From contig LCQS01000006.1 in the NCBI GenBank assembly GCA_001004265.1, positions 1 through 44,801 on the forward strand: 44,801 nt of DNA, in the 5' to 3' direction. Position 1 is the stretch's first letter. Each line of letters opens with the position of its first letter. Below the pieces are notes generated by a model. That model searched no databases and was not told the origin of the DNA. It saw nothing but the letters and a program-made list of their open reading frames with translations. The stretch is from Parcubacteria group bacterium GW2011_GWA2_51_10. Its GTDB lineage: Bacteria; Patescibacteriota; Minisyncoccia; Phycocordibacterales; UBA2100. Position numbers and translations under genes: made by a program. Shown piece after piece: positions 1 to 44,801 of the stretch.

Positions 1-492
1 TATATTTCCCTACCGGGAAAAATTCGCATCGAACAATCAACAAAACAGCGAGATTATGTTGACTGGAAATATCAAGAATTGCGCTCGCTGTGCTATCCAG
101 CACAGCCTAGAGAAATTACCCATATACTTTCGACGGGGAAACAACACACATCAGTGTTCTTTCTCTTGCGGCAGTACTTCAGATCGTGGAGATCGATATT
201 TTATGAAGGAAGAATCAAAATCTTTCCTCGTGATTTACCGGTTACGCCACTGTCTTTAGCTGTTTGGTATATGGATGACGGTTGTTGGACAGGAAAGAAA
301 GCTCTGATTTGCGCGGAAAGTTTTGATGGAATATATCGGGAAAATATGCAAAAAGCGTTTATTGACCAATACGGGATTGAAACCGTTGTTGGCAAGAATG
401 GAAGACTTGTCATTCGAAAGAAATTTCATGATCAGTTTTTCTCGCTTATTGCCCCGCACATTATTTCTTCAATGAAGTACAAACTTCCATAA
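1..492 (+). CDS. LAGLIDADG homing endonuclease (LAGLIDADG_2-like), 5'-truncated, encoded inside the 16S intron
   Basis: Frame 1 is open from base 1 (YISLPGKIRIEQSTKQRDYVDWKYQEL...) and contains the second-motif-like LAVWYMDDG; stop TAA 490-492; group I core elements follow immediately. Confidence 0.88.
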   Translation, partial: YISLPGKIRIEQSTKQRDYVDWKYQELRSLCYPAQPREITHILSTGKQHTSVFFLLRQYFRSWRSIFYEGRIKIFPRDLPVTPLSLAVWYMDDGCWTGKKALICAESFDGIYRENMQKAFIDQYGIETVVGKNGRLVIRKKFHDQFFSLIAPHIISSMKYKLP

Positions 493-628
493 CCCCGTAA
501 CGACTTGTCCCTTGCGGGACAGAGTTATCGCTTCGAGCAATAGCTAAAACGCTGGCCCCTCATCCGCTTATCGCGGAAAGGGTGAAGGTATAGTCTAATT
601 CTACAGAAATGTAAGAAGCTAATGGAAT
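1..628 (+). mobile_element. Group I intron in the 16S rRNA gene (3' part; insertion near E. coli position ~1080)
   Basis: R-like CCCCGTAACGACT (~493-505) and S-like GAAGGTATAGTCT (~584-596) can form P7. 16S exon sequence resumes at ~625-631 (GTTCCCTTCAGTGGGGTAACGAACGCAACCC). Exact 3' splice site is uncertain by a few nt. Confidence 0.8.
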
Positions 629-932
629 CGTTCCCTTCAGTGGGGTAACGAACGCAACCCTCGTTGCCTGTTACAAGTGTCAGGCGAGACTGCCCCCTCA
701 CGGGGGAGGAAGGTGAGGATGACACCCGACCTCATGAAGCCGGAATCGCTAGTAATCGCGGATCAGCCACGCCGCGGTGAATACGTTCTCAAGCCTTGTA
801 CTCACCGCCCGTCAACTCAGGGAAGTTGGGAGTGCCCGAAGCCCGCCCTCGCGGCGGTTCAAGGCAAACTCAATGACAAAGAGTAAGTCGTAACAAGGCA
901 TGGGTAGCGGAAGCTGCTCATGGATTCATTCA
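629..932 (+). rRNA. rrs: 16S rRNA, 3' exon (E. coli ~1084 to 3' end), with apparent internal deletion
   Basis: Conserved motifs AACGAACGCAACCC, GGAGGAAGGTGAGGATGAC, GGAATCGCTAGTAATCGCG, TGTACTCACCGCCCGTCA, AAGTCGTAACAAGG, and h45 (CATGGGTAGC-GGAA-GCTGCTCATG). Confidence 0.95.
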
Positions 933-1083
933 AAATTGATAAGGCCAGCACACGCTTGCGTGTGACGGCTTGATTGTCGATTTCTGTATCTCGATCGAGT
1001 ACAGAAGGGCAATGATTGTGTACCCATCTCTCAATCTGACAGACCGGAAAGACGGACCTAGGTTCTTGGACGGAACAAAAGAG

Positions 1084-1126
1084 TGTCCCGACGTTACAGT
1101 CGGGATCCCGACCGAAGCGTCGGGAT
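1084..1126. repeat. Double palindromic REP-like element (TCCCGAC..GTCGGGA x2)
   Basis: TCCCGAC-GTTACA-GTCGGGA immediately followed by TCCCGAC-CGAAGC-GTCGGGA. Confidence 0.6.
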
Positions 1127-1137
1127 GTATATCAAGC

Positions 1138-1183
1138 GTACAAGCAAAAAGCGCCGACCCTTCGTGGGCACGGCGCTTTTTGT
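1138..1183. repeat. 46-bp hairpin repeat, copy 1 (bidirectional terminator-like)
   Basis: CAAAAAGCGCCG...CGGCGCTTTTTG stem; 45/46 identical to 2289-2334. Confidence 0.9.
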
Positions 1184-1227
1184 TTTGAGGAGGTATACTT
1201 TATATATTAAATCTGCCGAACAAATGC

Positions 1228-1575
1228 ATGGAAAATTACGAACAGCGGCAGGAAAGATATCGATCTGAAGCGGCTAAAGAATTTACTCCCGAGCACCTGC
1301 GCGACATTGCAAAACTTGAACACTGTGCTCGGGATTTACTGGCAAAAACTGTAGCTGAATTGCACTCCGCCATTTCTCTCAAGGATTCGAAGAGGGTCGC
1401 CTATTTGCGTCAAAGGAGATTTTATTTACTGCTTCTTTGCGACGAGTCGGTAACTAGGTCAATATTGAGAGGAAACCTCAATCAGATGCGACGGCGAAAT
1501 AGTTTAGTAGCTGATGAGGTTATAAAAGAAGTGGAACAAAAAGCAGGTGCTCACTTTGACAATGTTCTGCAGTAG
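1228..1575 (+). CDS. Hypothetical protein (115 aa)
   Basis: ATG-started ORF between the hairpin repeat and a terminator; TATACT upstream; no family recognised. Confidence 0.6.
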   Translation: MENYEQRQERYRSEAAKEFTPEHLRDIAKLEHCARDLLAKTVAELHSAISLKDSKRVAYLRQRRFYLLLLCDESVTRSILRGNLNQMRRRNSLVADEVIKEVEQKAGAHFDNVLQ

Positions 1576-1584
1576 GTTACACAA

Positions 1585-1616
1585 CGAAAAAAAGCCCCTA
1601 AGGAAGCTCTTTTCGA
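1585..1616. terminator. Putative bidirectional intrinsic terminator
   Basis: CGAAAAAAAGC...GCTCTTTTCG imperfect stem between the convergent ORF and the speD fragment. Confidence 0.45.
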
Positions 1617-1629
1617 TTGGATAAAAAAC

Positions 1630-1701
1630 CTATCTTCGCAGTGTGTAGTTGAGACTATAGTCCTTTGCCTCGAAGAATTCTTTGGCAAACTTTGCTGCTT
1701 T
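1630..1701 (-). pseudogene. Diverged duplicate of the speD 3' end
   Basis: Translates KAAKFAKEFFEAKDYSLNYTLRR* versus EAAEFAKKFFEAKDYTLNYTLRK* at the end of speD (2709-2780); 18/23 aa identical. Confidence 0.85.
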
Positions 1702-1729
1702 CCGCTCCGAATGGCTGAGAAATCTTTCA

Positions 1730-1758
1730 TTGACCGGACACAAGGAGGAGTATATTCT
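1730..1758 (+). promoter_or_regulatory. Sigma70-type promoter for hicBA (probably leaderless)
   Basis: TTGACC-17 nt-TATTCT, with the ATG 6 nt downstream. Confidence 0.55.
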
Positions 1759-1764
1759 TTGGAC

Positions 1765-1995
1765 ATGAAAGTCCATTCATACACCGTGCAAATTGAGCCG
1801 GTCGCCGAGGGCGGCTACTGGTCGCGTGTCCCCGCACTTTCGGGCTGTTTTTCACAAGGGGAAACAATCGAAGAGACGATCGCAAATACGAAAGAGGCAA
1901 TCGAACTCTATCTCGAGGGGCTTGCCGCTGAAAAAGAAGATATTCCAGAGGAATCTGATGGGGTCGTTAGCGTCCGGATTCCGGTGTCGCTCTAG
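1765..1995 (+). CDS. hicB: HicB-family antitoxin (short, no DNA-binding domain)
   Basis: EGGYWSRVPALSGCFSQGETIEETIANTKEAIELYLE is the HicB signature. Confidence 0.9.
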   Translation: MKVHSYTVQIEPVAEGGYWSRVPALSGCFSQGETIEETIANTKEAIELYLEGLAAEKEDIPEESDGVVSVRIPVSL

Positions 1996-1996
1996 C

Positions 1997-2221
1997 ATGT
2001 CGCCACGTCTGCCGAACATAACGGCGAAAGAGGCCGCGAGTGCGTTTGCGAAGGCCGGGTTCAAACTAGTAGGCCAGCGGGGAAGCCATGCTCGCATGAA
2101 GAACGCAGAAGGCGTGCAGATCGTAATTCCAATGCACACGGGCGATATCAAGCGCCCGCTTCTGAAAGCAGCTATAAAACAGGCGGGACTCACGGAAACT
2201 GAATTCCGCAAGCTGCTTTAA
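1997..2221 (+). CDS. hicA: HicA-family mRNA interferase toxin
   Basis: MSPRLP...GFKLVGQRGSHARM...IVIPMH..DIK..LLKAAIKQAGL; GSH catalytic motif; starts 1 nt after the hicB stop. Confidence 0.9.
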   Translation: MSPRLPNITAKEAASAFAKAGFKLVGQRGSHARMKNAEGVQIVIPMHTGDIKRPLLKAAIKQAGLTETEFRKLL

Positions 2222-2288
2222 TTTATGGGACAAAAGAGTGTGTATGGCGAGCAGCTTCTGGCTGCGAGCTTCTAGAAAATACCAATGT

Positions 2289-2334
2289 GTACAAGCAAAA
2301 AGCGCCGACCCTTCATGGGCACGGCGCTTTTTGT
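2289..2334. repeat. 46-bp hairpin repeat, copy 2
   Basis: Direct repeat of 1138-1183 with one mismatch. Confidence 0.9.
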
Positions 2335-2362
2335 ATTTCTTGCGCTTAAACTGACATAGTGA

Positions 2363-2638
2363 TTGTATGTGGGTCGTACTGATCGAAAGGAGTCCAACGT
2401 GGCGAAGCGACTGCACGAATACCCGAATGTCCGCACCGACCTCGATGCGGTGTTCAATGAGCTGCAACGAGAGATGAATCTCGATTCACCTGACCCGATG
2501 ACTCAGATCGCCGTGAGATTCGCATTCCTCGCGAAATGCAAGGGGATCAAGATTTCTCCAATGGGTATGAGCCCCGAGGAGACGTTGCGTGCCCAGAATT
2601 TCTTTCTCGATTTCGTTCTCGCGATTCATGGGGACTAA
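2363..2638 (+). CDS. Hypothetical protein (~90 aa; start uncertain)
   Basis: ORF between repeat copy 2 and the terminator, in the same relative position as ORF 1228-1575 but unrelated in sequence. Confidence 0.55.
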   Translation: MYVGRTDRKESNVAKRLHEYPNVRTDLDAVFNELQREMNLDSPDPMTQIAVRFAFLAKCKGIKISPMGMSPEETLRAQNFFLDFVLAIHGD

Positions 2639-2661
2639 AGACGTGGAAGCGCACGGACGAC

Positions 2662-2691
2662 GAAAAGGCGCACCAAGTAGTGCGCCTTTTC
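2662..2691. terminator. Bidirectional intrinsic terminator
   Basis: GAAAAGGCGCAC-CAAGTA-GTGCGCCTTTTC perfect stem between convergent genes. Confidence 0.8.
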
Positions 2692-2708
2692 CTTCTTAGT
2701 GTATCCGT

Positions 2709-3116
2709 TTATTTCCTCAATGTGTAATTCAATGTGTAGTCTTTTGCCTCGAAGAATTTCTTGGCGAATTCTGCGGCCTCAAACGGGTTGTAGTACTTGC
2801 AGGAGAAGATGTCCAAGTACGTCGTGTTCGTCTGGTTTGCAAAGTGCGCCGAGATGCACGATGTTTCAATGAGCTGGACCATCGAGAAGCCGGCGACTTT
2901 TTCATCCTCACCGAAATCAACGACTTGGCATTCGCCGAATCGCTTCATTTCGATGCGCTCGCACAGCTCGTATGTGAACTGTTTAATTTTTTCTGCGCTG
3001 CGAATCGTGTCCGGATTGCATCCGTGCAAATCAATCCCTGCTGCTAATCCCCACGCGTCGACGACTTGGTACTCGCTGCGGAGCTGTTCGTTTCGCTCCA
3101 TCACTGTTGTTTTCAT
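2709..3116 (-). CDS. speD: S-adenosylmethionine decarboxylase proenzyme family
   Basis: IDLHGC, GFSMVQLIETSCISAHF (pyruvoyl cleavage-site region) and YLDIFSCK motifs. Confidence 0.8.
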   Translation of the reverse strand: MKTTVMERNEQLRSEYQVVDAWGLAAGIDLHGCNPDTIRSAEKIKQFTYELCERIEMKRFGECQVVDFGEDEKVAGFSMVQLIETSCISAHFANQTNTTYLDIFSCKYYNPFEAAEFAKKFFEAKDYTLNYTLRK

Positions 3117-3265
3117 CTCTGATGAACATAATTAAATTAGCTGACAATGCCGATATGATACATGCTGTGAGTGAGATGTGTATCCGGCTGGAGATAACTG
3201 TGCATAACTTCTCGAAGGCCTATCTCATGGCAGAAAGAGGTCATTTTTGATAACATCATCCCACT

Positions 3266-3337
3266 GCGCGCGTAGTTCAGTGGTAGAACGCCGTCCTGAT
3301 AAGACGGAGGCCGAAAGTTCGATCCTTTCCGCGCGCA
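3266..3337 (+). tRNA. tRNA-Ile(GAT)
   Basis: Cloverleaf: GCGCGCG/CGCGCGC acceptor, anticodon arm CCGTC-CTGATAA-GACGG, T arm GAAAG-TTCGATC-CTTTC; CCA not encoded (CCG). Confidence 0.95.
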
Positions 3338-3347
3338 CCGTAGCAAT

Positions 3348-4652
3348 ATGAATTACAAAGTAATCGGTGGAAAGAAGTTGCGCGGCACCGTGCGCACTAA
3401 TATTTCTAAGAATGCTTCAGTTGCGCTTATTGCTGCAGCGCTTCTCAATAAGGGCGAGACGATTCTCAAGCGCGTCCCACGTATCGAAGAAGTGAAGCGC
3501 ATGATTGAAGTTATGGAGTCCATCGGTGTGAAAATCGTTTGGGATCCGAGCGGCGACATGCGCATCATTCCGCCCGGGAAAGTAGATCTCACGAAGCTTA
3601 ACCGCGAAGCGGCAGAGCGGACGCGCAGCATCGTGCATTTTATCGCTCCGCTTGCTCATCTGTTTAAGTCGTTCGAGTTGCCGGCCCCAGCAGGATGCAA
3701 TTTAGGTAAGCGAACCCTGGGCCCGCACATTGATGCTTTTGCCCGGCTCGGAATTTCTGTTACTGCGAATCCTGAAACGCATTCGTATCACGTCGAAGTA
3801 GGTAGCTTACAGCCGGCGGAGATTGTCATGTACGAAGCGAGCGACACTGGTACCGAAGATGTCTTGATGGCGGCTGCCAAAATTCCTGGAACGACTATCA
3901 TAAAATTCGCGAGTGCGAATTATATGGTGCAGGATCTGTGCATATTTCTAAGACGCTGCGGCGTGAAGATCGAAGGTGTAGGAACCTCTACATTAGTCGT
4001 GCACGGGTTGGCAGACATCCATGGAGAGATTCACGGTCACCCAAGCGAGGATCCGATCGAATCCATGTTCTTTATTTCGCTCGCGGCAACTACCGGCTCG
4101 GAAATTACCATCGAACGGTGTCCGATGGATTTTCTTGAGCTGGAACTTTTCACACTTCAGCAAATGGGGCTTCAGTATGAGCGAGGCGAATCATATGCGT
4201 CCGAAAACGGGCACACTGTTCTGCGCGATATTTCGATTAAGAAATCCGAACTTGTCAGCCCTCCGGAAAAGATCGCACCGCGGCCGTATCCGGGAATAAA
4301 TATTGACAACCTGCCTTTTTTTGTACCTGTTGCGACGCAGGCTAAAGGAGAAACTCTCATACACGATTGGGTATACGACGGCAGAGCGCAATATTACTTG
4401 GAAATGAACCATCTGGGCGCGAATATTCAACTACTCGATCAGCACCGCGCGCTTGTGAAAGGTCCGACGAAGCTTCACGCGGCAAAAGTGCAGGCGCCGC
4501 AGGCGCTTCGCCCCGCGACGCTTCTTTTAATAGGAATGCTCGCGGCGGAAGGTGAATCGATGCTTATGGATGTGTATCCTATAAACCGCGGATATGAGAA
4601 TTTGCACGAGCGATTGAAGGCAATCGGCGCGTCCGTTGACGCAGTCGAGTAG
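3348..4652 (+). CDS. murA: UDP-N-acetylglucosamine 1-carboxyvinyltransferase
   Basis: SKNAS, PAGCNLGKR (catalytic Cys), DPIE, INRGYENL motifs. Confidence 0.93.
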   Translation: MNYKVIGGKKLRGTVRTNISKNASVALIAAALLNKGETILKRVPRIEEVKRMIEVMESIGVKIVWDPSGDMRIIPPGKVDLTKLNREAAERTRSIVHFIAPLAHLFKSFELPAPAGCNLGKRTLGPHIDAFARLGISVTANPETHSYHVEVGSLQPAEIVMYEASDTGTEDVLMAAAKIPGTTIIKFASANYMVQDLCIFLRRCGVKIEGVGTSTLVVHGLADIHGEIHGHPSEDPIESMFFISLAATTGSEITIERCPMDFLELELFTLQQMGLQYERGESYASENGHTVLRDISIKKSELVSPPEKIAPRPYPGINIDNLPFFVPVATQAKGETLIHDWVYDGRAQYYLEMNHLGANIQLLDQHRALVKGPTKLHAAKVQAPQALRPATLLLIGMLAAEGESMLMDVYPINRGYENLHERLKAIGASVDAVE

Positions 4653-4653
4653 C

Positions 4654-5313
4654 ATGAATAAACCGAAGTTGATCGTTTTTGCATCTGGCACAAAAGACGG
4701 CGGCGGATCCGGTTTTGAGAATCTTGTACACGCATCGTGGGACGGCATTCTCGACGCCGAGATCGTTGCCGTCGTTTCTAATAATGAGCATGGGGGCGTT
4801 CACGAACGTGCCAACCGGCTTGGGATTCACTTTGTGTATTTCTCCGGTCCATATGATGCAGGAAGCTACGAACGAATTGTCGCCAATGCTGATGCAGAAT
4901 GGGTTGCACTTTCCGGCTGGCTTAAGCACGTCAAAGGACTTGATCCAGCAAGAACCTTCAACATTCACCCGACCCTCCTTTCTGAAGCCAGATTCGCCGG
5001 GCTCTACGGACAAAAAGTTCACCAAGCCGTCGCGGACGCTTTAGAAAAAGGAGAGATGACAGAATCCGGACTCTCGATGCATTTTGTTACGGACGAGTAT
5101 GACCGGGGCCCAATCTTTTTTGAATATCGGGTGCCGCTTAAGAAAGGAATGTCCGCAGAAGAGATCGCCAAAGCAGTGAATGTCGAGGAACATCGTTGGC
5201 AGCCGAAAATCACGAACATGGTGGTGCACGGCGAAATCCGCTGGGACGGAAAAGATTCGCAGAGCCTCAATGTCCCAGGAGATTACAAATATTTGCCAAG
5301 ACTCAATGCTTAA
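4654..5313 (+). CDS. purN: Phosphoribosylglycinamide formyltransferase (folate-dependent)
   Basis: VFASG...GGSGF, FNIHP (N/H catalytic residues), [18 protein letters not shown]; ATG 1 nt after the murA stop. Confidence 0.85.
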
Positions 5314-6490
5314 GAATACGGATTTCCTTCGCTGTTCGCATTGCTTTCTTGCGTGCTTCGGCAACGGTTTTGCCGATTGCGAGTGCAACTCCCATTCTGC
5401 GGTGGCCGGGGGAGAGGGGTTTTCCGAAAATGCGGACCCATGTACCAGGCGCTTTGAGAGCTTTTTCTACTCCCGTATAAGTTGGATTGTCGGTTTTAAT
5501 ATCTGCCAGCAGCGCTACCGACGCGCCAGGTCGGCAAGGAATTTCGGGAATCGGGAGTCCCAAAATCGCTCGCACATGAAGTTCCATTTCACTCATTGTC
5601 TGAGAAACCATCGTCACCATTCCCGTGTCATGTGGGCGCGGCGAAAGTTCTGAAAAGAAAACATCGTCTCCTTTTATAAAGAGTTCAACGCCAAAAATGC
5701 CGCGGCCTTTTGTGCCGCACAGTTCATTTACTATCTTGCGCGCAATTGCTTGCGCCTTTTTAAGAACGGCGGGCTTCATCGGATGCGGTTGCCAGCTCTC
5801 GCGATAGTCGCCATCGATCTGGATGTGTCCCACTGGCGCGCAAAAACTTATGCCGCCCGCATGTCGCACCGTTAGCAGGGTTATTTCATAATCGAATTTG
5901 ATCTGCCCTTCAACAATCACTCGGCCAGTTTTGCCACGTCCTGTTTTCATGGCTGTTTCCCAAGCTTTTTTAAGCTCCCTTTCATTTTTTACTTTGCTCT
6001 GCCCGTGCCCGGAAGACGACATCGTCGGCTTCACAAAGCAAGGGAATCCGACGTCGAGCGCGCCCTTCTCCAACTCTTCGAGACTTCCTGCAAAATGATA
6101 CGGCGAGGTAGGCAGCTTCAGTTTCTCCGCTGCAAGTTTGCGAATTCCCTCTCGATCCATCGTGAGACGGACTGCTCTCGCGGTTGGAATAACTGTCCAA
6201 CCTTCCTTTTCCAACTCCACGAGAGTAGAAGTTGCAATTGCTTCTATCTCCGGAACGATGTATGCTGGCTTTTCTTTCTCTACGACTCGCCGGATATTTT
6301 TGCCTTCAAGCATCGGAAACACATAACTTCTGTGAGCGATCTGCATCGCCGGTGCATTTTCATATCTGTCGCATGCGACAACTTCAACGCCGAGTCGCAT
6401 CGCCTCTATTGCGACCTCGCGACCCAACTCGCCGCTTCCCAGAAGCAATATTTTGATTGCATTTGGCTTCAACGGCGTCCCGAATTTCAT
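5303..6490 (-). CDS. purT: Formate-dependent GAR transformylase (ATP-grasp)
   Basis: [53 protein letters not shown]; start MKFGTPL at 6490. Confidence 0.95.
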
Positions 6491-6569
6491 AGTCCGGATA
6501 GTACCATAGCAGGAATTTGAGGTGAATTTACATGCTAGGGTTAATGCAGCTTTGTTCAAGGAGATTCAC

Positions 6570-6797
6570 ATGAAGCGCGACATTCCATACTACTTGATGG
6601 ACGCAAAGGGTTTGAACGCCGACTCGCCAGAGCTTCTGATGTTGCGCGCGATTGAAAAGGCGCGAAACCACGGAATCGGATCTGTAGTCGCTTTTGGCGT
6701 CGTCGTTGCGGCAGGAACGATGACACTCGCCTGCGGCGCATTTTATTTCTGGAGCAGGTGTTTCCAGAGCGCACGATCTGTGCGGCGGAAGACATGA
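6570..6797 (+). CDS. Small membrane protein, hypothetical
   Basis: One hydrophobic segment; followed by a GGAGCCC/GGGCTCC hairpin. Confidence 0.5.
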   Translation: MKRDIPYYLMDAKGLNADSPELLMLRAIEKARNHGIGSVVAFGVVVAAGTMTLACGAFYFWSRCFQSARSVRRKT

Positions 6798-6889
6798 GGA
6801 ACGCCTCCCCTCGACGGAGCCCTTAGCAGGGCTCCTCGTTTATCGCATCTCGCTTAAAAAAGAGAGCTGATTTACAATGCGCTCCTCGG

Positions 6890-6976
6890 GCCGCGGTGGT
6901 GAAATCGGCAGACACGCTAGCTTCAGGAGCTAGTGCCCGCAAGGGCTTGGGAGTTCAAATCTCCCCCGCGGCACCA
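6890..6976 (+). tRNA. tRNA-Leu(CAG)
   Basis: GCCGCGG/CCGCGGC acceptor, CTAGC-TTCAGGA-GCTAG anticodon arm, long variable arm GCCC-GCAA-GGGC, encoded CCA; TACAAT upstream. Confidence 0.96.
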
Positions 6977-7114
6977 CATAGGAAATTGCAAGTATGAAAG
7001 GTTCGCCTCGCTTCGCTCGGCGACTAATTTGTATTCAATTTTGGGGGTAAAAACGAATTGGCGATTCTGCATTTTGGGAGAAGAAAATTTTTTAATCCTT
7101 AATTTTTAAAACTT

Positions 7115-7324
7115 ATGAAGTATATACTTTATGCTCGCAAGAGCACCGAAGGGGACGACAGACAAGTACTTTCGATTGAAGCCCAAATGCATGAATTGAA
7201 AGAATTTGCCGCCAAAGAAAAACTTGAAATTGTCGCTTCCTTTCAGGAAGCAAAAACCGCAAAAGAACCCGGAAAAAACATCGGCTCGAACCATATTTTA
7301 ATTTTGGGGGAAGAAAATTTTTAA
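7115..7324 (+). pseudogene. Serine recombinase N-terminal remnant
   Basis: YILYARKSTEGDDRQVLSIEAQ..EL...E.KTAKEPG resolvase motif, truncated after ~55 aa. Confidence 0.85.
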
Positions 7325-7335
7325 TCATAAAATTT

Positions 7336-7683
7336 ATGAAAAAAACTATTTACTACGCTTTATCTGGACTTCTTTTGGGTATTGGGGCAGATGTGCCGTT
7401 TATGTTTTTATTCGGCGCTTGTGGTCTAGGTGGTGTTCAGTGGTGCGCCGTTCTTTCCCTTGTGGCCTTATGGACGTTACCTTTACTTGGCGGTGTTGTC
7501 GGATTCTTTATTGCTCGCAAATCCCTGAGAAATTTGTCTCCAATCACAACTCTCGACTCGGACAAAAAAATAAATACTAATACTAACCGAGGGTTGAAGA
7601 GAATCTTATTTTTCTCGAGCTTACCAATCGTTATTTTTCTAGCATGGTATATTTTTAATATAATTAAACTTACTTCAAACTAA
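7336..7683 (+). CDS. Membrane protein (about 3 TM), island cargo
   Basis: Three hydrophobic segments; AT-rich codons. Confidence 0.7.
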   Translation: MKKTIYYALSGLLLGIGADVPFMFLFGACGLGGVQWCAVLSLVALWTLPLLGGVVGFFIARKSLRNLSPITTLDSDKKINTNTNRGLKRILFFSSLPIVIFLAWYIFNIIKLTSN

Positions 7684-7909
7684 AACAATATCCAACCTCC
7701 ACTAATTACTTTCAGCACACCCATTAGTTGTTGAAGTATTTACTCCGTAAATTCTCTATTAATTGCCGCCAAAGAAAAACTTGAAATTGTCAGCGGTGCG
7801 GCTCCACCGCCTTTCCGAATTTTCGCGGGGGCAATTCCTCGCCGCCGCAGGCGGCGAAATGCGTTCAGACTAATTCAAGAATACGGCACAATATGAGAAA
7901 TAATCAGAA

Positions 7910-8626
7910 TTATCTAAGTACTTTCAGCAGCGGATAGTAGAGATCCATTTTTGACGGTATCGTGATTTTTTTCCATGTCGGTGTGTTCGTGAATCTCATA
8001 TTTTTTTCACCGCGCAGTATCACGATCGGCGTTCGCTCATCCGTCTCGCCCATATAGAAAACCGCGGCAGCCGAAAGCGCATCAACGACATTCACTCTTG
8101 TATGCTGCAATTTTCTTCCGAACACGTCAGGCGAGCCGCGACGGTCTCTCACCGGTTCGAGCCCGAAGAATCCTATTGAGATTCCTATAACGCCGTTTCG
8201 GAGTGGCATCGTGTGGCTATCGGTTATCACAACGGCGAGTTTTCTTAGACGAGATTTCTTTTTTAGATACATGCATATTTTTTTTGCAGATCCGCTCGCG
8301 TCTTTTGGCCAAAGAATGTAGTAGCCATTCCCGTTGCTCTCATCAATTCCGGCGGAGGGAATGAGCGTTGAGCCCTTGATCGTGGGCACGAAATCGCTGT
8401 GCAGAGTGCGAAACGGGAAAAGTCGTTCGGCTTCGCGGCGGATGAGTTCCGATTTGCGCGTGCCTTTTTCTATCTTCACGCACCTTCCCTGATGGATCGC
8501 GAGAATCTTGGATGTGATAAATACAATGTCTCCCTCACGGAGGCGCGGCAGAAATTTATCCAGAACAGTGTAAATATCATCCTGCGGAGGCAGGATGCGT
8601 CGCGTTCGTATAGAGAGGAATCGCAT
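7910..8626 (-). CDS. CofE-family gamma-glutamyl ligase (Chlamydia CT611/FolC2-like)
   Basis: EGDIVFITSKI, PSAGIDESN, VITDS, DVFGRKL and MGE..E.TP motifs of the F420-0:glutamate ligase fold. Confidence 0.85.
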   Translation of the reverse strand: MRFLSIRTRRILPPQDDIYTVLDKFLPRLREGDIVFITSKILAIHQGRCVKIEKGTRKSELIRREAERLFPFRTLHSDFVPTIKGSTLIPSAGIDESNGNGYYILWPKDASGSAKKICMYLKKKSRLRKLAVVITDSHTMPLRNGVIGISIGFFGLEPVRDRRGSPDVFGRKLQHTRVNVVDALSAAAVFYMGETDERTPIVILRGEKNMRFTNTPTWKKITIPSKMDLYYPLLKVLR

Positions 8627-8629
8627 TCT

Positions 8630-9325
8630 CTAGAGCGCGGACTTTTCTCGGAGTTGCGTGAGAACGTGCTCTTGTTGCACGGGGAGCTTAAGTGAGAATT
8701 CTAGCTTTTTGTTCAGTAATGCGAATACATTGTTCAAGACGAGGTAGGAAACTGCGATACCTGCGGCAAAGATGAGGCGTTCCATTATCACGACGGGAAT
8801 GAGGCCTACCCACACCGCGGCAGGGAGTGGAACGAGCCAGATCCATAGTGCTCCCCCGACAGAGTGGGCCATAAATGTTGCGCCAAGTGCGCGTGCGACG
8901 AGGAATCGTTCTTGAAAGAAGTAACATATGATCGGGATTGTCCAGAACAAAGAGAAGTACCACACTTCGCGGCCCACCGGATTTGCGACGAATGCGATGA
9001 TCGCGAGAGCAGGGACAATAATGTTGAGCGGCATTTTTCTCGAGAAGTAGATCGCCGCGAAGATCATCGGAATCAGACGGACGAACGTGCCGGTGTCAGA
9101 CCAGTCTGCTCCTTGGAAAATGAAATTCCCTGCTTGCATAAGAAGCACTGCAGCCGCTCCCGGGAGTGTTCCAAGAAATGCCCCCGCCGTCGGTCCGAAG
9201 GCGTCGAAGAGCGTAAAACTTACTTTGGATCCCGCGAGTTGATTTACCGGAATCTGCAGAGCAATGAATCCGATAATGACAAATAGAGCAAAAAAGACCG
9301 CCCTTTTAATATGTTGTTGCTGCAT
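8630..9325 (-). CDS. ECF transporter S-component-like membrane protein
   Basis: 231 aa with ~6-7 TM segments; S-component-like N-terminus (SFTLFDAFGPTAGAFLG..PGA); 3 nt gap to the ligase gene. Confidence 0.65.
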   Translation of the reverse strand: MQQQHIKRAVFFALFVIIGFIALQIPVNQLAGSKVSFTLFDAFGPTAGAFLGTLPGAAAVLLMQAGNFIFQGADWSDTGTFVRLIPMIFAAIYFSRKMPLNIIVPALAIIAFVANPVGREVWYFSLFWTIPIICYFFQERFLVARALGATFMAHSVGGALWIWLVPLPAAVWVGLIPVVIMERLIFAAGIAVSYLVLNNVFALLNKKLEFSLKLPVQQEHVLTQLREKSAL

Positions 9326-9381
9326 GCTGATCTCAAAATAATGAATAATGCCGACACTTTATCATACTCCTGCACGGGCGA

Positions 9382-11568
9382 CTACCGGCGATTGCGCATC
9401 CGGTGCACCGCATCTGCCGCGAGCGGAATGGCTTTCCATAGAATATATACGATTGCGAGGAGAACGAACAGGTACAGCAATAAAGAAATCCAGTCGATCT
9501 CTGCCGGGGAGTTGCCGACTGCTGCTGCGGCCGCGACTTGGTTGCTTGTCGTTGCTGTGATTGGCATAACCGCGTGCGCGTTTTCGATCACAGCGACAAT
9601 AGGCGGGCCGATCGTCGCTCTCGCTCCGCTCGTTGTTGCGTTCGTGCGGGAGTGCGCTAAGACAGGCACGAGCTGCGGTGCTTCTTGGCGGTCGGTCGTC
9701 TCGATCACTATGTCGATCGTTGTTGTAGCTGCTCCCAACACGAGAGGCGTCGATGTGGCTTGGTCGGGAGTTGTCGTGGCGACGGACGGTGCCGCGCCTC
9801 CGCCTCCACCCCCTTCGTTTACAATTGGCTTCTGGTAATTCGAAAGGAGCGACCTCCATGTATTATTGAGCGCGGCCGGAATAGCATATTCTGTTGCCCA
9901 TACGCGCGTATCCGCTGTCGCGGCGGATTCGACACCACCGTCTTGTGCCTGAAGAGACGCGAGATAGGTAATGGGCGTAATTCCGCCGGGCGTCCAAAGT
10001 GACGGTGATTCATTGAGCGCCGCTATTGCCTGCAGCGTCCAGCTGGTAGAGAAACTGTTTCCAAACCCGCCGTTTTGCTGCTGCTGTCCGCGCAAATAGG
10101 TCTGCGCTTTTGTGAGCGATTCGCCGACATTCTGAAGCGAATTCAGCATACTGAGTGCTTGGACAGCGGCGGCAGTAACGTCGACGCTATTTTCCCAAGA
10201 GCCGTTCGCACTTTGACGCGAAATGATGAAAGATGTGGTTTTTACAATGATGTCATCGGATACGCTGTATCCCGCATGAAGCAGCGGAAAGATTGCGAAT
10301 ATGTCATCGTTTACGAGCGATGAATCGCCAATTTGAGCGCCGTCGAATTGTGCTGCGATCGGCGAAATGTAATCGATCGGAGTTCCCGTGTACGGATCGA
10401 TCGCGAGCGCCATGAGGGCCATTGCATGCCTCTCATAATCCGTCGCGCTCGATACGACGGGCGCTGCGGTTAATAGGTATTCCCATAGCTTTGTCTTAGG
10501 TATTCCCGGATCGCTTGCCGCGAATGCGATTGCTGCCCAGTCTGTGAGCAGAGTGTTCGCAAATGACCCATCTTCTCTCTGCTGTGAGGCAATAAATTGG
10601 AGTGCAAGGGGCACATTAAAAACCGGCGCTAAAGACGACCCCCCACTGCTCCCTCCGCCACCACCGCTCCCCCTGCTTGTTTCCTCCTCTTTCGGAAGCG
10701 TCGGCGGTTCATCCTCTTCCGGAGTAGAAGTTGCCGCAGGGTCAACGACTGCAATTGATACAGTCGGAAAGTAAAAATCTTCTTGAATGCCGACGGAGAA
10801 TGTTCCCGTTGCTGTGAGCGCAAATAGTGCTGCGCCGTTTTCGTCGCTCGTGCTTGTTGCGAGCTCGGTAAAAGTGAAGTCGGGATTCGGAGTGCCGACT
10901 CCTATCGTGAGGCCCGGCGCTCCTACATAAATGCCCGATGCAAGCTCATAATTTTGCGCGGTTGCCGTGAACGACTCTCCGGAAGCAATCGTTGTTGTAG
11001 AAAGCACAACTTGACGAGACGGGCCGAAGAAAAGAAATGCGGTGTCGCCATTGTTTAGGACGTAATCATCAATGCCCATTTGAGGGTAAGAGCCGTTCAC
11101 TGCATACGTCCAGTTAAAGCATTGCGGCTCGTCAACGCCAGAAACCGCGATGCAGTTTATGAGAAATGATGAAAATGAAGAAAAATATGCAAGATCAGTG
11201 ATAGCGAATGCATCGGATTCGGCATCGAGTTCTACGAGCTCTGCCAATAAACTGCGGGCAGGCACCGGAACAGCATCGCCCCCTCCTGTGGGGATGATCG
11301 AGACGTCGGGAGAAGTTGACGCTGCTAATTCAACGATTCCACTAAACGCAGTTGCGGAGCCATCACGGATTGTGAGCGTGAATGTGTCGGAGGGAAGGAC
11401 AGGTGCCGTATCAGTTGATGTTGCCGCTTCGTCCGTTGTGGTGGCAATCTCCAACTGCGATTCACTGGATGACTCCGGAGTTGAAGAAGCGCTTTCGTCT
11501 GCGAAGAGGGATGAGAAGGGCACGCCGATGATAAAAAGACCAATTACGATTGCTCGAACAAATTTCAT
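9382..11568 (-). CDS. Surface-anchored DUF4430 + Ig-like + prenyltransferase/squalene-cyclase-like alpha/alpha-barrel protein (putative cobalamin binder)
   Basis: Signal peptide; DUF4430-like FLINCIA...WTYAVNG..PQMGIDDYVLNNGD; repeated Q..DGSF/Q..NGSW/Q..NGGF/Q..DGG barrel motifs; S/T/G linkers; C-terminal TM. Confidence 0.8.
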   Translation of the reverse strand: MKFVRAIVIGLFIIGVPFSSLFADESASSTPESSSESQLEIATTTDEAATSTDTAPVLPSDTFTLTIRDGSATAFSGIVELAASTSPDVSIIPTGGGDAVPVPARSLLAELVELDAESDAFAITDLAYFSSFSSFLINCIAVSGVDEPQCFNWTYAVNGSYPQMGIDDYVLNNGDTAFLFFGPSRQVVLSTTTIASGESFTATAQNYELASGIYVGAPGLTIGVGTPNPDFTFTELATSTSDENGAALFALTATGTFSVGIQEDFYFPTVSIAVVDPAATSTPEEDEPPTLPKEEETSRGSGGGGGSSGGSSLAPVFNVPLALQFIASQQREDGSFANTLLTDWAAIAFAASDPGIPKTKLWEYLLTAAPVVSSATDYERHAMALMALAIDPYTGTPIDYISPIAAQFDGAQIGDSSLVNDDIFAIFPLLHAGYSVSDDIIVKTTSFIISRQSANGSWENSVDVTAAAVQALSMLNSLQNVGESLTKAQTYLRGQQQQNGGFGNSFSTSWTLQAIAALNESPSLWTPGGITPITYLASLQAQDGGVESAATADTRVWATEYAIPAALNNTWRSLLSNYQKPIVNEGGGGGGAAPSVATTTPDQATSTPLVLGAATTTIDIVIETTDRQEAPQLVPVLAHSRTNATTSGARATIGPPIVAVIENAHAVMPITATTSNQVAAAAAVGNSPAEIDWISLLLYLFVLLAIVYILWKAIPLAADAVHRMRNRR

Positions 11569-11592
11569 ATCGCACGCGTTAAAATTAAATAC

Positions 11593-12001
11593 TTAATAAC
11601 TTTGCTGGTACCTCCATTCAACCGTATCGCCGGCCTTGAGTGTCGTTTGAGAAGCCCCCGTATTTGAAGATTCGTCGTTCACGTATAAGAACCAGTAAGA
11701 GCCGCCCGCGTTTTTCCTTCCTGCCTGCGCAGGTGCTCGTGTCGGTTGCGGTAAAAGTAAAGGAATTTGCCTGCGCGGAAGGGATCCGTTCCTCCGGGGG
11801 TTTAATCTCCGGAGAGGTTGCGTTTTTTTCTGGAGCGGAAGATTCGCTTGTAGTTCCTTGAGGGGCCAAAACATCAGAGGCCTTCTCGATTGATTGGGAA
11901 ACTGGCCTCGAGTACGAAATAAATACTTTCTGGGAAAAGTATGCGGCGGCACCAAGCACGGCAACCGTAATTATGAGTGCTGTATATTGTTTCAAGTTCA
12001 T
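11593..12001 (-). pseudogene. Membrane-anchored DUF4430 protein, frameshifted with an apparent deletion near 11715-11735
   Basis: N-terminal TM and linker in one frame (MNLKQY...TATDTST); the DUF4430 end GSYWFLYVNDESSNTGASQTTLKAGDTVEWRY is in another; the expected middle of the domain is missing. Confidence 0.75.
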
Positions 12002-12014
12002 ATGTATCGGAAAC

Positions 12015-12043
12015 TAAAAAATCTCTGCCCGATGCAGAGATTT
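12015..12043 (-). terminator. Intrinsic terminator (riboswitch expression platform)
   Basis: Minus strand AAATCTCTGC-ATCGG-GCAGAGATTT-TTT, just upstream of the ATG at 12001. Confidence 0.75.
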
Positions 12044-12087
12044 CTTATTGACGGCACTTATGTTCAGCGCGCACCCTGCTCGGGATA

Positions 12088-12223
12088 ACGGCTGAAGAAG
12101 ATCGGACTTATCCCGACATTATGTAGGGACATACCGTTGCGGCACAGTGGAGGAATCACACCTCACTTCCAGCCCGCCTTTTTCTAACTGGCGGGCCCCA
12201 CCTTTCGGTGAGCAATCAACCAT
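12088..12223 (-). ncRNA. Cobalamin (B12) riboswitch
   Basis: Minus strand GGAAGTGAGGTGTGATTCCTCCACTGTGCCGCAACGGTA...AAGTCCGA matches the cobalamin aptamer core and B12 box; closing helix GGTTGA/TCAGCC; lies upstream of DUF4430 genes. Confidence 0.82.
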
Positions 12224-12231
12224 GGATGCGC

Positions 12232-12259
12232 ATTGTATTCCTGTCGAAGACAGGGGCAA
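12232..12259 (-). promoter_or_regulatory. Promoter for the riboswitch-led cluster
   Basis: TTGCCC-16 nt-TACAAT ending about 8 nt before the aptamer. Confidence 0.55.
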
Positions 12260-12314
12260 GTGGATAACGCAAAAGAACATGTCTCACGAAGTCGTCAATG
12301 GTAAACTTGGGAAT

Positions 12315-13652
12315 ATGAAAGGTTACAAAGAGCTGTTTGAGGGAAAGCGTATAACGGTTATGGGACTTGGGCTTCTGGGGAGAGGGGTGGGAGATGTCGA
12401 GTTTCTCGCCAAATGTGGTGCAAACATCCTCGTTACCGATAAGAAAACTCCTGAAGAGCTTGCGCCGTCGATTGAGAAATTGAAAGCGTATCCAAATGTC
12501 GATTTTCATTTGGGCGAGCACGATCAGAACGACTTCCTAAACGCTGATCTCGTTATAAAAGGGGCAAAAGTTCCGCTTGATTCCCCATACATCGCTGCTG
12601 CAAAGGACGCGGGAGTGCCGGTTGCGATGTCGACGGCGCTTTTTGCGAAATACGCTGCAGAGGAGGGGGCAACGATTGTCGGAATAACAGGCACACGCGG
12701 CAAATCCACTGTTACGCACATGATCTATCATTGTCTAATTCGCGCGAATAAGAAAACAGTGCTCGGGGGAAATGTTCGAGGGAAGTCGACACTTGCGATG
12801 TTGCCGGAGATTGAACGCGGGTATATTGCGGTACTTGAACTGGACTCGTGGCAGCTCCAAGGTTTTGGCGATATGAAAATCAGTCCACACATTGCGGTGT
12901 TCACGAATCTCTACCCGGATCATCTCGATTATTATCCTTCGATGGATGAGTATTTTCGAGACAAAGCAAATGTTTTCCGTCACCAACATGATGGCGATTT
13001 TCTTTTTGTCGGCGCGGAGATTGCAGAGCGCATCCAGGCAGAACGACCTCCAACGAAAGCGGTGATTCCTCAGTCGCTCCCAGCGGACTGGCAACTAAAA
13101 ATTCCGGGCGAGCACAATCGAGAAAACGCATCGCTCGCAGCGGCCGCACTCCGCGCGCTTGGCCAAAAAGAGGCAGAAATCCGCGGCGGACTCGAATCAT
13201 TTGAAGGGCTCGAAGGTCGTCTTCAATTTGTTAGAGAAATCCATGGAGTGAAAATCTACAATGACAACAATTCCACCACACCCGAAGCAACCATCGCGGC
13301 ATTGAGAGCTGTCGGAAGGAAAGATAAGCGTGTCGTTGTCCTTATCTTGGGCGGTGACGATAAAAAATTAGATATGTCTCATTTGATCACCGAGATTCCA
13401 AAATGGTGCTCGAGTGTTGTACTTTTTAAAGAACGCGGGACGGACCGAATTCGAGACGGTATTCTTGCGCTACAGCCAGGCGTCCATGTTGTTGAGGAAG
13501 AAGGACTACAGGCTTGTGTTAATCGAGCATTTTCCGAAGCAAAACGAGGCGACGCTATTCTTTTTAGTCCTGCATTTCAATCATTCGGTAAATATTTTAA
13601 AAATGAATACGACCGAAGCGATCAATTTCTAAAGTTAATTTCTGCCATATGA
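12315..13652 (+). CDS. murD: UDP-MurNAc-L-Ala:D-glutamate ligase
   Basis: VMGLGLLGRG, GITGTRGKST, LELDSWQL, NLYPDHLDYY, EGRLQ, YND..STTP, FSPA..SF..FKN..DR motifs. Confidence 0.92.
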   Translation: MKGYKELFEGKRITVMGLGLLGRGVGDVEFLAKCGANILVTDKKTPEELAPSIEKLKAYPNVDFHLGEHDQNDFLNADLVIKGAKVPLDSPYIAAAKDAGVPVAMSTALFAKYAAEEGATIVGITGTRGKSTVTHMIYHCLIRANKKTVLGGNVRGKSTLAMLPEIERGYIAVLELDSWQLQGFGDMKISPHIAVFTNLYPDHLDYYPSMDEYFRDKANVFRHQHDGDFLFVGAEIAERIQAERPPTKAVIPQSLPADWQLKIPGEHNRENASLAAAALRALGQKEAEIRGGLESFEGLEGRLQFVREIHGVKIYNDNNSTTPEATIAALRAVGRKDKRVVVLILGGDDKKLDMSHLITEIPKWCSSVVLFKERGTDRIRDGILALQPGVHVVEEEGLQACVNRAFSEAKRGDAILFSPAFQSFGKYFKNEYDRSDQFLKLISAI

Positions 13653-14935
13653 CGATGCCGCAACGCATTTACATGGTAGGAATTGGCGGAATCGGGATGT
13701 CTGCACTCGCGCAGCTTTTTGCGTATCAAGGTAGAACGGCGAGCGGCTCAGATAGGGAGGAATCGCCGGTTACGAGACTGCTCGAAGAAAAAGGTATTCG
13801 CGTTTCAATCGGACAAAAAAAGGAAAACATTCCTGAAGATACGGAGCTTGTCATTTATAGTGATGCCGTGCCGGAAGATAATCCGGAGCGACAAGCGGCA
13901 AAAGTGCGAGGGATCCAAGAGCTATCATATTTCGATGCGCTCGGTGAGATTTCAAAACAAGCGCGTACCATCGCGGTCGCCGGTACGCATGGGAAGACTA
14001 CGACGACAGGAATGCTAGCAAAAATTCTCGCGGATTGCGGAAAAAACCCGACCGCAATAATTGGCTCAATAGTTAGAGATTTTAGCTCGAATTTTCTCGC
14101 AGGGAATGACGATCTTTTTGTCGTCGAGGCCTGCGAATATCGCGATCATCTCTTGAAACTTTTGCCGGAGATTCTTGTTATCACGAACATCGAGTGGGAC
14201 CACACGGATTATTTTCCGACATTCGAGGATCTGCAGGAAACATTTCGCAAAGCAGTCGAGAAAGTGCCAGTGCATGGCTGTATCGTTACGGACCCGTCCA
14301 ATCAGCGCATTGCGGCAGTCGTGAGCCATGCAAGAGCGCCCATCATTGATTACACGACGCAGAGTGTTCCGCGGCTGAAATTGATCGGGGAATTCAATAT
14401 TGAAAACGCACAAGCAGCCAAAGCCGCAGCACGCGCAGCATTCCCGCATCTGCAGGAAGCATTCACCGATCGCGCGCTCATGGATTATCAAGGTTCTTGG
14501 CGGCGCTTTGAATATAAGGGAAAGACACGAAGTGGGGCTATTGTGTACGATGATTATGCGCATCATCCGACGGCAATATCAAAAACAATAGACGCTGCCA
14601 GAGAAGAATTCCCTGGAAAACGCATTACTGTGGTATTTCATCCGCACCTCTACTCGCGCACGAGAGATTTATTCGATGGATTTGTTGGCGCGCTTTCTCT
14701 CGCTGATCGCATTATTCTCGCGCCTATCTATGCCGCTCGCGAAAAAGATACAGGCGAAGTTTCAAGCGAGACTCTGGCGCGCGCTATCGCTGTCAAAAAT
14801 CCTCATGCTCGCGCGTTGCCCGATTTTGATTCTATTCGAGCGGAGCTAGAAAAAAACATGTCGGAGAAAGATCTGATTATAACCATGGGGGCAGGCGACA
14901 TCTATAAAGTCGGGGAACAGATCGCCATTGCGTAA
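13649..14935 (+). CDS. murC: UDP-MurNAc:L-alanine ligase
   Basis: GIGGIGMSALA, AGTHGKTTT, VEACEY, DDYAHHP, PHLYSRT, MGAGDI motifs. Confidence 0.93.
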   Translation: MTMPQRIYMVGIGGIGMSALAQLFAYQGRTASGSDREESPVTRLLEEKGIRVSIGQKKENIPEDTELVIYSDAVPEDNPERQAAKVRGIQELSYFDALGEISKQARTIAVAGTHGKTTTTGMLAKILADCGKNPTAIIGSIVRDFSSNFLAGNDDLFVVEACEYRDHLLKLLPEILVITNIEWDHTDYFPTFEDLQETFRKAVEKVPVHGCIVTDPSNQRIAAVVSHARAPIIDYTTQSVPRLKLIGEFNIENAQAAKAAARAAFPHLQEAFTDRALMDYQGSWRRFEYKGKTRSGAIVYDDYAHHPTAISKTIDAAREEFPGKRITVVFHPHLYSRTRDLFDGFVGALSLADRIILAPIYAAREKDTGEVSSETLARAIAVKNPHARALPDFDSIRAELEKNMSEKDLIITMGAGDIYKVGEQIAIA

Positions 14936-14943
14936 GTATGTTA

Positions 14944-15233
14944 TTCTTAAGTTCTTGAGAATTTAGGAACAAACTTTATGGACTATCGTCATCTGGAGCG
15001 TCGAGTAAAAGGTTTCTCGAATCATCGCCGAATTCAAATTCTCGAATTGCTAAGAAAAAAACCGGAACTGTCCGTGGAGGAAATCTCGGAGGAGCTACGA
15101 ATTAACTTCAAGACGGGCTCAGAGCATATTCGTCGGCTCGCAATTGCCGGGCTCGTCCTAAAGCGAAATGCGGGCCACTCGGTTCGTCATAAGCTAACGA
15201 GACGTGCCTCGCAAGTTCTTAAGTTCTTAAGAA
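14944..15233 (+). repeat. 18-bp direct repeats at both ends of the ArsR-like gene
   Basis: TTCTTAAGTTCTTGAGAA (14944-14961) and TTCTTAAGTTCTTAAGAA (15216-15233). Confidence 0.75.
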
Positions 15234-15244
15234 CATTGGAATGA
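14978..15244 (+). CDS. ArsR/SmtB-like winged-HTH regulator
   Basis: KGFSNHRRIQILELL...LSVEEISEEL...SEHIRRL..AGLV; no Cys metal site. Confidence 0.85.
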   Translation: MDYRHLERRVKGFSNHRRIQILELLRKKPELSVEEISEELRINFKTGSEHIRRLAIAGLVLKRNAGHSVRHKLTRRASQVLKFLRTLE

Positions 15245-15945
15245 ATATGGAATTCGCTGAAGCAAATGGAAAAGGTAAACTTTCGGTTGTCGCGACGCCG
15301 ATTGGTAATATGGGCGATATCACATTTCGCGCATTGTGGAATCTGAAAGAGTGCGACGTTATCTACGCGGAAGATACGCGCGTCACTGCGAAGCTTCTCG
15401 CACACTATGGGCTTCGGAAATCCGTATTTCGTCTCGATGCGGCAATGGAAGGGAAAAAAGCGAACGAAGTTATATCTCGGCTTGAGAAAGGCAAGCACGT
15501 GGCATACGTGTCCGACGCGGGAACTCCAGGAATATCGGATCCTGGTGCACGACTTGTCGCGGCAGTGCGCGAAGCGCTCCCGGAAGCGAAGATAGAAGCA
15601 ATTCCCGGACCTTCAGCGCTCACTGCCGCGCTCTCGATCGCGGGCATTTCAGCGGATGCGTTTTCATTTCGTGGATTTCTCCCGCATAAGAAAGGACGGC
15701 AAACAGCGCTGAAGAAAATAGTTTCGAGCGATATTCCAGTTGTGCTCTATGAATCTCCGCATCGCATACTTAAACTCCTCAAAGAGCTTCATGATGTCGC
15801 ACCGGGAGCGGCAGTGACGGTGGCACGCGAGCTTACGAAACTTCATGAAGAAGTGTTATATGGGACTCCTTCAGATCTCGCTGCGCAACTGGAGAAAAAG
15901 AAAGCAGTGCGAGGTGAATTTGTCGTCATTGTCGAACCACACTGA
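15241..15945 (+). CDS. rsmI: 16S rRNA (C1402) 2'-O-methyltransferase
   Basis: VATPIGNMGDIT.RA, AEDTR, SDAGTPGISDPG, YESPHR, RELTKLHEE, GEFV motifs. Confidence 0.95.
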   Translation: MNMEFAEANGKGKLSVVATPIGNMGDITFRALWNLKECDVIYAEDTRVTAKLLAHYGLRKSVFRLDAAMEGKKANEVISRLEKGKHVAYVSDAGTPGISDPGARLVAAVREALPEAKIEAIPGPSALTAALSIAGISADAFSFRGFLPHKKGRQTALKKIVSSDIPVVLYESPHRILKLLKELHDVAPGAAVTVARELTKLHEEVLYGTPSDLAAQLEKKKAVRGEFVVIVEPH

Positions 15946-15996
15946 TTGCTGTTTGTATACTCCATTCTCTATACACCATAGGCTATACTTTGAATC

Positions 15997-16230
15997 ATGA
16001 CTTTGGACACACTCATCATGCTCTCCGGCGCATTCGTCGCTATTTTGCCTTTTTTGGGATTCCCGAATAGCGTAGATAAGGTTTTGTTTCTCATAGCAGG
16101 AGTATTTGTTATTGGGCTCGGAATTATTGTGCGGCGCAGGGGCCTTCGTGAGCCGAGAGCATCACGCGAAATTACGAATGAAACCGCAGAGAATTCCGAC
16201 CGCATGCGCATGCCGCCGTCAGGAGCATGA
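15997..16230 (+). CDS. Small 2-TM membrane protein
   Basis: Two TM segments around LPFLGFP; TATACT 7 nt upstream; ATGA overlap with the next gene. Confidence 0.75.
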   Translation: MTLDTLIMLSGAFVAILPFLGFPNSVDKVLFLIAGVFVIGLGIIVRRRGLREPRASREITNETAENSDRMRMPPSGA

Positions 16231-17453
16231 AGCCCGCGAATCTTGGCTTCCTTCTCGTCAGTGCGCTCGCGGCAGTCGCGGTCGCATCGGCGGCTGTAGC
16301 GGCCGCTCCTAAGCTTGCGTTTGTGCGTGGAGCGCCCGCACAGGGAACGTCGACCGAGATGTCTGTGCCGCGCGTCGCGCATAAAAAAACGCCTACGCCC
16401 GTGAAGGCCGTCTATATGACGCAGTGCGCGGTCGGGACGCCATCGCTGCGCGCCTCGCTCGTAGATCTTCTCGAGCGCACGGAGCTCAACTCGGTGGTCA
16501 TTGATATAAAAGATTACACAGGACGACTCGCGTTTACCCCCGAAGATCCGGATTTGCTTCCTGCCGTATCGGATGCGTGCGGCGCGCGTGATATGGAGAA
16601 ATTTATAGCGGAGCTGCATAAAAAAGATATCTACGTCATCGGCCGCATCACGGTTTTTCAGGATCCCTTTTACACGCAGCGGCATCCGGAGCTTGCCGTA
16701 AAACGGCTCTCCGACAAATCGGCAGTCTGGAAGGATTACAAGGGGCTGTCTTTTATCGACGTAAACGCGGAGCCCTTCTGGAATTACATCGTGAAGATTT
16801 CGAAGGCTTCATACGAGGTTGGATTTGATGAGCTGAATTACGACTACATCCGCTTTCCTTCTGACGGCAACATGAAAGACACCTACTATTCATGGGGATC
16901 GGGAAGGCCGAAAGCCGAAGCGCTCGAACGCTTTTATAAGTATCTCTCCGAGGAACTCGAGCCATCGGGCGTCGTACTTTCCGCCGATCTCTTCGGGATG
17001 GTCACGACGAACTATGATGATCTCAATATCGGGCAAGTGCTCGAGCGCGCCCTGCCGTACTTCGATTTCATAGACCCAATGGTATATCCGTCTCACTACC
17101 CGTCAGGTTTCCACGGTTACAAAAATGTGAATGAGCATCCGTATGACATCGTATATTTCTCGATGAGCGAAGCAGTGAGGCGAACCATTGCGACAACGAC
17201 GCAGATCGCGTCATTCGAATACAACAGAATAGGAACGACCACACCGGCTCTTTACGCGAAGCCCTCATATCCCGCATCTAAAATGAGGCCTTGGCTTCAG
17301 GATTTCGACTATCCGGTTCCATATACTCCCGCGATGGTGCGTGCACAGATCAAAGCAACAGAAGATGTCGGTCTAGATTCGTATCTCTTCTGGGATCCTG
17401 CGAATAAGTATTCAAGCCTGCGGCAAGTGTTGCAGAGTGACACGGTACAATAA
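16227..17453 (+). CDS. Secreted putative glycoside hydrolase (DUF4015-like TIM barrel)
   Basis: VKAVYMT, NSVVIDIKD..G, RITVFQDP, GFDELNYDYIRFP, IGQ, PMVYPSHY, RPWLQDF motifs; N-terminal signal/TM. Confidence 0.85.
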   Translation: MKPANLGFLLVSALAAVAVASAAVAAAPKLAFVRGAPAQGTSTEMSVPRVAHKKTPTPVKAVYMTQCAVGTPSLRASLVDLLERTELNSVVIDIKDYTGRLAFTPEDPDLLPAVSDACGARDMEKFIAELHKKDIYVIGRITVFQDPFYTQRHPELAVKRLSDKSAVWKDYKGLSFIDVNAEPFWNYIVKISKASYEVGFDELNYDYIRFPSDGNMKDTYYSWGSGRPKAEALERFYKYLSEELEPSGVVLSADLFGMVTTNYDDLNIGQVLERALPYFDFIDPMVYPSHYPSGFHGYKNVNEHPYDIVYFSMSEAVRRTIATTTQIASFEYNRIGTTTPALYAKPSYPASKMRPWLQDFDYPVPYTPAMVRAQIKATEDVGLDSYLFWDPANKYSSLRQVLQSDTVQ

Positions 17454-17459
17454 GTGCAT

Positions 17460-19028
17460 ATGATTCGTACGGACGATCCGCATCCATTCATTCATCGCAT
17501 GCGTGCATCGGGGCTTCCCGACACTGTGATCCGCGAGCGACTGCTCTTAGAAGGATGGTCGCCCGAAATCATCGATCCGATTTTTGCGGCGCGAGCGGGA
17601 TCGAGATCGACACCCGCGGAATCACAACCGTCCCCACGCCACATGGTTGCGCCCGCGAGGAAGCCGAGATCGCACCTATTGACGTTCGTGGTTTTCACGA
17701 TCTTTTTCTCTCTTGCCGCACTCGGGTCCGCCGTCTACATGTATTTCAAGCCGCCAATCGTCTATTCGATTTCTCTCCCATCTTCGTCTGCTGCATCTTC
17801 CGCAGTGCCAGCGCTTCTCTACGGCGCTCTCGCTGCGCTTTCGGATTCCAATTACTACGAAATTGTAAAGCGGCAACTTATCGATGAAAAAGCGGATTTT
17901 ATAGACGCGAATCTGACGACTATGCATCTCTCGGTCTACAAAAGCGGAGTGGAGGCGCTTTCCGTACCCATACTCGGGAAGGGCCGGACTGGTTCATGGT
18001 GGGAGACACCTGCAGGAATTTACAAAGTTCAGGCGAAAGAAAAAAATCATTTCTCCTCGTTCGGAAACGTTTACCAGCCGTGGAGCATCAACTTCCAAGG
18101 CAACTTTTATATCCACGGTTGGCCATACTATCCGGATGGAACGCCCGTCTCTTCCACCTACTCGGGAGGATGTATTCGGCTTTCGACGGCAGATGCTGAA
18201 GCAGTGTATGCGCTTTCCTCTGTTGGTATGCCGGTTCTCGTGCATGAGACCTCCGCTCCGAGTGATTCTTTCAGCTATGAGCTCAAGGCCCCGCCGGTAT
18301 CGGCTTCCGCATATCTCGTGGCCGACCTCAAAAATGGAACCGTTCTATCGAGCAAAAGCGCCGACGTGGCCGCGCCTATCGCGTCCATTTCGAAGTTAGT
18401 AACCGCGCTTGTCGCAACAGAGTATATTAATCTCGACAAGATAATAACCGTTCCCGAAAACGCCCTCGTATACACATCCATTCCGCGTTTGCGCGCGCGG
18501 GAGAAGGTCCGCGCATACGATCTCTTGTTTCTTCTTTTGCAGGAGTCCTCGAACGAAGCTGCGGAGACGCTCGCTTCCGCCCCCGGTCGTGCACAGTTCA
18601 TCGATTTCATGAATGAGAAAGCGCGCGCCATCAATCTTTCCAAGACTGTGTTCTCAGATCCGTCGGGAGCGAAGGGTGACTATGCGACACCCGAAGACCT
18701 CTTCACGCTCCTTCGCTACATCGACGGGAATCGGCGGTTTGTGTTTGGCATCACGGCAGGGCAGCTTTCCGGCAGCGCATACGGCCCTCCCGCCTTCAAG
18801 AACATTCGGAATTTCAATCTCATTCCCGGGAGTCCCGCGAAGCTGGTCGGCGGAAAAATCGGTATGACAAATGAAGCAGGAGAAACGTACGCGGGAATTT
18901 TTTCTGCGCAGATAGGAAATGAGGAGCGGGACATCGCGGTGATTGTGCTCGATTCCCTCGATGCCGCCCGCGATGTGCGAGAGCTTCTTTCGTTCGTTTT
19001 GGAAGCGTACGCTACTGGAGCAGATTGA
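17460..19028 (+). CDS. L,D-transpeptidase (YkuD) fused to D-Ala-D-Ala carboxypeptidase (peptidase S11)
   Basis: TM, then ETPAGIY...IHG...SGGCIRL (LDT); then ASISKL (SxxK), SSN and GKIG (KTG variant). Confidence 0.85.
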   Translation: MIRTDDPHPFIHRMRASGLPDTVIRERLLLEGWSPEIIDPIFAARAGSRSTPAESQPSPRHMVAPARKPRSHLLTFVVFTIFFSLAALGSAVYMYFKPPIVYSISLPSSSAASSAVPALLYGALAALSDSNYYEIVKRQLIDEKADFIDANLTTMHLSVYKSGVEALSVPILGKGRTGSWWETPAGIYKVQAKEKNHFSSFGNVYQPWSINFQGNFYIHGWPYYPDGTPVSSTYSGGCIRLSTADAEAVYALSSVGMPVLVHETSAPSDSFSYELKAPPVSASAYLVADLKNGTVLSSKSADVAAPIASISKLVTALVATEYINLDKIITVPENALVYTSIPRLRAREKVRAYDLLFLLLQESSNEAAETLASAPGRAQFIDFMNEKARAINLSKTVFSDPSGAKGDYATPEDLFTLLRYIDGNRRFVFGITAGQLSGSAYGPPAFKNIRNFNLIPGSPAKLVGGKIGMTNEAGETYAGIFSAQIGNEERDIAVIVLDSLDAARDVRELLSFVLEAYATGAD

Positions 19029-19062
19029 GTGCTCCCGACGAAGCCCTGAAAAAGGGTCATTG

Positions 19063-19149
19063 GTATACCTCGTTCGAGAAAAGCCTCGACATATAGTAGT
19101 CGGAACTGTCGCCATGCCTCTGGCAGGGCGGTTCTCTAACGGGGTATAC
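19063..19149. mobile_element. MITE-like element, degenerate copy (CCCCGTTAGA-type ends)
   Basis: GTATACCTCGTTCGAGAA (19063-19080) versus TTCTCTAACGGGGTATAC (19132-19149): inverted repeat, 16/18 match. Confidence 0.55.
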
Positions 19150-19156
19150 TGATTAA

Positions 19157-21046
19157 ATGAACGGTAATGGGAACAACAAAGATCCTGATCGCCGCGTGAC
19201 GTACTTCGCGGCGACTCATACGCGGGGCAAGCGCGACATGTTCGGCATACGAGGCGACGACCGGGGAAAACATATTTATGTCATCGGAAAAACCGGCATG
19301 GGCAAGTCAACCATGCTCGAAAATATGGCGATACAGGATATTCAGAACGGCGAAGGTCTCGCGTTCATTGATCCCCATGGAGCGACGGCAGAGAAGCTGC
19401 TGGATTTTGTGCCGCAAGATCGCATCAAAGATGTTGTCTATTTTGCGCCATTCGATACCGATTTCCCGATTGGCTTCAACATCATGGAGGACGTCGGCTA
19501 CGACAAGCGCCACCTCGTTGTCTCTGGCCTCATGGGGGCACTGAAGCGCATCTGGGTTGATGCCTGGAGCGCGCGAATGGAATACATTCTCCAAAACACG
19601 CTCCTTGCGCTCCTTGAATATCCGGATTCGACGCTTCTTGATATCAACCGCATGCTCGTCAACAAAACATTTCGCTCGGCAGTCGTGGAGAAAATATCTG
19701 ATCCCGTGGTGCGGAGTTTCTGGGTCGAAGAATTTGCGGCGTTTACTGATACGTATACGCGCGAGGCAACGCCTGCCATCCAAAATAAAATCGGCCAATT
19801 CACCGCTAACCCGTTAATCCGCAATATCATCGGGCAAGCCCGCTCAACATTCGATTTGCGCAAAATAATGGACGAGCGGAAGATTTTCATCGTTAACCTC
19901 TCGAAGGGGCGCATGGGTGAGACGAACGCGTCTCTTTTGGGAAGCATGCTCGTTGTGAAGATTTACCTCGCGGCGATGTCGCGCGCCGATGAACCCGCTA
20001 TACGCATGGCGAAACTGCCTCGCTTCTTTTTCTACGTTGATGAATTTCAGTCCATGATGAACGAGGCGTTCGCAGACATTCTCTCGGAGTCGCGCAAATA
20101 CAAACTCGCGCTCACGCTCGCCAACCAATATATCGAGCAGATGGAAGAGGAGGTGCGCGATGCTGTGTTCGGCAACGTCGGCACCCTCATCGTTTTTCGT
20201 GTCGGACCCTTCGATGCAGAAGTTCTTGAAACGGTATTCGAGCCGACATTCACGCCGGAAGATTTAGTAGGTCTCGGGATTGGACAGATTTACCTCACGC
20301 TCATGATCGACGGCGTCGGCTCCAAGCCATTCTCCGCGGAGACCATACCTCCAATTGAAACGCCGCCGATTACCTATCGGGATGATGTGATACTCAATTC
20401 ACGCGCAATGTACGCACGGCCGCGTGCGGAAGTGGAAAGAATCGTAAACGCTCGACAAGTGGAATTCGTTCCTCCGCCTCCAAAGCCGAAAGTGCGAAAA
20501 GAATATTCAGGCGCCCAAAGGGAAGCCCAGGCGTTTCGACCGCGGGATCGCGTGGAAGTTGCGCCGGAAAGAGAGAGGCCGCGATCCTCGACTGCTCCCC
20601 GCTCGACGTCGGAGAATAATGTTCGTCCGATGGGAGCAGCACCGCCCTCACCATACCAGGGAGTGCGCGAGGATCGGCCGCAGGCGCCAGATGCGCGCAC
20701 CGAGCTCTCGGCTACGCGCCCGGGAGTCGGTCCCGCTCACCGGTCTGCTTTGCAGGAAGCGATAGAAAAAGCAAAAAAAGCAGCCCTTGAAGCGGCATCT
20801 GGAAAATCTCCGGCAGACATTCTACGCGAGCGAAAGAATCTCGCTGCACGGGAGGGACAGGCGACCGGAGCGGCACCGCGCCCAAAATCTGCTCACGATA
20901 CGGAGCAAGTCAAAAGGGAAGAGAGTGCAGTACGCAGTGAACCATCGAAACTTACAGAAGATAATCGCGCAGAGGCGAAAGATGACATACCTCCTGAATT
21001 GTTGCGCAGGGTTCTACACGGCAGGAGCGGCCGCATCTCGCACTAA
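19157..21046 (+). CDS. VirD4/TraD/HerA-like P-loop ATPase with disordered C-terminal tail
   Basis: Walker A GKTGMGKST, FIDPHG, Walker B FYVDEFQ, SESRKY.L.L.LANQY, VFGNVGT motifs. Confidence 0.85.
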   Translation: MNGNGNNKDPDRRVTYFAATHTRGKRDMFGIRGDDRGKHIYVIGKTGMGKSTMLENMAIQDIQNGEGLAFIDPHGATAEKLLDFVPQDRIKDVVYFAPFDTDFPIGFNIMEDVGYDKRHLVVSGLMGALKRIWVDAWSARMEYILQNTLLALLEYPDSTLLDINRMLVNKTFRSAVVEKISDPVVRSFWVEEFAAFTDTYTREATPAIQNKIGQFTANPLIRNIIGQARSTFDLRKIMDERKIFIVNLSKGRMGETNASLLGSMLVVKIYLAAMSRADEPAIRMAKLPRFFFYVDEFQSMMNEAFADILSESRKYKLALTLANQYIEQMEEEVRDAVFGNVGTLIVFRVGPFDAEVLETVFEPTFTPEDLVGLGIGQIYLTLMIDGVGSKPFSAETIPPIETPPITYRDDVILNSRAMYARPRAEVERIVNARQVEFVPPPPKPKVRKEYSGAQREAQAFRPRDRVEVAPERERPRSSTAPRSTSENNVRPMGAAPPSPYQGVREDRPQAPDARTELSATRPGVGPAHRSALQEAIEKAKKAALEAASGKSPADILRERKNLAAREGQATGAAPRPKSAHDTEQVKREESAVRSEPSKLTEDNRAEAKDDIPPELLRRVLHGRSGRISH

Positions 21047-21048
21047 CT

Positions 21049-22641
21049 ATGCGATCCATCCGAACGCGAGAATTCGGCACGAAAGCGGGATGGCGGAGCG
21101 AGACGCACGTACGGGCAGCAGTATTTTTCACAGCTTTCTTTGTGAGCGTTATCGTCGCTTTTCCCGCTGCGACGCGAGCACAGCTCGTGATAAGTGAGTT
21201 CCTGTACGATTCGGAAGGATCGGATACGGACAAGGAATACGTTGAAATATTTAATGCGGGCAGTGCGGCAGTGGATCTCACAAAGTGGAAAATAAACGAC
21301 GGCTCGAATCATGGGCTAAATGTGCCGCCGAAAAATGGCGGGACAGGATCAATCACGATCGCGCCGGGCGACTATGCGCTCTTCGTTGATAATGCCGTGA
21401 ATTTCATTGCGAGCCATCCGGGCATTTCTGCGTCAATCATCGATTCTGTTTTGAGTCTCACGAATGCGGCAGGGACGATTTCGCTTATCAATGAGGATGG
21501 AACCGTCGCAGACAGTGTTTCCTATACGAAAGGGGAAGGTGGAGCTGGCGATGGGAACTCCCTTCATCGCGGAAGTGCGGGAGGTGCGGTTTTTTCTGCC
21601 GGCTCTCCCAGTCCCGGGACGGGGAATTTATCAGCCGCTCCCAATGCGGGCGGAGGAGACTCGACAGCTGCTGCCCCCACAACGACTTCTGGCGTGTCGG
21701 CGACTGGTGCGGTGTCCTCATACGTTCCTCCTCCCTCGGTACGTCTTTTTGCTGATGCAGGATCGGACAGGGTTGTGATTGTTGGTGCCGATGTTGAGTT
21801 TAGAGGGCGCGCATACAATCGCGATAAGGAAATCATAGAGAATGTACGCTTCTCATGGAATTTCGGCGACGGCTCTCATGCGGAGGGGCAAAGTGTTTTG
21901 CACCATTTCGATTTTCCGGGGCGCTACGCAGTAGTGCTCACAATCGCCGAACACGTAGAAGCTGCGTCTGACAAAATCATCGTGACGGCCGAATCAGCAC
22001 AACTCGCTTTTTCCGCGCTCTCTGACGGCAGTGTTGCAATTGGAAATCTATCCGGTCGAGATATCGATGTGTCGAACTGGATAGTGAGTTCGTCGGGCAA
22101 GCACTTTATACTTCCCGCCGAGTCAATCATTCTCGCGGAGGAGACGCTGCGTCTCTCTGCGCACACGCTGGGATTTAGCGGCACGAGCGAAACGACACTC
22201 AGTTACCCGAACGGTGCTGTCGCGCGCGAGGCAGAATCGCAAACGGAGCACGCGCTTCCTACCCTCGCACCATCGACGGAAGGGGCGACAGAGGCGGAGA
22301 AGAAGGAGCCGCTCGCATCGGGAGCTATAGCAAACGCGAAATTGCCTGCAGCACCCAAGAAAACCTCCGCACCAGTTGCGGCGATGTCTGAGGAGAATGA
22401 TGAGGATGCTGAACGTGGTGCGAACGTGGATAATGAGAGTGTGCCGATGTCGGCGACGTCCTCACTCGCCGCCGCGGGAGCGGCGGAAAGTTCCGGATAT
22501 GTTTGGTGGCTCAGTGCGCTTTCTCTTGCCGCCCTTGGAGCTGGAGCTGTATATGCCGTGAAGCGCGTCGGTAATCGCGAATCATTCGGCATTGCTCATG
22601 ACAAGTGGGACATTATTGAAGAATCGACTGAAGAGGGGTAG
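21049..22641 (+). CDS. Surface protein with lamin-tail and PKD domains, C-terminal TM
   Basis: ISEFLYD...EYVEIFN..AVDLTKWKI (LTD); SWNFGDG (PKD); second LTD-like segment; TM near the C-terminus. Confidence 0.85.
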   Translation: MRSIRTREFGTKAGWRSETHVRAAVFFTAFFVSVIVAFPAATRAQLVISEFLYDSEGSDTDKEYVEIFNAGSAAVDLTKWKINDGSNHGLNVPPKNGGTGSITIAPGDYALFVDNAVNFIASHPGISASIIDSVLSLTNAAGTISLINEDGTVADSVSYTKGEGGAGDGNSLHRGSAGGAVFSAGSPSPGTGNLSAAPNAGGGDSTAAAPTTTSGVSATGAVSSYVPPPSVRLFADAGSDRVVIVGADVEFRGRAYNRDKEIIENVRFSWNFGDGSHAEGQSVLHHFDFPGRYAVVLTIAEHVEAASDKIIVTAESAQLAFSALSDGSVAIGNLSGRDIDVSNWIVSSSGKHFILPAESIILAEETLRLSAHTLGFSGTSETTLSYPNGAVAREAESQTEHALPTLAPSTEGATEAEKKEPLASGAIANAKLPAAPKKTSAPVAAMSEENDEDAERGANVDNESVPMSATSSLAAAGAAESSGYVWWLSALSLAALGAGAVYAVKRVGNRESFGIAHDKWDIIEESTEEG

Positions 22642-22652
22642 TCTTGTATGGC

Positions 22653-23525
22653 ATGAATAAAAAAACCGTTCTCGTAACAGGCGGAGCGGGCATGATTGGC
22701 TCTCGGCTGATCGAATTGCTTCTTCCAAAATACCGCGTGGTTTCTCTCGATAATTATTTTATCGGCAAGAAAGAGAATCACATCGATGGAGCGGAATATA
22801 TCGAGGGACACACCAAAGCCATTGAGAAATTGCTCGGAAACGAAAAGCCCACGATCATTTTTCATCTCGGGGAATATTCTCGCGTCGAGCAGAGCTTCGG
22901 CGACATAGATCTCGTGTGGGAATCCAATGTCGAAGGTACGTTCCGCGTCTTAGAATATTGGCGCGCGCGCGGAGGAAAACTTGTGTATGCCGGATCGAGT
23001 ACTAAATTCGCAGACGGAGGCATGGGCAGGGATCAGAGTCCCTACGCATGGATGAAGGCAAGCAATACGGAACTGGTGCGCAATTTCGGAAACTGGTTCA
23101 ATCTGCCGTACGCAATTACTTATTTCTACAATGCATACGGACCGCGCGAGCTTTCGGCAGGCCCATACGCATCCGTGATTGGCAGGTTTAAGAAGCAGTA
23201 TGCCGCGAGGCAGCCGATCACTGTCGTTGCGCCCGGCACTCAGCGCCGCAATTTCACGCATGTGGACGATCTTGCCCGTGGATTGCTGGCCGTGGGCGAA
23301 AGGGGGGAGGGCGACGAATATGGCCTTGGCAGCCCGGAGTCGTACACTATTCTCGAAATCGCACAGATGTTCGAATCCACAATAGAGATGCTGCCCGCGA
23401 GGAAAGGGAATCGTATGGAATCCATCGTGGACACGACACGGGCAGAAAAAGAGTTCAGCTGGAAGCCGGAGCATACTGTTCGCGAATACATCGAATCGAT
23501 AAAGAAACAAAATGATCCCCGTTAG
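22653..23525 (+). CDS. NAD-dependent epimerase/dehydratase
   Basis: VTGGAGMIGS, SPYAWMK (YxxxK), YNAYGP, RNFTHVDD motifs. Confidence 0.9.
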   Translation: MNKKTVLVTGGAGMIGSRLIELLLPKYRVVSLDNYFIGKKENHIDGAEYIEGHTKAIEKLLGNEKPTIIFHLGEYSRVEQSFGDIDLVWESNVEGTFRVLEYWRARGGKLVYAGSSTKFADGGMGRDQSPYAWMKASNTELVRNFGNWFNLPYAITYFYNAYGPRELSAGPYASVIGRFKKQYAARQPITVVAPGTQRRNFTHVDDLARGLLAVGERGEGDEYGLGSPESYTILEIAQMFESTIEMLPARKGNRMESIVDTTRAEKEFSWKPEHTVREYIESIKKQNDPR

Positions 23526-23646
23526 AAGTCTTTGGCAAAAAAATTTAATATAAATTTTTCTGCAAGGTCTATCGAGACCGAAAAGTGAGCGGAACATAAT
23601 CTACAAAATGAGCATATGAGTAAACAACGACAGACTTCTAACGGGG
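23517..23646. mobile_element. 130-bp MITE-like element with perfect 15-bp terminal inverted repeats
   Basis: CCCCGTTAGAAGTCT (23517-23531) and AGACTTCTAACGGGG (23632-23646); AT-rich interior. Confidence 0.7.
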
Positions 23647-24869
23647 CAAGAAGAATTTTGATTTTCTCACTCACTTACCATCCCTTTGTCGGGGGAGCGG
23701 AGATCGCGATCAAAGAAATCACGGATCGCCTTTCCAAGGAGAAATATGCATTCGATATGATAACGCTGCGTTTCGATCGCGCGCTTCCGAAAGTTGAGAA
23801 GGTGGGAAACGTCACTGTGTATCGCCTTGGCCCCGCAATCCGCGCGCCGAGCGTTTCAGATAGAAATATGAAATGGCAACTGCGACTAGCGAAAGTATTG
23901 TTCCCGATCAGCTCTTTTATTAAGGCCTTTTTTTTGGATCAGAAATACGTCTATGACATGCTCTGGGCAATGATGGCGAATCAAGCAAGCTTTTCAGCGC
24001 TTTTTTTCAAATTTATCCATCCTAAAACGCCGTATTTTCTGGAGCTCCAAGATGGTCGCGCCATCGCTGATATGAAGGCGCGCCGGCCGATATTGCGGCT
24101 GCTCTGGCCTCTCTACAAGCGCATGTATATGAAGGCAGATCGTATAAAAGCGATTTCACACTACATTGCAAAAGAGGTGCGCTCCATTGGATATAAGAAA
24201 GATATTGAAGTCATTCCGAATGGCGTAGACGTCGGCACATTTACGAGACCTTCTCCGCCGTCACGGGTGGAGGAATTAAAAAAGAAAGTCGGCAAACATC
24301 CGGGAGATATCTTTCTTTTTACGGCGAGTCGCCTCGTTCTGTCTCGTGGTGTGGAAGATGTGATTCGCGCACTTCCCGCATTGCCGGCGCATGTAAAACT
24401 GCTCGTCGCCGGCACAGGAGAAGATCAGCAAAAATTGGAGCGCATCGCGAGTGAGGCGGGCATTCAAGAGCGCGTGATATTTGCGGGGCACGTTCCGCAC
24501 GAGATCCTACCGGCCTACTTCGCGATATCGGATATTTTTGTGAGGCCCTCGATTATCGAAGGATTCGGGAGTGCATTTATTGAGGCATTCGCTGTTGGAA
24601 TACCGGTCATTGCTACGCCCGTGGGAGGAATTCCAGATTTCCTGTTTGACCCGGATGCGAATCCGGACAAGGAGCCAACGGGTCTGTTTTGCGAAGTGCA
24701 GAATCCAGAAAGCATTGCACGCTGCGTCACAAGATACATGGAGGAACCAAAACTGAAAGCACGCATCATCAAAAATGCACGAGCGCTGGCGTCTGAAAAG
24801 TACGATTGGAACAGAATCGCGCGGGACATGGAAGAGCGCATATTCGATCCGCTGTTGAAATCGATATGA
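23616..24869 (+). CDS. Glycosyltransferase family 4
   Basis: PFVGGAE, IPNGVD, SRLV..RG, EGFGSAFIEAFAVGIPVIATPVGG (ExxxxxxxE). Confidence 0.92.
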   Translation: MSKQRQTSNGARRILIFSLTYHPFVGGAEIAIKEITDRLSKEKYAFDMITLRFDRALPKVEKVGNVTVYRLGPAIRAPSVSDRNMKWQLRLAKVLFPISSFIKAFFLDQKYVYDMLWAMMANQASFSALFFKFIHPKTPYFLELQDGRAIADMKARRPILRLLWPLYKRMYMKADRIKAISHYIAKEVRSIGYKKDIEVIPNGVDVGTFTRPSPPSRVEELKKKVGKHPGDIFLFTASRLVLSRGVEDVIRALPALPAHVKLLVAGTGEDQQKLERIASEAGIQERVIFAGHVPHEILPAYFAISDIFVRPSIIEGFGSAFIEAFAVGIPVIATPVGGIPDFLFDPDANPDKEPTGLFCEVQNPESIARCVTRYMEEPKLKARIIKNARALASEKYDWNRIARDMEERIFDPLLKSI

Positions 24870-25891
24870 GAATCGTTCTCGCAACGGGCATCTATCCGCC
24901 TGATATAGGAGGACATAGCTTTTATGCGCAGAAACTCAAGGAAGCTCTCGAGAAGCAGGGGCATGTTATTCAGCTCTGTCTCTATGGGAGGTTGAAGTTA
25001 TTTCCAACGAGCATCAGGCATGTTGCTTTCGGAATGAAATTATTGCTTGCCATTCGCGGACAGGACGCAGTGATTGCATTCGACACATTCAGCGTGGCGG
25101 TTCCTGCCGGTGTCGTTGCACGCATTACAGGCAAACCGACACTCGTTCGTGCGGCAGGGGATTTTGTTTGGGAATCATACATCGAGCGAACGCACGATTT
25201 CCTCCCGCTACCAGATGTGTATCGGCATCGCGAAAGGTGGAATCTCAAAGAGCGACTGTCTTTCCGCATTATTCGGTGGGCGCTCGCTCATGTTCACATC
25301 GTATTCTCAACAGATTGGATAAAGGACATATGGCTTCGAGAGTATGGATTCGATATCTCACGTACTCATGTTATTGAGAATGCAATAGAGCCGAAGTTGG
25401 AATCGATCCCACCAAAGCGGAAAAATTTCCTCTTCTATTCGCGCGCTATTGCGCTCAAGAATGCCGAAGCGTTCCGCCGCGCGCTTGCTCATGCGAAACG
25501 ACACCATCCTGATATAGAGCTTGAGGAAGGTCAAATTTCTCATGACGAGCTATTGAAACGCATGCAGTCGAGCTATGCGGTCGTGGTTCCTTCCATTTCA
25601 GAAGTATCGCCCAACATCGTGATTGAAAGCCTGCGCTGCGGGAAACCGTTTCTTATGACGAAGTACTCCGGATATGCGAAACGATTTGCAGACTATGGGG
25701 TTCTGGTTGATCCGCTTTCTGAGAACGATATGGAGCGCGGCATCAGAGAACTCGCCGATCCAGCTGTGTATGCAGTCCTTACAAAAAAAATCGCCACGTT
25801 TAATGAAGTCCATACATATGACGATATCGCCCGTGAATTCGTGGAACTTCTCACAATGCTTCAGGAGAAATCTTTTTCGCCTTCAAAATGA
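24866..25891 (+). CDS. Glycosyltransferase family 4
   Basis: MRIVLATGIYPPDIGG and SEVSPNIVIESL..GKP motifs; ATGA overlap. Confidence 0.88.
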   Translation: MRIVLATGIYPPDIGGHSFYAQKLKEALEKQGHVIQLCLYGRLKLFPTSIRHVAFGMKLLLAIRGQDAVIAFDTFSVAVPAGVVARITGKPTLVRAAGDFVWESYIERTHDFLPLPDVYRHRERWNLKERLSFRIIRWALAHVHIVFSTDWIKDIWLREYGFDISRTHVIENAIEPKLESIPPKRKNFLFYSRAIALKNAEAFRRALAHAKRHHPDIELEEGQISHDELLKRMQSSYAVVVPSISEVSPNIVIESLRCGKPFLMTKYSGYAKRFADYGVLVDPLSENDMERGIRELADPAVYAVLTKKIATFNEVHTYDDIAREFVELLTMLQEKSFSPSK

Positions 25892-26606
25892 AAGCCGTGC
25901 CCAGAAAATGGAATGGCGTGTGATCAAGCGATTCGAGCAGTTTCGATTGCCAAATCGTGAGCCGCGGCAATTTTCTATCAAGCGGGTAGGGGATAAGTTT
26001 GAAATTATAAAAACGCGCTTCTTCCGTCGCAAATCCGTGGCGCGCCAAGAGGGAGCGTGCGCGAGCGAGCGTATATTCGCGATGTGTTACGGACTGGTCC
26101 TTCGAGACATTTTTAAATAGCGATCGGACAAATAATCCGATCCTATTGAAGGCGCGCCAAGGCGCATAGTAATTCGGGAACGTAATGATGAACGTGCCGC
26201 CGTTTTTTAAAACGCGCGCAACTTCTCTAAGAAATACCGATTCATTTTCGAGATACTCAATGAGTCCCATTGCGAGCGTCACCTCAAAAGACTCGTCCTC
26301 GAACGGGAGCCGGTAGGCATCAGCTACGACAACTGTAAGGAAAGGAGTCTCTCCAAATTCGTCCTTGATGCGCTCTATCATCTCTGGAGCTGCGTCGACA
26401 CACGTAATTTTGCAGGCCTTTAAGAGTAGCCCGGGAATCATGACGCCAGGCCCCGATGCTATATCGAGTACATTGGTTCGGTCGGGAATCATCGCCAGCA
26501 CCTTCTTTCGACGCACGCGGAACGAGTAGCCTTCACCCGTCTCATTGTCGTATTCCGCCTTGTATTCGCGACTTCGCTTGTTGAAATATGACACCTCTGT
26601 ACGCAT
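25851..26606 (-). CDS. Class I SAM-dependent methyltransferase
   Basis: VLDIASGPG, ADAYRLPFEDESFE, RVLKNGG motifs; ATG 1 nt after the restored deacetylase stop. Confidence 0.88.
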   Translation of the reverse strand: MRTEVSYFNKRSREYKAEYDNETGEGYSFRVRRKKVLAMIPDRTNVLDIASGPGVMIPGLLLKACKITCVDAAPEMIERIKDEFGETPFLTVVVADAYRLPFEDESFEVTLAMGLIEYLENESVFLREVARVLKNGGTFIITFPNYYAPWRAFNRIGLFVRSLFKNVSKDQSVTHREYTLARARSLLARHGFATEEARFYNFKLIPYPLDRKLPRLTIWQSKLLESLDHTPFHFLGTAFILKAKKISPEAL

Positions 26607-26607
26607 G

Positions 26608-27633
26608 TTATTTTCTGACATAGTTCTTTGCATGTTTGAACAATAATCGCACGCCCGATGCTACTGCCGCAAACGTACTTGATTCGGTGGCGTCCATTGC
26701 AATGCGTCGAAGTCTGTATGGATGCGTCTCTGCGCTGTTGAATCCTTCAATTGTTGTAAGCGACCATTTAAAACCCTCGCGCGACAGTATGCGTTCGGTA
26801 CTCTCATTCCAATCGCCGGGATTCCCCTTTGGTTAGGCGAACGTCTCTGAAATATTATGTGTAACCTCTTTCAGAGCTATAACAGAGTCCCGAACCTCGA
26901 CTTCAGTTTCTTGGGCGGACAGTGTTGAGAGAATCGGATGCGATTTTGTGTGCGCCCCAAATGTTATGCCGCTGTTTTTCATCGCCTCGATGTCGGTATT
27001 CGTAAGTGGCGTATATACCGCTCTCTCCATCTCGAAATTCCGGAATTCTGCACTACTCGATCTCTCTATCGCGGCAAGGTGGCGCTCCCGCTCTATTGAG
27101 CCAACTTTCTTTAATTGAGCGCGAATTTCCGCATCCCGATTTATTTTGCTCTCGATGTCATCATTCTCTAAGCCGATTGCATATTCAAGTCGATCGACCC
27201 AAAGCGGATTTTTTTTGAACACAAAATCGGTCGCTATAAACATCGTCGCATGAACGCTGTATTTTTTGAGAATGGGGAACGCGTACTCGTACCAATTTCG
27301 GTATCCGTCGTCAAACGTTATGGCGAGGGCGTTTTTTGGTAGTCGTCGCTCGTACATCATTCGAATTCCCTCGTCGAGCGGAACAATTGTGTACCGTCTT
27401 CTAAAGTATTTTATCTGCTCCTCGAAAACGTCGGGATCAATAAATTTGTGCCGGTAATTGTATATTCCGAAGTCTTTATTGGGAGCAACACCGTGATAGA
27501 GTACAATCGTCAGCTCTTTCCCATGGAGAAAGCGCAGAATATGATGAAGACCAACAGCTTGACAAAAGGCGAGAATAAGCCATTTAATCCAGCTCGACCA
27601 CGACCTGTTTCTAGCGGAGTGCATTCGTCGCAT
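26608..27633 (-). pseudogene. Polysaccharide deacetylase (NodB/CE4) with an in-frame TAA at 26833-26835
   Basis: VLYHGV, AITFDDGY, GAHTKSHPIL motifs; FA*PKG in place of FAYPxG; the frame stays open (GDWNE...LRRIAM) to TAA at 26608-26610. Confidence 0.8.
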
Positions 27634-28752
27634 GATAGCGGATTTTCACTTCTTGTTATAGGGACTGAAACGGGCGTTTTTGACGAGGAATCAGATGCTG
27701 CGAAGCGCATATATGCGTATGCTAAGTTTTTTAAAGAAGTGCACGTTGTGGTGATGTGTGGCGCAAGTACATTTCGAACTAAACGTGTTGCCGATAATGT
27801 AGTGCTCCATCCAGCATCTTCTCGCTCACGTTTATTGCGGTTCTTAAAAGCAGTTTCTATTTCACGGCGTTTAGGACGCGTCGATATCATTACGGTGCAA
27901 GATCCGTTCGAGAATGGGCTCGTCGGTCTCCTGTCGCTGAAAAAATTATCGGCGGTTCTCCACGTGCAAATTCACACGGATTTTCTCTCTCCCGAATTCC
28001 GCAAGCATTCGATCGTGAATTGGATTCGCACACTCATAGCGCCGTTCGTTTTGCGTTTTGCTGTCCGCATCCGCGTTGTCTCCAATCGCATCAAGAATTC
28101 GCTAGAAACTAAAAACTATAAACTCAAAACTATACCCACCGTTCTCCCCATTTTCGTTGACGTGGGGCTCTATAAAAGCGCCGTTTCCGATCCGCGGCTT
28201 GCCCTGCGGCTGCGCCCCTTTTCGACGAAGATTCTCGTTGTGTCGCGTCTCGAGCCGGAGAAGAACGTTGCACTCGCGATTCGCGCATTTCTCAAATCTG
28301 CGCCGCGCGAAGCTTGCCTTCTAATTGTGGGTGAAGGCAGTGAAAGGAGTAAATTAGAACGTCTCGCACACTCATCTGCCGGAGGCGATCGCGTATTCTT
28401 CGAAGGGAAACGCGAGGCGTCTTCATGCTATCCGTTGTGCGATCTAGTGCTCGTTACCTCTCACTATGAAGGGTACGGCCGTGTCATTATCGAAGCACTT
28501 GCCGCCGGAAAGCCCGTTCTTTCAACAGATGTGGGCATTGCGCGCGAAGCCGGCGCGATTGTGACAGAGCCACGGGAGTTTGCGAACGCATTGAGAGAAT
28601 GGTTTGCAAAAGGTCCTCGTGAGGGAATCTTGCAGAATTATCCGTATACACGTTTCAACGAATACGTGCGCGCATACTGCGATGACATAACATCCTGCGC
28701 ACGGCAGTCTCTATATATGGTCTCTGACTCGCAGAATGGCAAGCCGGTTTAA
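27619..28752 (+). CDS. Glycosyltransferase family 4
   Basis: TVQDPFE.G, QIHTDF, VSRLEPEKN, YEGYGRVIIEALAAGKPVLSTDVG; probable GTG start at 27619 (uncertain). Confidence 0.85.
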   Translation: MHSSHDSGFSLLVIGTETGVFDEESDAAKRIYAYAKFFKEVHVVVMCGASTFRTKRVADNVVLHPASSRSRLLRFLKAVSISRRLGRVDIITVQDPFENGLVGLLSLKKLSAVLHVQIHTDFLSPEFRKHSIVNWIRTLIAPFVLRFAVRIRVVSNRIKNSLETKNYKLKTIPTVLPIFVDVGLYKSAVSDPRLALRLRPFSTKILVVSRLEPEKNVALAIRAFLKSAPREACLLIVGEGSERSKLERLAHSSAGGDRVFFEGKREASSCYPLCDLVLVTSHYEGYGRVIIEALAAGKPVLSTDVGIAREAGAIVTEPREFANALREWFAKGPREGILQNYPYTRFNEYVRAYCDDITSCARQSLYMVSDSQNGKPV

Positions 28753-28836
28753 TAAAACCAGAAGCCCGAAGCGGGCACGTCTTTGGTTATGCACTACCGA
28801 TGCTTGACCTTTTTGTCGCAGTGCTATGCTCCGGAC

Positions 28837-31800
28837 ATGAGCGTTCGATTATTAAAGACTGCGAGGAAGACACTCTCCGGCATTCTCATAATTCTGATGG
28901 CATTTCCGCCCTCGGCCGTTTTTGCCGAGCAGCAACAGGGAGACACGACATCTCAAAGTACGACAAGCGAGCAAACTTCCGCACAATTAGCTCCGAGCAC
29001 GGATCAATCGCAAACGAGCGCTGAATCAACATTAACGTCTTCAGAGACAACTGCTCCTCCAGAAGGCGAAGGCGGATCTTCACCCGACTCTCTGCTATTA
29101 GATCCTGCGCCGGATCCGTACTTTGGGCCGGAGCGCCAGAGCCAAAAGCAGGAACTAAAGCTTGAGCCGGATCAGTCTGACGGATCGCTGAACTACCGCT
29201 ACCCGCTCACCGTTCCACCGGGGCGCAACGGTCTCGCGCCCGCCGTCGCGCTCACGTATTCCAGCAAGAATACGGAGCAGATCAGTCCAGTCGGATATGG
29301 ATGGACCGTTGATATTCCATACATCGAGCGGATCAACAAGAGGGGGCTCAATAAGATGTACACACGTAATGATTTCTTCTCTAGTCTTGATGGAGAGATC
29401 GCCGCCACGAGCACGGAAGGAGCCGGAGGCTCGATGGTGGAGGCCACTTTTGGAAGTGATCTCGAAGCCGCTGCACCAGTTCCTGCGGAAGCATCCATTA
29501 GCGATCAATTAGAAGGAAAATCGACAGAAGAAAAGGCGAACATCAAAGCGGAGACGATCGTTTCGCTTGGCCTTTCAGGTGAGTACGTGAGCGAGCAGTA
29601 TAACCTCCGAATCGACATTCAGTCCGTTTACAAGATCGAGGGTGGCGTGCAGGTTTTTGCGAAAGCGTGGAGAGGAGAAAAACAGCTGGGGTTTGGCGAG
29701 GACGGCACAGTGGAAATCGAGCGGTTCCGGATTTTCAATCCGCCCATCATGGTTCCCGACGGGACGGCTCATATTGAGAAAGTGCCACAGGGCAATACCG
29801 GAGCTACTGTTGAGATCGAGGTGACGGGATATCGCGAAGATCCAGCGGAGGCACTGCGACAGTCTCTCGCACATATCATTAGTCTCGTTGGCCAAGAAGA
29901 TACGCCGATCAAAGAAGGAAAAATCGGATTTACAACTTCAACCTTCTATCCGAGCGCTGGTTCGGTAGCTCCCGCAGACGGCGCTGTCGAGTACGCGAGC
30001 AATTCAGTATCGTGGTCGTCGGCGCAGACGGCAGCCGCCGGAACATCCGCTAATACCACGGACACTGTATTTGGTGCAACTGATCTTGGCGCGATGATCG
30101 GTGTAAATAAATGGGGAAGCGGATGGATGATAGGAAGAAGCATCGCCAACTATGACACGTCTGCAATTGGCGATTCAGACACAATTTCCAGCGCCACAGT
30201 CAGCTTTTACCACCATGGAAAGACAAACAACGTTAATACAGGCACCGACACGCTCATTATTACGACCGCAACGCCAGCCTCAACCAGCACCATAGCAACC
30301 GGTGATTATGACCAAATTGGAGACATAGATACGCCTTCCGATGGCGCGCTCGCAACTGCAGTTGATCTTTCAGCGATTACGACAAGCGCGTACAACGATT
30401 ATGCTCTGAATTCAACAGGAAGAAATTACATTAGCAAGACCGCCGTTACAGCTATAGGCATCCGCATCGGGGATGATCAATCAACCGCTCCGTCAGGGTG
30501 GTCAGATGGGCAATCTAATCTCATTAACACGCGCGCAGCCGACTATGCCGGCACGACGAATGATCCAAAATTGGTCGTCGTTCACACCACGCCTACGGCA
30601 CCAGTATCCAATGGCTACGGTGCGCTCGTTGAGAACGGCGATTTTAGAGTGTATGAGTTTCTCGACAATAATCGTTGGAAGGTAACTGATAAAAATGGAA
30701 TCATATTTACATTCGGCACGACCTCCGCGTCGCAGATCAATAATACGGCTAGCTCGACGCAGATATTCCGCTGGATGCTCCAAGAAGTTCGCGACCGCAA
30801 TGACAATTACATCTCGTATGAATACTATGAAGACAATGACCAGCTCTATCCATACAAGATCAAATACACTGGGAACGGCACGACGGACGGCGTATATGAG
30901 ATTGAGTTCCTTCGGGAGAGCCGCTCCGATATTGCGACATCGAGCGCTCCGGGATTCCCAATTGTTTCTAAGTACCGTATCAATGAGATTCAGGTAAAGG
31001 TAAGCGGCGCATGGCAGCGCAAGTATGCGCTGAGCTATGGGACGGGAGACAATGGCCGCCGCTCGATGCTAACTTCCATCACAGAATCAGGAAAAGACGA
31101 AAGCGGCACGACAACAACATTACCTGCCGTTTCGTTCGCGTACACAACAAAGGCCGCGAATTGGACATATGACGCGAGCTGGGTAATGCCCGTCAACTTT
31201 GTTGACGACTATTTGGGAAGCGATGCCGATTGGGGCGCTCGCTTCGATGATTTCAACGGGGACGGATGGACTGACATCATAAAGCATAGAGGAAGTGACA
31301 GCGATAACGGCGCCTATGTAGGTTTGGGCGATGGAACGTGGAGTACGACGACACCCACCGGTACCAATGATCTCGTTAGTCTTGGGGGAGAAGACAGAAA
31401 TGTGAGAACGGGAGATGTCGATGGAGATTCACTCGCAGATTTCATTACTGGCGGAAACAAAGTGGGCATCAACACGAATCGCGGAGGCAGTTTTGTGGAG
31501 GGAACGGACTGGACTGTTCCCATTAGTTTCGTAGACACCACCGCGGTTGTCTACGATGTGGGCGGCCGAGCCGTCGATGTGAATGGCGATGGCCTTTCGG
31601 ATCTCCTCAAATATTTCGATTCGGGCGCAAACGCTGCTTCGAACGGCATCTATTTAAATAACGGCACCGGCTGGGATGCGACCTCAACCTATCCGTGGAC
31701 CCTGCCGTCCGGTGCTTCTTTTGCCGGGCCTTACACACCGCAAGAAGGCGTTGATTTTGGAGTGAGATTTGCGGATTTCAACGGGGATGGGATTACGGAC

Positions 31801-34800
31801 CTTATTAAAGGCCGCGAATACGGCAGTCCGCCGTACACCACTGTTTATCTTAATGATGGCGACGGTACGTGGACAGAAATGAACCCTTCGGGATTTACCG
31901 GCACGTTTTCAAGTGGCTCGGGTGCTGATCAGGGCACGAGGGTTGTCGACGTGAACGCGGACGGACTCCCCGATATCGTCGACGCGCAAGGGTCAAGCGG
32001 CAACACCGTTTACATCAACGAAAACGGAGGACGGACATTTACGCTGAGTGCTTCATGGGGCGACATCACGCCTGACTTCTTGATATCAGCGCAAGATGCC
32101 GGCGCTCGGTTCGTTGACATCGATGCCGACGGCATCGTGGACATCGTCCGATCGTATGCGGGGACGCTATCACCTGCAGGACAAAACGGAGCATATCTTG
32201 GCAATGGTGTTGTTCCCGATCTTCTCGCAACAATTACGACCGATTCAGGCGGCATGATGACCGCGAGCTACAAGCCCTCGACGCAATACCGAAGCGGCGC
32301 GACTGAATTAAATCCGCGAGTTCCGATGGTGATGCAGACTGTCGAGGCCGTCGGGATGAACAATCGTTTCGGTACTGTCGGTACCACGACGTATTCATAC
32401 GGCGGGGGCGATTACTACTACGCGAACGAGTTCGACCGCAAATTCGCGTCATTCGCAACGACGACGATTACTGATCCATTCGGCCATGTAACCAAAACAT
32501 ATGCGCATCAGGGCAACGGCTCACAATCGTCGATTGGAGAGAACAGCGATCATAAGTCGAAGATAGGACGAATATACCGCACTGAAGTGTACGACGATGC
32601 GAACAACCTGTATGCAAAAACGATAGATAAATGGGAGAACTCGTCGCTTTCAAATAGCAGAGAGTTCGTGAAGCGCACCCGTACTACGGGATTTTCATAC
32701 GATGGCGACAGTGATCACCGCGACAAAGCAGTAACGTTCGCGTATGACGATGCGACAGGGAATCTCTCGGCCAAATTGGAAATAGGCGAAGTAACAGGAA
32801 GCGACGACGGGAGCTATACGGATACCGGTTCGGATTCGCGGACCGCCGTATACACCTATGCAACGAGCACGGCATACGGCATCTACGGCTTGCCGAAAAC
32901 CGAGACGATCAAGAATAACAGCGGCACGCGCGTCGCGGAGAGGAATTTCTACTACGACTCTCTTTCCGCCGGATCAGTTGAGAAAGGAAACCTCACCAAA
33001 GAAGAAAAATGGATTACCGGAAGCACATACGCGAGCACTACAAGAGCGTACAACAGCTACGGACTTGTTACGTCCGAAACCGATCCGCGAAACAAAACGA
33101 CGACGATCTCATATGAAAACGCGAACATGTACGTGGGTACCACCACGAATCCTCTAGGTTATATTACGGAGACATACCGTGACCTCACGAACGGCAAGGT
33201 GAAAAAGATCGTGGATCCGAATAACCGGACGTTTGAGATTGTTTTCGACGGCCTCGACCGCGTTAAAACGGAGAAAGTGCCGGATCATCTCGGCACGCCC
33301 ACAAATACGGTAACGAAATCTGATTATACGTATACGGATATTCAATCTGCTCGCAGCGTCCTGCGGACCGATTCTCTTAATTCGGCAACGAGCACCGATA
33401 CGTACACGTACTACGACGGCTTCCTGCGGCCGATCCAGGAGCGTACGGAGGCAGAAGATACGTACTTCGTGAGAAGCATCGAATATGACGCTCGCGGCGA
33501 CGTTAAGAAGGAAACTCTGCCGTATTCAAGCACAGGAAGCAGCCGCACTCCTCTCACGGAAGATGCTGATTTCCAGATAAGCTATGGCTATGATTCTCTG
33601 CGTCGAGCGACGAGTACGATCAATACGGAAGGTACGGAAACGCATGCGTATGATGAGTGGGAGGAGGTGATTACTGACCGAGAAGGTAATATCAAAGATC
33701 TCACGCAGGATGCGTATGGAAACCTCGCACAAGTCGATGAGCATAACGCGACGAGCACGTATGCGACGGCGTACACATACGACGCGCTCGGGAATCTCAC
33801 GAAAATAACGGATGCGGCCAGCAACATCCGAAACTTTACGTATGACGGCCTCTCTCGGCTGACGAATTCGGAGGATCTGCATGCTTCGGGCGATGGAACA
33901 TATGGCACACGGACATACACGTATGATCTTGCAAACAATCTGACATCAACAACGGACGCCAAGAGCCAGACGATTGATCTCACGTATGACGATATCAACC
34001 GCGTGCTCACGGAGGATTACACCGGCGCATCGGGAACGGAAATCCAGTATGGGTACGACACCTGCGGCAATGGGAAGGGCCGCCTCTGTGCCGCGACCAC
34101 GACTGATGCCGTCACGAATGCGGCATACGACGCACTCGGAAATGTTTCCACAGAAGGAAGGACAATTGACAGCACCACGTACACAACCACGTATACGCGA
34201 GATCGCCTGAGTAATGTCACAAACATCAATTATCCGAACGGGCGCGACGTATTGTACGGATACAATTCAGCGGGCCATTTGGAGAATATCTACACGAGGC
34301 CCTCGGGCGGCACGTACTCTGCCGTCGTGGACGATCTCGACTATGCGCCTACGCGCCAGATATCGTACAAGCTGTTCGGCAATAACATTGAGAGCACGTA
34401 TACATACGATATAGACGAGCTGTACCGGCTTCGAAGCATAGAAACGGCGGTGGTAGGGATGGGGGGCGATCCTGAAGGCGCAGTGTTGGAGAGCGTCCCG
34501 GCAATGGAGTTTATTCCCGATCCAGTAACAGAAGCCGCTCCCGTACTTAATATGGCGGAGAATGGTGTAGCGATAGGCGAACCGACCCTTGAGCCAAATC
34601 CTGCCGATGTAAGCATCCGGAGTATTCAACAGGAAATTGCGAGCAGTACTGAAGAAATATTCACCCCGGAGAGTACAGCCATCGGCGCAGAAGCGACGAG
34701 CACCGCTGCAACGATTTTGGATATTGCAACAAGCACATTGGATCTCACTCCCACTGTTGCGACGACCACTGCCACAAGCACTGGCGCTTTTCCAGAATTG

Positions 34801-37336
34801 GATTTTGTTCCCGAGCCATCGTTTGCGCGTGAATATATTGACGAAGCAGGCACGCGTATCGAGATCCAGAAGGTCGAGCGCATAGAAGGCGGGATAGAGG
34901 TGTTCGCGCGCGCATGGAAAGGCGATGCGCCCCTCGGGTTCGGCTCCGATGGAAGCATTGAGATCGAACGCTTCCGTTTCTTCGGCATCTCCCCATTGGT
35001 GGAAGATCCGGCTGGCGAATATGAGCAGGTCTACACGGTGAAGGTGCGCACGGAAGAAAATCCGCTCGGCTCGGAGGAGGTCGTTCGCGCGAAATACACT
35101 TCGGACCCGTTGAAGGCGCTCCGATTGCAACTCGCGGATACTATACGCATCGCGGCGAATGGAAACAATCCCGTCTCGGGCAAGATCGGGCATACGACTT
35201 CCACGTTCTATCCCGACGCGAATCCTGAAACTAACAGCGTCGATGGATTCGCGGCTCGCGATACGGGAGGCGTCTCATGGACGAGTCTGCGGACTAGCGC
35301 AGCGCAGGGAGCGAGCGATACGGCAGCGCTTTCCTCCGACGGCACCCTCATACAATTCGCGAGCGGGTCAAATTGGTACTACCTCGGCCGCGCCATCTTC
35401 CTTTTCAATACGACTGCAGTAGGATCCGATACCGTCTCGAGTGCGACGTTCTCCCTTGTTGCCAACTCAAAAACCGACAACGCGACGCTCGACGCACGGT
35501 TCAATCTCACCGCCATGACCCCACTGGACGCTGAATGGAAACGGTATCGCTGCGGTCAACGGATCGGGCGTGACGAAGCTCGGAGTCCGCCTCTCTGCCG
35601 ACATATCGAATACGCAGCCCTCGTTCCCCAGCGCCGGCGAATTCTCCGCAATGAGCGTCTACTATGCCGACCAGGCAGGCACAACGAAAGACCCGAAGCT
35701 CGTTGTTGTCCACGCTGCCGCAACCAGCACCCCGAGCGGGAGCATTCAGAACATTCTCTACGCGTACGATCACGTCGGCAACATCACACAGCTCACCGAC
35801 TACTCCACCTCCACAGGGAAGATCGTCAGTTTCGGATACGACGACCTGAACCGCCTCACGACAGCTTCCACGACTGCGGCAAGCTCGACGCCGTACTCGC
35901 AGACGTATGCGTATAGCGCCATAGGGAACATAACGAACAAGAGCGACGTGGGGGACTACGCATACGCAGGCACGAACTATGCGAATCCGCATGCCGCGAC
36001 GCAGATCGGGACAACAGGTGCGACTACAACATTCACATACGACTCAAACGGAAATATGGAAACGGGCGGAATCTGGACGTATGGATGGGATTATAGAAAT
36101 CGGCTCACGAGTGCAGGAGATGGGACTGCAACTACCACGTTTGGATATGACTACTCCGGCCAAAGGGTCTTCCAAACCACCGCTTCAACCACAACTCTCT
36201 ACCCTTCAAAATATTTCTCCATCGCATCTTCAACCTCTGGAAGCGCGGCAACTTCGACGAGTTATATATACGCCGGAGATACGCTTTTGGCTTACGTCGA
36301 GCAGGGCCTAGTCAATGGCACTGCGACCGGAACTCCGAGTACGTTCTATGTACATCCCGACCACCTCGGCTCGACTAACGTAATCACGAACGCTTCGGGA
36401 ACCGTAGTCACCTCAAAAGATTATTATCCTTATGGTTCAACGCGCATTGAAAGCGGTGACGCATCACTTGCACGCGGCTACATCGGGCAATTTGAAGATC
36501 AAAATCTACTGTATCTTCAGGCACGTTACATGGACCCAATAAGAGGACAGTTCACGTCGCAGGATCCCGTATTCTGGGAAGATCCAAAAAAACAGAATCT
36601 GATGAATCCGCAAAGTCTCAATAGTTATGGGTATGCAAACGGGAATCCAATAGTCAATAAAGATCCGAACGGCCGATGTGTTGGTCCATTAGCTATTCCT
36701 TGCATCGGCGCGGGCGCTGGAATTGTAGGTCAGTTCGGATACGATCTTTACAATAACTACCAAGCGAACGGTTTTGATGTTGGGTCGTACAGCTTCTCAA
36801 GCGGAGAAACCTATCTCACACGAGCAGCCCAAGGAGCTTCCATTGCGACGGTCGGCGTGCTAACAGGGGGTATGAGTATCCCTGCACAAGTGGCACTCAT
36901 CGGTGGTACATCTGGTGCGACGGGAGCTCTGGGGAATTTGTACCTTGGCGATGCTGTCACGCCGCAAAGCGTTTTCTGGGATACAACGATTGGCGGCGTG
37001 ACATTCGGTCTTGGAAAATTTGTACCCGGTATTCCTGGACGCCTACCGAATTTTGGAACACAAGCGTTTTTCACTGGCAAACATACGCAACAAAGTGCAA
37101 TGCAGCTTGGAGTAGGTGCGATTTCAAATTATACAAGTCAAATTCTAGGCAGCTCTAATACCACAGGAGGAGGATCCTCGGCTCAAGCCGCTGCTAAGGC
37201 TATGGGCATAGGCAATACCGGCTCTGGCACGTTCGTTGGAACTTACAACTTCGGTCCGGGCGTTGGAACCTTTAACTTCGGAACCGGATCGTGGACATCG
37301 ACCGCACAAACAACCCCAGCAACATCAAAGAAGTAG
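28837..37336 (+). CDS. Giant SpvB/FG-GAP/YD-RHS polymorphic toxin (TcB-TcC-like fusion), split by a frameshift/deletion at ~35520
   Basis: Signal peptide; SpvB-like VPPGRNGLAP.V.LTYSS...GYGW; DFNGDG/DVNGDG FG-GAP repeats; YD repeats; HPDHLGS, YYPYG, YLQARY.DP..GQF.SQDP, NP...DPNG core. Joins ORFs 28783-35916 and 35570-37336. Confidence 0.88.
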
Positions 37337-37353
37337 GTGTAAAATGAAGGAAC

Positions 37354-37791
37354 ATGGAAAACGTTAAAGTTTACAGACCAAAAAAGACCTATCTGTGGGC
37401 AGTCTTTGGGGTTTTCTTGATCGTCTTTTTTGGACTCACGCTTCCTCGCTTGTTAGATGGATCACTCGAGATTCGTCACATTCAGGCACTCGGAGGATTT
37501 TATCTAATCATACTTATTTTCACTCTTGCTTTTTTCTTGTCGAAACTAGAGGTCGGGAAGGATTATGTTAGAGCCCACCTCCTCGGCTTTCCAGGAAACT
37601 ATATTCGTGCATCAGAAGTCATTGTTCTTGAATACGGAAATCTCATGCGATTCGGAGGTCTTGGTTATGGGAAAGGTATAAAGATATGGGTGCAGACAAG
37701 ATCAGGTGGCAAAAAATACTCCGATATTGGTGAAAATTTCTACGGAAAGGAAGCCATCGCTCATGCGAGAAGAGTCCTTGAAGGTAAGTGA
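37354..37791 (+). CDS. Candidate immunity protein (2 TM + small soluble domain)
   Basis: Directly downstream of the RHS C-terminus; two TM segments; function inferred from position only. Confidence 0.6.
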   Translation: MENVKVYRPKKTYLWAVFGVFLIVFFGLTLPRLLDGSLEIRHIQALGGFYLIILIFTLAFFLSKLEVGKDYVRAHLLGFPGNYIRASEVIVLEYGNLMRFGGLGYGKGIKIWVQTRSGGKKYSDIGENFYGKEAIAHARRVLEGK

Positions 37792-37800
37792 ATGGGCAGC

Positions 37801-38079
37801 ATGGACATAAACTCTTGGCTTGAAATACAAAATAACGATGTCATCCGAAAGCGGATGGCGAAACTAATCGCGCATGATTGCTTTCGTAACAGCAAGCTTG
37901 AGGACTTTCACGCAGCTCCTGAATCTAGGTTGAGCGACGCTGAAATGAAGGTACTCATGGTCGACATTGTCGACCGTACTTACGACTTCCTCTCCAAGTT
38001 AAGTGGTCCACAGGGCGATATCATGATCGAAACCCTGAAGAGTCGAGACGCAGTTCCTGAGTGGAATGATCCTCAGTGA
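37801..38079 (+). CDS. Hypothetical protein (FRN..LED.HA...RLSD.EMK pattern)
   Basis: Plausible ORF abutting the previous gene and overlapping the recombinase stop; function unknown. Confidence 0.6.
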   Translation: MDINSWLEIQNNDVIRKRMAKLIAHDCFRNSKLEDFHAAPESRLSDAEMKVLMVDIVDRTYDFLSKLSGPQGDIMIETLKSRDAVPEWNDPQ

Positions 38080-39749
38080 GATGTTTCACTTTTGATAACA
38101 AATCCTACTTCTCTCGCCTCCGACGACTGTTCTGGATCGGAGTAGGCCGCTAGTTGAATTGGCACTGAGCCGTGTACCTCTACCTTGCCACGGACAAAAG
38201 CGACCTTTTGAAGGTAGTCCAGGAGCAGCTGCCTTTTCGTATCGAAATCAGCGCATTTTTCTAGTCGGGTTCGTGCGGCGTCGCAGTATTTCTCGATGCT
38301 CGTATCAACCACACTCCTTTTGTGAAGAGCTGGCACCATCGATAATAGCTTGTTTCTTTCTGTCTTGACTCCGTCAATTTTTTGGTCATACTCGTGGCAC
38401 TTTCTCCCGTAGTTATCGCGGTTGAGTTGTCCCTTAGCATACTGTTCGAGAATGTCTTTCTTCTCGAGCATGAGTTGTGAAATCTTTTGCTCGATTGTTT
38501 TCAGTTCGTTCTCAGCTTCTTGTCTAACTGAGCCCCGATTCTCTTTATACCCAATGATATAGTCCTTGAGTTTATTCTTATTGGTCATGACTTCTTCCAC
38601 TATCGAGAACACGGACGCCTCAAGTAGATGCGTATAAATTTGCGGATTTGAACAACGAGTCATCTCCGTTTTTTTGGAATGGATGATCTGACGGATTCTC
38701 CGAGCGCAAATGTATGACTCGCGATGGTATATAAGCCCGTTCTTTACGAGCTTCTTTTCTTTGTTATAGCTATAACCACGAACAAATCGTTTGTGAGCTG
38801 TGCAGGAACTGCCGCACTCCCCGCATCTTAGAAGGTTGGAAAGGAGTCTGATTTGAGGCGGGTTACGGTATTTCTGCCGGTTGCTTTCGAATCGCTCCTG
38901 CGTCTTGGCGAATAGTTCCGGCGATATGATTGCGGGAACTTTGACGGGCAGCCACTCCGATTTATCCTTGAACACTTCCTTGCCGTATTTCACTTTGCGA
39001 AACGGTTTAGATGGCTCTTTAACCATTGTCCGAGTATTGAAGTATTTAATACCCATGTACGAATGATTTTTGAGGATACCCTCGAGCGTTTTCCATTGCC
39101 ACATGTACCGCCCAGTTTTCGTTGGTATCCGATTGTCCTCTAGATATCGGATGATCTTTGACTTACTCGCTCCGTCGTTGGCGTACATCTTGAATATCAA
39201 TCTCACTACTTCTGCCTCCTTTTCATTAATGATCAGGCGTCCGGCCTGGAGACCTTTTGGGATATACGTATAGCCGAGCGCCCTAAGTCCATTGCTGACG
39301 AGCGATCCTTGTCGAATCTTGTGCATGCGGCCACGCGAATAGCGTTCGATGATTTTCGCCCGCTCTAGCTCGGACACTGCACCAAGCACTGTGAGCGTGA
39401 ATTTGTTTTCTGGATTTTCAACGTAATCTCGACCGTTAATGATCACTTGCTTGTTCTGCTTCAAAATCTCGCCAACGATAATTGTCTGGTAGGTGACCTC
39501 TCGGGCAATGCGATCAGTGTTATGGAAATAGACTGCATCGAACAGATCGGTTTTCACGTCCTGACGCAATTGATTTAATCCAGGCCTGTCCAGTTTCGCG
39601 CCGCTATAGCCGTTGTCGAGATACTCTTTAACGAGGATGTCTCCCGCAGACGCCACCTGCTTCCTGAGCGCAGCGATTTGACTCTCGATCGTACCGTCTT
39701 TCTCCTGTTTCTTGGAGCTCACTCGTGCGTATATGACCGCTTTTTTCAT
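38073..39749 (-). CDS. Large serine recombinase (resolvase + recombinase + Zn ribbon + coiled coil)
   Basis: AVIYARVSSKKQ, DNGYSGAKLDRPGL, DRIAR, ELERAKI.ER..RG, VPAIIS.ELF, LLRCGECG motifs. Confidence 0.93.
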   Translation of the reverse strand: MKKAVIYARVSSKKQEKDGTIESQIAALRKQVASAGDILVKEYLDNGYSGAKLDRPGLNQLRQDVKTDLFDAVYFHNTDRIAREVTYQTIIVGEILKQNKQVIINGRDYVENPENKFTLTVLGAVSELERAKIIERYSRGRMHKIRQGSLVSNGLRALGYTYIPKGLQAGRLIINEKEAEVVRLIFKMYANDGASKSKIIRYLEDNRIPTKTGRYMWQWKTLEGILKNHSYMGIKYFNTRTMVKEPSKPFRKVKYGKEVFKDKSEWLPVKVPAIISPELFAKTQERFESNRQKYRNPPQIRLLSNLLRCGECGSSCTAHKRFVRGYSYNKEKKLVKNGLIYHRESYICARRIRQIIHSKKTEMTRCSNPQIYTHLLEASVFSIVEEVMTNKNKLKDYIIGYKENRGSVRQEAENELKTIEQKISQLMLEKKDILEQYAKGQLNRDNYGRKCHEYDQKIDGVKTERNKLLSMVPALHKRSVVDTSIEKYCDAARTRLEKCADFDTKRQLLLDYLQKVAFVRGKVEVHGSVPIQLAAYSDPEQSSEAREVGFVIKSETSH

Positions 39750-41452
39750 ACGATTTCTTTCGCCACTTCAAGGTAGGTGCTTTTGGATATAGGCGACCCT
39801 AGGATCGATCTGTCCTCAAAATCGAATTCTCGCAATCTTAAGGCTGCTTCACTTGCACTCAGGTTCTGCCTTATTGTGAAGCTTACTTCTACGTGCTCCT
39901 GCACACCTTCTACAACGAGATTTATCGGTAACGATCCGTGGAATGATATATGCACTGCCGCTGCATGGCTCTTGTCGTATTCGACCCGTTTTACAAATTC
40001 CAGATAGAACTCCCGCCATGAAGTCGAATCGGTGCAGTTCTCGTACTGGTTCTGTATTTTCGAGCAGTATGCCTCTACACATCGCCCTACCAACTTTGGA
40101 TCTTCAAAGAGCGGTAATTGGCGTAGAAGCGATTTCTTCTCAGTTTGCAGAATGTCCATCTGATCATTGAATCGGGTCATTCGTTTGTAGTACTCTTCTT
40201 GCTCCAGACCACTACCGGCATATAAATCGACGATACGGCCCTTTTGGTTTTCCAAGTCTCGCATCTTTTGCGTGACTTCGATTATCTGCTTTTCTATCTT
40301 TTTGCTCCCGGTCACTTTCCGCTTAAAGAAATCGAGATGTTTTATCAGCTCGGTCGGTTTAAATACCGTCTCCGTAAGAATCTCCCGTACGCATGACTCC
40401 AAAAGTCTTATATCGATTTGCGGATTGTGATTTTCGCCATGCGTATTGCATTGGAAGTAGTGGCGTTTGTAATACGTCTCGCCTTTGAGGCGTTTTACAG
40501 CATAGAATTTGCGGAAGCTCGGACAGCGACGCTTGCATTTGGCACAGAATATGAGATTTGAGAGCGGCTGGGTGCCGCGAGCATTTCGGTAGCATTCGCG
40601 ATTATACTTGAGCCGCTCCCGCACTTTCTCGAAAAGTTCCTTTGAGACGATGGCTGGGACCGGAACACCGATCCATTCCGACCTTTCTCTTTCGATTGTT
40701 GCTCGTTTACCGTCGTTATTTTTTCGATCCGTCAATCTATTGAAGTACCTTGTGCCTGAATAGGTCGGATTGTTGAGGATGTACCGGACTCGGCACACCT
40801 CCATGTCTATCGTCTCGCCTTTAACGCCGAACTCTCTCAAGTGTCTGGCGATTTCAGTCGCACTGGTGTTTCCGCGCACGTATGCCTCGAAGATAAATCG
40901 TACGAATTTTGCATTCACCTCGTCAATTTCGAGTTTTGGGGATGACTCAACAGTTCTTGGATAATAGATGTAGCCGAACAGCTTTCCGCCAACTAGTTGG
41001 CCTTGTTGCAGTTTATGCATGCGCCCTCGCTGATTGCGCTCCATGATCTTTGCTCGTTCCAGTTCCGCAACGGCTCCGAGTATCGTCAGCTCGAACTTGT
41101 TCTCAGGACTATTCATGTAGTCCTTCCCGTTAATGATGACCTGTTTGCGGTATATGAGAAACTCGGTAATTACGATATTGAGGTGCATCGCGTCGCGCGA
41201 GATGCGGTCGATGTTGAGTGCGTAGATGACATCGTAGATGCCTTTCTTCAGATCCTGTCGCAGTTCGTTCATGCCCGGGCGATCCAACGTGGCACCGCTA
41301 TGACCTTCGTCGACATACTCCTTCGCAAGCACGTCACCAGCCGCCTTAATTTGCCGATGTAGCTCCGCAACCTGGCTCTGTATAGTTCCTTCCTTCTTCT
41401 GCATATCCGAGCTTACTCGGGCGTATATGGCCGCTCTTTTCATACACGTCAA
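39746..41452 (-). CDS. Large serine recombinase, paralog 2
   Basis: AAIYARVSSDMQ, DEGHSGATLDRPGM, DRISR, ELERAKIMERNQRG, VPAIVS.ELF, IFCAKC motifs; ATGA overlap with paralog 1. Start may be the ATG at 41443. Confidence 0.93.
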   Translation of the reverse strand: MTCMKRAAIYARVSSDMQKKEGTIQSQVAELHRQIKAAGDVLAKEYVDEGHSGATLDRPGMNELRQDLKKGIYDVIYALNIDRISRDAMHLNIVITEFLIYRKQVIINGKDYMNSPENKFELTILGAVAELERAKIMERNQRGRMHKLQQGQLVGGKLFGYIYYPRTVESSPKLEIDEVNAKFVRFIFEAYVRGNTSATEIARHLREFGVKGETIDMEVCRVRYILNNPTYSGTRYFNRLTDRKNNDGKRATIERERSEWIGVPVPAIVSKELFEKVRERLKYNRECYRNARGTQPLSNLIFCAKCKRRCPSFRKFYAVKRLKGETYYKRHYFQCNTHGENHNPQIDIRLLESCVREILTETVFKPTELIKHLDFFKRKVTGSKKIEKQIIEVTQKMRDLENQKGRIVDLYAGSGLEQEEYYKRMTRFNDQMDILQTEKKSLLRQLPLFEDPKLVGRCVEAYCSKIQNQYENCTDSTSWREFYLEFVKRVEYDKSHAAAVHISFHGSLPINLVVEGVQEHVEVSFTIRQNLSASEAALRLREFDFEDRSILGSPISKSTYLEVAKEIV

Positions 41453-41497
41453 GGGATGACGCAGATCATCCTAGGAGTCCAGAGCGTCCCAAGTGGC

Positions 41498-42091
41498 TCA
41501 AGTTGGCAACTTCGGTTCCTCTCGGTCCTCTCCGAACTCCTCCATGCGCTTCCTATCCGGCGCATCGCGTTCGGCGTCCTCGAGCTCTTTTTCGATCTGC
41601 TCCCTCAACTCGTCGACCGTGAGGTCCGGAAGGAGCCGCGGCGCAATCTTCTTCGCCATCGAGTTCGCTATCATCTTATTGACCACGCCGATCGACCGAT
41701 TCATCTCCTCCAGACTAGGGTGCTCAGTCGCCACCTCGTATTCGTGGATGACGCGCGTGGTGACCGCGTATTTCGGATGATTGTGCTTCAACCAAAAGAT
41801 AATGGCCGTCAGATTATCATCCTGGATCATCCGCATGAGCCGCGACTCGGCCATGTCGTTGATAAGGAACTGACCGGCCTTAAGCGCCCGCTCGGCGGCG
41901 CGCGCGAATATCTTGTCCCTCGCGCGCCACTGGTAGTACGTCGAGCGACCGACCCCCGTGCGCTCGCAGGCGAGTTGTACGATCGGCGTCCGACGGAGCT
42001 GTGCGACGAGAGCCCTCTTCTGATCTTCGGTTTTCGCCGCCAGAGCTTTCAATCGCTTCTCCTCTTTCGTGAGCGGTTTCTTTCGCGCCAT
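41498..42091 (-). CDS. HTH protein resembling phage small terminase (phBC6A51-like)
   Basis: P.VQLACERTGVGRSTYYQWR..D..F...D.AES.L...I...N.TAIIFWLK pattern. Confidence 0.7.
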   Translation of the reverse strand: MARKKPLTKEEKRLKALAAKTEDQKRALVAQLRRTPIVQLACERTGVGRSTYYQWRARDKIFARAAERALKAGQFLINDMAESRLMRMIQDDNLTAIIFWLKHNHPKYAVTTRVIHEYEVATEHPSLEEMNRSIGVVNKMIANSMAKKIAPRLLPDLTVDELREQIEKELEDAERDAPDRKRMEEFGEDREEPKLPT

Positions 42092-42099
42092 ACGAGGAT

Positions 42100-43431
42100 T
42101 CAGTTAATCTTCTTCGCGGTCTTGCCGGTGTGCTTCTCCCAGCGGTTCTTGATGACCTCGGTGTAGACGGGAGATTTCTCCATGATGCGGCAATTGCGTC
42201 CGAGCTTCAGCGACGCGATGAGGGTGCTCCCCGAGCCGCCGAACGGCTCCAGAATCAAGTCGCCGCGCTTCGTGAGCACCTTGATGTACGGAATCAGAAG
42301 CTCCAGCGGCTTGGTGCCGAAGATGATGCCCTGGCCGCTCGATTTCTCGTCGGCCGCGATGTGCTCGATGAAATCGGTCGGCTGAATCTTCTTGCCTTTC
42401 TCGTAGCCCTCCCAATGCGGCTTACCGCTCGTCGCATAGAGCGCGTTCTCATATTCGTTCTGGAAGAGCACATTGTCCTCGGGCTTAAGATTGAGCGCAA
42501 TGTCGCCGTCCATGCCCACGAGCGCGATATCCTGCTTGTTGAAGAATTTGTACTTCGCGCTGAATCCCTGCACGCGGTTCGGGACGTGCCACGTAATCGT
42601 ATTGCGGTAGCGCCAATTCTTCTCTAGTTCGTTCCAAATGGTACGCAGGTTCTTCGGATGTTCGAAGACGATGACCGAGAAATCCACCTTCTGCACTTTT
42701 GCGACGTTCGCCATCCAGAGTTCGGTGAAATTGTCCGGCAACACATCGGTCTCCAGATACTTGCGGTCCTTCTTCAGGCCGAATCCCTCGGTCGGTTTCC
42801 CGTTCTTCGTTTTGCCGCGCAAGTAATCGAGGATGTAGGGCGGATCGGTGAAGCACATATCGGCCCGCGCGCCGTCCATGAGCTTCAGCATGTCGGATTG
42901 TATTGTTGAGTCGCCGCACATGAGGCGCGAACCGTCGATCTCGTACACATCGCCTTTCTGTACTTTGATTTCGTCGATCTTGAGCTTTGACAACTCTTTC
43001 TGCAGGTCGAATTTCTCCGGGATCGGGTCGATCTCGAAGATGGAGTCGAGTTCCTCGGTGCTGAAGCCGACATCGACGAGAAATTCCTCCCCGAAATCCT
43101 TCAGAAGGTCCAAATCGAATTCGCCGAGGTTCTTGTTCAGGCGGATATTCAGCTCCTTCTCTTTCTCGAGGTCGGTGATGTTCACGTAGACCACGGGCAT
43201 CTCCTTATACCCGAGGTCGGTCGCCACTTTCAGACGGAAGTGCCCGCCGATGACTATGTTCTTGCGCTCCGGAGAACCGTTGCACAGAATCGGGTCGACA
43301 AGACCGAAACGGGTAATGCTCTCGCGTAGCGCGTTCGTCTGCGCTTCGCTCCACTTACGCGGATTGTATTCCGACGCCTTCAGCTCGCTTACGGGAACCT
43401 GCACGATCTGCAGATTGTTATTTGTAGCCAT
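42100..43431 (-). CDS. ParB-like N-terminal domain fused to an N6/N4 DNA methyltransferase (beta class)
   Basis: LKASEYNPRK..LRESITRFGLVDPI..IGGHFRL (ParB/Srx); RLMCGDS, FTDPPY, TKP, EPFGGSGSTLIA motifs. Confidence 0.9.
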   Translation of the reverse strand: MATNNNLQIVQVPVSELKASEYNPRKWSEAQTNALRESITRFGLVDPILCNGSPERKNIVIGGHFRLKVATDLGYKEMPVVYVNITDLEKEKELNIRLNKNLGEFDLDLLKDFGEEFLVDVGFSTEELDSIFEIDPIPEKFDLQKELSKLKIDEIKVQKGDVYEIDGSRLMCGDSTIQSDMLKLMDGARADMCFTDPPYILDYLRGKTKNGKPTEGFGLKKDRKYLETDVLPDNFTELWMANVAKVQKVDFSVIVFEHPKNLRTIWNELEKNWRYRNTITWHVPNRVQGFSAKYKFFNKQDIALVGMDGDIALNLKPEDNVLFQNEYENALYATSGKPHWEGYEKGKKIQPTDFIEHIAADEKSSGQGIIFGTKPLELLIPYIKVLTKRGDLILEPFGGSGSTLIASLKLGRNCRIMEKSPVYTEVIKNRWEKHTGKTAKKIN

Positions 43432-43716
43432 ATTGATGCGATTACTATTAATCGCACCTCGTGGACGAACGGGTCGCAACGCAAAAAGGCCGCAAACCAA
43501 AACAGCAATTAATCTACTGTCTTAGTTCGTGGCCCTTGATCGAACTCTCATTTGGCCGAAGACCAGAGGGCGCAATCAGTTTTTCCCCAAACTCCTCGAG
43601 ACTCACTTTCTATCGGTTTTTCTTGGCATTGCCGCCGACATCGAGTGGACTCTTTTTCTCCTTTCAAGGTGCTCCATATAGCCTAGCAGATATCGAAGAC
43701 GGGTCAGAAAGAGAGC

Positions 43717-43761
43717 TGTGGATAACACCACGCCTGTCAATAGTGTCAATAGTGTAAATCG
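43717..43761. promoter_or_regulatory. Perfect DnaA box plus 9-bp tandem repeats
   Basis: TGTGGATAA (43717-43725), then TGTCAATAG TGTCAATAG TGTAAATCG (TTGACA twice on the minus strand). Confidence 0.4.
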
Positions 43762-43900
43762 GACGCTGTTGGCAACAAGGCTTCGCAAGACCCCGAATCT
43801 AAGGTAGGAATGGAGCCGTAGCAGATGGCTACAGTTCTTGTGTACAATTAGCAAATCGACCTAACCCTCGGAGCTCACGCTCCAAGATATGGTCGTAAAT

Positions 43901-44026
43901 CCTTCCCAGCTGAAAGCTCCTCGTCAAGAGCACCTGGGAAGGTCCCTCCGGGAAACTGGAGGTGGGTGGCTTCGGCCATCGCTTGGCGGGGAGTTTTTTG
44001 TTTCCCGCCACAAAACCTTCCCAGGT
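43901..44026. ncRNA. Highly structured non-coding segment (candidate cis-regulatory RNA, sRNA or ssDNA structure)
   Basis: 12-bp perfect helix ACCTGGGAAGGT/ACCTTCCCAGGT enclosing three hairpins, plus a competing CCTTCCCAG at 43901-43909. Confidence 0.5.
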
Positions 44027-44028
44027 AT

Positions 44029-44589
44029 ATGCAATCACAGCAGCCCCTCATCGGGGGCAACCTTGAGTTTCTTCAACCACACAAAGTTGATAGCGAACGA
44101 TTTTCGCTCTCTTCCGGCGAGCAGATTTCGATACAAAAATATTTCCTCACCTTCAATTCGTGGAGAGGCGCACCGATACCGAATACATACAACGGAAAAA
44201 CAGTGCTCGACTGGAACGGCGAGCCAGTGTTTGCGGAGCTCGCCGTTTTGCGTTTATTCCAATCGCACGGATGGAATGGCGTGTGGGTCGATTCGTATCG
44301 CAGAAAATTCAGGGTCGGTCTGCCCGATGTCGTTGAGCCAATAGAGCTTCCACAGAAACAAAGAGAACTGATTGATTCCATTCGCGCCAAGACAGGTCGA
44401 TCTGGTGGCTGTTGGGATGTGCTGGTCTGGCGTGAAAATGTGACGCTCTTTCTTGAACTCAAGCGTTCAAAGAAGGATAGGATTCAGAGCTCGCAGAACG
44501 GGTGGCTCACCGCCGCCATCGATTTAGGGCTCACCGCAAGCGATTTTGCTTTGGTGGAGTGGGACATGCCCGATGTAGCTACTGAATAA
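44029..44589 (+). CDS. VRR-NUC / PD-(D/E)XK nuclease
   Basis: GGCWDVLVW....FLELK..KDRI...Q..WL motif. Confidence 0.8.
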   Translation: MQSQQPLIGGNLEFLQPHKVDSERFSLSSGEQISIQKYFLTFNSWRGAPIPNTYNGKTVLDWNGEPVFAELAVLRLFQSHGWNGVWVDSYRRKFRVGLPDVVEPIELPQKQRELIDSIRAKTGRSGGCWDVLVWRENVTLFLELKRSKKDRIQSSQNGWLTAAIDLGLTASDFALVEWDMPDVATE

Positions 44590-44590
44590 C

Positions 44591-44801
44591 CTATACCAAT
44601 CCCTTCAGTATCGATGAAAACTTCACTCCAGCCAATTCAAGCATCGGTGCTGCACATGATTTGCAGTAATTTTTTGACCCTAGCCCATTTGCTTCCCGAA
44701 CGGAAAGAAAGCACTGTCCGGCCGTAATGTGATGCTTCCCGCGACTGTGGTGGCACTTCCGTTTCTTAATGGCTGTTTCCACCGACAAGTGAAGTAGTAC
44801 A
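44591..44801 (-). CDS. Small Cys/His-rich putative zinc-binding protein (may start beyond the window)
   Basis: RKCHH...C...NYCKSCA; converges tail-to-tail with the nuclease. Confidence 0.55.
   Translation of the reverse strand, partial: VLLHLSVETAIKKRKCHHSRGKHHITAGQCFLSVREANGLGSKNYCKSCAAPMLELAGVKFSSILKGLV

Follow-up and report, generated by a model that had tools for sequence, protein, structure and literature searches.

The locus on the minus strand from 12259 to 7910 (Table 1) consists of two modules, not one. With a probability of about 0.58, it combines two vitamin-salvage modules, one for B12 and one for folate, which became neighbours through a single event in the ancestor of a small Kaiserbacteria-like clade, and B12 enters the cell via a protein encoded on contig 3. 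A sequence-only reading had described a single B12 system. The four co-oriented genes that it listed are present, and its B12 leader and surface binders are retained here, but the permease role and the membership of the ligase are not.

The window, the whole stretch of 44,801 nt that was analysed, belongs to a genome (G000) that is 79% complete. Related genomes were surveyed by searching 50 of 80, picked for long contigs. Gene neighbourhoods of the 231-aa membrane protein were counted at 80 loci and in the subset of 54 loci flanked by 2.5 kb or more on each side.

Table 1. Features of the locus, in the direction of transcription.
Feature	Positions	Strand	Basis
Promoter-like TTGCCC-16-TACAAT	12232..12259	-	9/12 matches
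AdoCbl-type cobalamin riboswitch aptamer core	12094..12175	-	RF01482, kin leaders, covariation
ATCCCGAGCAGG motif 3' of the aptamer core	12075..12086	-	aligned leaders
Intrinsic-terminator-like hairpin and T-run	12015..12043	-	sequence, minimum-energy fold
Small DUF4430 gene, disrupted	11593..12001	-	PF14478, 43.3 bits
728-aa surface-tethered protein	9382..11568	-	Pfam, AF2, structure comparison
Conserved spacer block between the 728-aa and 231-aa genes	9343..9367	-	invariant in kin
231-aa membrane protein, ECF S-component fold	8630..9325	-	AF2, structure search
238-aa CofE-family gamma-glutamyl ligase, FolC2 type	7910..8626	-	PF01996, 128.3 bits

B12-type leader and surface proteins

The leader matches the AdoCbl family RF01482 with 40.1 bits, below the Rfam cut-off of 50 (E-value 1.2e-5), over model positions 23-98 of 149, and it is the sole RF01482 match in the genome (E-value 1.9e-6). 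In the window, no cobalamin family was detected at the Rfam gathering score (four matches, all non-cobalamin), and RF00174 has no match anywhere in the genome at E<=0.001. The orthologous leaders score 53.0 bits at locus L010, 52.3 bits at L013, where the full model (1-149) is covered, and 43.6 bits in the same-genus genome G056. Among 24 aligned leaders, 11 of the 16 predicted pairs keep pairing despite changes on both sides. Given the scores of these kin and the covariation, the match is more than chance, and the proposed cobalamin aptamer stands as a B12-type leader, although its own score falls short of the family cut-off. Its 40-nt core (12132-12171) was also found on many further contigs from three groundwater runs.

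The ATCCCGAGCAGG motif is shared by most leaders of the 24-member alignment. Read from the sequence, it is complementary to 12028-12037 inside the terminator, and this pairing potential makes it a candidate switching or anti-terminator element. The terminator hairpin has 10 pairs followed by the T-run, lies 13 nt upstream of the first start codon and also appears in the minimum-energy fold, but it was not listed by a simple terminator pattern scan. The promoter claimed upstream is unproven, since the region contains three such sites against 4.1 +/- 1.7 in shuffled sequences.

The first gene was described as an anchored DUF4430 protein. Both the N-terminal membrane anchor and the C-terminal DUF4430 half are recognizable, but they lie in different frames (12001..11618 with the ATG at 12001, and to 11593), and the PF14478 match covers only profile positions 38-71 of 72. 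About 35 codons of four intact orthologues (L010, L013, L101, and L103) have no counterpart here in any frame. The available public contigs break exactly at 11637-11784 and do not cover it, and thus true deletion and assembly error look alike.

The 728-aa protein comprises a signal-like N-terminus, a beta-grasp (DUF4430/SLBB) and an all-beta domain at ~60-280, a Gly-rich linker, an alpha/alpha toroid at ~313-580, a disordered Ser/Thr/Ala stalk at 587-691, and a C-terminal membrane helix at 693-727. HYR and Ig-like adhesion domains are found in relatives. It matches Pfam DUF4430 with 24.8 bits (cut-off 23.8) and Cobalamin_bind (PF01122) with 24.1 bits, just below the cut-off of 25; among 38 aligned family members, 29 match the former and 13 the latter. 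In the AF2 model (mean pLDDT 79.9), the toroid resembles intrinsic factor (Z 20.1, 235 residues, rmsd 3.1) and transcobalamin (Z 19.1, 240 residues, rmsd 3.3), but the expected likeness to transcobalamin is exceeded by that to terpene cyclases (Z 23, against 19-20 for the B12 carriers). The domain types and the B12-regulon context suggest transcobalamin-like binding of corrinoids at the cell surface as the most likely function of the protein, and the description of the first two genes as B12-binder-like surface proteins is upheld by the DUF4430/SLBB and toroid domains.

It is very improbable that these proteins bind a ligand other than cobalamin, such as another tetrapyrrole or a host-surface glycan, and are linked to B12 status through regulation alone. 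The toroid matches terpene cyclases, complement TED domains, and glycoside hydrolases at least as well as it does B12 carriers, and the sub-cut-off PF01122 score and the adhesion domains of relatives point the same way. Against this, DUF4430/SLBB plus a toroid is the pairing known from transcobalamin (PMC1796856), and the proteins are constantly associated with AdoCbl riboswitches, RTPR, adenosyltransferases, and DUF6580.

The riboswitch-plus-binder set recurs across Patescibacteria. RF01482 matches at E<=0.01 were found in 23 of the 50 related genomes, in 10 of them above the cut-off, and a DUF4430 gene and/or a 728-aa homologue lies directly downstream in 14 of 24 matched loci. Four loci (L091, L092, L094, and L098) have the riboswitch and then the binder genes in the window's own order. 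The syntenic place in G056 holds murD/murI, the riboswitch, an intact DUF4430 gene (188 aa), and a toroid protein; this genome has no copy of the 231-aa gene.

The membrane protein and the ligase in folate gene neighbourhoods

The AF2 model of the 231-aa protein (pLDDT 88.3, pTM 0.85) was used for a structure search, and the best 15 of 48,161 chains are without exception S-components (Z 8.4-11.9), among them BioY (11.9), RibU (10.9), FolT (10.6), and BtuM (8.8). These matches confirm the S-component-like fold proposed earlier, and the modelled fold is unable to separate substrates, with FolT and BtuM at Z 10.6 and 8.8. No Pfam or NCBIfam model matches the family, and a PDB profile search gave no match at E<=10. 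The earlier remark that an ECF T subunit is missing extends beyond the window, as EcfT (PF02361) was found in none of the four genomes searched; no dedicated ATPase was found either.

The protein has 943 homologues. A CofE/FolC2-type ligase lies within 3 kb in 55/80 loci and 40/54 of the subset (39 of the 40 on the same strand), a RibD_C/DHFR-like gene (PF01872 7e-15, PF00186 8e-10) in 45/80 and 34/54, and an ATP-grasp ligase in 23/80 and 17/54, while B12-binder genes occur in only 3/80 and 2/54. Eleven loci with none of these four kinds of gene were examined separately. A canonical FolC adjoins in L072, L084, and L080 (TIGR01499, 313.6, 298.8, and 247.3 bits; cut-off 162.65), and a TmpR-like dihydropteridine/dihydrofolate reductase lies upstream in L072, L084, and L083 (NF012208, 213.7, 166.1, and 207.6 bits, all below the cut-off of 325). 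The family keeps 55-78% identity across gene contexts, which argues for one substrate. Based on this neighbourhood across Patescibacteria, the 231-aa protein is most likely a folate carrier.

In the phylogenetic tree, the window's copy belongs to a clade of six (support 100/100) with L010, L011, and L013, which have B12 genes upstream, L012, which is at a contig end, and L018. This clade is nested among folate-context copies, suggesting a single origin of the B12-folate neighbourhood. The family stands beside B12 genes only in this small clade.

The 238-aa ligase starts 3 nt past the stop of the 231-aa gene. Among NCBIfam models, TIGR04132 ("putative folate metabolism gamma-glutamate ligase") ranks first with 217.1 bits (cut-off 350), and the CofE model TIGR01916 follows with 129.8 bits (cut-off 180.65). 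The folate gene neighbourhood speaks against its assignment to the B12 system, and no role of a glutamate ligase in B12 use is known. The folate reading has its own difficulties: the TIGR04132 and NF012208 scores lie below the curated cut-offs, and no DHFR-type gene was found in this 79% complete genome. The genome encodes the folate users GlyA (497 bits) and ThyA (312 bits), and a PurN-like gene (80.9 bits) lies inside the window. FolP was found in none of five genomes, and a tblastn search of this genome revealed no canonical FolC. The presence of the users and the absence of FolP indicate that the genome uses folate without making it.

The spacer block contains TGnTAnAGT (9356-9364) and CATTAT (9345-9350) and resembles an extended -10 element. 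It is invariant in the window, L010, L011, and L013, where the flanking coding DNA is poorly conserved, and is present in L012 too; TGnTAnAAT-type elements lie upstream of the 231-aa gene in many other loci. The block is a candidate promoter of the last two genes. In the same four loci, the toroid gene is followed by ~50 nt without a terminator and then by the 231-aa gene, which is therefore probably at least partly co-transcribed under the riboswitch. It is hard to see why ample B12 should shut off folate import, and this counts against the folate reading.

B12-dependent enzymes and the route of B12

The B12-dependent enzyme sought for the B12 part (nrdJ) is present as an RTPR-type class II ribonucleotide reductase (TIGR02505, 204 bits), together with an intact PduO-type adenosyltransferase gene. 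Neither TIGR02504 nor TIGR02505 revealed any further ribonucleotide reductase. The reductase gene and the small DUF4430 gene each lack ~35-37 codons (~105-110 nt) with a change of frame, and both are whole in relatives. Both could be true pseudogenes of a decaying B12 part, with only the folate pair in use. This is improbable, as the two deletions are equal in size, both fall in low-coverage stretches and, with the break of the public contigs, resemble an assembly fault. The riboswitch core is intact, as are the 728-aa and PduO-type genes, and the cell could not survive loss of the only reductase seen unless the 21% of the genome that is missing encodes a replacement.

In other B12 clusters of Patescibacteria, the membrane gene is DUF6580 (144.7 and 126.4 bits) or a related family. 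DUF6580 follows the riboswitch-DUF4430-toroid genes in G044, in the exact slot filled by the 231-aa gene in the window's clade, and follows RTPR-PduO in G056. In G219 and G228, one contig carries the riboswitch with DUF6580 downstream, and the 231-aa homologue is in a separate folate module. The related family lies directly after an AdoCbl match in G061 and G249, and in G214, G221, and G232 it forms a contiguous stretch with RTPR and B12 genes. DUF6580 was found in none of the five genomes of the window's clade; the related family was found in G201, G202, and G204 of this clade, and a member is encoded on contig 3 of the window's genome (G000:C3:19971-20501). The contiguity of its family with AdoCbl riboswitches, RTPR, and B12 genes makes this S-component-like protein most likely the better candidate for the B12 permease.

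The alternative is one B12 system, in which the binders pass corrinoids to a stand-alone, BtuM-like 231-aa S-component and the ligase is an accessory. The tight operon of four genomes, where the 231-aa gene fills the DUF6580 slot, the lack of DUF6580 in the whole clade, the presence of BtuM among the structural matches, and the absence of EcfT, which would leave the protein to work alone as BtuM does, all favour it. Moreover, in a tally of genomes with the 231-aa gene, 10/50 have an RTPR-like reductase and neither DUF6580 nor its relative; there the 231-aa protein is the sole S-component-like candidate found, which counts against the folate reading. This alternative is nevertheless unlikely. 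The family-wide neighbours are four kinds of folate enzyme, including the FolC and TmpR-like substitutes, and not B12 genes; the 231-aa protein and DUF6580 co-occur in 17/50 genomes, as in the two with separate modules; 10/50 carriers of the 231-aa gene have none of four B12 markers; and a DUF6580-related protein does occur in the clade. The B12 permease role proposed for the 231-aa protein is thus not supported.

Comparison with known systems and proposed mechanism

For the B12 part, systems of this kind have been predicted before and are often seen. Burroughs, Balaji, Iyer, and Aravind (2007) predicted bacterial surface proteins combining SLBB (DUF4430) with an alpha/alpha toroid as extracellular B12 binders, secreted or anchored, with the toroid N- or C-terminal to SLBB, in low-GC Gram-positives, planctomycetes, and euryarchaea; their text nowhere uses the word "riboswitch" (PMC1796856). 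The 728-aa protein shares the order of SLBB first and toroid second, and is likewise a predicted B12 binder, but differs in its patescibacterial host, the C-terminal membrane helix on a disordered stalk, and the AdoCbl riboswitch. Animal transcobalamin and intrinsic factor (PF01122; PDB 2bb5, 2pmv) have the same two domain types, whereas the 728-aa protein has them in reversed order with an extra all-beta domain, a stalk, and an anchor. The riboswitch-DUF4430-toroid-DUF6580 operons (e.g., G044/L103) share the leader and the first two genes, and differ in the third gene, which in the window belongs to a folate-context family and is followed by the FolC2-type ligase. In agreement with the earlier statement, no characterised CPR example was found in the literature.

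BtuM of Thiobacillus denitrificans is described as a solitary S-component-type B12 transporter (PMC6072759). The 231-aa protein shares its fold and genomes without EcfT, but has 8% identity to it, better matches to BioY, RibU, and FolT, and a folate gene context. With FolT, the folate S-component of ECF transporters, it shares the fold (Z 10.6 for 5d0y, 9.7 for 4z7f) and the proposed substrate, but there is no sequence match, its length is 231 against about 160-170 residues, and neither EcfT nor a dedicated ATPase was found. Chlamydia trachomatis CT611 (COG1478), a CofE homologue, acts as FolC and complements an E. coli folC mutant (PMC1971073). The 238-aa ligase resembles such FolC2 proteins (CT611; TIGR04132) as a CofE-family ligase beside folate genes in a host without canonical FolC, and differs in its score below the TIGR04132 cut-off and in its partner, a transporter rather than folKP/folA.

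In the proposed mechanism, AdoCbl binding would end transcription at the hairpin 12043-12015 and so control the small membrane-anchored DUF4430 protein, broken in the assembly, and the 728-aa protein, whose DUF4430/SLBB domain and toroid on the long stalk would capture corrinoids outside the cell. B12 would cross the membrane most likely through the contig-3 DUF6580-related protein and, adenosylated by the PduO-type enzyme, would serve the class II ribonucleotide reductase. Judging from gene neighbourhood, the 231-aa S-component-like protein would import folate, and the FolC2-type ligase would add glutamates, trapping it in the cell. The 56-nt spacer would probably supply the folate pair with a promoter of its own, in addition to read-through from the B12 module. 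The host is a tiny groundwater bacterium whose genome needs both B12 and folate, as indicated by the class II reductase with the PduO-type adenosyltransferase, and by ThyA and GlyA without FolP.

Riboswitch leader and predicted surface binder genes

The genome, 711,659 bp in 25 contigs, is 79% complete, and the closest protein relatives of the window carry the names of Kaiserbacteria and other Patescibacteria. The four co-oriented genes of the sequence-only reading were all found behind the leader, in the order small DUF4430 gene, 728-aa gene, 231-aa membrane gene and 238-aa ligase gene. The window also includes a LOOT RNA (RF03000; 67.9 bits, cut-off 46.4) and a 16S rRNA gene represented by its 3' part; the latter scores only 59.3 bits and has large inserts (222 and 236 nt, against 13 and 40 nt in the model). 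Large 16S rRNA inserts are common in Patescibacteria.

Features of the window and of related loci
Feature	Sequence	Position	Strand	Remark
16S rRNA gene, 3' part	window	1-935	+	
PurN-like gene beside PurT	window	4636-6559		
238-aa CofE-family gene	window	7910-8626	-	
231-aa membrane gene	window	8630-9325	-	
728-aa gene	window	9382-11568	-	
Beta-grasp and all-beta region	728-aa protein	about 60-280		predicted structure
Alpha/alpha toroid	728-aa protein	313-580		predicted structure
Disordered stalk	728-aa protein	587-691		predicted structure
C-terminal membrane helix	728-aa protein	693-727		predicted structure
Small DUF4430 gene	window	11593-12001	-	
Public contig coverage	window	11430-11636 and 11785-12161		
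Leader	window		-	278 nt
Hairpin with T-run	window	12043-12015		
Hairpin part complementary to motif	window	12028-12037		
Conserved motif	window	12075-12086		
RF01482 match	window	12094-12175		
Aptamer core	window	12132-12171		40 nt
Proposed promoter site	window	12259-12232		
murD	window		+	borders the minus-strand gene set at its upstream end
LOOT RNA	window	43858-43980	+	
DUF6580-related gene	contig 3 (C3)	19971-20501		4971-5501 of locus L149
RTPR-type gene	contig 5	1287-3570 of locus L003		
Apparently fused DUF4430 and toroid gene region	L011	1276-5096		
AdoCbl-like match	L141 (G104/G218 contig 2)	7718-7830		
AdoCbl-type match and following genes	L018	915-6410		
AdoCbl-type match and following genes	L105	3182-8567		

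The cobalamin aptamer proposed for the leader was compared with the Rfam families. No cobalamin family matched the window at the Rfam gathering scores, and RF00174 was absent from the whole genome at E<=0.001. With relaxed thresholds, the leader matched the AdoCbl family RF01482 (clan CL00101) at model positions 23-98 of 149; its 40.1 bits are below the gathering score of 50 bits, and the match is the sole one genome-wide (E 1.9e-6). Orthologous leaders reach the gathering score in two loci of the window's own small clade, L010 (53.0 bits) and L013 (52.3 bits, full model), and the leader at the same place in the same-genus genome G056 scores 43.6 bits. In L011, another locus of the clade, no riboswitch matched at E<=0.05. 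Leaders from 20 of the 24 matched loci were aligned by MAFFT with those of the related genomes G111 and G061, of G056 and of the window; the 5' end of this alignment is imperfect. The core is almost without variation, and 11 of the 16 pairs predicted by RNAalifold stay paired although both positions change: the conserved core helices are retained through compensatory changes. The aptamer is thus upheld by the orthologous leaders and by covariation, although the copy in the window falls short of the gathering score. The 40-nt core matches at least 90% on dozens of other contigs from three groundwater metagenome runs, with a summed depth of up to ~730. So many unrelated contigs are expected of a widespread functional RNA, and related riboswitches are thus abundant in those groundwater communities.

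A hairpin of 10 pairs followed by a T-run is located at the leader end, 13 nt 5' of the start codon; it was not listed by a simple terminator scan. A conserved motif upstream is complementary to part of this hairpin, which suggests that the leader may switch from a terminator fold to an anti-terminator fold and back. The promoter proposed before the leader was not above chance in a promoter scan.

RF01482 matches were found in 23 of 50 related genomes, over the cut-off in 10. DUF4430 or 728-aa-type genes are located just downstream in 14 of the 24 matched riboswitch loci, and this linkage is also present at other loci in the window's own gene order.

The first two genes had been described as encoding an anchored DUF4430 protein and a 728-aa surface protein. 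The small DUF4430 gene is broken in the assembly: the membrane-anchor part is encoded in one frame and the C-terminal DUF4430 half in another, the match (43.3 bits) covers profile positions 38-71 of 72, i.e., half a domain, and ~35 codons are absent in comparison with intact orthologues of 122-188 aa. Public contigs from three runs stop on both sides of the suspected deletion, so the gap may be a true deletion or an assembly fault. The description fits the 728-aa protein, by its domains. Its fold is predicted confidently. The Pfam match to DUF4430 (24.8 bits, cut-off 23.8) covers 25 residues only; DUF4430 was recognized in 29 of 38 relatives picked among the 120 matches listed (best E 1.1e-27), which assigns a DUF4430/SLBB domain to the protein. 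The score for Cobalamin_bind (PF01122) is 24.1 bits, just under its cut-off of 25, and 13 of these 38 relatives match it at E<=0.001; SQHop_cyclase_C is matched by 24. The toroid is similar to transcobalamin (Z 19.1) and to intrinsic factor (Z 20.1), but terpene cyclases are closer (Z 23), and the fold alone is therefore no proof of B12 binding. The B12 role of the binder genes is instead indicated by the riboswitch linkage, and the 728-aa protein is a candidate surface B12 catcher. In L011, the DUF4430 and toroid proteins are apparently fused in one 609-aa frame, preceded by a 572-aa ORF that is reductase-like by eye.

Burroughs et al. 2007 (PMC1796856) describe surface proteins combining SLBB and toroid domains in either order as predicted B12 binders. 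The B12-capture part by itself is thus not new, and the riboswitch-plus-binder unit is a further member of the predicted kind. Animal B12 carriers have the same two domain types. Literature searches found nothing on cobalamin riboswitches in Patescibacteria or on DUF6580, and unrelated work only on Patescibacteria ribonucleotide reductase and cobalamin. Titles and abstract openings for DUF4430 revealed no apparent bacterial B12-uptake study, and the entries listed for folate transport or salvage in the Candidate Phyla Radiation included nothing on this system.

The membrane protein and ligase pair

The 231-aa protein belongs to no described S-component sequence family: no Pfam or NCBIfam family matched at E<=0.1, a profile search against PDB sequences gave 0 matches at E<=10, and Foldseek gave no match for its model at E<=0.001. 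The model (pLDDT 88.3) has the S-component fold. When 48,161 chains were ranked against it, ECF S-components took each of the first 15 places (Z 8.4-11.9, alignments of 149-179 residues), and the next chain is unrelated (Z 7.4, 94 residues). As noted earlier for the window, no ECF T subunit accompanies it; a search for EcfT (PF02361) in 4 genomes, including 3 that are at least 98% complete, found none, which corresponds to the solitary S-component type. At E<=0.001 the family comprises 943 homologues, the named ones all Patescibacteria-type, with 55-78% identity throughout.

Patescibacteria are unable to make most cofactors, and both B12 and folate were considered as the substrate. The position in the operon favors B12, as the sequence-only reading had proposed for a B12 permease, and the family-wide context favors folate. 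Neighbors were counted within 3 kb at 80 loci, 54 of which have at least 2.5 kb on both flanks. A CofE/FolC2-type ligase is near the 231-aa gene in 55 of the 80 loci (40 of the 54), a RibD_C/DHFR-like gene in 45 (34) and an ATP-grasp ligase in 23 (17); B12-binder genes are near it in 3 (2), which argues against the B12 permease. Eleven loci have none of these classes; in three of them a canonical FolC adjoins the 231-aa gene, and in three a TmpR-like dihydrofolate/dihydropteridine reductase precedes it. Two unrelated folate-glutamate ligase families and two unrelated folate reductase families thus alternate beside the gene, the pattern of a folate carrier.

Other observations count for B12. 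G044, a related genome, has a DUF6580 gene in third place of its B12 operon. In the window's clade, which lacks DUF6580, the 231-aa gene occupies exactly this slot, ~50 nt behind the toroid gene. Co-occurrence was counted in 50 genomes carrying the 231-aa family (50 of the 80), which were picked for long contigs, not at random, and whose completeness is not known. Ten of them have an RTPR-like enzyme (class II ribonucleotide reductase) and neither DUF6580 nor its relative. On the folate side, 10 of the 50 lack all of the four B12 markers considered, and 17 have both the 231-aa family and DUF6580, so that mutual exclusion of the two, which would support a B12 role, was rejected. Judging from gene context, these bacteria probably take up folate through the 231-aa family.

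The 238-aa ligase had been assigned to the B12 system, and its best model and gene neighborhood point elsewhere. The best model is TIGR04132 (217.1 bits, below the cut-off of 350); CofE TIGR01916 gives 129.8 bits, below its cut-off of 180.65. A DHFR-like gene shares the module in 34 of the 54 loci, and tblastn found no canonical FolC in the genome of the window; clustering with folate genes where canonical FolC is lacking characterizes the FolC2 type. FolC2 of Chlamydia is likewise a CofE-family protein, and PMC1971073 reports that this homologue substitutes for FolC in E. coli. FolP was not found in the genome of the window (0 of 5 genomes), which carries ThyA, GlyA, dCTP deaminase and a PurN-like gene. 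The pair is predicted to serve folate salvage. The PurN-like formyltransferase (80.9 bits, cut-off 150) is located beside a clear formate-dependent PurT (599.5 bits), and both routes to formyl-GAR may be kept.

Probable B12 entry and B12-dependent enzymes

The DUF6580 gene of G056 comes directly behind the genes for RTPR and a PduO-type adenosyltransferase. A DUF6580-related family (PF07155, 26.8 bits; weak DUF6580 cross-matches) is located directly after an AdoCbl match in the related genomes G061 and G249, and is contiguous with RTPR, adenosyltransferase and B12 genes in three others (G214, G221, G232). It also occurs in three genomes of the window's clade (G201, G202, G204), and the genome of the window encodes an S-component-like member of 176 aa on contig 3, with a 305-aa ORF downstream. 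This family is probably the B12 permease, by its gene neighborhood.

The class II reductase expected by the sequence-only reading is present: an RTPR-type gene is located on contig 5 (TIGR02505, 204.3 bits), and the PduO-type gene on contig 17. The reductase is whole in three relatives. Here it is split into frames of 606 and 153 aa, and ~37 codons are absent in comparison with G056, a gap of the same size as that in the DUF4430 gene. The equal gaps suggest a systematic assembly fault or parallel decay. The B12-binding domain PF02310 has 0 matches in the genome, and thus no MetH-type enzyme was seen.

Two further arrangements were observed in related loci. In L141, an RNR-like ORF stands immediately behind an AdoCbl-like match of 35.6 bits; it begins with an ATP-cone-like segment and has an open frame of 824 aa. 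An RTPR-type enzyme is encoded in the same genome, and the arrangement resembles a second reductase placed under riboswitch control. In L018 and L105, an AdoCbl-type match is followed by a 637-639-aa protein without a Pfam family and by proteins of 554-571 and 428-448 aa, each with a GKT/GKS-type motif by eye. This set possibly belongs to the B12 regulon, as an unexplained member.

Joining of the two modules

This locus stands out by having both modules fused behind a single riboswitch. The window, L010, L011 and L013 are the only loci with B12-binder genes upstream of the 231-aa gene; in L012 the contig end cuts the locus, and the spacer is the same as in the clade. A maximum-likelihood tree of 81 copies groups these five with L018 in a single clade (support 100/100) that lies within the folate-context copies, which points to a single joining event. 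The syntenic site in G056 has the riboswitch, DUF4430 and toroid genes without the folate pair. Two other candidates for linkage were rejected: in L018 three unrelated genes separate the 231-aa gene from a riboswitch 5.4 kb upstream, and in G210, a related genome, the riboswitch and the 231-aa gene are on different contigs.

Within the 56-nt spacer, a block with TGnTAnAGT and CATTAT is invariant in these genomes, where the flanking coding DNA has diverged, and TGnTAnAAT elements are found upstream of the 231-aa gene in many other loci. The block is read as the folate pair's own promoter. The pair may be transcribed from this promoter and, since there is no terminator between the modules, possibly also by read-through from the riboswitch unit.

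It is tentatively proposed, with a probability of roughly 0.3, that the join is functional, not accidental, and that in this clade B12 capture and the import and trapping of folate are both controlled by one AdoCbl riboswitch. The cell would then use B12 as an indicator of what its host supplies, and B12 for the reductase and folate for thymidylate synthase, both for DNA precursors, would be tuned together. In a bolder variant of the functional join, the 231-aa family would transport both B12 and folate.

A transporter behind a riboswitch need not carry the ligand of that riboswitch, and naming it by the riboswitch risks a misreading. The locus offers three testable candidates: a surface B12 catcher, the 231-aa folate carrier and the DUF6580-related B12 permease.
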